A DNA stretch of 28,489 bases from sequence record NC_028787.1; one strand, written 5' to 3'. Positions 1 through 28,489 of this stretch are shown here, piece by piece. The number at the start of each line of letters is the position of its first letter. Within the stretch, counting starts at the first letter, position 1. The notes under the pieces were generated by a model. It was not told the DNA's origin. It did no database searches and was given only the letters and a program-made list of their open reading frames with translations. The translations under genes were made by a program, and so were the position numbers.

Positions 1-70
1 CATTTTTGATCCCATTTTGTTGTTTGTTGGTGAGGGTATTTAAGGTTTTCTGTGAGGGTTCTCAACTTAG
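1..70. repeat. Left inverted terminal repeat (70 bp)
   Basis: 1-70 (CATTTTTGAT...CTCAACTTAG) is the exact reverse complement of 28420-28489; identity stops at base 71. Confidence 0.98.
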
Positions 71-114
71 CAGAAAATAAAAACTTCTTGAAGGTATAAT
101 TCCTTAAAAAATAA

Positions 115-308
115 TTAAAAAAGTAAATTCTTACTAATGTGATTTAATGATTGGTTTTTGGTGACGAAACTAGTAGGGAAACCGGTATCCCCCAATCCCC
201 CTCCTAACCGGGTGTCCTAATACCCTTTTTTACAATTTTTCTAAGGAGTTTTCTATCCGGATTAACTCTATCCAACCCTTAATCTAGTAATGAACGTTGT
301 ATTTATCT
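115..308 (-). ncRNA. Candidate structured non-coding RNA (position of the pRNA-like RNA proposed for ABV); boundaries approximate
   Basis: No ATG in this minus-strand stretch. BRE/TATA-like AGAAATTTATAC at about 343-332, several stems (176-191, 246-268, CCGGT/ACCGG), T-rich terminator-like run near 105-125. The pRNA analogy is inference. Confidence 0.3.
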
Positions 309-534
309 CAGAGTTCTGTAACGTCTGTCTGTATAAATTTCTGACAAAAGTCACGAATCCAAGTATGGATTTGAAATAAGAGGGGGGTTAATTTCACTCT
401 ACTTATCCTAAATTGTAATGACGTTGTAATTTTGAATTTGTCTCAAGGGTTACAATTTATCTAATTTCAAAACAGCTTTTTAATAAAGAATGACAGTAAA
501 GTAAAAAATGTTAATTACATGTTTGTAAGGTCTT

Positions 535-1314
535 TTATGCTGACTCTATCTCATCATAATCTTCTTCTATCAGTTCATCTAGAACTCTTTCTGCAATAAG
601 TTCTAATTTTTCCTCTGTTGTTAGTTTTAAACCTTTGGGCATTGGGTGTTCTGATTCTATTCTATCTAATTCTTTGAAGTATTTTGAAGCTAAATCATTT
701 GTAACTTTATCTCCTTGTTTCAAATCTTGTTTGATTTCTTCTATTTTATCTTCATAATCATCTTGTATTTTGATTTTGGGTACACCCATGTTAAATACTA
801 CACGTTTGAAGTACTGTCTAACTGGTAACATTAAAGCTATACGATTTGCTTCAGGGTATGGTAAAGAAGTTATGTTATAGATTTTTTGGAGAATAACAGT
901 TACACGTCCTAAAATAAACTGGATTGTTGGAATTATACTAAAAGCTTTAGTTTCCACTGCTTGTATAATCTTTGTTACATTTAATTTGTCAGGGTCTCTT
1001 ACAATTGAATCTAAGTATTTATCATAGAATCTTTCTAGATAAGTAGCGTAATTCCATGCGGTGTGAAGTATTATGGGTTTTGGTAGATTTTCATTAAAGG
1101 ATAAGATTCTTTCTTCTTTAGCAGGCTCCATTTTGAGTCTTATAATTTTATCAAATTGATCTGTTAGGAAAGCCTTAGAATCTTTATTTTTCTTAATTAA
1201 GTAGTCTCTCATTAAATACCATTCCTTGTTAATTGTGAAAACATCATCGTATTTATCTAAAAGATGAATGTATTTTAATTCTTCTTCAATTTCAGGGTTA
1301 AGCTTTTCCACCAA
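535..1314 (-). CDS. Putative terminal protein for protein-primed replication (259 aa)
   Basis: Overlaps the polymerase stop, has a GGAGGTGA RBS, helical and charged, size similar to phi29/PRD1 terminal proteins. Assignment by synteny only. Confidence 0.45.
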   Translation of the reverse strand: MVEKLNPEIEEELKYIHLLDKYDDVFTINKEWYLMRDYLIKKNKDSKAFLTDQFDKIIRLKMEPAKEERILSFNENLPKPIILHTAWNYATYLERFYDKYLDSIVRDPDKLNVTKIIQAVETKAFSIIPTIQFILGRVTVILQKIYNITSLPYPEANRIALMLPVRQYFKRVVFNMGVPKIKIQDDYEDKIEEIKQDLKQGDKVTNDLASKYFKELDRIESEHPMPKGLKLTTEEKLELIAERVLDELIEEDYDEIESA

Positions 1315-3286
1315 TTATCACCTCCAAATCTATTGGATTTATAGTTTTTAAAGTTTTATTGAACTCTTTTTCGTATTCTTTTGCCTCTTTTTCATTCGAA
1401 AACATTTTACCAACCCAAATTCCGTTTTCATAATGGTATTTCTGTTTTGTGTTTAATGGACTGATTATTTTTTGAATGTCATTAAGTAGTCCAACAATTC
1501 CATTCTCATTAAGTCTTAGATTAAAGATTGTTCTAAACATTAATTTTTGACTAACATTTACTCTAACTATTTCTCCTTTGCTTAAACGATTTGCAATGTA
1601 ATCAATTACCTTTTCTGCTATTTCTTCATTTAATTTGAATCCTCTGCTTTTTACCATTTTTTCATTAGCATCATTTAACACATAAATCCCATTTCCAATT
1701 ACTTCTGCTTTACCTTCTCCTTCTAATTTAAACTGACCAAGTTTATCTCCTACTAACTCATCTGGTAATTCTTTATTTGTTATAATACTATCTGTTAGGT
1801 ATGAGATAGCATTACGATCAGAGTTAACTATGTAAGTTCTGCCTAACGCTGTTATCATCCCGGCATAAATCACATTCTGGAATTTAGCGTTGAATAATAA
1901 TCTTTCACCAAATTTTCCATAACTTGAATTCAAGATTAATTTATAGACTTTTTCAAGGGGGTTTTTCTCCTTTTTTAAGTGTAACCTTTTTTCATAAAGA
2001 TCTTTTATAACTTGTTCAAAGATGTGTTTTCTCACAATGCTAAATTTAATTGTAGTTATTTTTCCTTTTACTTTAATGTTAGGAGATAATTCTTTATTAT
2101 TCTCTGTGAGTTCAAAATCAAATAAGCTTGTGCAGAAGTTTGCAATTCTTAATAATTTGTGATTAGTTTTTGATGATACTAATTTATCATTCTGTTCAAA
2201 ACATCCATAATAAATGTACAGATTTTTGGCGTCCTCATTCTCAATAGTACCTTCAAATAGCGGATTCTCATTAGGTACAAATTCTTCTTCAATACCTTCA
2301 TACTGAAGGACAGGTAGTTTTGTCATGAAGAACGGGTACATAGAATTGATGTCATACTTTTTTACATTACTAAAGATTCCTAAATAATTGCTATCAAATA
2401 ATCCACCTTTGTACAATTTTAATAACGCTAAACTTAGTTCAGGGTCATAGGGTAATCCTTTAATTGCATCCCCGTTTTTTAAGAAATAGATGAATTTGTC
2501 TTCTGGAGTATTATTAATTATGTAGTTAATACTATTAGATGGCAATGTTCTGAGACCTGTAAATGGGAATAAGTAATCTTTAATGATAGCTAATTGGTAT
2601 GTAGCTATAGTATCAAGTTTATTATACTTTGTTAGATCTTCAACAGTTTTAGGGTCATGAAAATCAAGAGAACCAAAGTCTGCTCTTTTCTGTTTGTCTT
2701 CTTTCCACTCTTTAAGTTGGTCATCTGTTAAATAACTAAGAGGAAATTTTTGTTTAATTAGGTCATAATACCTTGTATAGGCATTGTATAAAGAGTCATT
2801 ATAATACTGCATTAAATTAAAGAACAACATCTTTCTACTTTGCGTAACTAATGTATAAGTGTTCTTATGTTTGAAGATTTCTAATTTATCTGTTGTAAAA
2901 GCTCCATCATGTAAGAATCTAAGTAATCTCTTTTTTGCGTTTTCTTTCTGAAGGATTGGTGAAAACAAAACTGGTACATCATAATCTCCATAGAAGAAAT
3001 TAATGTCACCAAATAATGATAGATTTATGTCATTAACTGTGTCAACTACTTGATAATCGTATTCATGACCATCATAAACACCAATTAAGATTGATTTACC
3101 ATTTGTTTCTATGTCAAATGCTTTAACAATTGTTTTTTCGTTATTTTCCTTTTCTTTGAAAGTTTTTGTATTCACTTCACATAGGGAAAAAAGACCAAGT
3201 AATGTTTTTTTAAGATACACATTTGGTTTTGCAATTAAATTAGCTTCTTTCTCAACTTTTATCGTCTTATCTTTTGTTGTCTGCAT
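1298..3286 (-). CDS. polB: Protein-primed family B DNA polymerase (662 aa)
   Basis: ExoI AFDIET, ExoII GDYDV, ExoIII YNKLD, motif A YDINSMYP, motif B KLILNSSYGKFG, motif C variant YLTDS; long A-B insert (TPR1 position); linear genome with ITRs. Confidence 0.96.
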   Translation of the reverse strand: MQTTKDKTIKVEKEANLIAKPNVYLKKTLLGLFSLCEVNTKTFKEKENNEKTIVKAFDIETNGKSILIGVYDGHEYDYQVVDTVNDINLSLFGDINFFYGDYDVPVLFSPILQKENAKKRLLRFLHDGAFTTDKLEIFKHKNTYTLVTQSRKMLFFNLMQYYNDSLYNAYTRYYDLIKQKFPLSYLTDDQLKEWKEDKQKRADFGSLDFHDPKTVEDLTKYNKLDTIATYQLAIIKDYLFPFTGLRTLPSNSINYIINNTPEDKFIYFLKNGDAIKGLPYDPELSLALLKLYKGGLFDSNYLGIFSNVKKYDINSMYPFFMTKLPVLQYEGIEEEFVPNENPLFEGTIENEDAKNLYIYYGCFEQNDKLVSSKTNHKLLRIANFCTSLFDFELTENNKELSPNIKVKGKITTIKFSIVRKHIFEQVIKDLYEKRLHLKKEKNPLEKVYKLILNSSYGKFGERLLFNAKFQNVIYAGMITALGRTYIVNSDRNAISYLTDSIITNKELPDELVGDKLGQFKLEGEGKAEVIGNGIYVLNDANEKMVKSRGFKLNEEIAEKVIDYIANRLSKGEIVRVNVSQKLMFRTIFNLRLNENGIVGLLNDIQKIISPLNTKQKYHYENGIWVGKMFSNEKEAKEYEKEFNKTLKTINPIDLEVIIGGKA

Positions 3287-3319
3287 AATTTAAAATAGAG
3301 AAGTAGAGTTTAAAAAAGT
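3287..3319 (-). promoter_or_regulatory. Leaderless BRE/TATA promoter of polB
   Basis: Minus strand AAACTTTTTTAAAC followed about 21 nt later by the ATG. Confidence 0.6.
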
Positions 3320-3850
3320 TTAGTGATCTGTGAAACTTAAGAGTGAAGATTGAGCCAACTTGTTATTCAAAATCTCTTGTCCAAAATCAGAGTCACAATT
3401 TAATTTTGTTATTTTTAAGTCTCCTGTAATTAGCCAACATTCATTTATCTTTTGTCTGAAGTATTTTTCCAAAAGGTATTTATAAATTGAAGTTTGTTTG
3501 GTAGCATAGTCACGGCTATTAATAGTTGATTTAATTTCAATGAGAACTGTTTTGTCAGGTAAATTAAGTAATCCATCAGGAGTAAAACAAATTGACGTTT
3601 CCTTTTTGTTTTTTGGGTTGAAATAATCAACTTGAAACTTTTGTTCTAACATAATGTCTTGTCCAAATAATTTTCTCAACAACATTTCAATTCCTAAATG
3701 ATACAATTTCCCTCTGATTAGTTGTTCTTCTTTTGGAGGATCGCGGTATGATAACAATGCGGTAACATGAACACATTCATCATTTTCTAATTTTGAATCA
3801 ATAAGGTTCTTCAAATCGTTTTCAAATTGTTTATAATCAGGTAATTCCAT
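3320..3850 (-). CDS. Cas4-like / RecB-type PD-(D/E)XK nuclease (176 aa)
   Basis: RGKLYH (GxxxH), FTPDG (PD), LIEIKS (ExK) and KQTSIY (QxxxY) motifs. Confidence 0.82.
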   Translation of the reverse strand: MELPDYKQFENDLKNLIDSKLENDECVHVTALLSYRDPPKEEQLIRGKLYHLGIEMLLRKLFGQDIMLEQKFQVDYFNPKNKKETSICFTPDGLLNLPDKTVLIEIKSTINSRDYATKQTSIYKYLLEKYFRQKINECWLITGDLKITKLNCDSDFGQEILNNKLAQSSLLSFTDH

Positions 3851-3859
3851 AAGATCACC

Positions 3860-4162
3860 CTATACTTGTAACACTAAGGTATTGTATTTAAGCTTTTTGA
3901 AGCTCACGTTAGGTAGTTTGTTAAGTATTCTGTTTCCTTTTATCTCTATTATTCTATTTCTGTCTAGTTTTAGTATCGTAAAGTTATCAGTTAATGCTTC
4001 ATGTTTGACCCATGACTCTAAGATTTCTTTTACTGATAAATCACTGAATTCTTGTTTTTTACCTTGGCATTCCGCAATTATTTTATCATCTTTTTTATAA
4101 ATTTTTAACAAAATGTTATCAAATTCTAAGCAATTTATGACAAAATCAAAGAACGGATCCAT
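3860..4162 (-). CDS. Hypothetical protein (100 aa)
   Basis: First gene of the unit with the nuclease; TATA-like AAACCTTTTTAATT about 21 nt upstream of the ATG. Confidence 0.8.
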   Translation of the reverse strand: MDPFFDFVINCLEFDNILLKIYKKDDKIIAECQGKKQEFSDLSVKEILESWVKHEALTDNFTILKLDRNRIIEIKGNRILNKLPNVSFKKLKYNTLVLQV

Positions 4163-4206
4163 AATTAATCCTTATAAGATTGTAATTAAAAAGGTTTGTG
4201 GTTGTT

Positions 4207-4959
4207 ATGAGTTTAGTTAGTAGGATAATGGATGCAATAGAATTTCAGGTTACTGGTAAAGTTAAAAAATTTAAGTTACCATTTTGTTGTAGATTTATTC
4301 CAGGTTATGCACTAAGTGGTTTGTCTTTTAATGGGCATTATGTTAAAGGGGAAATTGGGATTACTTACAAAGAAGATTTACTAACAACTTTCAGTTCTTC
4401 AACTATTTACATAAAAGAAAATAATGAAATTAAAAAGAAACCTGTCAAAAATAAAGTACACGAATGTTGTTTATTTATTAATACTAATTCTTATTTTCAT
4501 TTGGCTGACCTAATTCCTGCTTACTTAATAAAGTTTCATCAACCATTTTATCTTTTTTCAAGTATAAGTTATGGTTATTTTAATGGTGAACGTTTATACA
4601 CTTATAAGGTTAGTACAATTCCACACTATGTTTTTGAAGAAGAGATTGAACCTACTGAAGAATTAGATGATCTTCTATACGTTGTAGGGGTAGCAGATGC
4701 ATACAAAAGAGGTTATTTTGAAAAAAACATGTACAATGAGAATAAGATTAAGGATTACATTTTCAAACCTTATCTTTATTTTGCTTATTATCTAAAAATG
4801 CATACTACTCTTTTACCACCACAACTAGAACAAGAGTTAGAAAGGAAAATAAAACCAAAATTTATTAACGAAATAGAGATTCCAAAAGAAATTAATGAAG
4901 AAGAAATAAACTCATGGCTTAAGAAGATTGATCTCCAGAATTTGCTAATTGTTCAATAA
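4207..4959 (+). CDS. Hypothetical protein (about 250 aa)
   Basis: Long ORF divergent from 4162; ATG at 4207 preferred to GTG 4198. Confidence 0.85.
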   Translation: MSLVSRIMDAIEFQVTGKVKKFKLPFCCRFIPGYALSGLSFNGHYVKGEIGITYKEDLLTTFSSSTIYIKENNEIKKKPVKNKVHECCLFINTNSYFHLADLIPAYLIKFHQPFYLFSSISYGYFNGERLYTYKVSTIPHYVFEEEIEPTEELDDLLYVVGVADAYKRGYFEKNMYNENKIKDYIFKPYLYFAYYLKMHTTLLPPQLEQELERKIKPKFINEIEIPKEINEEEINSWLKKIDLQNLLIVQ

Positions 4960-5356
4960 ATGTTGTCATGTATGTTATTTTTATGTTAAATAGTTCATAG
5001 ATCATTTGAGCAAAATCAGTATTTAAATTCTCAAAAATTTTGTTTATTCTTTTTCCACAGTCCTTGTTAAGCATGTTTAATACGTCATCTAAATGACAAT
5101 ACTTACATTGTTCAAAAATGTATGTTGGGTAGAAAATGGCGTATCCATTCCATTTCTCATTAAGTGAGACTTCTATTACCAATTTATCTTTAGGTTTCTT
5201 TAGGGGGTCATAATCTGGTAATTCCTCCAATTTAACGTTATTAGGAAAAAGGTGCATGTAACAAATTAGATCTTTGAAAAACCCCATGTCTCCATCTTTC
5301 ATAGTATTAACTTTTGGTATTATCAATTCCTTTACAACATAGTATTTACTGGTCAT
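4919..5356 (-). CDS. Hypothetical protein (145 aa)
   Basis: ATG at 5356 (MTSKYY) overlaps the end of the upstream gene; the longer ORF-track start lies well inside that gene. Confidence 0.8.
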   Translation of the reverse strand: MTSKYYVVKELIIPKVNTMKDGDMGFFKDLICYMHLFPNNVKLEELPDYDPLKKPKDKLVIEVSLNEKWNGYAIFYPTYIFEQCKYCHLDDVLNMLNKDCGKRINKIFENLNTDFAQMIYELFNIKITYMTTFIEQLANSGDQSS

Positions 5357-5645
5357 CTTTTTTCTCCTCCTTCTCTTTATAGTATTGATCAACTAAACAC
5401 TCAACTAATCTATAGAGGGCTAATCTTAGAGCAAAACCATCACAGACCTTAAGGGATTTTGCCAAGCTTATGACAGCATTCAAAATGGGGTCTGGTTGGT
5501 TAATTTCTATGAGCCCGTTATCATGGATTACACAACAATCTAACTCAATTTTGGGCATTGATTCATGTAGGGGATTTGCTTCACCAGTAATGTATGCGTA
5601 AATTACGTCCTGTAGAATTTTTTTACTTATTTTTTGTTTTGTCAT
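5346..5645 (-). CDS. Putative ribbon-helix-helix DNA-binding protein (99 aa)
   Basis: C-terminal IEINQPDPILNAVISLAKSLKVCDGFALRLALYRLV fits the strand-helix-helix RHH pattern. Confidence 0.5.
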   Translation of the reverse strand: MTKQKISKKILQDVIYAYITGEANPLHESMPKIELDCCVIHDNGLIEINQPDPILNAVISLAKSLKVCDGFALRLALYRLVECLVDQYYKEKEEKKDDQ

Positions 5646-5654
5646 GTACTCACC

Positions 5655-5864
5655 TCAAAAGATTTTTACCAAACTCTTTTTTGCAGAAAATGAGTCAATT
5701 TTAATTGTTCTCAAACCAATCTTTAATACACCATCCTCTTCTTGGGCTTTGTATACTTTTTTCAATAACTCTTTTAGTTTATCAGGGTTTTCATTTACAA
5801 CATAAGTTAATCTTGTATGCCATAAAATTTCTGGTAGGTTTTTTATAAAGAGTGAGGTTTTCAT
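5655..5864 (-). CDS. Small basic hypothetical protein (69 aa)
   Basis: Preceded by GTGACCAAAAATG start motif and TATA; GAGGTGAG RBS for the next gene at its end. Confidence 0.8.
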   Translation of the reverse strand: MKTSLFIKNLPEILWHTRLTYVVNENPDKLKELLKKVYKAQEEDGVLKIGLRTIKIDSFSAKKSLVKIF

Positions 5865-5906
5865 TTTTGGTCACATAAAATCTTACGTTTAGAGTTTAAA
5901 AGCTTT
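5862..5906 (-). promoter_or_regulatory. Early-type promoter with TGACC start motif
   Basis: Minus strand AAAGCTTTTAAAC...TTTTATGTGACCAAAAATG. Confidence 0.6.
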
Positions 5907-5978
5907 ATTCCAGTAGTGAAGTTAATCAGGTCAAAAATAAAGAAGGAATTTATGGGCTTGGAATTCATGATTACCTAT

Positions 5979-6022
5979 AAACTTTTTAATCTTTGGTTTT
6001 AATTATTAAGTGAGGAAACATG
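5979..6022 (+). promoter_or_regulatory. Early-type promoter, variant of the shared motif
   Basis: AAACTTTTTAATC...TAATTATTAAGTGAGGAAACATG. Confidence 0.6.
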
Positions 6023-6721
6023 AAAGAGTCAATCATAAAAGTAATTCCTTTCAATAAAGATCTAGTTTTTTCAATCAATTTACCTTACTCTGTATACTTA
6101 AACGATAAGTATCTAACAACTATTGATGCAGATGTTGATTTGAATAAATTCGAAAAGGCTCTTCTAACTGATGAGAAGTTAAAAGTACTAATGAACAAGT
6201 ATCTTGTGGCTGAAACATTATCACAGATTTATAGTCAAAAAGAACAAGAACTTGTTAAAAAATTAAATGAGCAGATACTACACAGTTTCATTTATGATTA
6301 TAAGGATTTATCTGGTTATTCTTCTGATGTTAAGAGAGAGAAGAGAGATAAGTATTTATGTTTTACAACGGAAAATTTTGAGGTTTGTACACATTCAAAG
6401 AAATACGAATTATCGGCTATCGTTAATGAAATTAGTGATGCGTTAAAGAATGTAGATTCAAGTCTGAAACTTACGATCTATTACGGCAAATACTCATTAA
6501 CAATTTTCATTAACAGTATTGAAGTTTATAGGAATGATGCTTTTGCTTTAAGAGATGTACTTAGTTACTTTAGAGATGAAATTAAAGAAGGAAAGCTTAA
6601 TGAGGTGATTAATTTATTGAAGCAATTAAAAGAGATTAAAGAAAAACAATTACCCGCCACTGATTATTTTCTAAGGATTAGTGATCGTATTAAAGAGATT
6701 GCTTTTCAATGTAAAGAATAA
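6020..6721 (+). CDS. Unknown protein, paralog family A (233 aa)
   Basis: Shares IIKVIP, DLNKFE, DVLSYF and KLNEVINLL with 11535-12299 (VIKEIP, DLNKLE, QVLSFF, KLSEVIGLM). Confidence 0.85.
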   Translation: MKESIIKVIPFNKDLVFSINLPYSVYLNDKYLTTIDADVDLNKFEKALLTDEKLKVLMNKYLVAETLSQIYSQKEQELVKKLNEQILHSFIYDYKDLSGYSSDVKREKRDKYLCFTTENFEVCTHSKKYELSAIVNEISDALKNVDSSLKLTIYYGKYSLTIFINSIEVYRNDAFALRDVLSYFRDEIKEGKLNEVINLLKQLKEIKEKQLPATDYFLRISDRIKEIAFQCKE

Positions 6722-6771
6722 TTTTTTGCTATTTCTTTAGGTTACTCCTATTTCTTTTATTTAATAATAAG

Positions 6772-7272
6772 ATGATAGTTATGCCAAGGGGAAAACCTAA
6801 TTTAGAGCCTGATCAAGTTATGTGTCCAAATAAGTATACTAGTAGACTTGTTGAGTATTGTTTACTTTATAGGACTAATTTAAATGTCTTTGAAGGTATG
6901 GGGCGGTATGAAAAAGGATACGTTGTATACCACGTTTATCCAGGAATCACTTATTTGAAGTTCAATGTAATGAAGAAACTAACTAAGACTGCTCCTTATT
7001 TTCTAACAATTTCAAAGTTTGAAATTATACCATCAACTTTCACAATAGAAGATGAACCGCTTTTGACTGCCGAGATTCCTCCAGAATGGTATGAAAAAAT
7101 CTTAGAAGACCCAAACGCCCCGCCACTGCTTAAAGCCGTCCTTGAGGCATTTCCTAAAGAGAAGGATGAGTATGCTTACATTCCTTCTTCAGAGTACTTT
7201 GAAGGTTATTGGAAAGATCAGGTTGAGGAAATTAAACGTTATCTTGAGTCTTTAAACGGTGAAGAAGCATAA
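6772..7272 (+). CDS. Hypothetical protein (166 aa)
   Basis: Clean ORF between T-rich intergenic segments. Confidence 0.85.
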   Translation: MIVMPRGKPNLEPDQVMCPNKYTSRLVEYCLLYRTNLNVFEGMGRYEKGYVVYHVYPGITYLKFNVMKKLTKTAPYFLTISKFEIIPSTFTIEDEPLLTAEIPPEWYEKILEDPNAPPLLKAVLEAFPKEKDEYAYIPSSEYFEGYWKDQVEEIKRYLESLNGEEA

Positions 7273-7312
7273 AGCTTTTTAAATTTTTTACTCAGATCTT
7301 TATTTGATCTGT

Positions 7313-7621
7313 ATGAAAGAAGTAGTAATTTCAAGTTATGATCAATTTTTGAGAGAGATAGAGAAAGCTAATGAAAAAGGGTATGATGTAAAATTAGTGA
7401 CTCCACAGGGGTTGGAGTATGTTTCTAAGCTTAGTGATAGTTTTGAAATAAATGCGGATGATGAGGATTTGACTATTTCTACAACCTATAAAAAAATGTT
7501 ATTAGAAGTACATAATGAATACGTTTTGGGTTGGTATCAAGGCGGAAAGAAAATTATTGTAGGGGAAAACAAAAACTTTGGAGAATCTCCTAAGCCTATG
7601 ATAGTTACCAAAGAGATCTGA
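7313..7621 (+). CDS. Hypothetical protein (102 aa)
   Basis: AAAGCTTTTTAAA TATA upstream; ATG at 7313. Confidence 0.8.
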   Translation: MKEVVISSYDQFLREIEKANEKGYDVKLVTPQGLEYVSKLSDSFEINADDEDLTISTTYKKMLLEVHNEYVLGWYQGGKKIIVGENKNFGESPKPMIVTKEI

Positions 7622-7662
7622 TTTTTTATGTCAAGTTTTCCTTTTTTTATCTATTAAGATAG

Positions 7663-7791
7663 ATGAGTATGTGGATACCATCCTTTGTTAAAGTTTTATT
7701 TGCATTATTTATTATAGGATTAATTATAGTTGTTGGGTATAAATTCATCTATCCCATGTTTAAAGAGAAAGTATCCGGTGAAGTAAAGTGA
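7663..7791 (+). CDS. Small single-pass membrane protein (42 aa), not in ORF track
   Basis: MSMWIPSFVKVLFALFIIGLIIVVGYKFIYPMFKEKVSGEVK, read manually. Confidence 0.6.
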   Translation: MSMWIPSFVKVLFALFIIGLIIVVGYKFIYPMFKEKVSGEVK

Positions 7792-7952
7792 ACGTTCTTA
7801 ATTTGTTAGCGGATGCAGACATAATTATCAACCTATTTTTTCTATTTCAAAAGAAAGTAAGTATAAAGGACGCATTAATTTTAACAACCATTACTTTAGT
7901 GATAATGTATACATACATTATAATGAAAGAAAAACAATTGACTTCATCTTAG
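7788..7952 (+). CDS. Small membrane protein (54 aa, GTG start), not in ORF track
   Basis: GTGA start/stop overlap with the previous ORF; hydrophobic DALILTTITLVIMYTYIIM. Confidence 0.45.
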   Translation: MNVLNLLADADIIINLFFLFQKKVSIKDALILTTITLVIMYTYIIMKEKQLTSS

Positions 7953-8195
7953 TAATGAACCTAATAAATAAAAGAAAAATAGAATACCAACTATAACTCC
8001 AAAAAGAACAAGTGTACCTATTAAGACGTATACAAAAGCATAACCTGTTGAGTATAAGGATTGTATAAAATTTTTTGTTAATACTAAGTTTCCTATAAAA
8101 AACGCAAAGAGAAATTCAAAAAGAGTGTCTGGTTTGATTTTGATTGTAATGCCTTTGTCCTTTAATTTTCTTTTTACTTTTCTCAGTGATTTCAT
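7944..8195 (-). CDS. Membrane protein, 2 TM segments (83 aa)
   Basis: Basic N-terminus plus two hydrophobic segments. Confidence 0.75.
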   Translation of the reverse strand: MKSLRKVKRKLKDKGITIKIKPDTLFEFLFAFFIGNLVLTKNFIQSLYSTGYAFVYVLIGTLVLFGVIVGILFFFYLLGSLLR

Positions 8196-8225
8196 AAGAT
8201 GAATTTATGGACAAAAAATAAAAAC

Positions 8226-8456
8226 TTAACTAATTACATCTGCTATTTTATCAAGTTTAGCCTGTAAATCTTCAGTCTGTTTTTTCACACTTTCAATCCA
8301 GTTCTTTATGTTATCTGCATTATCTTTTTTCATGTCAAACGTTTTTTCATAAGTTTCTTCAAATTCTTGATTCATAAATTTGAACTTTTGTTTGATTTGT
8401 ACTTTCAAGAGAAGCCTCTTACAGTCACACGAATAATTGATCTCCATGTTTATCAT
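8226..8456 (-). CDS. Small protein with C-terminal coiled coil (76 aa)
   Basis: IKNWIESVKKQTEDLQAKLDKIADV heptad pattern. Confidence 0.75.
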   Translation of the reverse strand: MINMEINYSCDCKRLLLKVQIKQKFKFMNQEFEETYEKTFDMKKDNADNIKNWIESVKKQTEDLQAKLDKIADVIS

Positions 8457-8532
8457 CTTATCTATAATAAATAATAGGAATACTAGTCAAGTTTCCACAA
8501 ATGTTCTTATGATTTAAAAGAGACAATACCTT

Positions 8533-8853
8533 ATGCCATCTGGAAATGCTCTTTTACCACAAGATCTAATGAATAAGTTAGGTGCTTTTGAAAAATTTTT
8601 ACCAAAAGAAGTTAAAAATAATTTAATAGCCATTAAAAATGCAAAAAGAACGTTTTCTATTCCTGTGAAGACAGAGCAGGGTTATTTGGTTATAGCCGGA
8701 ATTCTTTTAGATCAACCTGTACCAAGTCAATTATTATTTGATGAAGAAGATCTAAAGCTTATACTAGAAGCAGTAAAGAAAGCGTATCAAAAATTAGGAT
8801 TAGATCCTTATGAAGAACTTTGTAGAATTGCAGATACTAGTGAGCAGGTATGA
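8533..8853 (+). CDS. Hypothetical protein (106 aa)
   Basis: First gene of a translationally coupled unit (8533-10189). Confidence 0.8.
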
Positions 8854-9311
8854 GTGAGAGATTAAAAAAATACTTCACAGATGAAGAGATCCAGTTTATT
8901 GAGCAATTAGCAAAACAAAAGGGATTAAAAGAAACAGATGTAATTTATGCTTTAGCCCGTGAGATGATCCAGACATACCAGTTACGTTATGTAAGTGGTC
9001 AACAAGTATTAGCCATGTTAGATCTTTTAGCCATGAAACTACCACAATGGTTTGCCTTACAGTTAAACTTAGTTGGTCAGTCATCACTTCAAGTAACTAC
9101 ACTATCTAAACAATTATCTGCTCTAACACAACCAAGTACATTTGATAAGATAATAGAACTTCTGAAAACTACAGATGCACAAAAACTACTCTCAATGTTT
9201 GCTCCTATTTTGGCAAACCTATTTTCTTCACCGCAAAAGAGAGAAGATGATAATACAGATACTACACCACCTTCAAATAATGATAACCAAAATAGTGGTG
9301 AATGGTTGTGA
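8850..9311 (+). CDS. RHH DNA-binding protein with amphipathic C-terminal domain (153 aa)
   Basis: [37 protein letters not shown] matches the RHH pattern; ATGA overlap with the previous gene. Confidence 0.7.
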
Positions 9312-9526
9312 AATTGTACACGTTTGGTGAAGTCAAGATAAAAATCTTAGAAAATAAAGAAGAAATTGAGAGTAATGAAGTGGAGGGTTGTAGGTCATTA
9401 TGCGGTGATAAAGCTATTGAGTTGATTGGTGAAAAATTTAATCCATGTAAAAAAGACTGGTTATTCTGTCATCTAATTAAGGAAATTCAAGATAAGTATT
9501 TTATAATTCTAAAGGAGGTGGTATGA
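9302..9526 (+). CDS. Small Cys-containing protein, possibly metal-binding (74 aa)
   Basis: CRSLC ... CKKDWLFCH. Confidence 0.7.
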
Positions 9527-9685
9527 TTGGATAATAAGTGTCTTGAGCTTTTGTCAAAATTAGATGATTGTTTACAAGATCCTGAATTTCAGCTAATTTT
9601 AGTAATGAGGTTAATTAAAGTCCTTGGTACACTTAGTATTAATTTATTAGGTGATAAAAATGAACCAAGACACAGTGATCTGTAA
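9527..9685 (+). CDS. Small hypothetical protein (52 aa, TTG start), not in ORF track
   Basis: GGAGGTGG RBS then TTG; MDNKCLELLSKLDDCLQDPEFQLILVMRLIKVLGTL...; fills the gap in the unit. Confidence 0.55.
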   Translation: MDNKCLELLSKLDDCLQDPEFQLILVMRLIKVLGTLSINLLGDKNEPRHSDL

Positions 9686-9944
9686 GGATGGCTTTATGGT
9701 TGATACAAATACTGGTGAAGTTTTAGATAGGTGTTATGAGCTTGGTGAAACAGAACAAGATAAGGGTTTGAAGCATTATTCTGTTACCCCTCCTGTGCCG
9801 TATGTACCACAACATGTTATTGATAAGATGGCTACAAAAAACAAATGGTTGAAAGGGAAAGACCATTACATTAAATTAGAATTCAGGTTTGCTAAGAAAT
9901 TAAAGTATCTTGAGAGACTATGTTCTCAATCAAAGATCTCATAA
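9660..9944 (+). CDS. Protein with degenerate TFB-type zinc-ribbon-like N-terminus (94 aa)
   Basis: GGTGA RBS; VICKDGFMVDTNTGEVLDRC resembles the TFB ribbon hairpin (GxxVCxxCGxV). Confidence 0.45.
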   Translation: MNQDTVICKDGFMVDTNTGEVLDRCYELGETEQDKGLKHYSVTPPVPYVPQHVIDKMATKNKWLKGKDHYIKLEFRFAKKLKYLERLCSQSKIS

Positions 9945-10189
9945 AGATAGTAGAAAATAAGAAAGAATGTTTAGACTATGTACTTTACAGGTTAGACAAT
10001 GAAATAATTCTATTTACCAGAGGAGAACTTTTTTTAAAAAAGAAGAAGTTTAACTTGGAGAAATGTGATCATAGGATTTGTAAGCTTATTGCTGATAAAA
10101 TTATAGATGAATGTGAACAGAAAGAAAAAGGGATAGTTGATTGTTTGATTGAGAAAGAAGAGGAATTAGAAGAAAAAATGGTTTTTTAA
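9920..10189 (+). CDS. Hypothetical Cys-containing protein (89 aa)
   Basis: Overlaps the previous gene; ends convergently with 10186. Confidence 0.75.
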   Translation: MFSIKDLIKIVENKKECLDYVLYRLDNEIILFTRGELFLKKKKFNLEKCDHRICKLIADKIIDECEQKEKGIVDCLIEKEEELEEKMVF

Positions 10190-10905
10190 TCTTGGATTTT
10201 ATACTCATTTTCCAAGGTATAAGAGTTGTCTGCTATTTCTGTTAACATGTTTTCCAAATGAAACTTAGCATACTTGTATTCCTCTTGAGATTTGAAAATT
10301 ACATAAATCTGCATTAGTAACGCTGTCCTATCCACCGCCGAGACTGTTTTCTTTGTCATTTCGTTGAAGAATGATAAGACTTTCTCTATTCTAAATTCTG
10401 GTTTCTCTAAAGTTATGATGTCATGCCCGTTAAAGGCTATAACTATGTTATTCGAATTTTCGTGAATTTGTATAGTGTCAAAGTTCATTAACTGGTTTAG
10501 TACTTCACCGATTTTTGCTACAAAGCAGGAAATGTTTCTTCTATCGTTTATTATTAGACTAATGTCACTAGTATGAAACTGTGTGAAGCCATGATCAAAA
10601 GGTATTACTTCAGTACACACTTCATACGTTACTAAGTCTCCTAATTTCAAATCTGGAGAGGATTTGATAAGGTCTTTTAGTTTTTCTACTTTTTCCTCCA
10701 GATGACTATTATCAACTAACTCCTTTGCTCTTAACATCTTCTCAATTTGATCTACTAATTTATTTTCATTCCTTTTGACATTCTCCACAAATACTTTTAC
10801 ATCTGTTTGGGGTAATAGCCCCGCGTCTAATTTTATGTTGTCTAAATACAAGTTGTTTCCTATTATACTTAACTTGTGGTTTCCAATTGGTATTTCCATT
10901 TGCAT
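10186..10905 (-). CDS. Unknown protein, paralog family A (239 aa)
   Basis: EIPIGNHKLSIIGNNLYLDNIKLD / NISCFVAKI / IEKVLSFFNEM align with 11535-12299. Confidence 0.9.
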   Translation of the reverse strand: MQMEIPIGNHKLSIIGNNLYLDNIKLDAGLLPQTDVKVFVENVKRNENKLVDQIEKMLRAKELVDNSHLEEKVEKLKDLIKSSPDLKLGDLVTYEVCTEVIPFDHGFTQFHTSDISLIINDRRNISCFVAKIGEVLNQLMNFDTIQIHENSNNIVIAFNGHDIITLEKPEFRIEKVLSFFNEMTKKTVSAVDRTALLMQIYVIFKSQEEYKYAKFHLENMLTEIADNSYTLENEYKIQD

Positions 10906-10948
10906 AGAGGGTCACTTAATACTTTATCAGAGAGACTTATAAGTTTTG
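10903..10948. promoter_or_regulatory. Bidirectional promoter with palindromic TATA ACTTATAAGT (10935-10944)
   Basis: Perfect 10-bp palindrome between divergent genes; minus side carries TATTAAGTGACCC. Confidence 0.6.
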
Positions 10949-10972
10949 ATGCCAATCAACTCATGTGGTATC

Positions 10973-11434
10973 ATGAACCCAAACGGTCATACACTGGAAT
11001 TGGAATGGAATGAAAGAGTATGTTATAAAAATGCACGTGAAACGGTGTTTGCAAATAAGAGAATACTTGTACCTAAAGACCTTGAAGCAATAGCGGTTGT
11101 ATTTGAGAAGGATAGGTACAAAATTGCTTACTATGACTCCAATACATGGAGTATAGTAGACACTACTAACATTTCTCCAGATTCTAGTTATGTTCTTGAA
11201 TTACCTCAAAACTCTGATACACCTTATGCAGGAGATGACGGGGATTGTGCTTACATAGAGTCTATCAAACCTAATGTAGTATTTCCTGATTCTAATAGCC
11301 CGCTAATTATTGTGACTTCAATAAACAATAAAATAGAGTATTACGTTTTTGTACCTGATAAAGGATGGTACTCAATAAACAGACTATTCAAACAACCAGA
11401 AAAGAAAGCTAAACAATTAACTTCTACAGTATAA
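10973..11434 (+). CDS. Unknown beta-rich protein, paralog family B (about 153 aa)
   Basis: NGHTLELEWNE and PLIIVTSINNKIEYYVFVPDKGWYSI align with 12367-12801; start at MNPNG inferred from the alignment and TATA spacing. Confidence 0.85.
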   Translation: MNPNGHTLELEWNERVCYKNARETVFANKRILVPKDLEAIAVVFEKDRYKIAYYDSNTWSIVDTTNISPDSSYVLELPQNSDTPYAGDDGDCAYIESIKPNVVFPDSNSPLIIVTSINNKIEYYVFVPDKGWYSINRLFKQPEKKAKQLTSTV

Positions 11435-11446
11435 AATTTTTTTAAC

Positions 11447-11510
11447 GGGGTACCCCCTCAGATTTTTTACCCCTGTTTTTTGGAATAGGGGTTCTTATGG
11501 GGGTAACCCC
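11447..11510. repeat. GC-rich nested inverted repeats between convergent genes (possible bidirectional terminator or cruciform)
   Basis: GGGGTACCCCC(11447-57) ... ACCCCT(11469-74)/AGGGGT(11487-92) ... GGGGGTAACCCC(11499-510). Confidence 0.85.
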
Positions 11511-11534
11511 TAATCTTAAATAAAAATAAATACT

Positions 11535-12299
11535 TTATTCAACCGGTGTGTCTTCATCATTTTCTACATACTCTGGTTCTTCTTCTTGTTCATCTCTATA
11601 AGAATGGTCTATTATGTCTATGAATACCCCTCCTAATTCGTAATAAGTTAAAGTAAATTTGTCCTTTGACCAGAAGTATTTATACACATTGTTCATTAAC
11701 CCTATCACTTCACTTAATTTATCCTTATTTTCACTTATCTCATTAAAGAACGAAAGTACTTGTTCAATTGGTACATTTTCTAAATGAAGTACTGTGAACT
11801 TATTTAGCTCTATGTGAACATGATTTTTGTTCTGTATAACTCCTATTGAAACATCCATTCTAACTTCTCCAATTTTTTCTGATACCTTACTAACATAACA
11901 TGAAATGTTGTAGTCACTGTTTATGAAAACTCTAAAATGCTCTGCTAAGAACTTTACCCAACTCTCTGAATAGTCTACATGTGAGCACACCTTGGTACTT
12001 GAAAAGTTAAATAAAGAGATTGGTTTTGTGTTCAAGATCATCTCCTTCAACTTCTCCTGATAACCTTTAATTTTATCCTTCTCATCTTCAATTAGCTTCT
12101 TTAAGCTTTTCAAAACTTCTATTGCATGAATAATTTCAGTTTCGTTTTGTTTTATCAATTGCTCTAATTTGTTCAAATCTGTAGTGCCATAGGTATGCAC
12201 ATCCAATTTTATACCGTCCACAAAAATTTGGTTTCCTTTTATTACTATCTTGTGATTACCCTTTAAGGGTATTTCCTTAATAACTTGGGTTTTCGCCAT
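11535..12299 (-). CDS. Unknown protein, paralog family A, acidic tail (254 aa)
   Basis: EIPLKGNHKIVIKGNQIFVDGIKLD / NISCYVSKV / IEQVLSFFNEI. Confidence 0.9.
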   Translation of the reverse strand: MAKTQVIKEIPLKGNHKIVIKGNQIFVDGIKLDVHTYGTTDLNKLEQLIKQNETEIIHAIEVLKSLKKLIEDEKDKIKGYQEKLKEMILNTKPISLFNFSSTKVCSHVDYSESWVKFLAEHFRVFINSDYNISCYVSKVSEKIGEVRMDVSIGVIQNKNHVHIELNKFTVLHLENVPIEQVLSFFNEISENKDKLSEVIGLMNNVYKYFWSKDKFTLTYYELGGVFIDIIDHSYRDEQEEEPEYVENDEDTPVE

Positions 12300-12344
12300 T
12301 TTGGGTCAATAAATAATAAGTAGGTAAAGATTAAAAAACGTTTT
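12297..12344 (-). promoter_or_regulatory. Early-type promoter with TGACCCAAAATG motif
   Basis: AAAACGTTTTTTAATC...CTTATTATTTATTGACCCAAAATG. Confidence 0.65.
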
Positions 12345-12366
12345 GGTTTAAGAACGAAAGAAAAAA

Positions 12367-12801
12367 TTACTCATCTTTTATTTCAAACCAACCACGTTGT
12401 GGTACATACACATACCAAATTGTTTGTTTGTTCACCTCTGTTACTACCACAGTAGGTAAGTTTACATTTTGCGGATAAATGACATACTTATCTTCATCAA
12501 CAAACTTTTTGATGTCTGAACAAAGGAAATGTTTGCAAACAACTCTTGGCGGTTCATCTGATAATGGCACTCTGACAGTTAAACCAAGTGGTTGTGTGTT
12601 CTCTATCTCTTGTAATGTCCATTTTCCATTAAATTTTGCTACATAATACTTGTCTTCACTTTCAATTAGGGCTATTGAGACTTGTTGGTTGGGTGTAACC
12701 ACTTTTTTGCCGTTAAAAACGAATACATCTACTACACTAGAAAAAACATTCTCATTGTCTTGTAATTCTATGTATGCCCCGTTTTCCTTGATTTGTGCCA
12801 T
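12367..12801 (-). CDS. Unknown beta-rich protein, paralog family B (144 aa)
   Basis: NGAYIELQDNE and PTVVVTEVNKQTIWYVYVPQRGWFEI. Confidence 0.88.
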   Translation of the reverse strand: MAQIKENGAYIELQDNENVFSSVVDVFVFNGKKVVTPNQQVSIALIESEDKYYVAKFNGKWTLQEIENTQPLGLTVRVPLSDEPPRVVCKHFLCSDIKKFVDEDKYVIYPQNVNLPTVVVTEVNKQTIWYVYVPQRGWFEIKDE

Positions 12802-12863
12802 TTTGGGTCAAGTACATTTTGTCAGGAATAGTATAAAAACATTTTGGCATTTCTTTGTCAGGA
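12799..12863. promoter_or_regulatory. Divergent promoter region with TGACCCAAAATG motif and two TTGTCAGGA sites
   Basis: TTGTCAGGA at 12819-27 and 12855-63; the first lies between the TATA box and start of the 12801 gene. Confidence 0.6.
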
Positions 12864-12895
12864 TGACTTATCTTATTCTTTTCTAACATTAACTC

Positions 12896-13189
12896 ATGTT
12901 TACTTTAGATGAACTGTTCAATTTAGCCCAAAAAGATCAATTTAACTATCTACTAGTCTTTTTTACAGAAAATGGAGAAATCTATGACGCGTTAGCTTTT
13001 GATTTACTACAACCCCTATTAATAGAGATCATTAACAACTACTTATCTCTAGTTGAGAAATTAAATGAAAAAATCGTTGTTAAGTTCTACAAAGTAAGTA
13101 CAAGACAAGAAGTCAAAATTACTCAGATACCAATTTACATTCCTAATGATTCCACAAGTCAAACACAGATGAGAAGGGGTTATCTATGA
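12896..13189 (+). CDS. Hypothetical protein (97 aa)
   Basis: Coupled (ATGA overlap) to the glycosyltransferase. Confidence 0.8.
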   Translation: MFTLDELFNLAQKDQFNYLLVFFTENGEIYDALAFDLLQPLLIEIINNYLSLVEKLNEKIVVKFYKVSTRQEVKITQIPIYIPNDSTSQTQMRRGYL

Positions 13190-14127
13190 GCATAGAGTTA
13201 ACTTTCATTACTACAACCAACAGCGGTAGTTATGATAGGTTAGCTTCTAGACAGGCTTCTCTTCTTGAGAAAAAATTTGGAATTAAAAGTGAGATAATTA
13301 GATCTGCACAGATGCAAAAATCAGAAGTTCATGGCTCTCATGTAATCATTTACACTACATTCAACATTTTACCACAACTATACAAGATTTATGAAAGAGA
13401 TTTGAGAGGAAAAGAAGTTATTGCATTAATAGATAGTGCACTTTACACTATTCCTTATCTAATAATAGAGAAACTTTTGAAAGAACATAGAATTTATACA
13501 ACCTCTATGTTCAACCAAGAAAACTTTGAGAAGTTAGGTATTAAAATTCCCTATGTATCACACTTTGTACCAGATCCTAATACTTCTGGTAGAATCTTGG
13601 AATGGCATGATAGGAATTATGACTTCATTACTGTAGGCATTAATGAAACCGATTTTGATAGAAAGGGGCATTACTGGAATTGGATAGTGGAGAAATGGGG
13701 TTTTAAAACCGTAAGAGTCTGTTCAAATTGGTGTCCTTCTCCATTCATGAGCAATGTTAGTGATGATAAGCTCTATGAACTTTATGCACACTCAAAATGG
13801 TATTTAGCCACTAGTCATGCTGAGACTCCTCACTTACCATTAATTGAAGCTTATGCGTTTGGTACTCCTGGTATCTGTCTAAATGCTCATGAGTTTAGGT
13901 TTATCTGTAGAGGTATAACATTTGAGCCCGCTTATGTTAATGTTAAGGGTATGAAGAATTTCTACTTTGCAGAAATTGACGCTTCATCTTTTATCTCTGC
14001 TGTTGGTGAGAGTAGAGATGTCAAGAAGTTTGAAACATACTCACAGATAGCACGTCAGTATTTTGAAGAGAAATTTTCTATGAATAAAAGACTTGACGAA
14101 TTTATGAAACTTGTTGGTCTTGATTAA
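13186..14127 (+). CDS. GT-B fold (GT4-like) glycosyltransferase (313 aa)
   Basis: RKGH motif and YLATSHAETPHLPLIEAYAFGTPGI (E-x7-E donor-binding motif), C-terminal FSM. Confidence 0.9.
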   Translation: MSIELTFITTTNSGSYDRLASRQASLLEKKFGIKSEIIRSAQMQKSEVHGSHVIIYTTFNILPQLYKIYERDLRGKEVIALIDSALYTIPYLIIEKLLKEHRIYTTSMFNQENFEKLGIKIPYVSHFVPDPNTSGRILEWHDRNYDFITVGINETDFDRKGHYWNWIVEKWGFKTVRVCSNWCPSPFMSNVSDDKLYELYAHSKWYLATSHAETPHLPLIEAYAFGTPGICLNAHEFRFICRGITFEPAYVNVKGMKNFYFAEIDASSFISAVGESRDVKKFETYSQIARQYFEEKFSMNKRLDEFMKLVGLD

Positions 14128-14128
14128 G

Positions 14129-14314
14129 ATGATTTATAAGAAGTTAAACGTTTATTTGAGGAATTGTAAAGTGATGAATAAAGTGGAATTTCCTCATTCT
14201 GTTCAATACGTTCTCACTTGTCCAGAATTAGTTATCATTGAGTGTAGAGGTACCAATCAATGTATAGAACTCTATAGACAAAAAGAGAAAGAAGTAAAAA
14301 AGGTTAAGATTTAA
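14129..14314 (+). CDS. Small Cys-containing protein (61 aa)
   Basis: ATG directly after the glycosyltransferase stop; four Cys. Confidence 0.7.
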   Translation: MIYKKLNVYLRNCKVMNKVEFPHSVQYVLTCPELVIIECRGTNQCIELYRQKEKEVKKVKI

Positions 14315-14574
14315 AAATTAAGAATCAAATCCTGAAGGATAGCTTTATAATTTCTTTTTTCATCTTCATCCATAGCATTTATCATGTTTTCCCAAGTTTC
14401 CTTGATCATTTCTCCTATCTCATCCTTTGGATTCACTACAATTTCGTAACCATTTGAGATTCTTTGTACTTTGACTTTTACATGTTGATTTTCAACTTCT
14501 GACCACCACGTTGAATCAACAACTTTCTTTCCTTGTCCTAATAAAGTCAAAATAGCTATTTGCCAATCTAACAT
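14311..14574 (-). CDS. Unknown protein, paralog family C (87 aa)
   Basis: YEIVVNPKDEIGEMIKETWENM; AGGTGAG RBS. Confidence 0.85.
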   Translation of the reverse strand: MLDWQIAILTLLGQGKKVVDSTWWSEVENQHVKVKVQRISNGYEIVVNPKDEIGEMIKETWENMINAMDEDEKRNYKAILQDLILNF

Positions 14575-14585
14575 TTCCTCTCACC

Positions 14586-14852
14586 TTAACTATTGTATAG
14601 AATAAAATGGAGTACATCAATGTATGTGTCTCTTACTAATCCTTCACTTTCTCTTAGTTTATTATAAGCTTTAACAATTAAGTTTCCAACTTCATCCTTT
14701 GCCTGTAGACTAATTCTCCAGAATTTTCCTTCTTTTTTAGCTTTTATGAATAGGTGCTCTGTGTCTAACTCTGCAGGAAAATTAATTTGCTCTAACCTAT
14801 TGTCTTTTGAAGCATTTAGAAGAGTTTCAAATACAAGATCCGCGTATCTCAT
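14586..14852 (-). CDS. Unknown protein, paralog family C (88 aa)
   Basis: MRYADLVFETL ... WRISLQAKDEVGNLIVKAYNKL; GGTGA RBS. Confidence 0.88.
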   Translation of the reverse strand: MRYADLVFETLLNASKDNRLEQINFPAELDTEHLFIKAKKEGKFWRISLQAKDEVGNLIVKAYNKLRESEGLVRDTYIDVLHFILYNS

Positions 14853-14861
14853 TATAATCAC

Positions 14862-15128
14862 CTAACTATTGTTTATGATAAACCACAAAGCAAATGATAG
14901 TAAATCTCTTGTTAACGCCTCACTTTTCTTTAGTTTCTCATACGCCCTCCTAATTAATTCACCTATCTCATCTTTTGGATAGAGGGTTATTTCCCAATAG
15001 TTGTCTTGTTTCTGAGCTATAATTTGTATGTGCTCAGTATCTAATACACCTGGAAAATCAATCTTTTCTAATCTATCTTTTTCTGAAGCTTGGGTTAAGG
15101 TTTCATAAACCAATTCTGGATACCTCAT
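14862..15128 (-). CDS. Unknown protein, paralog family C (88 aa)
   Basis: MRYPELVYETL ... WEITLYPKDEIGELIRRAYEKL. Confidence 0.88.
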   Translation of the reverse strand: MRYPELVYETLTQASEKDRLEKIDFPGVLDTEHIQIIAQKQDNYWEITLYPKDEIGELIRRAYEKLKKSEALTRDLLSFALWFIINNS

Positions 15129-15222
15129 TTTGGGTCACTTAATAATAAGAAATTAGAGGATTAAAAACTTTTAGACATCTTACTGACAAGATGATTCTAC
15201 ACTCTTTTTCTTTCACTGACAA
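15126..15222. promoter_or_regulatory. Early/late boundary: TGACCCAAAATG promoter plus two ACTGACAA sites
   Basis: Minus strand AAAAGTTTTTAATC...CTTATTATTAAGTGACCCAAAATG; ACTGACAA at 15182-89 and 15215-22. Confidence 0.65.
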
Positions 15223-15246
15223 TAGGTTTTTATGAAAAAGTAAGGT

Positions 15247-15507
15247 ATGAAAACCGTTTTTTCGTTTCCCTCAGAAGACGAAACAGTCAAGAAGAAAATG
15301 ACAGTTGAAGAAGCTCTTAACCATGTTAAAACACACGCTTATTTCCACATTGATGACATTCACAGTTTGTTAGATTTTCTTTTTCATTATGGGTTTATAA
15401 TAAGATTAGGAGAACATTGTTACATTGCAGAAAATGAAGAATACATGATTAGAATTGACAATAACGGTAATGGTGAAATAGTAAAAAAGGGTGGAAATAA
15501 TGCTTGA
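15247..15507 (+). CDS. Hypothetical protein (86 aa)
   Basis: First gene of the plus-strand block. Confidence 0.75.
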   Translation: MKTVFSFPSEDETVKKKMTVEEALNHVKTHAYFHIDDIHSLLDFLFHYGFIIRLGEHCYIAENEEYMIRIDNNGNGEIVKKGGNNA

Positions 15508-15682
15508 TACAATTCTATTTATTGCAGGCGGTCTTTTATTTTCCAATACTTTCATGGGTGTAATCATTTACATAGAGATAAAAAAGATGGAATACGTCTT
15601 TGAACAGATTTTACAAGGAATTTCAACTAACAACCAGAACGATGAAGAAGATTATGACCCTGACACTAATTCTTACATCTAA
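15500..15682 (+). CDS. Single-pass membrane protein with acidic tail (60 aa)
   Basis: N-terminal hydrophobic helix; DEEDYDPD tail; GGGTGG RBS. Confidence 0.75.
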   Translation: MLDTILFIAGGLLFSNTFMGVIIYIEIKKMEYVFEQILQGISTNNQNDEEDYDPDTNSYI

Positions 15683-15697
15683 GTAAGATGTGAGCTT

Positions 15698-15880
15698 ATG
15701 CAGTTACTTGGCTTAGGTAATCTTCTAACTAAAATCATAGAATTCCTAATTTATGTTACTGAAGACATTTTCTTGACTTTCATAAAATACCTACTAGAAG
15801 GTTTCACTCACTTTATAATGGATACACTAAAATACATGTCAGACTTTGTACTGCACATTGCACGGCTCTATAAGAGGTGA
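15698..15880 (+). CDS. Amphipathic helical protein, pair D (60 aa)
   Basis: Similar pattern to 15885-16070. Confidence 0.75.
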   Translation: MQLLGLGNLLTKIIEFLIYVTEDIFLTFIKYLLEGFTHFIMDTLKYMSDFVLHIARLYKR

Positions 15881-15884
15881 TTAG

Positions 15885-16070
15885 ATGGCAGAGTTTGTAG
15901 GTTTAGCTGATGCAGTTTCTGATACTATCTACAAGATTTTAGTAATTCTTTATAAAATTCTAAAGTTTATCTTTCTAAAAATTACTGATGGTTTAGGAGA
16001 AATTATAGCAATTTCATTTGAGTACTTTGTTAAGCTTATTGAACAACTAACAAGGTTTGTGTTCAGATAA
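15885..16070 (+). CDS. Amphipathic helical protein, pair D (61 aa)
   Basis: GAGGTGA RBS; similar pattern to 15698-15880. Confidence 0.78.
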   Translation: MAEFVGLADAVSDTIYKILVILYKILKFIFLKITDGLGEIIAISFEYFVKLIEQLTRFVFR

Positions 16071-16093
16071 CTAGTTTTATTTACAAATAAGGT

Positions 16094-16366
16094 ATGCCTG
16101 ATGTAATTGCCCAAATAACATGTACACAAAATAGTGGTTCATGTTTTGCCTGCTATCTTTTAGCAATTACTGAAATCGTTTATGGTATAATCAAGAATAA
16201 TTATGAAATGGTTGGTTTAGGAATTGTTACTTTTATTGCCTGTAAAGAATGTCAAAATGAGTGTCCTATACCACCTTACTATTGCTGTGTAAAAACACCT
16301 TCAGGTAATTATTTCTGTGGAAATACTAGTGAAGTAGGAATACCAGTTATAGAAAGAGGTATTTAG
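16094..16366 (+). CDS. Cys-rich membrane protein (90 aa)
   Basis: CFAC, CKECQNEC and CC clusters around two hydrophobic segments. Confidence 0.75.
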   Translation: MPDVIAQITCTQNSGSCFACYLLAITEIVYGIIKNNYEMVGLGIVTFIACKECQNECPIPPYYCCVKTPSGNYFCGNTSEVGIPVIERGI

Positions 16367-16698
16367 GTAAGCCTTTTTTTATCATTCATAAGTTCATCAT
16401 AAATAAGAAGTAAATGCTCCTCAAATCTTTTCATACTTTTATTAAACCTATTTTCTCTACAAAACACAAGAAGTTTCTCTATCTTCTCTAAAGCCTTGTC
16501 AATTAATTCATTAGGGGTTTCAGTTAAATAAATGCTAAGGTATTCTTCTACATCATCTTCTAAAATAACAACTGCTTTTATTAACCTCTCAATCAATACT
16601 TCTTTCTTTTCTTCATCCATCTTTGACTTATTAATTGAGAGAATTAGTTTATCTAAATCGGAAATAAGGTTTTCTACCAGATCAATAGGTTGAGTCAT
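16363..16698 (-). CDS. All-helical hypothetical protein (111 aa)
   Basis: Downstream of the kinase on the same strand. Confidence 0.8.
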   Translation of the reverse strand: MTQPIDLVENLISDLDKLILSINKSKMDEEKKEVLIERLIKAVVILEDDVEEYLSIYLTETPNELIDKALEKIEKLLVFCRENRFNKSMKRFEEHLLLIYDELMNDKKRLT

Positions 16699-16727
16699 GA
16701 GAAAAAGTAGAACTTAAATCAAAAAAA

Positions 16728-17150
16728 TCATTCATCTGCATAAATGATTTCATAGTCTTTCTCTAAAACCTTCAAATACTCTTTGTATCTCTCCTTCAAA
16801 TTCCCATAGTCTATTCCTGGTTCTTGTTTGTATACTTCACTGAAATAGATTATCTTTGCGGATTTAGGGTCAACTGACCTCAACATGTCATTCAATAATA
16901 ATTCTTTGTCAAGCCCATGATAAACATAGGTGCTAATAATTGAACGATCAATTAACGTGATTCCTGGTAGTTTTTTGACGAAAAAGGTTAAATCAAACCA
17001 AGTTATTATCGTATCCAGTATTGATTCCTGTTTTGGAAAATAGACATAGTTTATTGTGTTATCCCATGAACTATACTTTATCATTTCAGATGCGTATGTT
17101 GTTTTACCTGAACCGTCTATTCCTTCAAGGAGAATTAATTTTTTAGACAT
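16728..17150 (-). CDS. tmk: Thymidylate kinase (140 aa)
   Basis: P-loop LEGIDGSGKTT and LIDRSIISTYVYHG (TMK DR motif); start MSKKL at 17150. Confidence 0.88.
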   Translation of the reverse strand: MSKKLILLEGIDGSGKTTYASEMIKYSSWDNTINYVYFPKQESILDTIITWFDLTFFVKKLPGITLIDRSIISTYVYHGLDKELLLNDMLRSVDPKSAKIIYFSEVYKQEPGIDYGNLKERYKEYLKVLEKDYEIIYADE

Positions 17151-17201
17151 AAGTAAAAAATGGCTGAATAACTTATAAATTTTTATCATAATACTTTCTC
17201 A

Positions 17202-17450
17202 ATGAAACTTGAAGAGTTTAAGCAAAATTATCCTTGTGCTTATCCCCTATTTCCAATCTTACAGGACATTAAAGATCATGTACCTCCTGAAAGACATAAA
17301 GATTTTGAGAATGCAATTGATCAAATTGCTGAATTCTTATCAAATGTGGAGAATTGTAAAACCGCTTCAGCTATTCTTAGTCTTGGATTTATCTTTGGAA
17401 TACCTTTATTTTTGGGAATTCCTTATCTTGAACCTATCTTCAATAGATAA
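17202..17450 (+). CDS. Paralog family E, with hydrophobic C-terminus (82 aa)
   Basis: MKLEEFKQNYPCAYPL matches MKLTELEEKYPCSEKL of the next gene. Confidence 0.8.
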   Translation: MKLEEFKQNYPCAYPLFPILQDIKDHVPPERHKDFENAIDQIAEFLSNVENCKTASAILSLGFIFGIPLFLGIPYLEPIFNR

Positions 17451-17461
17451 AGCCTCCTAAG

Positions 17462-17932
17462 ATGATGAAGCTCACAGAACTTGAAGAAAAATACCCCTGC
17501 TCAGAAAAACTAGTTACTGCTTTACAAAAAGCTCTAATACACGCATCCCCTGAAGAAAAAGAGATTGTAGATCGTTTCGTTAATGTACTCTCTGATTATT
17601 TATCTAAAGTGCCTTATCGTAAAGAAGTAGTTCAAGCTATTTATTCAGCTCTAACACATGGCGTCACTGTGAAATCTATTACACATTCTTTAGAAAAAAC
17701 TCTCAGATCTATGAAAAGAAAAGAAGAAATAACTCCTAAGCCTGTAAAAGAAGAAGTTACTCCTAAAAAGATAGAATCAATTAATGATTTAGCAAAAGTC
17801 CTTTATGAGAAATGTAATGAGAAGACTATAGAATCTGTACTTCATACTCTCTATGACTTTATTCCTCCTAACAAGCAAAAAATGGCTTTACATGAAGCAG
17901 TTTTAGTTATGAGAAGTGATAATTATGTTTGA
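17462..17932 (+). CDS. Paralog family E (156 aa)
   Basis: YPC..L, SPEE, VP..K; C-terminal C..K....L..L..IP..KQ. Confidence 0.85.
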   Translation: MMKLTELEEKYPCSEKLVTALQKALIHASPEEKEIVDRFVNVLSDYLSKVPYRKEVVQAIYSALTHGVTVKSITHSLEKTLRSMKRKEEITPKPVKEEVTPKKIESINDLAKVLYEKCNEKTIESVLHTLYDFIPPNKQKMALHEAVLVMRSDNYV

Positions 17933-18329
17933 ACGTATTATTAAAAAATTTCCATTTACTAAACCTCTTATCAAAAAATTATCAGAAATTTATGAAACTG
18001 CTACTCCTAAAGAGAGAAAAGTTATCAATAATTTCCTTGAAGTATTCTATAACGCTCTCATAGTAGTACCAAAAAAAGAAAAATTCTATAAAAAGATTCT
18101 AAGTGATTTGAAGAAAGGAAAAAGCCTTAAGGAAATTGCTGAAGAGATAAAAAGAGAACTTAAAGCTGAAGAAACCTCAGATGTTGATGAAATAGTTGAT
18201 AAGCTTATAGATTATTGTGACCGTAAAATGACTAAAAGAGTAATTGAGACCCTTCTTAGTTTAATTCCTGACGATAAACAGGAGAAAATTTTGAGTAAGA
18301 TTAAGGAGATGATAAAAAATGAGCATTAG
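17925..18329 (+). CDS. Paralog family E (134 aa)
   Basis: KFPFTKPL, TPKE, VPKKEK; C-terminal CDRK...LLSLIPDDKQ. Confidence 0.85.
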   Translation: MFERIIKKFPFTKPLIKKLSEIYETATPKERKVINNFLEVFYNALIVVPKKEKFYKKILSDLKKGKSLKEIAEEIKRELKAEETSDVDEIVDKLIDYCDRKMTKRVIETLLSLIPDDKQEKILSKIKEMIKNEH

Positions 18330-18972
18330 ACCAAGACCACGATTAATACCTCCTCAAGAAGAGAATTTAGAAGACATTAACATAAGAGTTCTACCAGAAG
18401 AAGAAGTAATTGAACGCCCTAAACCTGAAATAATACCACAACCAATTGAAGAAGTTGTTGAACAAACTAAATCTGTTTACTCACCTACAAGTATTTTCAA
18501 AAGAAAATTAGTTAGAAAACCTTCTATCACAGACATTTACGGTTCTGATTACTCACCTACTTTTATTCATAACCCATTACAGAAACTTATTGATTTTATA
18601 ACATTTAAACCGTCATACATACAAAATACAGATTATGTTTATTCTCCAGACTATTCATCTGTAACTGATTCAACCTATGCCCCGTATTATGCCTCCAGAC
18701 AAATCTATAAGCCTAAAACTCTTCAAAAAAGGACACTTATTTATGACCCTAAGCGTTCTGCTGACTATGATTACACAAACGATTATTATTTACAACCTCT
18801 AGTTGTTGACGAATTAGTACCTTTACCAGATACCGATGTTATGAAGTATGCACCAGAAAGTGATGTTAAAATCTCTCCTGAAACTATTTTTGAAGTTAGA
18901 CTAAAACCAAGCCCTCCACAATTCGTTAATGTTGTTTACTATAAACTAATGAGGGGATTACTACATGGCTAA
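18319..18972 (+). CDS. Y(S/A)P-repeat protein (217 aa)
   Basis: Repeated YSPT/YSPD/YAP/YKP/YDP motifs after a Pro/Glu-rich N-terminus. Confidence 0.88.
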   Translation: MSIRPRPRLIPPQEENLEDINIRVLPEEEVIERPKPEIIPQPIEEVVEQTKSVYSPTSIFKRKLVRKPSITDIYGSDYSPTFIHNPLQKLIDFITFKPSYIQNTDYVYSPDYSSVTDSTYAPYYASRQIYKPKTLQKRTLIYDPKRSADYDYTNDYYLQPLVVDELVPLPDTDVMKYAPESDVKISPETIFEVRLKPSPPQFVNVVYYKLMRGLLHG

Positions 18973-19408
18973 CAGAACAGCCCGCAAATTAGCAGAGATC
19001 TTTTCACCTACAATTAATGAATCAGTTACAGAGATTTACGCCCCTTCTACTAGTTCATCTAGAAAATTTAGGTATGCCCCTCACATTGAGAGCTCTCCTT
19101 CTTTAATCACTAATAGAAGACTTAACTATTCACCTTCTGTCTCTATTACAAGTAGAGGTAATTATTCACCCAAAGTTTCTATTTCAAGAAAAGAGGATTA
19201 TTCTCCAAAACAAAGAGTCTTGAATGACTACTCTCCTTACTCCTATTATAATTATTATGATAAGTATTCTCCTGACTATAAATTTAAGGAGACAGTTGTT
19301 GACAAATTATTCTGGAAACCAGAATACTATGTAAATGATTCCTTAGCCCAATTTGTTGACAGTTACTATAAGTACATGTTTTCACTCTTAAAAAGAATGA
19401 TAAGATGA
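18965..19408 (+). CDS. Y(S/A)P-repeat protein (147 aa)
   Basis: About nine (Y/F/W/S)(S/A/K)P motifs, mostly 12 aa apart. Confidence 0.88.
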   Translation: MANRTARKLAEIFSPTINESVTEIYAPSTSSSRKFRYAPHIESSPSLITNRRLNYSPSVSITSRGNYSPKVSISRKEDYSPKQRVLNDYSPYSYYNYYDKYSPDYKFKETVVDKLFWKPEYYVNDSLAQFVDSYYKYMFSLLKRMIR

Positions 19409-19698
19409 TAATTATGGCTATGCTTGGAGTGAGTCTAGACATTTACGATGTAATGAAAGGAATTGTGCTTTTAATAGTTACTAGTGGATTTAGTTATGCA
19501 ATTCTTGAACAATTTGATTCCTCAAAACTATGTTATTTTGCACGTCTTATACAATCTGCAGTGATCTTTCTATTATCATTCATTTTTGACTCAGCATTTG
19601 GAATAGTAATTGCTCTAATAGAAGCAGTAATAGGCTTTGGAGACTACATAGCTTACCAAGAACCAAGTTTAGCATTCTTAGACCCAAATAAAGCCTAA
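19405..19698 (+). CDS. 3-TM membrane protein (97 aa)
   Basis: Three hydrophobic segments; C-terminal IAY..P...DP shared with the next gene. Confidence 0.8.
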   Translation: MIIMAMLGVSLDIYDVMKGIVLLIVTSGFSYAILEQFDSSKLCYFARLIQSAVIFLLSFIFDSAFGIVIALIEAVIGFGDYIAYQEPSLAFLDPNKA

Positions 19699-19711
19699 TA
19701 AGGTGGTAAAA

Positions 19712-20059
19712 ATGACTTATGTTGTACCTGACATAACTCCTTATGTTAATTTTAGTGAAAGTGGAATAGTTTCAATCTTGATTGGAGTAGCAATGACAGT
19801 ATTAAGTAACGCGTTTGCTTACCTGTTGGTAAAAGCCTTTAACTTAAAATGTTATTATGGGCGTTTCTTAGGTGGTGTAATTATCTTAGCTCTTACCATG
19901 CTACTTAGTCTATCAAGCAATGGTCTCAAAAGGTATAGGGGTATGGTACTGTTTGGGATTGGAGAAATGCTTGTAGGCGGATTAGACATTATCTCTTATG
20001 CAGAAAACATTAGTCAGCCAATCCTAATTCCTGACCCAACTTGTTCAAGTGAAATGTAA
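19712..20059 (+). CDS. 3-TM membrane protein (115 aa)
   Basis: AGGTGG RBS; ends ISYAENISQPILIPDP. Confidence 0.8.
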   Translation: MTYVVPDITPYVNFSESGIVSILIGVAMTVLSNAFAYLLVKAFNLKCYYGRFLGGVIILALTMLLSLSSNGLKRYRGMVLFGIGEMLVGGLDIISYAENISQPILIPDPTCSSEM

Positions 20060-20175
20060 TGAACCCCTACCTATTTTCAATTGTTTTATTAATAGGTTTA
20101 GCAATAGAAGTAGCACTTTATGTAATTTTGTATACTTCTTCTAACAACCCATACAACGTATTCAATCAGCTTTAA
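20059..20175 (+). CDS. Small single-pass membrane protein (38 aa), not in ORF track
   Basis: TAATG coupling; MNPYLFSIVLLIGLAIEVALYVILYTSSNNPYNVFNQL. Confidence 0.55.
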   Translation: MNPYLFSIVLLIGLAIEVALYVILYTSSNNPYNVFNQL

Positions 20176-20197
20176 ATAATTTCTTAAGGTGATAAAC

Positions 20198-20431
20198 ATG
20201 TCAGAATTTGCAGGAATGCTTCAAAACTTCTTCTATTTACTAACTGCTTTAGCTCTTGGTACTGTAGGCTATAGTGTTTTTGAAAGATACATGGATTCAA
20301 AAGACAAGAAAGAAGTATTAAAATCGATTGCGGATACACATAACACTGCAGTAACTTCTATGATGAGTGCTCATAGTGTTAAACAGGTTAAAGAAGCTAC
20401 CAAAGAAGAAGATAAACAAGCTTCTAAGTGA
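20198..20431 (+). CDS. Candidate pyramid-forming egress protein, PVAP/P98-like (77 aa)
   Basis: N-terminal TM plus soluble helices; ungapped match to the recalled SIRV2 P98 (G.L..FF-18x-Y-10x-K.I-7x-VT). Own TATA and GGTGA RBS. Confidence 0.5.
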   Translation: MSEFAGMLQNFFYLLTALALGTVGYSVFERYMDSKDKKEVLKSIADTHNTAVTSMMSAHSVKQVKEATKEEDKQASK

Positions 20432-20435
20432 TAAA

Positions 20436-20711
20436 ATGCCAAACTTTTTTTGTCATAAATTAATTTCTGTTTTTTCTCCTACACAAATGGTTCATTTATG
20501 TTTAATAAATGATGATGCACTCACTCCTGACGCTGAAGGAATCCTATTAACAAAGCCTCCTTACTATTTCTTTGCTTCAACCAAAGATTGTAAATTGAAA
20601 TTGCCTCTACTTCTTTACCCATTTCATCTTTGTTTAATTCCATTTAATCAATCTGTAAAAATTACGATAAAAAGAGGCAAAGAATACCACGATCTTACCC
20701 TGACTTCTTAG
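20436..20711 (+). CDS. Hypothetical beta-rich protein (91 aa)
   Basis: ATG at 20436 after the previous stop; the longer ORF-track start overlaps the previous gene. Confidence 0.7.
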   Translation: MPNFFCHKLISVFSPTQMVHLCLINDDALTPDAEGILLTKPPYYFFASTKDCKLKLPLLLYPFHLCLIPFNQSVKITIKRGKEYHDLTLTS

Positions 20712-20749
20712 AAGAAAAGCTTATCTGTATCTTTTCCTTATTTTCATTC

Positions 20750-20995
20750 ATGAACCTACAAAACTATGATAAATTAGTAAATTATCTCCTAACACACATT
20801 AGATCTATCCATTCAGGTACACTTTATAAAATCTTGAAAAAAGATAAAAGAATTAAAACTTATTTAGGAGTTAAAAAACTAAGAAAGAAATGGGTTGATA
20901 ATTTAGCAGTCAAGGGTTATGTGAAAGGAAAAGGTTCAATTACTGACCCTGAACAAGTTAAAGAAATACTTGATAAATTTTTTAGCCAAAAGTAA
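20750..20995 (+). CDS. Basic protein, possible winged-helix DNA binder (81 aa)
   Basis: Three helices ending WVDNLAVKGYV, a wHTH-like L..KG.V pattern; Lys-rich. Confidence 0.45.
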   Translation: MNLQNYDKLVNYLLTHIRSIHSGTLYKILKKDKRIKTYLGVKKLRKKWVDNLAVKGYVKGKGSITDPEQVKEILDKFFSQK

Positions 20996-20998
20996 GGT

Positions 20999-21145
20999 AT
21001 GGAAAACTACACTGAACTAATCCCTCAACCATACTATGATTCTATTATTAATTACATTACTCTTAGAATCCTAACTAGAATAGTTGATTATGAGCCTAAA
21101 AACAAAGTTGAAATAAGCCCAAGAACAGTATTAAGGATTTACTAA
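20999..21145 (+). CDS. Small hypothetical protein (48 aa), not in ORF track
   Basis: AAGGT RBS; MENYTELIPQPYYDSIINIITLRILTRIV...; fills the gap exactly. Confidence 0.6.
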   Translation: MENYTELIPQPYYDSIINYITLRILTRIVDYEPKNKVEISPRTVLRIY

Positions 21146-21149
21146 GATA

Positions 21150-21332
21150 ATGAAGCTCACTTACATCTTAGTGACTGCAGTTTTTATTTCATTAATAGCT
21201 TTTTTTATACTTAGAAATCACCCTGTAAGTCTTATTTTCTTTAACCTATTTACGAATGTCCTAACAGTCCTTACTATACTTTTAAAAGACCTTAACATTC
21301 CAGTACCCGCAAAAATTTCTTCTTTTGCTTAA
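21150..21332 (+). CDS. 2-TM membrane protein (60 aa)
   Basis: Two hydrophobic segments. Confidence 0.75.
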   Translation: MKLTYILVTAVFISLIAFFILRNHPVSLIFFNLFTNVLTVLTILLKDLNIPVPAKISSFA

Positions 21333-21370
21333 AAAACCAGAAGTAAACACTCCTTTTTAAATAGCATAAG

Positions 21371-21586
21371 ATGATACGTATGGAATACAAAACAACCTTT
21401 ATAGCTATCCTCCTGATTGGTGCATTAATAGTAGTATTAAACACAACCGGCTATCTAAATAATGCCTCTAATCTATCAACAATAATTCTATTTGTAGCAA
21501 TCGCATTAGCATTTTCTCTATTTATTGATTTTGAGAAACCAGTAACAACTACTGTACCAGTCTATAAACAGGAGGTTATTGGATAA
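21371..21586 (+). CDS. 2-TM membrane protein (71 aa)
   Basis: Own TATA (CTTTTTAAATA); two hydrophobic segments. Confidence 0.75.
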   Translation: MIRMEYKTTFIAILLIGALIVVLNTTGYLNNASNLSTIILFVAIALAFSLFIDFEKPVTTTVPVYKQEVIG

Positions 21587-21611
21587 TTTATAAGCTCATA
21601 AGGTGATAGAC

Positions 21612-22088
21612 ATGGCACATAAAGAAGGCGGTCACAAGACCCCCGTTCTTGTATTTCCAAGTAATTGGACAGGCAAATGGATCTATAGAGCTATTATAAA
21701 TACCCCAAAGTGGCAGTTGAATGCGGTACTAAATTCCTACAAGTATAACGAATGGATTGGGTTTGAATCAACTTACCTCAACGGGTTAAGATTACCTGAA
21801 AGAACAAGCCCTGAAATGAACTATCAGAGATCTGTTGTAGTAGGTATAGAGGTATCTAGAGCCTCACAAGAATACGAGAGGACTTTCCACAAAGTACCCA
21901 TGGAGGATAAGATCAAATTATTGAAAGAGGAGTTAGAGACACCTATTGTTGGTGACATGATAAGATCATTAGTACAAGCAAACTTACCCATGCCAACTCC
22001 TCAACCAATGCCTGTTGTTGAATTAAAGACACCTGAAGTTGAAATGAAAGAGAGCGGGGAAAGAATACCCGCTATTAAATTAGCATAA
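21612..22088 (+). CDS. Candidate major structural protein 1 (158 aa)
   Basis: TTTATAAG TATA, GGTGA RBS, visibly C-ending codon bias, His/Lys N-terminus; distant similarity to the next gene. Confidence 0.45.
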   Translation: MAHKEGGHKTPVLVFPSNWTGKWIYRAIINTPKWQLNAVLNSYKYNEWIGFESTYLNGLRLPERTSPEMNYQRSVVVGIEVSRASQEYERTFHKVPMEDKIKLLKEELETPIVGDMIRSLVQANLPMPTPQPMPVVELKTPEVEMKESGERIPAIKLA

Positions 22089-22099
22089 GGTGATAGGTT

Positions 22100-22609
22100 A
22101 TGGCTAGACACCACAAGAAAAGTAAAGCAGATTTAGTTCAAGTCACACCTGACGCTACCCTACACTATGTGGAGGGTATCTTAACCGGTGCACAAGACTA
22201 CATCTCTGGAATTCTAGAGGGTGCCTCTCTATACAACTCTTGGGTAGAAGTTGAACAAGGCTTAGAAGGTAAGAGGATTGGTGAGTATAAACCAGATGCC
22301 CTAAGAAACTTCTTAGAGAACCTGAAGAAAGTTAATCCAACCTTATACAACCAAGCTATGGCTAACCCAACTGAATTTGTAAAAGCTAACCTACCTGAGA
22401 TTGTGAAGAATACCAACTATCAGAGATTAGCTAACACTGATGCTATAATGATAGAAGCAGGTAGACAATACAGAGACATGTACCCATCTCTATTGAAGTC
22501 TAAGAACGTTCAATCAGGTATGGCATTCTTACAAAATTATGCCCCAATGGGGGCTGTCTCTATGGCTAAGTTAAATGACATCCTAAAGAGTGCAGTTAAA
22601 GTAGAGTAA
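22100..22609 (+). CDS. Candidate major structural / nucleocapsid protein 2 (169 aa)
   Basis: Basic MARHHKKSK N-terminus, helical body, high-expression codon pattern, GGTGA RBS. Confidence 0.5.
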   Translation: MARHHKKSKADLVQVTPDATLHYVEGILTGAQDYISGILEGASLYNSWVEVEQGLEGKRIGEYKPDALRNFLENLKKVNPTLYNQAMANPTEFVKANLPEIVKNTNYQRLANTDAIMIEAGRQYRDMYPSLLKSKNVQSGMAFLQNYAPMGAVSMAKLNDILKSAVKVE

Positions 22610-22620
22610 GGTGATCTGAA

Positions 22621-22866
22621 ATGGCTTTTAATGGTAATTTCTTCACATTTAGCCCCGTAAGTCTAGTAATTATTGCCATACTATCCGCATTAGGCTATAA
22701 ATTTACTAGAGAGATAAGTACCAATAGAGCAGTACCAGTAATAATAGGCTTAATCATGATCTTCTTAGGAAAGGGCGGAATACTTAGTACAGTTGGTGCC
22801 GGCATCACCGCTTTAGGCATAAGTAGATTCATAGCTCAAGAAACAGAGAAAATAATTAGTTCTTAA
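22621..22866 (+). CDS. Gly-rich 3-TM membrane protein (81 aa)
   Basis: GGTGA RBS; GxxxG-like helices. Confidence 0.82.
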   Translation: MAFNGNFFTFSPVSLVIIAILSALGYKFTREISTNRAVPVIIGLIMIFLGKGGILSTVGAGITALGISRFIAQETEKIISS

Positions 22867-22876
22867 GGTGAGTCAC

Positions 22877-23152
22877 ATGGCAGAATTAGTTCAATTTGTA
22901 CAACCTACTGTAAACACAGAAAGAGTTGAAATAGCAGGAGACTCCATTATTTCAGCAATTGTAGGTGGAATAGTATTAGGTATAATGAAGACTTATTTCA
23001 CTGATAAAATACCCGCGTATTTTAGCTTAATAGGTGGATTCCTATTACTAATGCTATACGGCAATTATCCCATTGCCAAGGGCGTTGGTTTTGCTCTTGT
23101 TGTAGACGGAATCTACTCTATCCTAAATCAATACGTAACCATAAGTTCATAA
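22877..23152 (+). CDS. Gly-rich 3-TM membrane protein (91 aa)
   Basis: GGTGAG RBS; similar topology to the previous gene. Confidence 0.82.
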   Translation: MAELVQFVQPTVNTERVEIAGDSIISAIVGGIVLGIMKTYFTDKIPAYFSLIGGFLLLMLYGNYPIAKGVGFALVVDGIYSILNQYVTISS

Positions 23153-23180
23153 CTTTTTTCTAAGTTATCCTTTTTTCAAC
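23153..23180 (+). terminator. Oligo-T terminator of the structural unit
   Basis: CTTTTTTC...CCTTTTTTC immediately after the stop codon. Confidence 0.5.
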
Positions 23181-23207
23181 TATCAGGTTTTTCTTATTCT
23201 GTAAGGT

Positions 23208-23375
23208 ATGAACTGGAAACTTATAGCCGGGTTAATTTCTGTATTTGTTTTAGGTTTTGTCATAGGTAGACTTAAAGTATCTGTTCACACATGCCCCGCC
23301 ATGAGATCACAAAGAGTAAAAGAAGCTATTAGGAGAATTCAAGAAATGGACGATAGTTCTGACAACTATCTGTGA
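23208..23375 (+). CDS. Small single-pass membrane protein (55 aa), not in ORF track
   Basis: MNWKLIAGLISVFVLGFVIGRLK...; AAGGT RBS. Confidence 0.65.
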   Translation: MNWKLIAGLISVFVLGFVIGRLKVSVHTCPAMRSQRVKEAIRRIQEMDDSSDNYL

Positions 23376-23383
23376 GTGAGACC

Positions 23384-23512
23384 ATGGCGTTGACTGGAGT
23401 TACAGTCCTTAGATCACCAACATTTCTCACAATTATAGTATTAGCAATGATACTTTTTGGAATTGGACTAGTAACTCTGTTGTTAGTTGAAGCTGGAATA
23501 GTTAAATCATAA
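23384..23512 (+). CDS. Small membrane protein (42 aa), not in ORF track
   Basis: GTGAG RBS; FLTIIVLAMILFGIGLVTLLLV. Confidence 0.65.
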   Translation: MALTGVTVLRSPTFLTIIVLAMILFGIGLVTLLLVEAGIVKS

Positions 23513-23522
23513 CGTGATTAGT

Positions 23523-23681
23523 ATGCAGATTGCACATAAAATTCTAGAGAAAGTTGAAGATTTTCTTAGAACAGTTATTGTAAAATACTGGTACATAGAC
23601 GCTACCGTAACTGTTTTTGCATTTATTATTCTCCTCATCATCCAACGAATTAGAGAAAAGAAAATGCATAATAATGAATAG
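23523..23681 (+). CDS. Small single-pass membrane protein (52 aa), not in ORF track
   Basis: GTGA RBS; TVTVFAFIILLII followed by a basic tail. Confidence 0.65.
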   Translation: MQIAHKILEKVEDFLRTVIVKYWYIDATVTVFAFIILLIIQRIREKKMHNNE

Positions 23682-23724
23682 CGGTCTGATCTTACAACCA
23701 TCAATACAAATCTTTCCATAAGGT

Positions 23725-24069
23725 ATGAGTTTATGCTATCCATGTTTTAGCATGATGTGTAAGGATAATTACTATGAAAATTGCAATCTTAATGTCTTTA
23801 ATTTTTGGCAAATACTTTGCCTCTATTATGACATTTATAATTACCATTCCGTAAGTGCAGTTCTCATTAATTTACCACTCATCATCTTCACTTTGCCTTT
23901 CCTACCTCCTGCATTATTCCTTTATTTACTTTATTTGTTAGTGCTACCAATAGGAGATGTCTTTGAATTATTCTTTCCAGTGTTAGCACCATTCCTAATT
24001 CCAATAGTAACGTTTTTCCTAATTGGAGTAAGTAAGGTAAGATTGAGTAAAGTCTTTAAGTGGCGGTAA
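23725..24069 (+). CDS. Cys-containing membrane protein, family H (114 aa)
   Basis: VLINLPLII motif shared with the next two genes. Confidence 0.8.
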   Translation: MSLCYPCFSMMCKDNYYENCNLNVFNFWQILCLYYDIYNYHSVSAVLINLPLIIFTLPFLPPALFLYLLYLLVLPIGDVFELFFPVLAPFLIPIVTFFLIGVSKVRLSKVFKWR

Positions 24070-24071
24070 CC

Positions 24072-24599
24072 ATGTCAGAAACTACATCTGAACTACTATC
24101 TGAATTACTCACAGAACTAACAGTTTCATTATTTCCACAGATAAACATAATCTGCTCTCTATTACCGCCCGTCTTCACAAATTTAGTTGATGTTTTAATT
24201 AATTTACCAATTATCTTACTTTACTTAATTACGTTACCAGTTAGGTTTTTCGTTTGTTTCTTAGCCCAATTGATTAATGTGTCACCATGGTGTCTAATCT
24301 TTAACCTATTCCCTATGATTTCAATGGTATGTCCATTCTTGACCGCTTCTCCAAGTGAGTATAGTTGTTATGGAAATTGTCCATACTGTGTATCTAGTGA
24401 ATGTGTTCAATTCCCTCCATGTTTCTCTATACTTTGTACCGCATGTAAGTATTCAATCTTCAATAAAATCTTCTGTGATTTTGGTGTAGTTCTATTATCA
24501 ATGATACAACCACTAACTGTATTAATCAACATTATCACAGTACCAATTTTCCACAAAGCATTATGCCTAAACGTTAATCCAGAAATCTGCAACGGGTGA
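24072..24599 (+). CDS. Cys-rich membrane protein, family H (175 aa)
   Basis: CSLLPP...DVLINLPIILL..LPVRFFVCF; 14 Cys counted. Confidence 0.85.
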   Translation: MSETTSELLSELLTELTVSLFPQINIICSLLPPVFTNLVDVLINLPIILLYLITLPVRFFVCFLAQLINVSPWCLIFNLFPMISMVCPFLTASPSEYSCYGNCPYCVSSECVQFPPCFSILCTACKYSIFNKIFCDFGVVLLSMIQPLTVLINIITVPIFHKALCLNVNPEICNG

Positions 24600-24603
24600 A
24601 ATC

Positions 24604-25716
24604 ATGGGCTGTCAAACATACAATCTTTCCTATGGTGCAGTACCACTTTGTAAATGTACTAAAGGAATCCAACCATTATGTAAACCAGTTGTACCTTATA
24701 CACCACCAACTCTTCAATGTCCAAGTGAAACTATTGAATTCACACCTAACCCGTTCTGTGATCTATTACCTCCAGATGTATTTGATAGTCTACCCGATTT
24801 TCTGATCAATTTACCAATAGTATTACTTTTTATTGTATCTATGCCCGCACGTTTTCTTTACTGCTTTGCCTATAACCTATTATTCTATTTTGATGAACTT
24901 GTCCAAATTTTCCTAACATACTTTTACTTACCATTACTTGATTTTGCTACTGCTCCATTTCTTTATTTCACTGTAGGTTTCACTTATGGAATAAATAATG
25001 TAATTCCTCCACCGTTACCCGGTTTATGGGGGTATGTGCAAAACGCATGTGTAACTGGTATTTTTGCCACAATTTATAGAATTTGGGGTGGTCTCTGGTA
25101 TTATTTAGGATACGCTAACGGATTCCTATCTGGACTATTAATTGACCTTGTAGATTTCATTTTATACGGATTATGTTACATAGCATACCTCACAATTAAT
25201 TTAGGTTTCTGTATAGCAATCAACTTTGTATTAGGTTCATTTAGTGGAGGAATAGAAGTCTCAATTCAACCATTCAGTCTACTACAGTATTTCCTATGTA
25301 ACATAGTTAATTGTGGATGTGTATTAGGTTCACCTCCACAAGTAGATGCAGTGTTCTGTATTTCAATCTTTGAACCATGCCCAAGTTGTTGTAACTGTGG
25401 ATTTGGTTATCAACCACCACAATGTCCTGCTATACCAGGTGAACAGCTACCACAAGTCTCCATACCAGTTATTTCAGCCATACTTTCAGAAATTTATGAA
25501 CTATCTGGATGCATACCATTACAAGGACAAAGTGATCAATGTTATTGTCTAAAAGTTTACTCAGAAAATTATTACTGTCAACCAATACACAGTGATAACA
25601 CATGCTTATGCATACCGGTTTTTGAAACGTCTGAAAGTTCAGAATCTAGTGAATCATCTGAAACTTCAGACTCAAATGACCCATCAACATTACCAAAATA
25701 CTATGATAGCTCTTAG
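24604..25716 (+). CDS. Cys-rich multi-pass membrane protein with SSE-repeat tail, family H (370 aa)
   Basis: CDLLPP...DFLINLPIVLL..MPARFLYCF; about 25 Cys; ETSESSESSESSETS tail. Confidence 0.88.
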   Translation: MGCQTYNLSYGAVPLCKCTKGIQPLCKPVVPYTPPTLQCPSETIEFTPNPFCDLLPPDVFDSLPDFLINLPIVLLFIVSMPARFLYCFAYNLLFYFDELVQIFLTYFYLPLLDFATAPFLYFTVGFTYGINNVIPPPLPGLWGYVQNACVTGIFATIYRIWGGLWYYLGYANGFLSGLLIDLVDFILYGLCYIAYLTINLGFCIAINFVLGSFSGGIEVSIQPFSLLQYFLCNIVNCGCVLGSPPQVDAVFCISIFEPCPSCCNCGFGYQPPQCPAIPGEQLPQVSIPVISAILSEIYELSGCIPLQGQSDQCYCLKVYSENYYCQPIHSDNTCLCIPVFETSESSESSESSETSDSNDPSTLPKYYDSS

Positions 25717-25746
25717 TACTTTTATTTTAATCTAAGATGAAGAAAG

Positions 25747-27636
25747 ATGTATGTTCAAAACTCAAAGGTACTTACCAAAATTCCTAACCTAATTTCTACA
25801 ATCCCATCTGTACCTGAAGAATTAAAAGAAGTAGATACTCCTTATGGAAACAAAGTTACTATTTATAATTTTGCCTACTTTTTCTCTAATCCTCTAATTC
25901 TACCATTTAAAATTACATTTGATGCCATAATTTATGGAAACATTTCAATTGGATCCCAAACTGTAAATGAAAAAACAATTAGTCTAGTAACAATTACAAA
26001 TGAAGACAAACTTTCAATCTCTGGAAATGGAGTGGTTATCCTTTGGTATAGATACAATAATAACATCCCTCTATTTGATTCAGTCATCAACTATGCAATT
26101 CAACAACGAGATTATGTATTAACTGACGCATTAATTCACACTTTATCTATTTCAGAAGCAATTAAATTTATTCTAGACCACCCATGTATACAAAATGAAT
26201 TTGCAAAAGGCTTAGATTGGCAATTGTCAAAGATAGGGTTTAATGAATTCCTCAAATACATAAATAATGAACCTTACAACCCGCGTGATTTAGCATTCTT
26301 CTTAACCATTTCCTCATTCCTGTTTCCCCGCATACTCAACGAATACAACATACCAATTTATAGTGGAAAAGTAACAGATGTTTACGCTAAGTATTTAGAA
26401 TTACTTGGTTATCCTATCACTTCTGAAATTGAAGAGCTATCTGAACAATTAACCGCCACTCAAAATGTTGTTAATGCATTAATTGGAATAACTGCTTTAC
26501 AAGGATCTGAAATAGAATCATTATCTGAACAAATCGTATCTCTATCTGAAAGTTGTATTGAGTGTTCTGAAAATTTAAGTGAACTAGAAATACAAACAAC
26601 TAATGAATTTGATTATCTAAAAATTAGAATAAAACTACTCCAATCTACTATTCAACAATTAGCCCAAATTGTAGAACAATTGATCTCTCAACAGTCTGAA
26701 CAACAATTTGAATTCTACTTCAATACATTAGATAATGTTCAAAACTTGTTAACTGTAGCTCAATTAGTAACTCAACATTATAAACATCATGAAGGAATTA
26801 CCTTAGCACGTCCTCACTTATACGATTGGGCTTACCAAGTATTAGTAAACCTAGTCAATAGTAATTTTAGTAACATTTTACCCGCATCAAATAACTATCC
26901 AGAATACACCCAAGAAACTCAAATTTTACAAGAATACTTGGATAAATCTGTTCAGTGTTTTGCAAAGGCATTCATTCAGTACTTACAATCTGAAGCAAAG
27001 AACATTATTGGTCAACCAGTAGCTCAAAACGTTTTAGTTTTGTTCTCCTTAGTAGTAGAAGGACTAACCCTTTATGGTTGTTACCAAGTAAGATCTCAAA
27101 ACAATAGTGAATACTTAGAAGGTTTACAAGCATACGTAACACAAGGATTGTATTATGCGTTAGGAGTAAAAGAATCGTTAGCCCAAAATGGTGTTATACA
27201 AAGCAATTTAGTTAATGTACAAAGTGCTATTATTGAATCTGCTTGTAACCATGATTGGACAACCTTCAATGCGTCAAAAATTAGTCAAGAGTATCCGTGT
27301 TATTCAACCCAAGTCACAGAAATCTATAATTCCTACCAGTTCTTCAAAAACATAGCTAATTCATGGTTATCATCATTCGAAAGTGTAGAACCCCTAATTG
27401 ACCAAAACTTATACGATGCAGTTGAATTATTAATTGGTACATTAATGGAATACGCTTATGCTTTAGCAGAATTAGGTTATCCGCCTGCATGCCCCAATCA
27501 ACAGAATGTACAGACAGCTAATAATACTTTAAGTGGATTAATAGGATTAGTTCTCAACACTGTTATTAACATTGTTTCAACAATTCTAAGCAGTATACTT
27601 AACCTACTAAACGGTTTACTAAATTCACTCTTATAA
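25747..27636 (+). CDS. Large coiled-coil protein, probable virion component (629 aa)
   Basis: Beta-rich N-terminus, central heptads with a 28-aa repeat, amphipathic C-terminal helix. Confidence 0.6.
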   Translation: MYVQNSKVLTKIPNLISTIPSVPEELKEVDTPYGNKVTIYNFAYFFSNPLILPFKITFDAIIYGNISIGSQTVNEKTISLVTITNEDKLSISGNGVVILWYRYNNNIPLFDSVINYAIQQRDYVLTDALIHTLSISEAIKFILDHPCIQNEFAKGLDWQLSKIGFNEFLKYINNEPYNPRDLAFFLTISSFLFPRILNEYNIPIYSGKVTDVYAKYLELLGYPITSEIEELSEQLTATQNVVNALIGITALQGSEIESLSEQIVSLSESCIECSENLSELEIQTTNEFDYLKIRIKLLQSTIQQLAQIVEQLISQQSEQQFEFYFNTLDNVQNLLTVAQLVTQHYKHHEGITLARPHLYDWAYQVLVNLVNSNFSNILPASNNYPEYTQETQILQEYLDKSVQCFAKAFIQYLQSEAKNIIGQPVAQNVLVLFSLVVEGLTLYGCYQVRSQNNSEYLEGLQAYVTQGLYYALGVKESLAQNGVIQSNLVNVQSAIIESACNHDWTTFNASKISQEYPCYSTQVTEIYNSYQFFKNIANSWLSSFESVEPLIDQNLYDAVELLIGTLMEYAYALAELGYPPACPNQQNVQTANNTLSGLIGLVLNTVINIVSTILSSILNLLNGLLNSLL

Positions 27637-27654
27637 TGAAATAAGGTGATAACA

Positions 27655-27792
27655 ATGCAGGCTATCATTTTACTTATACTTTTATTCATAATCCTGATCT
27701 ATGCCCCTCCATTTAATCTAAAATTCAAAATAAATAATAAAGAAGTAATAATTGAAACCAGTGAGATACAATCATCAGAATCTAGTGAGTAA
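27655..27792 (+). CDS. Small membrane protein with SSESSE tail (45 aa), not in ORF track
   Basis: GGTGA RBS; MQAIILLILLFIILIYAPPFNLKFKINNKEVIIETSEIQSSESSE. Confidence 0.7.
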   Translation: MQAIILLILLFIILIYAPPFNLKFKINNKEVIIETSEIQSSESSE

Positions 27793-27793
27793 A

Positions 27794-28078
27794 ATGAGAA
27801 AACAAGTCAAAAACTTTAAGGACGCTGTTAGATTAGCAATGGCTAAAGATCAATTAGGGTGTGATTTAATTCATTTGTATGAAGGTAGTAATCCTACAAT
27901 TGACGCCTACATTCAATTTCTAACGTGTGTCTATTGTTATGAATACTGTCATCCCCAATTTGATCAGTGTGTTGAAGCTACCAGAATTCTTTATCATAAT
28001 CGTTTGATTAATTTAACAGAGTTTAGAACAGTATTAGGAAAATTATTAGCCTTAAAGAAAAGAGGTTATTTGAAGTGA
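27794..28078 (+). CDS. Cys-containing hypothetical protein (94 aa)
   Basis: ATG immediately after the previous stop; CVYCYEYC cluster. Confidence 0.75.
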   Translation: MRKQVKNFKDAVRLAMAKDQLGCDLIHLYEGSNPTIDAYIQFLTCVYCYEYCHPQFDQCVEATRILYHNRLINLTEFRTVLGKLLALKKRGYLK

Positions 28079-28082
28079 GAAC

Positions 28083-28244
28083 ATGGATTTAAACTTACTT
28101 ATTGTTGTAGGTGTGATCGTTGGAAATGAGTTACTATTATACATTTTTGATCATCTACATAATCGTAAGATGGCTCATAAACGATTTGAGAAAGCAATTA
28201 AAATTGATAATCAAATTGTTGAGAAAAATAGAAAGAAAGTGTAA
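28083..28244 (+). CDS. Small membrane protein with PVAP/P98-like motif (53 aa), not in ORF track
   Basis: TM segment followed by HLHNRKMAHKRFEKAI, versus recalled P98 HLYNEKQSNENFAKAI. Confidence 0.55.
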   Translation: MDLNLLIVVGVIVGNELLLYIFDHLHNRKMAHKRFEKAIKIDNQIVEKNRKKV

Positions 28245-28294
28245 AGAAATTACACGTGAGTAAAGTTTTTATTTTCAAGTTCATCTTTTTTCTT

Positions 28295-28423
28295 ATGCAT
28301 TACTACCTATTTTATTTAATTGTCTTGTGGATCCTTTATGCTATAATCTTACTCCTATTAGCTGATTCTGTTCACAAACAGACTAAACGAATCGTTGATG
28401 AAATGAAAAAGCGGGAAAACTAA
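28295..28423 (+). CDS. Small single-pass membrane protein (42 aa), not in ORF track
   Basis: MHYYLFYLIVLWILYAIILLLLADSVHKQTKRIVDEMKKREN; stop codon lies inside the ITR. Confidence 0.6.
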   Translation: MHYYLFYLIVLWILYAIILLLLADSVHKQTKRIVDEMKKREN

Positions 28424-28489
28424 GTTGAGAACCCTCACAGAAAACCTTAAATACCCTCACCAACAAACAACAAAATGGGATCAAAAATG
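28420..28489. repeat. Right inverted terminal repeat (70 bp)
   Basis: CTAAGTTGAG...GATCAAAAATG is the reverse complement of 1-70. Confidence 0.98.

Follow-up and report, generated by a model that had tools for sequence, protein, structure and literature searches.

A shared promoter cassette heads accessory genes of Acidianus bottle-shaped virus 3, with counter-defence as a candidate role

Genes and their shared upstream block

The window, that is, the whole stretch of 28,489 nucleotides analysed here (NC_028787.1), is the complete genome of Acidianus bottle-shaped virus 3 (ABV3, Ampullaviridae). To our knowledge, ampullaviruses are among the least understood archaeal viruses: hardly any of their genes are annotated, no counter-defence gene is known from them, and ABV, grown in Acidianus convivator, is their only cultured system. 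Six ABV3 genes (gp08, gp09, gp22, gp24, gp25 and gp31) were found to have in common a block of about 49 nucleotides that ends in the start codon ATG and contains, in order, an A-rich BRE, a TATA box, an AT-rich stretch, T(T/G)GACC and CAAA-ATG. The cassettes, a weak seventh member and the associated genes and units are as follows.

5862..5910, minus strand: gp08 cassette, GAATAAAGC-TTTTAAAC ... TTTTATG-TGACC-AAAA-ATG
5974..6022, plus strand: gp09 (family A) cassette, with the leader variant GTGAGGAAAC-ATG
10903..10951, minus strand: gp22 (family A) cassette, with the palindromic TATA CTTATAAG at 10936-10943
12297..12345, minus strand: gp24 (family A) cassette, exact TTGACCCAAAATG
12799..12847, minus strand: gp25 (family B) cassette, exact TTGACCCAAAATG
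15126..15174, minus strand: gp31 (family C) cassette, exact GTGACCCAAAATG
7267..7315, plus strand: gp11 promoter, the weak seventh member, TTTGATCTGT-ATG
4919..5864, minus strand: unit gp08-gp07-gp06, in which gp07 and gp06 have Shine-Dalgarno-type sites; all three genes are ABV3-specific
6020..7272, plus strand: unit of gp09 (family A, 233 aa) and gp10
10186..10905, minus strand: gp22, family A, 239 aa, monocistronic
10949..11434, plus strand: gp23, family B, with the in-frame ATG at 10973 as its probable start
11535..12299, minus strand: gp24, family A, 254 aa; structure model with mean pLDDT 87.9, matching no known fold
12367..12801, minus strand: gp25, family B, 144 aa; all-beta model with mean pLDDT 82.6, matching no PDB fold
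14311..15128, minus strand: operon gp31-gp30-gp29, made up of three family C paralogues in tandem, each of 87-88 aa

The original prediction had described a leader shared by these genes and a box about 30 nucleotides upstream, and all the strings that it quoted were found at the start codons that it had assigned them. The motif TGACCCAAAATG is exact on the minus strand at 12297-12308, 12799-12810 and 15126-15137, and the variants at the other start codons are GTGACCAAAAATG (gp08), TATTAAGTGACCCTCTATG (gp22) and TATTAAGTGAGGAAACATG (gp09). A TATA core (TTTAAT, TTTAAA, TTTATA or TTATAA), preceded in each case by an A-rich BRE, ends 29-31 nucleotides before the ATG in all six promoters. We estimated from base composition that about 0.003 exact motif copies would be expected by chance. 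When up to two mismatches were allowed, the motif had 10 matches in comparison with 3.3 +/- 1.6 in shuffled sequences, and none of 100 shuffles reached 10; TTATTAAGTGA with mismatches, tested alone, showed no enrichment. The mean pairwise identity of the upstream regions (-48 to +3) was 55% among the six genes in comparison with 38.6 +/- 5.5% for other gene pairs, a level that was matched by none of 20,000 random six-gene sets. The similarity ends upstream of the BRE, at about -46, and a position-weight scan of ABV3 returned no site beyond the six. The shared cassette is confirmed by these comparisons.

The cassette genes head short units, as had been claimed: gp22, gp24 and gp25 stand singly, and gp08, gp09 and gp31 are each the first gene of a unit. 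The three paralogue families proposed from the sequence are real, comprising family A (gp09, gp22 and gp24, 25-30% identity), family B (gp23 and gp25, 27%) and family C (gp29, gp30 and gp31, 28-53%), and the cassette precedes all three family A genes, one family B gene (gp25) and the first family C gene (gp31). The other family B gene, gp23, lies on the opposite strand from gp22, and the palindromic TATA of gp22 probably serves it also. The promoter region between gp22 and gp23 (67 nucleotides, 10906-10972) has no substitution in a 98% variant of ABV3, in which the synonymous divergence of the flanking genes is 4-9%. A T-run (TAATTTTTTC) lies directly 3' of the gp25 stop codon and is followed by the gp24 cassette, and an inverted repeat (I6) links the gp09 cassette with that of gp31.

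Core-promoter anatomy and lineage distribution

In the Sulfolobales core-promoter consensus, RNWAAW-TTTAWATR has its centre near -27, an AT-rich element spans -12 to -1, and the initiator is a T followed by a purine. All four elements (BRE, TATA box, proximal element and initiator) are found in the cassette at canonical spacing. A purine- or A-rich BRE lies directly 5' of an 8-bp TTTAWATR-type TATA box in six of six promoters, as in gp24 (CCAAAACG-TTTTTTAAT), and TTATTAA or a T-run lies 5' of the T-G in TTGAC or GTGAC, so that by sequence the AT-rich TTATTAA/TTTTT stretch would occupy the position of the proximal promoter element and the G of T-G-A-C-C would be the initiator and putative transcription start. 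Across 31 sites of the lineage, the centre of the TATA box lies 26.5 nucleotides upstream of this G, and the T of TGA is at -9 from the ATG in 26 of them. The proposed leader is mostly ordinary core-promoter anatomy, namely proximal element plus initiator, rather than a special regulatory sequence. The sole addition of the cassette to the canonical core promoter is a predicted leader of fixed length, 7-8 nucleotides (ACC-N-AAA), retained throughout the lineage, whereas Sulfolobales mRNAs are mostly leaderless. The ACC at +2 to +4 is conserved and is not accounted for by canonical promoter elements. Scans of the window for bacterial sigma-70 promoters and intrinsic terminators showed no enrichment, as expected of an archaeal virus, and no RNA family of Rfam was matched in the window.

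The cassette was also observed upstream of ORF158, ORF150 and ORF133 of ABV and their ABV2 homologues, and in uncultivated relatives from three sequencing runs; exact TTTAAATA occurs in ABV, in ABV2 and in the sequencing-run contigs. Among 30 complete family-A-like genes on public-run contigs, 14 have TGAYY at the cassette position and 3 more differ by one base, and exact TTGACCCAAAATG heads an unrelated gene of 50 aa (L045:531). The TATA-plus-initiator composite was missing from ARV1, AFV1 and the SIRV2 left arm, all three of which were scanned. This distribution indicates that the cassette characterises the ampullavirus lineage. The genes behind it, standing singly or in short units, were non-core and fast-evolving in all genomes examined. 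ABV and ABV2 lack all six ABV3 cassette genes and all of families A, B and C, and their own cassette genes are among the most divergent between them (35-55% identity, compared with about 74% for core genes).

The encoded protein families

The ABV3 cassette units encode families A, B and C together with gp08, gp07 and gp06. The products are soluble and acidic and contain no transmembrane segments, and the conserved right-hand gene block, which probably comprises the virion genes, is rich in predicted transmembrane proteins. The genes are under purifying selection (pN/pS 0.08-0.19), which indicates that they are real. Family A proteins are large, with 233-254 aa in ABV3; the family as a whole is about 235-270 aa and is modelled with a beta, coiled-coil and alpha-beta architecture. 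In uncultivated relatives (runs SRR28178317, SRR28178318 and SRR24079460), family A genes form tandem arrays of 5-8 copies, which show that this is a major diversifying gene family of the lineage. The arrays are flanked by homologues of two conserved genes, gp47 and gp63, a placement that would also fit a structural or assembly role.

A full HMMER scan was the only search to recover relatives of family A, and about 35 sequences were available for alignment. Searches of ABV3 against Pfam gave nothing above threshold and no recognisable known anti-CRISPR gene, and the cassette genes have no sequence homology to the known families AcrID1, AcrIIIB1, AcrIIIB2, AcrIII-1/DUF1874 and Aca8 or to any known defence-related family. 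Only ABV3 was matched when gp24, gp25 and gp31 were compared by tblastn with 50,697 phage and archaeal-virus records, and scans of IMG/VR and JGI metagenomes for relatives of family A and gp17 returned only ABV, ABV2 and ABV3. No match was obtained in the PDB by sequence for families A, B and C or by fold for families A and B, and a search of viral structures with family A recovered its own paralogues only. A word-indexed protein search for relatives of the three families found only the 98% ABV3 variant. At the nucleotide level, a 15-mer scan of viral contigs gave chance matches and ABV3 itself, BLAST of the gp31 cassette against phages gave ABV3 and AT-rich chance matches only, and a composite-promoter pattern scan of a genome collection had chance bacterial matches among the matches listed and was uninformative on host promoters.

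Several candidate matches were rejected. The match to a repeat protein of 1347 aa (P0017) was spurious, with an hhalign probability of 0.16% and a score inflated by its repeats. Family A is unrelated to the conserved proteins of 243-258 aa, gp05/ORF247 and gp01/ORF243. The match of gp25 to Staphostatin_A (E = 5e-4) was below threshold and had no backing from the fold search.

Counter-defence as a candidate role and the alternative readings

The premise that anti-defence genes (ADGs) of Sulfolobales viruses have conserved strong promoters has been published: Bhoobalan-Chitty et al. 2024 (PMC11065993) described their early regulatory sequences in a study whose scope did not include ampullaviruses. 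Two of the features used there were found in the six genes, namely a predicted strong BRE and TATA box before a single or first gene and a regulatory sequence shared within the genome; we scored the latter by anchored identity and a position-weight matrix rather than by the MEME/RSAT cut-off of 1e-8 of that study (PMC11065993). The six genes and families A, B and C are also non-core, being missing from ABV and ABV2. The cassette resembles ADG promoters in being a virus-specific conserved block around a strong BRE and TATA box, ahead of single genes outside the core, most of them orphans and many with paralogues. It differs in that ABV3, unlike the ADG systems, has no Aca8 homologue or known Acr, in that the ABV3 cassette genes are central in the genome (5.8-15.1 kb) rather than terminal, and in that family A proteins greatly exceed typical Acrs in size. 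The published pipeline lists genes as low-probability, at no numeric threshold, if the start site is near the start codon (PMC11065993); the predicted leader of 7-8 nucleotides would place the start of the cassette genes near the ATG, and the same reasoning gives about 12 nucleotides for SIRV2 early genes.

The cassette is laid out like the promoters of SIRV2 acrID1, acrIIIB1 and aca8, which have a TATA box, about 22-23 nucleotides, (G)GTGA/TGAC, 6-8 nucleotides and the ATG, and SIRV2 early promoters of the form TTTAAATA-N23-GGTGA-N7-ATG are laid out as in the ABV3 cassette; the downstream block differs, being TTGACC-N4-ATG in ABV3 and GGTGA-A7 in SIRV2. AcrID1 paralogues of rudiviruses (12 copies in SIRV2, many with their own strong promoter; PMC11065993) are comparable with family A and its 5-8 tandem copies as highly divergent, multi-copy paralogues in variable genome regions, but the two share no sequence or fold similarity.

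We slightly favour the explanation that a complete core-promoter cassette with a fixed short leader heads a co-expressed, probably early accessory set, for which counter-defence is the leading candidate role by analogy with anti-defence genes of rudiviruses, lipothrixviruses, bicaudaviruses and fuselloviruses. The same promoter, start site and 8-base leader would mark six non-core genes as a co-expressed set. Host TBP, TFB and RNA polymerase would recognise the cassette without a viral factor, and transcription would consequently be strong at genome entry. The mRNAs would begin with 5'-GACC(C)AAA-AUG, an untranslated leader of 7-8 nucleotides, and the co-expressed accessory products, probably early, would act on the host. 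What the analysis shows is the anatomy of the sequence, its enrichment and conservation in the lineage, and the accessory status and purifying selection of the genes; start-site position, early timing, promoter strength and protein function are what we infer here. The proposal of an anti-defence regulon is supported in part: it stands as to the shared cassette, the non-core genes, the soluble acidic orphans and the fast divergence, and no homology to known Acr, Aca or defence families was found; as fast-evolving orphans, the cassette genes are by this analogy reasonable anti-defence candidates. Weighing against it are the size of family A, its arrays between gp47-like and gp63-like genes, the unexplained ACC, the predicted start near the ATG and the promoter similarity within family A, which may partly stem from duplication of gene plus promoter.

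That the cassette is simply a strong constitutive promoter type of ampullaviruses, with no temporal or anti-defence meaning and with a cargo that does other accessory work, such as helping assembly or egress, setting host range or modulating replication or chromatin, appears to us the less probable course, though one with substance. All of its sub-blocks except ACC are generic promoter elements, identical BRE/TATA sequences also precede highly expressed host housekeeping genes (PMC11065993), and the length of family A and the position of its arrays would suit such cargo. However, ABV3 has other promoter flavours, leaderless ones at the polymerase gene gp02 and at gp04 and a separate TAAGGT-ATG class, and the cassette is confined in three lineages to non-core, fast-diverging genes, whose products lack the transmembrane segments of the probable virion block. 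We regard it as very unlikely that the shared sequence simply reflects gene duplication, with promoters copied along with the paralogues and still undiverged. Family A paralogues do lie behind three of the six sites, tandem family A copies in related contigs carry both the cassette and a further-upstream GAGAATT-ACC element, and the gp09 upstream region resembles those of its closest sequencing-run relatives; but the cassette is also found at the unrelated gp08, gp25 (family B), gp31 (family C) and the 50-aa gene, the 12-mer is exact although the paralogue proteins are only 25-30% identical, the likeness is restricted to functional elements and ends at -46, and the promoter of the 98% variant has no substitutions.

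Two further readings are compatible with the favoured co-expressed accessory set. TGACC(C) at the start site could be an operator for a viral regulator such as the RHH-like gp17, forming an Aca-type regulon with auto-shut-off, an unlikely arrangement. In its favour, ACC is conserved beyond canonical promoter needs, the cassette is restricted to the ampullavirus lineage, no other small protein is as conserved between ABV3 and ABV/ABV2 as gp17 (65-67% identity), which has a weak NikA/RHH match, and Aca8 has been proposed to repress SIRV2 early promoters (PMC11065993). Against this, no dyad or direct-repeat symmetry surrounds TGACC, and the RHH assignment of gp17 is below threshold (E = 0.009). 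Paired CTGACAA repeats, possible operators themselves, were rejected as a general operator because they are present at only two of the six promoters. The 8-nucleotide leader might also be a translation signal, a reading to which we give little credence: it would be either a degenerate Shine-Dalgarno sequence (GTGA/TGAYC) that pairs with the 3' end of 16S rRNA or a leader whose fixed length is required by a special mode of initiation. In its favour, TAAGGTGAT is used by internal genes at an equal distance from their ATG, GGTGA is present at -12 to -8 in SIRV2 early genes, and the leader length is fixed, but in gp24, gp25 and most relatives TTGACC retains no more of the Shine-Dalgarno core than TGA, transcription from the predicted start would split the element, and TGATCC should, by reasoning rather than computation, pair with 16S rRNA better than the preferred TGACC.

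A bolder form of the accessory-set explanation, which we hold to be rather unlikely, is that the private initiator and 8-nucleotide leader (TTGACC-N4-AUG) tag genes for early expression, perhaps through recognition by a viral regulator or a special translation route, and that family A, with an unseen fold, three copies in ABV3 and up to eight in relatives, is a new hyper-expanded family of defence inhibitors. Should the proteins prove to inhibit Sulfolobales defences, their folds would be new among inhibitors; otherwise, the cassette would still provide a compact and presumably strong promoter for Sulfolobales genetics. The analysis yields a short list of six promoters and about twelve genes in three orphan families, and extends promoter-guided finding of anti-defence genes to a family outside the earlier study (PMC11065993). 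The tag TATA-N20-TTGACC-N4-ATG picks out the corresponding accessory genes in ABV, ABV2 and uncultivated relatives.

A shared probable promoter and leader at six ABV3 genes

The window is identical (100%, full length) to the complete record of Acidianus bottle-shaped virus 3 (ABV3; KP282674 / NC_028787; Ampullaviridae; Iceland). Of its 66 annotated genes, the only ones with a recognisable product encode a protein-primed family B DNA polymerase, a thymidylate kinase and a glycosyltransferase. The record looks complete, since it carries perfect 70-bp inverted terminal repeats (window 1-70 and 28420-28489). Read outward, each tip ends in ...CAAAATGGGATCAAAAATG-3', similar to the promoter leader (GACCAAAAATG), a likeness that may be coincidence; the termini of the related ampullaviruses ABV and ABV2 are unlike those of ABV3 and read CCCCCC....

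The original prediction had placed a common leader directly 5' of six genes, and all six strings were found adjoining the annotated start codons:

5864, minus strand, start of gp08
6020, plus strand, start of gp09
10905, minus strand, start of gp22
12299, minus strand, start of gp24
12801, minus strand, start of gp25
15128, minus strand, start of gp31

The upstream box was also borne out: at 6/6 sites a TATA core ends 29-31 nt before the ATG and is preceded by an A-rich stretch. The string TGACCCAAAATG occurs in ABV3 in three exact copies and, with up to two mismatches, in 10 matches, against 3.3 +/- 1.6 in shuffled sequences, none of 100 of which reached 10, so that the motif is enriched over background; the AT-rich sub-block taken by itself showed no enrichment in ABV3. 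Aligned on the ATG, the upstream regions of the six genes have a mean pairwise identity of 55%, a value reached by 0/20,000 random six-gene sets; the other gene pairs together average 38.6 +/- 5.5%. The likeness of the six stops at about -46. A position-weight scan of ABV3 returned no site beyond the six, and gp11 is a weak seventh member. The shared cassette is thereby confirmed.

Block by block, the motif fits the Sulfolobales promoter consensus exactly, that is, RNWAAW-TTTAWATR with its centre about 27 nt before the transcription start, an AT-rich proximal element from -12 to -1 relative to that start, and a T-purine initiator. In the cassettes, an A-rich BRE and TTTTTAAT, TTTTAAAC, TTTTTATA or CTTATAAG are followed by a weakly conserved spacer of about 11 nt, by TTATTAA at the position of the proximal element, and by (T/G)TGAC, with its T-G 26.5 nt downstream from the centre of the TATA box. 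This mapping predicts an mRNA 5' end of 5'-GACC(C)AAA-AUG. Generic promoter anatomy accounts for all of this except the conserved ACC and the constant length of the leader.

At least two further start contexts occur in ABV3. In gp02 (DNA polymerase, 3286) and gp04 (4162) the BRE/TATA ends at -23, 23 nt before the ATG, so these genes are predicted to be truly leaderless, and their predicted promoters form a class distinct from the cassette; internal operon genes carry a strong TAAGGTGAT Shine-Dalgarno site. A second shared context, recovered independently as direct repeats D2 and D7, consists of a T-run, about 8 nt, and (G)TAAGGT abutting the ATG directly:

15224-15251, (G)TAAGGT-ATG context
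20976-21003, (G)TAAGGT-ATG context
23185-23212, (G)TAAGGT-ATG context
16094, the same context at gp36
23725, the same context at gp60

The T-run was rejected as its promoter because this TATA-like run is too near the ATG, and AGGT was rejected as a Shine-Dalgarno site because no spacer separates it from the ATG. This context is also present in ABV and ABV2, and on related contigs the family A arrays have it in the form TTAAG(T/C)T-ATG.

Cassette genes and their families

Neither the six cassette genes nor any member of families A (gp09, gp22, gp24), B (gp23, gp25) and C (gp29, gp30, gp31) have homologues in ABV and ABV2, with which ABV3 shares the polymerase, the glycosyltransferase and the gp16-gp20 and gp42-gp66 blocks. 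Between ABV and ABV2, cassette genes are 35-55% identical and core genes about 74%. Identities mark true paralogues (A 25-30%, B 27%, C 28-53%). For the three families, Pfam gave nothing above threshold, PHROG matches were limited to the families' own entries, a PDB sequence search gave no match, and tblastn of gp24, gp25 and gp31, one from each family, against 50,697 phage and archaeal-virus records found no relatives; by these searches the families are orphans. The predicted gp24 model (mean pLDDT 87.9, with confidence spread widely over five models) begins with a beta domain at the N-terminus, continues through a long helix into an alpha/beta domain and closes with a second long helix at the C-terminus, and a fold search matched only its own paralogues; the model of gp25, all-beta with a mean pLDDT of 82.6, had no match in the PDB. 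The cargo proteins are soluble, with a mildly acidic pI of about 5, unlike the conserved right-hand block, in which predicted transmembrane proteins are frequent.

A 98%-identical ABV3 variant was found on a contig (L038, equivalent to window 10436-11951) from an independent run, SRR24079460, which also holds family A array contigs. Between ABV3 and this variant, pN/pS was 0.08-0.19 for gp22, gp23 and gp24, which indicates functional genes, and the 67-nt gp22/gp23 promoter region had 0 substitutions against a synonymous divergence of 4-9%. A palindromic TATA, CTTATAAG (10936-10943), lies about 30 nt both from the gp22 ATG and from an in-frame gp23 ATG at 10973, at the equivalent of which the variant's gp23 gene call begins; these distances suggest one bidirectional TATA shared by both genes, with gp23 annotated 8 codons too long.

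Distribution of the cassette and of family A

When 1.84 billion representative proteins were scanned in full with HMMER, 11 distant family A relatives were recovered, and the 9 that were looked up all came from assemblies of SRR28178317, SRR28178318 and SRR24079460. On these contigs, which derive from uncultivated ampullavirus-like viruses, family A forms tandem arrays of 5-8 copies, with members of about 235 aa flanked by more distant members of 262-274 aa. The arrays, listed here, have a gp47-like gene on one side and, at a greater distance, a gp63-like gene on the other:

L042:916-7326, family A array (SRR28178317)
L045:732-6223, family A array (SRR28178317)
L053:818-4804, family A array (SRR28178317)
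L041, L043, L044 and L050-L052, further array contigs

Family A is both large and diversifying; families B and C were absent from the array contigs. Kinship of family A with the conserved 243-258-aa ampullavirus proteins was rejected, the two being unrelated on comparison. A conserved 93-95-aa gene lies downstream of the arrays, in L045 together with the gp63-like gene, and a GAGAATT-ACC element stands upstream of many array TATA boxes.

In ABV and ABV2 the cassette is carried by ORF158 and its homologue (CAGACCCAAAATG; ATGACCAAAAATG), and by ORF150, ORF133 and their homologues. TGAYY was present at -14 to -7 in 14 of the 30 complete family-A-like genes of the related contigs, and in almost all of these a TATA-like box stands about 30 nt upstream; three more were one base off; an unrelated 50-aa gene there carries exact TTGACCCAAAATG. 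Over 31 sites the consensus is caaaaA..tTTtTaaa-N20-tTtttTTGAcCaaaaATG, and 26/31 place the T of TGA at -9; this is descriptive only, since the sites were picked for bearing the motif. One family A gene, called at L045:3200, probably starts 27 nt further upstream, at an in-frame ATG (L045:3173) preceded by a TTTGACCAGCT-ATG leader. The composite promoter was absent from the Acidianus viruses ARV1 and AFV1 and from the SIRV2 left arm, and BLAST of the gp31 cassette matched no other archaeal virus. The cassette is a trait of the ampullavirus lineage.

Role of the cassette and rival readings

Bhoobalan-Chitty et al. 2024 (PMC11065993) showed for SIRV2 that several early genes, acrID1, acrIIIB1 and aca8 among them, have in common a strong BRE/TATA and the conserved regulatory block that surrounds it. 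That study predicted anti-defence genes by two marks, promoter strength and a regulatory sequence recurring at other genes of the same genome, which gave 354 predictions in 57 viruses, ampullaviruses being outside its virus set; experiments validated two of them, one as an inhibitor of type I-A CRISPR and the other as an inhibitor of toxin-antitoxin. The six ABV3 genes, all of them non-core, show both marks, the promoter strength by prediction, and the layout of SIRV2 early promoters, TTTAAATA-N23-GGTGA-N7-ATG, is the same as in the ABV3 cassette. As a caveat, the pipeline demotes genes with a start site near the start codon (PMC11065993), and the predicted ABV3 leaders are short. The cassette is best read, from sequence, as tagging a co-expressed set of fast-evolving accessory genes, and early expression can reasonably be inferred by analogy. 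The anti-defence role proposed in the original prediction (5862-15172) has this literature behind it and is put forward here tentatively, as a possibility short of an even chance.

One rival reading takes the cassette as a strong promoter of generic kind whose accessory genes serve other roles; in its favour, every block except ACC fits the general consensus. Further rivals are an operator at the start site and a translational role for the leader. Likeness inherited through duplication would be a partial contributor only: the families are paralogous, and the cassette also precedes the unrelated 50-aa gene. We consider it probable that the motif is a lineage-specific strong core promoter combined with an initiator and a short leader, and the genes that carry it are a clear short list for experiments.

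Five of eight CTGACAA copies in ABV3 are intergenic, and four of these are arranged as two direct pairs with a spacing of 33-36 nt, one in the divergent gp25/gp26 region and one in the divergent gp31/gp32 region:

12819-12825 and 12855-12861, minus strand, CTGACAA pair
15183-15189 and 15216-15222, plus strand, CTGACAA pair

The matching position at gp22 reads CTGATAA, and the remaining cassette promoters have no such repeats; the pairs are candidate binding sites for a regulator. Among small proteins, gp17 (8850-9311) is the most conserved between ABV3 and ABV/ABV2 (65-67% identity), and its N-terminal pattern, typical for ribbon-helix-helix proteins, and a weak NikA-like Pfam match (E = 0.009) make it a candidate transcription regulator.

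Follow-up and report, generated by a model that had tools for sequence, protein, structure and literature searches.

Comparison of protein families suggests that gp47 of Acidianus bottle-shaped virus 3 (ABV3) is plausibly a distant and shortened protein of the PVAP type, the type represented by SIRV2 P98 and STIV1 C92. The resemblance between the gp47 family and PVAP is specific, reciprocal and family-wide, but it is also weak and centred on the membrane helix. That gp47 and PVAP descend from one ancestor we judge to be slightly more likely than not, and a PVAP-like role for gp47 in egress from the host may be regarded as possible, at somewhat less than even odds. Judged in the same way, gp47 is the best PVAP-like candidate in these ampullavirus genomes.

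The gp47 gene and its relatives

The DNA analysed here is the complete 28,489-bp genome of ABV3 (KP282674/NC_028787; 100% identity), which has 70-nt terminal inverted repeats at its ends. An earlier sequence-only reading of this DNA had singled out an open reading frame that proves to be genuine: it is gp47 (Table 1), and the peptide cited in that reading (FAGMLQ...SMMS) makes up residues 4-57 of the product. Relatives detected with gp47 by tblastn are confined to ampullaviruses, most of whose proteins have no known homologues according to the ICTV profile. They include ABV2 gp29 (35% identity) and ABV ORF71, an internal start of ORF103 (32%); metagenomic relatives were added by word search (three), by exhaustive HMMER (four) and by a pattern scan (26 contigs). 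It is a core ampullavirus gene, with a fixed position in all the contigs sampled. All relatives begin with MSEF, MTEF, MAEF or something similar, which supports the ATG assigned to gp47 and, in ABV, favours ORF71 over ORF103. At the ABV locus (positions 2905-3216) two starts are annotated for the homologue, ORF103 and ORF71(in). Conserved TATA-like and Shine-Dalgarno-like motifs lie directly upstream of the internal start, where all relatives begin, and this placement of the motifs, taken with the starts of the relatives, makes ORF71 the likely product.

Table 1. Coordinates in the ABV3 genome of gp47, its upstream motifs, its neighbours and gp66
Feature	Position	Strand	Remarks
gp44, gp45, gp46	19414-20175	+	three membrane-protein genes directly upstream of gp47
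TATA-like TTTAAA	20171-20176	+	-27 to -22 from the gp47 ATG; overlaps the gp46 stop codon
Shine-Dalgarno-like GGTGA	20188-20192	+	10-6 nt ahead of the gp47 ATG
gp47 CDS	20198-20431	+	ATG at 20198, 77 codons, TGA at 20429-20431; 'hypothetical protein' in RefSeq
91-aa gene	20436-20711	+	unannotated; four conserved Cys (FYC...LC...PC...LC); begins 5 nt past the gp47 stop
gp48	20521-20643	-	40-aa ORF; RefSeq annotation over the 91-aa gene
gp66	28083-28244	+	53-aa ORF near the right end of the genome

The product has 77 residues in ABV3 and 80-84 in most members of the family, the range being 67-84 in most members. The family alignment shows two length variants. The ABV, ABV2 and P0128 forms are without 11 residues that read THNTAVTSMMS in ABV3, and several metagenomic members have an insertion of 20-25 residues (...TVTVVHEVS...) ahead of the terminal polar tail. 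In the family alignment F11, Y25, R30 and H59 are invariant, and H48 is nearly so. A Pfam scan of gp47 gave no match, which is uninformative because P98 itself is without a Pfam family. The gp47 profile also matched a eukaryotic-looking repeat protein (P0129, P0130) through the unit 'SIADVHNEVMEIVRSAHSIQSED', present in 5-6 copies; we regard it as fortuitous and magnified by the repetition of the unit.

The sequence-only reading had further given the gene its own promoter. Both upstream motifs are conserved in position across 24 distinct ampullavirus loci, which renders such a promoter plausible rather than demonstrated. In register at these loci are TTTAAAC at -25 to -19 and TAAGGTGAC at -13 to -5, each position being conserved in 17-23 of the 24. 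The TTTAAA(C) box is found in 19-23 loci, and lies 2 nt further upstream in ABV3; neighbouring positions are only about 40-50% conserved. GGTGA occurs in 18 of the 24 loci, and in 23 when one-off variants are admitted, against a background of 0.8% of 12-nt windows. The placement of the TATA-like box fits a leaderless transcript that would start at about the ATG. The Shine-Dalgarno-like motif could be used only on a longer transcript, and fits read-through from the membrane-protein genes upstream; it may be that both modes are used at gp47.

Two of these upstream genes, gp44 and gp45, precede the gp47 homologue in every contig that reaches that far, and the gp44-gp46 family profiles have no resemblance to PVAP. 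On the other side of gp47, the unannotated cysteine-containing gene has relatives in the corresponding place, immediately after the gp47 homologue, in 21 other distinct ampullavirus-like sequences, though not in ABV or ABV2. Its best match among the PHROGs is phrog_23223 (E 3e-4), of unknown function. It is probably co-transcribed with gp47, and the gp48 that RefSeq annotates there is probably a mis-call.

Pairwise and profile comparisons with PVAP

An ungapped alignment of gp47 to SIRV2 P98 had been put forward in the sequence-only reading. Such an alignment does exist, but the string given there as SIRV2 P98 is exactly that of SIRV1 P98 (P0009), from which authentic SIRV2 P98 differs at a few positions. 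In this register gp47 has 11 identities in 54 positions to SIRV1 P98, at G, L, FF, L, Y, K, I, VT and S, in agreement with the residues listed in that reading. Against SIRV2 P98 the same register gives 10 of 54 identities and a BLOSUM62 sum of 31. When the membrane part and tail of P98 were permuted separately, none of 1000 shuffles reached this sum (mean -28, sd 15), so that the resemblance between gp47 and P98 exceeds composition. A direct scan recovered a better ungapped segment, gp47 34-73 with P98 50-89, which pairs KSIADTHNTAVTSM with ESIKDTTTTAINAL at a score of 54 and 11 of 40 identities, a score reached by one shuffle in 1000. This segment was missed by the BLASTP heuristic, which returned no alignment of gp47 with P98 at E <= 100. 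The ungapped register of the earlier reading is therefore best supported in its first half only, as is also seen when families are compared. The profile alignment pairs gp47 7-38 with P98 9-40, which is that register, and then gp47 39-66 with P98 55-82, and it joins the two by a gap of 14 residues in gp47 after K38, past the membrane helix.

For the profile comparisons we used a PVAP alignment of 123 sequences (SIRV2, STIV C92, SSRV1, SRV and 119 database relatives) and a gp47-family alignment that held 10 sequences at first and 34 later. With 10 gp47 sequences hhalign gave a probability of 74% (P 2.8e-5), and 86% (P 5.4e-6) in the reciprocal direction; with 34 sequences the values were 65% (P 6.3e-5) and 79% (P 1.6e-5). 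A further profile-profile run gave 66.6% (P 5.4e-5) over 60 columns. Addition of 26 metagenomic relatives increased Neff from 2.1 to 2.2 only, and the hhalign probability was not raised. The single P98 sequence scored 20.6 against the gp47 profile and did not surpass the top decoy (20.9), which indicates that the signal requires both profiles, or HMMER. As to the PVAP match that the sequence-only reading had proposed to look for with profiles, what is found is a weak, specific and reciprocal match that lies below the level at which homology is established. The companion proposal, a match to SIFV gp43, is not borne out (hhalign probability 0.1%, score 9.3).

The same separation of the two families from other proteins is seen in HMMER rankings. 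With the gp47 HMM, 51 of 55 PVAPs come before every one of the 2,918 other ORFs in 694 kb. With the PVAP HMM, the first 29 places among the 964 ORFs in 207 kb are taken by 28 of the 29 ORFs of the gp47 family and by a single intruder, ABV3 gp66. The cross-family scores are only 7-14 bits; the separation nonetheless spans the diversity of both families. When 1.84 billion proteins were searched exhaustively by HMMER with this gp47 profile, neither a PVAP at E <= 1e-3 nor an intermediate towards PVAP was retrieved, the matches being ampullavirus relatives and the one eukaryotic repeat protein only. In PHROGs, which are clusters built on remote homology, gp47 (phrog_15262) and PVAP (phrog_8367, 'pyramid forming protein') are separate, with no cross-hit at E <= 10.

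Specificity of the match and where the signal lies

Hydrophobic and amphipathic helices are a classic source of convergent matches. Column shuffles that preserved the layout did not reach the hhalign score of 30.7 in any of 200 trials (mean 11.5, maximum 21.7), and the reversed PVAP profile scored 15.2 against gp47. All ORFs from 207 kb of ampullavirus DNA were clustered into 42 family profiles and compared with PVAP; the gp47 family scored 32.9, the next family 17.1 and the median was 11.4, with the other ampullavirus membrane-protein families at 13-14 (gp45 family 13.0). In the opposite direction, 109 small-protein families clustered from the ORFs of 694 kb of rudivirus, STIV-like, lipothrixvirus and bicaudavirus DNA were compared with the gp47 profile, and PVAP came first at 24.1, by a smaller margin over the next family at 20.1; the PVAP alignment in this comparison was an automatic one with extra N-terminal columns. 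The SIFV gp43 family, which has the same build of a membrane helix followed by helices, scored 9.3 against gp47 and 10.7 against PVAP. Architecture and composition alone do not, therefore, make the signal between gp47 and PVAP.

Most of that signal comes from one end of the protein. When the tail columns alone were shuffled the score still averaged 21.9, from which about two thirds of the score can be attributed to the membrane and juxtamembrane part. Split profiles give a score of 21.7 (P 8e-5) for the heads alone and 14.8 (P 0.018) for the cytoplasmic tails alone, the latter with the register unchanged.

Besides gp47, the orphan gp66 is the only ORF of ABV3 and the related contigs with a resemblance to PVAP or gp43, and the best match of the gp43 HMM in the 207 kb of ampullavirus DNA (8.5 bits, E 0.15) is not gp47. 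The match of gp66 is to positions 11-45 of the PVAP profile (HMMER 10.5 bits; hhalign probability 70%, P 3.9e-5), and spans the membrane helix and H-L-x-N-x-K-x5-F-x2-A-I, the stretch that is absent from gp47. We considered gp66 as a second PVAP-like gene and rejected it; a search of 5.8 billion proteins returned no homologue, and none of the frames downstream continues it in a PVAP-like manner. Its best PHROG is phrog_24211 (E 6e-6), and the PVAP phrog comes second at E 0.11. This ORF is either what remains of a PVAP or a match by chance; in the latter case false positives at such PVAP scores are not very rare.

Signature residues, C-terminal tail and architecture

Forty-two columns of the PVAP alignment are at least 90% conserved, including E-S-I-K-D-T-T and N-M-x-x-L-x-D-V-N-x-L-A. 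Seven of them (F13, L14, Q37, S59, I60, D62 and T63) are matched by an identical residue in half or more of the gp47 family; a further six are conserved in residue class, and ten fall in the gap or beyond the alignment. The invariant PVAP block N73-M74..L77.D79-V80-N81.L83-A84 has no counterpart in the gp47 family alignment. The gp47 family thus does not carry the residue signature of PVAP, and for that reason gp47 is not to be filed as a member of the PVAP family.

The two families have in common a variable polar tail that ends in lysine. It lies outside the aligned region, and as an independent feature it lends further support to the resemblance. Lysine is the terminal residue in 121 of 123 PVAPs and 33 of 34 gp47-family members, compared with 7-8% of decoy ORFs and none of nine gp43-family sequences. 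A glutamine within the three residues before the terminal lysine is found in 84% of PVAPs, 50% of the gp47 family and 1% of decoy ORFs; examples of such ends are ...NTQAK in P98, ...QTQAK in ABV2 gp29 and ...KQASK in gp47. The lysine-terminated tail is a feature recognised in this analysis and is not established as defining PVAP.

In overall layout gp47 consists of an N-terminal hydrophobic helix (residues ~8-28), an amphipathic helix and the polar tail ending in lysine. Its best 19-residue Kyte-Doolittle hydrophobicity is 1.39, the means being 1.67 for the gp47 family and 2.06 for PVAP. AlphaFold2 models gp47 as one helix from residue 2 to 76 (pLDDT 82), and P98 as one long helix from 5 to 90 with a disordered tail (pLDDT 77). 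The layout of a transmembrane segment followed by helices, which had been proposed for gp47, is accordingly upheld, an N-terminal hydrophobic helix and a remainder modelled as helical being present in gp47 and P98 alike. In PVAP, a protein of ~10 kDa, one N-terminal helix crosses the membrane, a signal peptide is lacking and the remainder is helical; gp47 agrees with this in gross architecture and size class, its hydrophobic helix being the putative membrane span. Both monomers being single long helices, comparison of their folds is consistent with relationship and not discriminating. Foldseek found no match for the models in BFVD, and a sequence search of the PDB returned no solved PVAP structure and nothing for gp47.

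Possible role of gp47 and alternative explanations

If gp47 acts as PVAP does, its N-terminal helix would anchor it in the cytoplasmic membrane of the host, with the amphipathic C-terminal helix and the polar, lysine-terminated tail presumably facing the cytoplasm. Many copies might then associate laterally with each other to form a protein-rich patch in the membrane, and remodelling of the membrane by this patch could open an exit for virions that are already enveloped. Exit of ABV3 through pyramids, as suggested by the sequence-only reading, would be at odds with the published description of ABV as a non-lytic virus that is released without apparent lysis and has a virion envelope of 9 nm. 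It should be considered that SIRV2 and STIV1 were at first also deemed non-lytic, on the grounds that the turbidity of the culture did not fall.

The chief competitor, to which we would give about one chance in three, is that gp47 has no relationship to PVAP, being some other single-pass membrane protein of the virus such as a small protein of the envelope or of its assembly, and that its likeness to PVAP is convergent, a hydrophobic helix, a heptad-like amphipathic helix and a polar tail having arisen separately in AT-rich viruses of the same hosts. The concentration of the signal in the membrane helix is what convergence would lead one to expect, and it is in keeping with this explanation that 35 of the 42 conserved PVAP columns are not common to the gp47 family, that BLASTP, PHROGs and exhaustive HMMER were all empty for PVAP, and that gp47 directly follows three small membrane-protein genes on the same strand, as one would expect of an envelope module in an enveloped virus. 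The reported non-lytic nature of ABV points the same way, as does the orphan gp66, which shows that a short ORF can reach a comparable PVAP score. However, real decoys alike in architecture and composition fail to produce the match, gp43 scoring 9.3, the other ampullavirus membrane families at most 17 and the 108 other small families at most 20.1, and convergence does not readily account for a separation of ranks that is family-wide in both directions, for tails that on their own align in the same register (P 0.018), or for the lysine-terminated polar tail common to the gp47 family and PVAP.

It is also conceivable, if unlikely, that gp47 is a true diverged relative of PVAP that performs another membrane-remodelling task and makes no opening pyramids; it might shape or pinch the host membrane for the virion envelope, or serve a non-lytic, budding-like release. 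The profile evidence for such a relative is the same as that for a PVAP-like egress protein. That one helix and the signature block of PVAP have been lost suggests altered assembly, the 9-nm envelope of ABV and its reported release without apparent lysis would suit the task, and the reported interaction of C92 with CdvB (ESCRT-III) links PVAP to membrane scission rather than lysis. Against this, no such function is known for any PVAP, and the enveloped viruses SIFV and SEV1 do use pyramids. Highly improbable in our estimate is a holin-like pore former that would permeabilise the membrane at a critical concentration. The small size of gp47, its single N-terminal membrane helix and charged C-terminal region, and its place in a putative late structural region are what such a protein would have, but no holin family in Pfam or PHROGs was matched at E <= 10, the genome is without a partner lytic enzyme, and ABV is reported to be non-lytic.

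Our preferred interpretation of gp47 as a distant PVAP-like protein can be extended to the rather doubtful proposal that ampullaviruses encode a minimal PVAP and leave their hosts via pyramids, so that one superfamily would extend across the Rudiviridae, Turriviridae and Ampullaviridae. If this were true, bottle-shaped viruses regarded as 'non-lytic' would be lytic after all, and the minimal module would comprise an F-L membrane helix, an S-I-x-D-T helix and a lysine-terminated tail. A working PVAP relative in gp47 would provide an egress mechanism for ampullaviruses, would imply transfer of a pyramid gene among three virus lineages that are not related, and, as a natural minimal version without a helix and the signature block, would help to work out what PVAP requires in order to assemble. 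Should the likeness prove convergent, gp47 would be a commonplace small membrane protein of the virus. Expression of the single gene in E. coli with pyramids as the readout has worked earlier for P98, C92 and gp43.

Comparison with known pyramid proteins and holins

PVAP has been characterised as a membrane-inserting protein of 10 kDa whose transmembrane domain is N-terminal and which lacks a signal sequence, and it builds pyramids in archaea, bacteria and yeast. Its expression is reported to be late and to rise steadily, and at the end of infection the pyramids open and empty cell ghosts are left behind. The pyramid is seven-sided and two-layered, the outer layer being attributed to the membrane helices and the inner to a sheet formed by the C-terminal domains. 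Reviews and a 2025 survey report PVAP homologues in rudiviruses and STIV-like viruses only, and for C92 an interaction with CdvB, an ESCRT-III protein of the host, has been reported. Both PVAP and gp47 are small proteins of Sulfolobales viruses; each has a hydrophobic helix at its N-terminus, lacks a signal peptide and closes with a polar tail whose last residue is lysine, and each is the best cross-family profile match of the other. The positions that they have in common are F-L in the membrane helix, Q past the helix and S-I-x-D-T in the tail. They differ in length, gp47 having 77 residues and most PVAPs 92-99. A stretch of 14 residues in PVAP, approximately one helix (F42, A45, M49, K51-T53), is absent from gp47, and the ABV, ABV2 and P0128 forms lose 11 further residues at the very place of the best match between ABV3 and the tail of PVAP. 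The invariant NMDTLxDVNxLA block of PVAP is also missing from gp47, the membrane helix of gp47 is less hydrophobic, and Y25, R30, H59 and H48 of the gp47 family have no PVAP counterpart.

Phage holins, too, are small membrane proteins; they build up in the membrane and bring the infection cycle to its close, but they make pores for an endolysin, and none is encoded in ABV3. SIFV gp43, the protein of the six-sided pyramids of betalipothrixviruses, is of the same architecture class as gp47, with ~90 residues, an N-terminal membrane helix and a helical tail, and likewise belongs to an enveloped virus of the Sulfolobales. It differs in a conserved C-terminus that contains cysteine and has no terminal lysine, and a sequence relationship of gp43 to gp47 or PVAP is undetectable. 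SIFV and SEV1 are both enveloped viruses that exit via pyramids made of unrelated or unidentified proteins, and reviewers have remarked that an N-terminal membrane domain and a high helical content are maybe the sole common denominator of pyramid proteins. SEV1 (Ovaliviridae), an enveloped Sulfolobales virus with a protein-primed polymerase, has a pyramid subunit that was not found by sequence, and it thus sets a precedent for pyramid proteins that lie beyond the reach of homology searches.

Follow-up and report, generated by a model that had tools for sequence, protein, structure and literature searches.

Two adjacent genes of Acidianus bottle-shaped virus 3 as candidates for paired DNA-packaging proteins of ampullaviruses

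The locus raises the question of whether two adjacent small genes of an ampullavirus, here called F1 and F2, encode related proteins that together package the viral DNA. In lipothrixviruses and tristromaviruses the DNA is wrapped by a heterodimer of two paralogous capsid proteins. The original prediction, made from the DNA alone, proposed a heterodimer of related or convergent design for the filament inside the bottle-shaped virion. The ampullavirus virion contains a 7-nm nucleoprotein filament and no structural gene is assigned (ICTV profile). A literature search, with the original ABV papers outside its reach, found no assignment of ampullavirus structural proteins to genes. Haring et al. 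in 2005 reportedly described six major ABV virion proteins of 15-80 kDa. The window analysed here is the complete genome of Acidianus bottle-shaped virus 3 (ABV3, NC_028787.1, 28,489 nucleotides). F1 and F2 are the best, though unproven, candidates for paired DNA-packaging proteins of the ampullaviruses.

The F1-F2 locus in ampullaviruses

The two open reading frames proposed as neighbours are both present on the plus strand (Table 1) and are separated by an intergenic gap of 11 nt. F1 is a homologue of ABV ORF167 and belongs to phrog_19713 (full-length match, residues 1-157, E 4e-94), and F2 is a homologue of ABV ORF174 and belongs to phrog_21625 (full-length match, residues 1-169, E 3.8e-96). 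The two PHROGs are filed as separate families of 'unknown function'; their mutual relationship, the repeat and the reciprocal charges described below are absent from the annotations examined. The orthologues in ABV and ABV2 have 56-65% identity.

Both families are closed, with members in ampullaviruses only. All 11 ampullavirus-like lineages examined have F1 and F2 in the same order, and in two of them a membrane-protein gene lies between the pair. In conservation relative to ABV the pair ranks 1 and 4 among 54 ABV3 ORFs, above the DNA polymerase. An exhaustive search with the F2 profile among 1.84 billion representatives gave nine real family clusters, while P0091 and P0092 from the same search were rejected as repeat-protein artefacts (one coiled-coil repeat and one simple repeat). 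An IMG/VR scan found ABV and ABV2 only. Pfam gave sub-threshold noise only (PMM, HMUDK_hel and XPC-binding) and the ESM Atlas, searched by features and by shape, nothing usable for F1 or F2. The profiles built from the two family alignments single out ampullavirus-like contigs in metagenomes.

Table 1. Features of the F1-F2 locus, with positions in the window.
Feature	Position	Strand	Size or residues	Description
TATA-like box	21354..21363	+		TTTTTAAATA, read directly; candidate promoter of the five-gene unit
Small two-helix membrane-protein gene	21371..21586	+	71 aa	Two hydrophobic segments
Shine-Dalgarno motif of F1	21602..21607	+		GGTGAT
F1 gene	21612..22088	+	158 aa	18.2 kDa, pI 7.9, no Cys, no membrane segment
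F1, domain common to F2	21612..21803	+	1-64	Basic arm, hendecad helix, conserved L-N-G-L turn
F1, repeat helix	21678..21776	+	23-55	Three 11-residue repeats; aromatic at 23, 34, 45 plus W48; net positive
F1, NY.R...A...Y helix	21819..21887	+	70-92	Common to F2; predicted helix 67-90
F1, tail	21978..22085	+	123-158	Proline-rich, variable, net acidic; predicted disordered, pLDDT <50
Shine-Dalgarno motif of F2	22089..22094	+		GGTGAT
F2 gene	22100..22609	+	169 aa	18.9 kDa, pI 8.7, no Cys, no membrane segment
F2, domain common to F1	22100..22288	+	1-63	By hhalign and the bridging BLASTP pair
F2, repeat helix	22166..22264	+	23-55	Three 11-residue repeats in the F1 register; Y23, Y34, Y45, W48; G...G spacing; net negative
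F2, specific insertion	22289..22414	+	64-105	Three short helices; defined by the alignment gap
F2, NY.R...A...Y helix	22415..22483	+	106-128	Common to F1; predicted helix 107-127
3' small membrane-protein gene	22621..22866	+	81 aa	Own GGTGAT at 22610-22615
Second 3' small membrane-protein gene	22877..23152	+	91 aa	From ATG 22877
T-tracts	23154..23192	+		Three, immediately 3' of the stop codon; candidate archaeal terminator for the five-gene unit

F1 and F2 each have a perfect GGTGAT motif 5-7 nt ahead of the start codon. The start of F1 is placed at ATG 21612 because GTG 21603 falls within this motif and the homologues begin with MAH or MAR. For the second 3' membrane-protein gene the listed GTG start at 22868 falls within an AAGGTGA motif; the first 3' gene is conserved with ABV ORF85. 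The gene preceding F1 likely heads the putative five-gene unit, and related loci have a gene of 70-78 aa at the same position. Its true start is perhaps ATG 21380, and the TATA-like box lies just 5' of it. From the signals read in the DNA, F1, F2 and three small membrane-protein genes look like one transcription unit bracketed by the TATA-like box and the T-tracts. The pair stands within a run of small membrane-protein genes, five or more of which surround it. Public sequencing runs contain the locus in DNA metagenomes only, and no RNA run with the locus was found.

High-expression codon features had been noted for both genes, and this agrees in part with the genome data. GC and GC3 of F1 and F2 are the highest among the 49 ORFs of the ABV3 genome. 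The perfect Shine-Dalgarno motifs were downgraded as a sign of high expression, because in Sulfolobales such motifs mainly mark operon-internal genes.

It is plausible that F1 and F2 are major structural proteins, on the basis of their status as ampullavirus-only core genes, their conservation ranks, their top GC3 and their membrane-protein-gene neighbours. They could instead be non-structural paralogues that are made in infected cells and not packaged, serving for example as chaperones or scaffolds of assembly, as a pair of regulators or in egress. This is unlikely: the lack of a Pfam, PDB or Atlas match and the weak complex prediction (see below) agree with such a role, but F1 and F2 are among the genome's leading genes in conservation and GC3, they are strictly co-inherited inside a structural-looking block, and their 18-19 kDa fits the 15-80 kDa reported for the six ABV major virion proteins.

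Architecture and relationship of the two families

F1 and F2 follow a common plan. A basic arm (residues 1-12) leads through a short extended segment into a repeat helix of some 35 residues, after which come an L-(N/E)-G turn and the NY.R helix. The basic N-termini noted in the original prediction are His/Lys/Arg-rich arms on both proteins, and the similar stretches that it quoted were located at residues 38-63 of F1 and 37-62 of F2, followed in both by the pattern NYQR-10x-A-3x-Y-3x-(F/Y) (Table 1). The repeat helix is seen as self-similarity at a lag of 11 residues, with z 5.0 in F1, where it is one of only two positive lags and by far the larger, and z 5.6 in F2, where it is the sole positive lag. 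Residues 20-54 of F2 are predicted to form a single helix. The aromatic positions 23, 34 and 48 are invariant in both families, and in the F1 helix Trp is invariant at 19, 23, 34 and 48. The F1 repeat helix also carries, as read from the sequences, a narrow stripe of K, R/N and N.

In the NY.R helix R73, A84 and Y88 are fully or almost fully invariant in the F1 family, and N106, Y107, R109, A120 and Y124 are invariant in the F2 family. An insertion of about 40 aa had been noticed in F2. There are 37 more residues between the two motifs in F2 than in F1, and the extra residues (about 37) lie between the L-(N/E)-G turn and the NY.R helix. The length of the insertion varies within the family; its helices (67-78, 80-88 and 90-104, pLDDT 79-91) are the best-modelled part of F2. 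The F1 tail varies in length and sequence across the family and is missing in P0080. The monomer models are all-helical with a mean pLDDT of 58 for F1 and 65 for F2, the N-terminal helix being poorly modelled and the helical core better.

Taken as a lone pair, ABV3 F1 and F2 are without significant likeness (BLASTP E 0.15; Smith-Waterman against 2000 shuffles z ~1, p 0.16-0.19), and their pairwise similarity was rejected as standalone evidence. With the families compared by hhalign, the probability rose from 8% to 42% and then to 79% with the addition of divergent ampullavirus-like contigs. The final alignment (79%, E 1.6e-5) joins residues 1-64 of the F1 family with residues 1-63 of the F2 family and has a score z of 10.4 against 120 column shuffles; the reversed control gave E 0.35. 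The match is kept when the basic residues 1-12 are removed (E 2.5e-4). The NY.R helix, which had also aligned earlier at E 0.0041, is matched separately when the C-terminal halves are compared alone (E 7.8e-4), in the same order along the proteins. Unrelated helical controls, the AFV1 capsid proteins against the families, gave E 0.05-0.24.

The two families are bridged by a pair of proteins from the divergent contigs, P0080/P0082, with a BLASTP E of 5e-9 and 32% identity over residues 1-73. This is the best pair, chosen post hoc among ~1500 comparisons, and its E value holds after correction for that number. Many further cross-family pairs match collinearly. In F1 and F2 the register of the repeats and the invariant aromatic residues coincide position by position, gap-free, from residue 1 to 52. 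A BFVD search with the F2 model placed F1 at rank 3, the second hit behind F2 itself, which is not significant (E 0.53, probability 0.33).

By these sequence comparisons F1 and F2 are homologous. They are best explained as ancient tandem duplicates of one gene, and the distant paralogy that was predicted has stronger support than the single pair could show. Convergence of helical repeat proteins under the same constraints, or chance, would leave the families without common origin and is very improbable. Profile scores can be inflated by helical repeats and the hhalign probability is under 95%, but none of the shuffled, reversed and unrelated helical controls reproduces the match and the signal rises with added diversity. 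The insignificant likeness of the lone ABV3 pair and the after-the-fact choice of the best pair also speak for non-homology; against it are the resistance of the bridging match to correction, the two separate segments matched in the same order, the identical register of repeats and aromatic residues, and the adjacency of the genes, which is usual for tandem duplicates.

Charge pattern, predicted pairing and comparison with capsid proteins

The repeat helices of the two families differ in charge. The helix region has a mean net charge of +2.4 in F1 (range 0 to +4, 29 family members) and of -2.1 in F2 (range -5 to 0, 24 members). The C-terminal parts reverse these signs, with F1 acidic and F2 basic, and the reciprocity is conserved. 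The N-terminal arms are strongly basic in both proteins (+2.8 in F1 and +4.9 in F2). As a whole the proteins are only mildly basic, and the repeat helix of F2 is acidic.

The predicted heterodimer had a median ipSAE of 0.35 (runs 0.48, 0.14 and 0.35), against 0.00 for the best of three controls, with run agreement of at least 21% of contacts and a partner pLDDT of at least 55; the value of 0.35 falls in a range of the predictor rated oftener wrong than right unless pairing is likely a priori. In calibration the predictor passed 58 of 80 solved complexes together with 2 of 110 mismatched pairs; scores of 0.60 or below belonged to just 7 of the 80 solved complexes and to both passing mismatches. 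The model gives weak support to the heterodimer of the original prediction and yielded no interface, with a score above the controls but in the low-reliability range, and the conserved reciprocal charges agree with pairing.

No relationship to known filamentous capsid proteins was found. A search of all PDB chain sequences with the family profiles (E up to 10) gave noise only and no archaeal virus capsid protein. Both family alignments gave hhalign probabilities of at most 1% against AFV1 ORF132 and ORF140. Foldseek against PDB gave no match at E <=0.001 for either model, and the Foldseek and VIA-align matches of the F1 and F2 models (pLDDT 58 and 65) included no solved capsid protein of a filamentous archaeal virus. 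No link to SIRV2-like capsids was found in Pfam or in PHROGs other than the two families' own. A design related to the lipothrixvirus and tristromavirus capsids, one of the two options of the original prediction, is unsupported because no sequence or fold link was found; a convergent design is possible.

The sequence test for membership among SIRV2-like capsid proteins is weak, because known members can be without any mutual sequence similarity (PMC6105669). Proteins with the SIRV2-like fold are abundant in virions and wrap A-form DNA; they have a long N-terminal helix that becomes ordered only on DNA and a C-terminal bundle of four helices. F1 and F2 might have an extremely diverged SIRV2-like fold, and the ampullaviruses would group with the rudiviruses, lipothrixviruses and tristromaviruses of Adnaviria. 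The general plan is similar in outline, since both systems have neighbouring genes for paralogous all-helical proteins (130-170 aa) whose N-terminal part is poor when modelled alone and is followed by a helical bundle. This origin is nevertheless quite improbable, given that the profiles matched neither a solved chain nor the AFV1 capsid proteins, that no such chain was among the structural matches of the models, that replication is by a protein-primed polymerase, and that almost no genes are common with Adnaviria.

The AFV1 pair ORF132 and ORF140 is the closest in layout, consisting of adjacent genes for paralogous all-helical proteins (132 and 140 aa versus 158 and 169 aa) in an enveloped Sulfolobales virus. 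The paralogy of the AFV1 proteins is obvious (E 8e-21, 39% identity), whereas that of F1 and F2 needs profiles and bridging sequences. The 11-residue repeat helix is found in F1 and F2 and not in the AFV1 pair, and the ampullavirus virion has the form of a coiled cone, not of a straight filament. SFV1 is another two-coat-protein case (PMC6105669).

Possible roles in the virion and significance

F1 and F2 may be two small, abundant proteins of the ampullavirus virion that form 1:1 pairs by way of the repeat helices, F1 with a basic helix and an acidic C-terminal part and F2 with the opposite arrangement. Double-stranded DNA would be held by the basic arms of both proteins, by the F1 stripe of basic residues and by the C-terminal part of F2, which is also basic. 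The DNA bound in this way would form the 7-nm nucleoprotein filament, which would be coiled into the cone-shaped core. The scheme would be akin to that of lipothrixviruses and tristromaviruses, in which two paralogues form the capsid heterodimer; no relationship to these was detected. As a whole, the explanation that F1 and F2 are ancient duplicates forming paired DNA-coating virion proteins is a serious possibility, if somewhat short of probable; the mildly basic overall charge, the acidic repeat helix of F2, the poor monomer models without a capsid match and the low complex score weigh against it. Its narrower form is more tentative; here the filament is a 1:1 heterodimer of ancient paralogues, joined by oppositely charged pairing helices of three hendecads each, and independent of SIRV2-like capsids in sequence and probably in fold.

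A comparable core, by description and not by sequence, is that of SEV1 (Ovaliviridae), an enveloped Sulfolobales virus in which the small helical protein VP4 coats the DNA into a filament that is coiled to a compact core (PMC12273771). Coil-stacked nucleocapsids are described for SEV1 and SPV1, and the same authors name helical capsid proteins rich in Arg, Lys and Asn, which bind DNA in dimeric form (PMC12273771). The K, R/N, N stripe on the F1 repeat helix recalls these proteins. SEV1 has one capsid protein instead of a paralogue pair, and relatives of VP4 are reported from ovalivirus-like contigs only (PMC12273771).

The repeats of F1 and F2 also resemble those of 11/3 repeat helices, which include right-handed coiled coils and lipid-surface amphipathic helices, in the strict lag of 11 over three repeats and the fixed residue class. 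They differ in having three repeats only, and no sequence relation to such families was found in the Pfam and PDB profile searches. A periodicity of 11 residues is known from the lipid-surface helices of apolipoproteins, alpha-synuclein and perilipins.

Matrix proteins beneath the envelope are about as good a fit as DNA-coating proteins, because 11-residue amphipathic repeats are typical of lipid binders and the neighbouring genes encode membrane proteins. F1 and F2 would then be a paralogous virion matrix or tegument, with the repeat helices lying against the inside of the envelope or binding the small membrane proteins encoded nearby, linking envelope to core. The lag-11 repeats of both proteins, the five or more flanking membrane-protein genes, the membrane-protein gene that separates F1 from F2 in two lineages, the overall pI near neutral and the invariant Trp residues of the F1 helix, Trp being common at membrane interfaces, agree with this location. 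It is nonetheless rather doubtful, since both proteins have the strongly basic N-terminal arms usual for capsid proteins that bind nucleic acid, and no better candidate gene for DNA coating was noticed in a non-systematic reading of the genome.

Ampullaviridae is an archaeal virus family without a realm and, in the literature searched, without a structural protein assigned to a gene, and its placement among viruses is impossible without a hallmark capsid protein. Two of the best-conserved ampullavirus genes are now recognised as sisters with a common repeat helix and reciprocal charges, and their pairing is a concrete hypothesis that can be tested cheaply. As a matrix layer, F1 and F2 would represent a new type of connection between envelope and core. 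If the pair coats DNA, it would show whether paralogous helical heterodimers arose more than once for the protection of DNA in viruses of hyperthermophiles. Should the reading as a 1:1 filament be true, F1 and F2 would represent an independent invention of the DNA-wrapping heterodimer of two paralogues and the first hallmark capsid genes for Ampullaviridae.

The F1 and F2 families

The window, 28,489 bases long, has the same sequence as the complete genome KP282674 / NC_028787 of Acidianus bottle-shaped virus 3 (ABV3), a member of the Ampullaviridae whose genome was derived from a metagenome. The neighbouring genes F1 and F2 carry the label 'hypothetical protein' in ABV3, ABV2 and ABV (ORF167 and ORF174 in ABV) and fall in two separate PHROG families, both filed as function unknown. 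The proteins have masses of 18.2 kDa (F1) and 18.9 kDa (F2) and pI values of 7.9 and 8.7, with no cysteine or membrane segment in either sequence. The mechanical ORF list begins two genes at a GTG within the AAGGTGA Shine-Dalgarno motif (22868-22879 and 21603-21614); ATG 22877 and ATG 21612 are most probably the true starts. The problem may extend to several further ORFs for which the listed upstream sequence has TAAG or AAGGT at its end.

Features in ABV3 and in ampullavirus-like contigs (L numbers)
Feature	Position	Strand	Product
F1	21612-22088	+	ORF, 158 aa
F2	22100-22609	+	ORF, 169 aa
Lysine-rich protein gene	20750-20995		81 aa
Membrane-protein gene between F1 and F2	L009:4410-4637; L010:3506-3772 (also L011:2041-2307)		75-88 aa
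P0080, F1 homologue	L009:4001-4408		135 aa

The original prediction described the two proteins as distant paralogs. The similar strings that it quoted are located at residues 38-63 of F1 and 37-62 of F2, the motif NYQR-10x-A-3x-Y-3x-(F/Y) is found at 70-92 and 106-128, and the insertion in F2, put at about 40 amino acids, consists of 37 extra residues between the two motifs. The ABV3 pair does not score above chance with BLASTP (E 0.15) or Smith-Waterman (about 1 sd over 2000 shuffles, p 0.16-0.19), and the observation on its own would therefore be a guess.

Both families are closed and confined to ampullavirus-like contigs, with 55-58 clusters for F1 and 21 clusters at 90% identity for F2. 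An exhaustive F2 search of 1.84 billion representatives gave nine real clusters at 50% identity; two other matches were repeat-protein artefacts. With the first alignments, hhalign matched only the helix that opens with the NYQR-type motif (NY.R helix; probability 8%, E 0.0041), and the relaxed alignment was co-linear from residue 1 across both motifs with the insertion at the predicted place. The alignments were widened with the contigs of the most divergent members, the neighbouring genes being translated. Adding divergent members gave a probability of 42% (E 2.7e-4), and the widest alignments, A5 for F1 and A6 for F2, gave 79% (E 1.6e-5) over residues 1-64 versus 1-63. The observed score of 38.8 lay above all of 120 column shuffles (mean 13.3, sd 2.5, maximum 20.4; z 10.4). 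A reversed alignment gave E 0.35, the AFV1 capsid proteins, taken as unrelated helical proteins of similar size, gave E 0.05-0.24, and the match persisted when the basic first 12 residues were removed (E 2.5e-4). The C-terminal halves alone gave a second signal in conserved order, with the NY.R helix aligned (E 7.8e-4).

The clearest single result for the proposed paralogy is a bridging pair from different divergent lineages, P0080 (F1) and P0082 (F2), with a BLASTP E of 5e-9 and 32% identity over residues 1-73, two gaps of one residue each, and a match that holds after correction for ~1500 pairs. The all-against-all comparison gave many more weak cross-family matches, every one co-linear. The profile match with its shuffle control, the bridging pair and the separate NY.R match bear out the predicted relationship; judged from sequence, F1 and F2 are very probably paralogues in, at least, the first ~65 residues and the NY.R helix. 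In BFVD with the F2 model as query, F1 was the second match after F2 itself (rank 3; E 0.53, probability 0.33, TM 0.29-0.30, not significant alone), a predicted-structure ranking that agrees with paralogy.

The contig carrying P0080 (JAVYPI010000040 of GCA_038733365.1) is labelled and binned as a Saccharolobus sp. MAG, which hints at a host beyond Acidianus or at a plain binning artefact.

Repeats, charge and predicted structure

Residues 23-55 of both proteins form three 11-residue repeats in identical register, which the original prediction did not mention. Aromatic residues are found at 23, 34 and 45, followed by W48, and the aromatic positions 23, 34 and 48 show no variation in the first alignments of either family. 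Self-similarity at lag 11 has z 5.0 in the F1 family and 5.6 in the F2 family; it is the sole positive lag in F2, while lag 20 is also marginally positive in F1 (0.09 vs 0.71 at lag 11). Each F2 repeat has glycines four residues apart. The matching F1 positions hold Ala and Asn/Ser/Thr, and a Lys closes each F1 repeat. Because the repeat resembles helices that bind lipid surfaces, the main rival to a DNA-coating filament is a matrix layer beneath the envelope; the filament itself is unproven and has somewhat less than an even chance.

The charges of F1 and F2 are reciprocal and conserved in all family members. The N-terminal arm (residues 1-12) carries +2.8 in F1 and +4.9 in F2, the repeat helix +2.4 (range 0 to +4) and -2.1 (range -5 to 0), and the C-terminal parts are acidic and basic, respectively. 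AlphaFold2 monomers built from the family alignments are all-helical and of low confidence (mean pLDDT 58 for F1, 65 for F2). The F1 model has helices at 21-29, 34-40, 42-56, 67-90, 97-108 and 111-121 and then a disordered proline-rich tail; the F2 model has a long helix at 20-54, then 67-78, 80-88, 90-104, 107-127 and 137-147, its best-modelled part being the F2-specific insertion (64-105). P0080 lacks the proline-rich tail, which is thus dispensable. In the ABV branch (ORF167, which is P0040, with P0030 and P0039) a short G-K-E-I-P motif is duplicated in the variable F1 tail (early F1 alignment A1, columns about 140-175), so the tail evolves by small internal duplications, as expected of an exposed, unconstrained segment.

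Gene order and conservation

In ABV3, F1 and F2 come after a gene for a 71-aa two-helix membrane protein and are followed by genes for an 81-aa and then a 91-aa membrane protein. GGTGAT lies 5-7 nt ahead of F1, F2 and the 81-aa gene, and the five-gene run is flanked by a TATA-like box upstream and three T-tracts downstream; from these signals we infer that the five genes form one operon. The order small gene-F1-F2-two small genes is shared by ABV and ABV2 and extends to six divergent lineages. Two further lineages have a membrane-protein gene between F1 and F2, which may be a local gene-order change inside the operon; its product is weakly similar to the ABV3 protein encoded at 22877-23152 (BLASTP E 0.004 and 0.013). 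No lineage examined had F1 without F2 or the reverse.

In a ranking of 54 ABV3 ORFs by conservation relative to ABV, F1 comes first (1.30 bits per residue), F2 fourth (1.20) and the DNA polymerase lower than both (0.87). The two genes also have the highest GC (0.396 for F1, 0.402 for F2) and GC3 (0.367, 0.385) of 49 ORFs. A nucleotide search with 21000-23500 as query matched ABV and ABV2 only across F1, the small gene before it and the beginning of F2, at 66% identity, which fits F1 as the most conserved gene.

About 600 nt upstream of F1 lies the gene for the lysine-rich protein, kept in ABV as ORF86 (42% identity) and without a Pfam match; it is another candidate DNA-binding protein. Divergent contigs of near-genome length are L005 (ENA ERZ1669412 NODE_8, 29,989 bp) and L012 (GCA_037444045.1 JBBINF010000270, 26,579 bp), whose F1 proteins share about 38-50% identity with the ABV3 protein. 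The family thus seems broader than its three named genomes, and F2 alone forms at least nine clusters at 50% identity.

Pairing and comparison with known capsid systems

The original prediction also proposed that the nucleoprotein filament is a heterodimer, of related or convergent design. Complex prediction, for which F1 was cut to residues 1-125 and F2 kept at full length with custom family alignments, gave a median ipSAE of 0.35 (runs 0.48, 0.14 and 0.35), and the highest score among three controls was 0.00. Agreement between runs covered at least 21% of contacts, partner pLDDT was at least 55, and the result was graded 'weak support'. In calibration on 80 solved complexes and 110 mismatched pairs, 58 and 2, respectively, reached the mark, yet scores of 0.60 or below comprised only seven of the solved complexes and both passing mismatches, so a pass at 0.35 is weak. 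Pairing would fit both the strict co-inheritance and the reciprocal charges, which are no proof of it; the heterodimer is plausible, with the balance about even.

AFV1 encodes two neighbouring capsid proteins that are paralogues of each other (E 8e-21), and SFV1 is described as having two coat proteins without apparent mutual sequence similarity (PMC6105669). The lipothrixvirus and tristromavirus analogy is a fair description of how an F1-F2 pair might work. The 'related design' put forward was not supported: profile searches of both families against solved chains and hhalign against the AFV1 capsid proteins gave no match, and no capsid chain was among the Foldseek and VIA-align matches of the models, an absence that is not strong evidence given the poor models. 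Relationship to Adnaviria capsid proteins is not supported and is improbable. Another functional parallel to the proposed role is SEV1, in which a small helical capsid protein forms a DNA filament coiled inside the envelope (PMC12273771). A literature search that did not include the original ABV papers found no publication assigning ampullavirus structural genes.

The observation of two related neighbouring proteins is thus confirmed and extended, and its interpretation is partly supported: F1 and F2 are likely to be core, probably structural, genes of the ampullaviruses.
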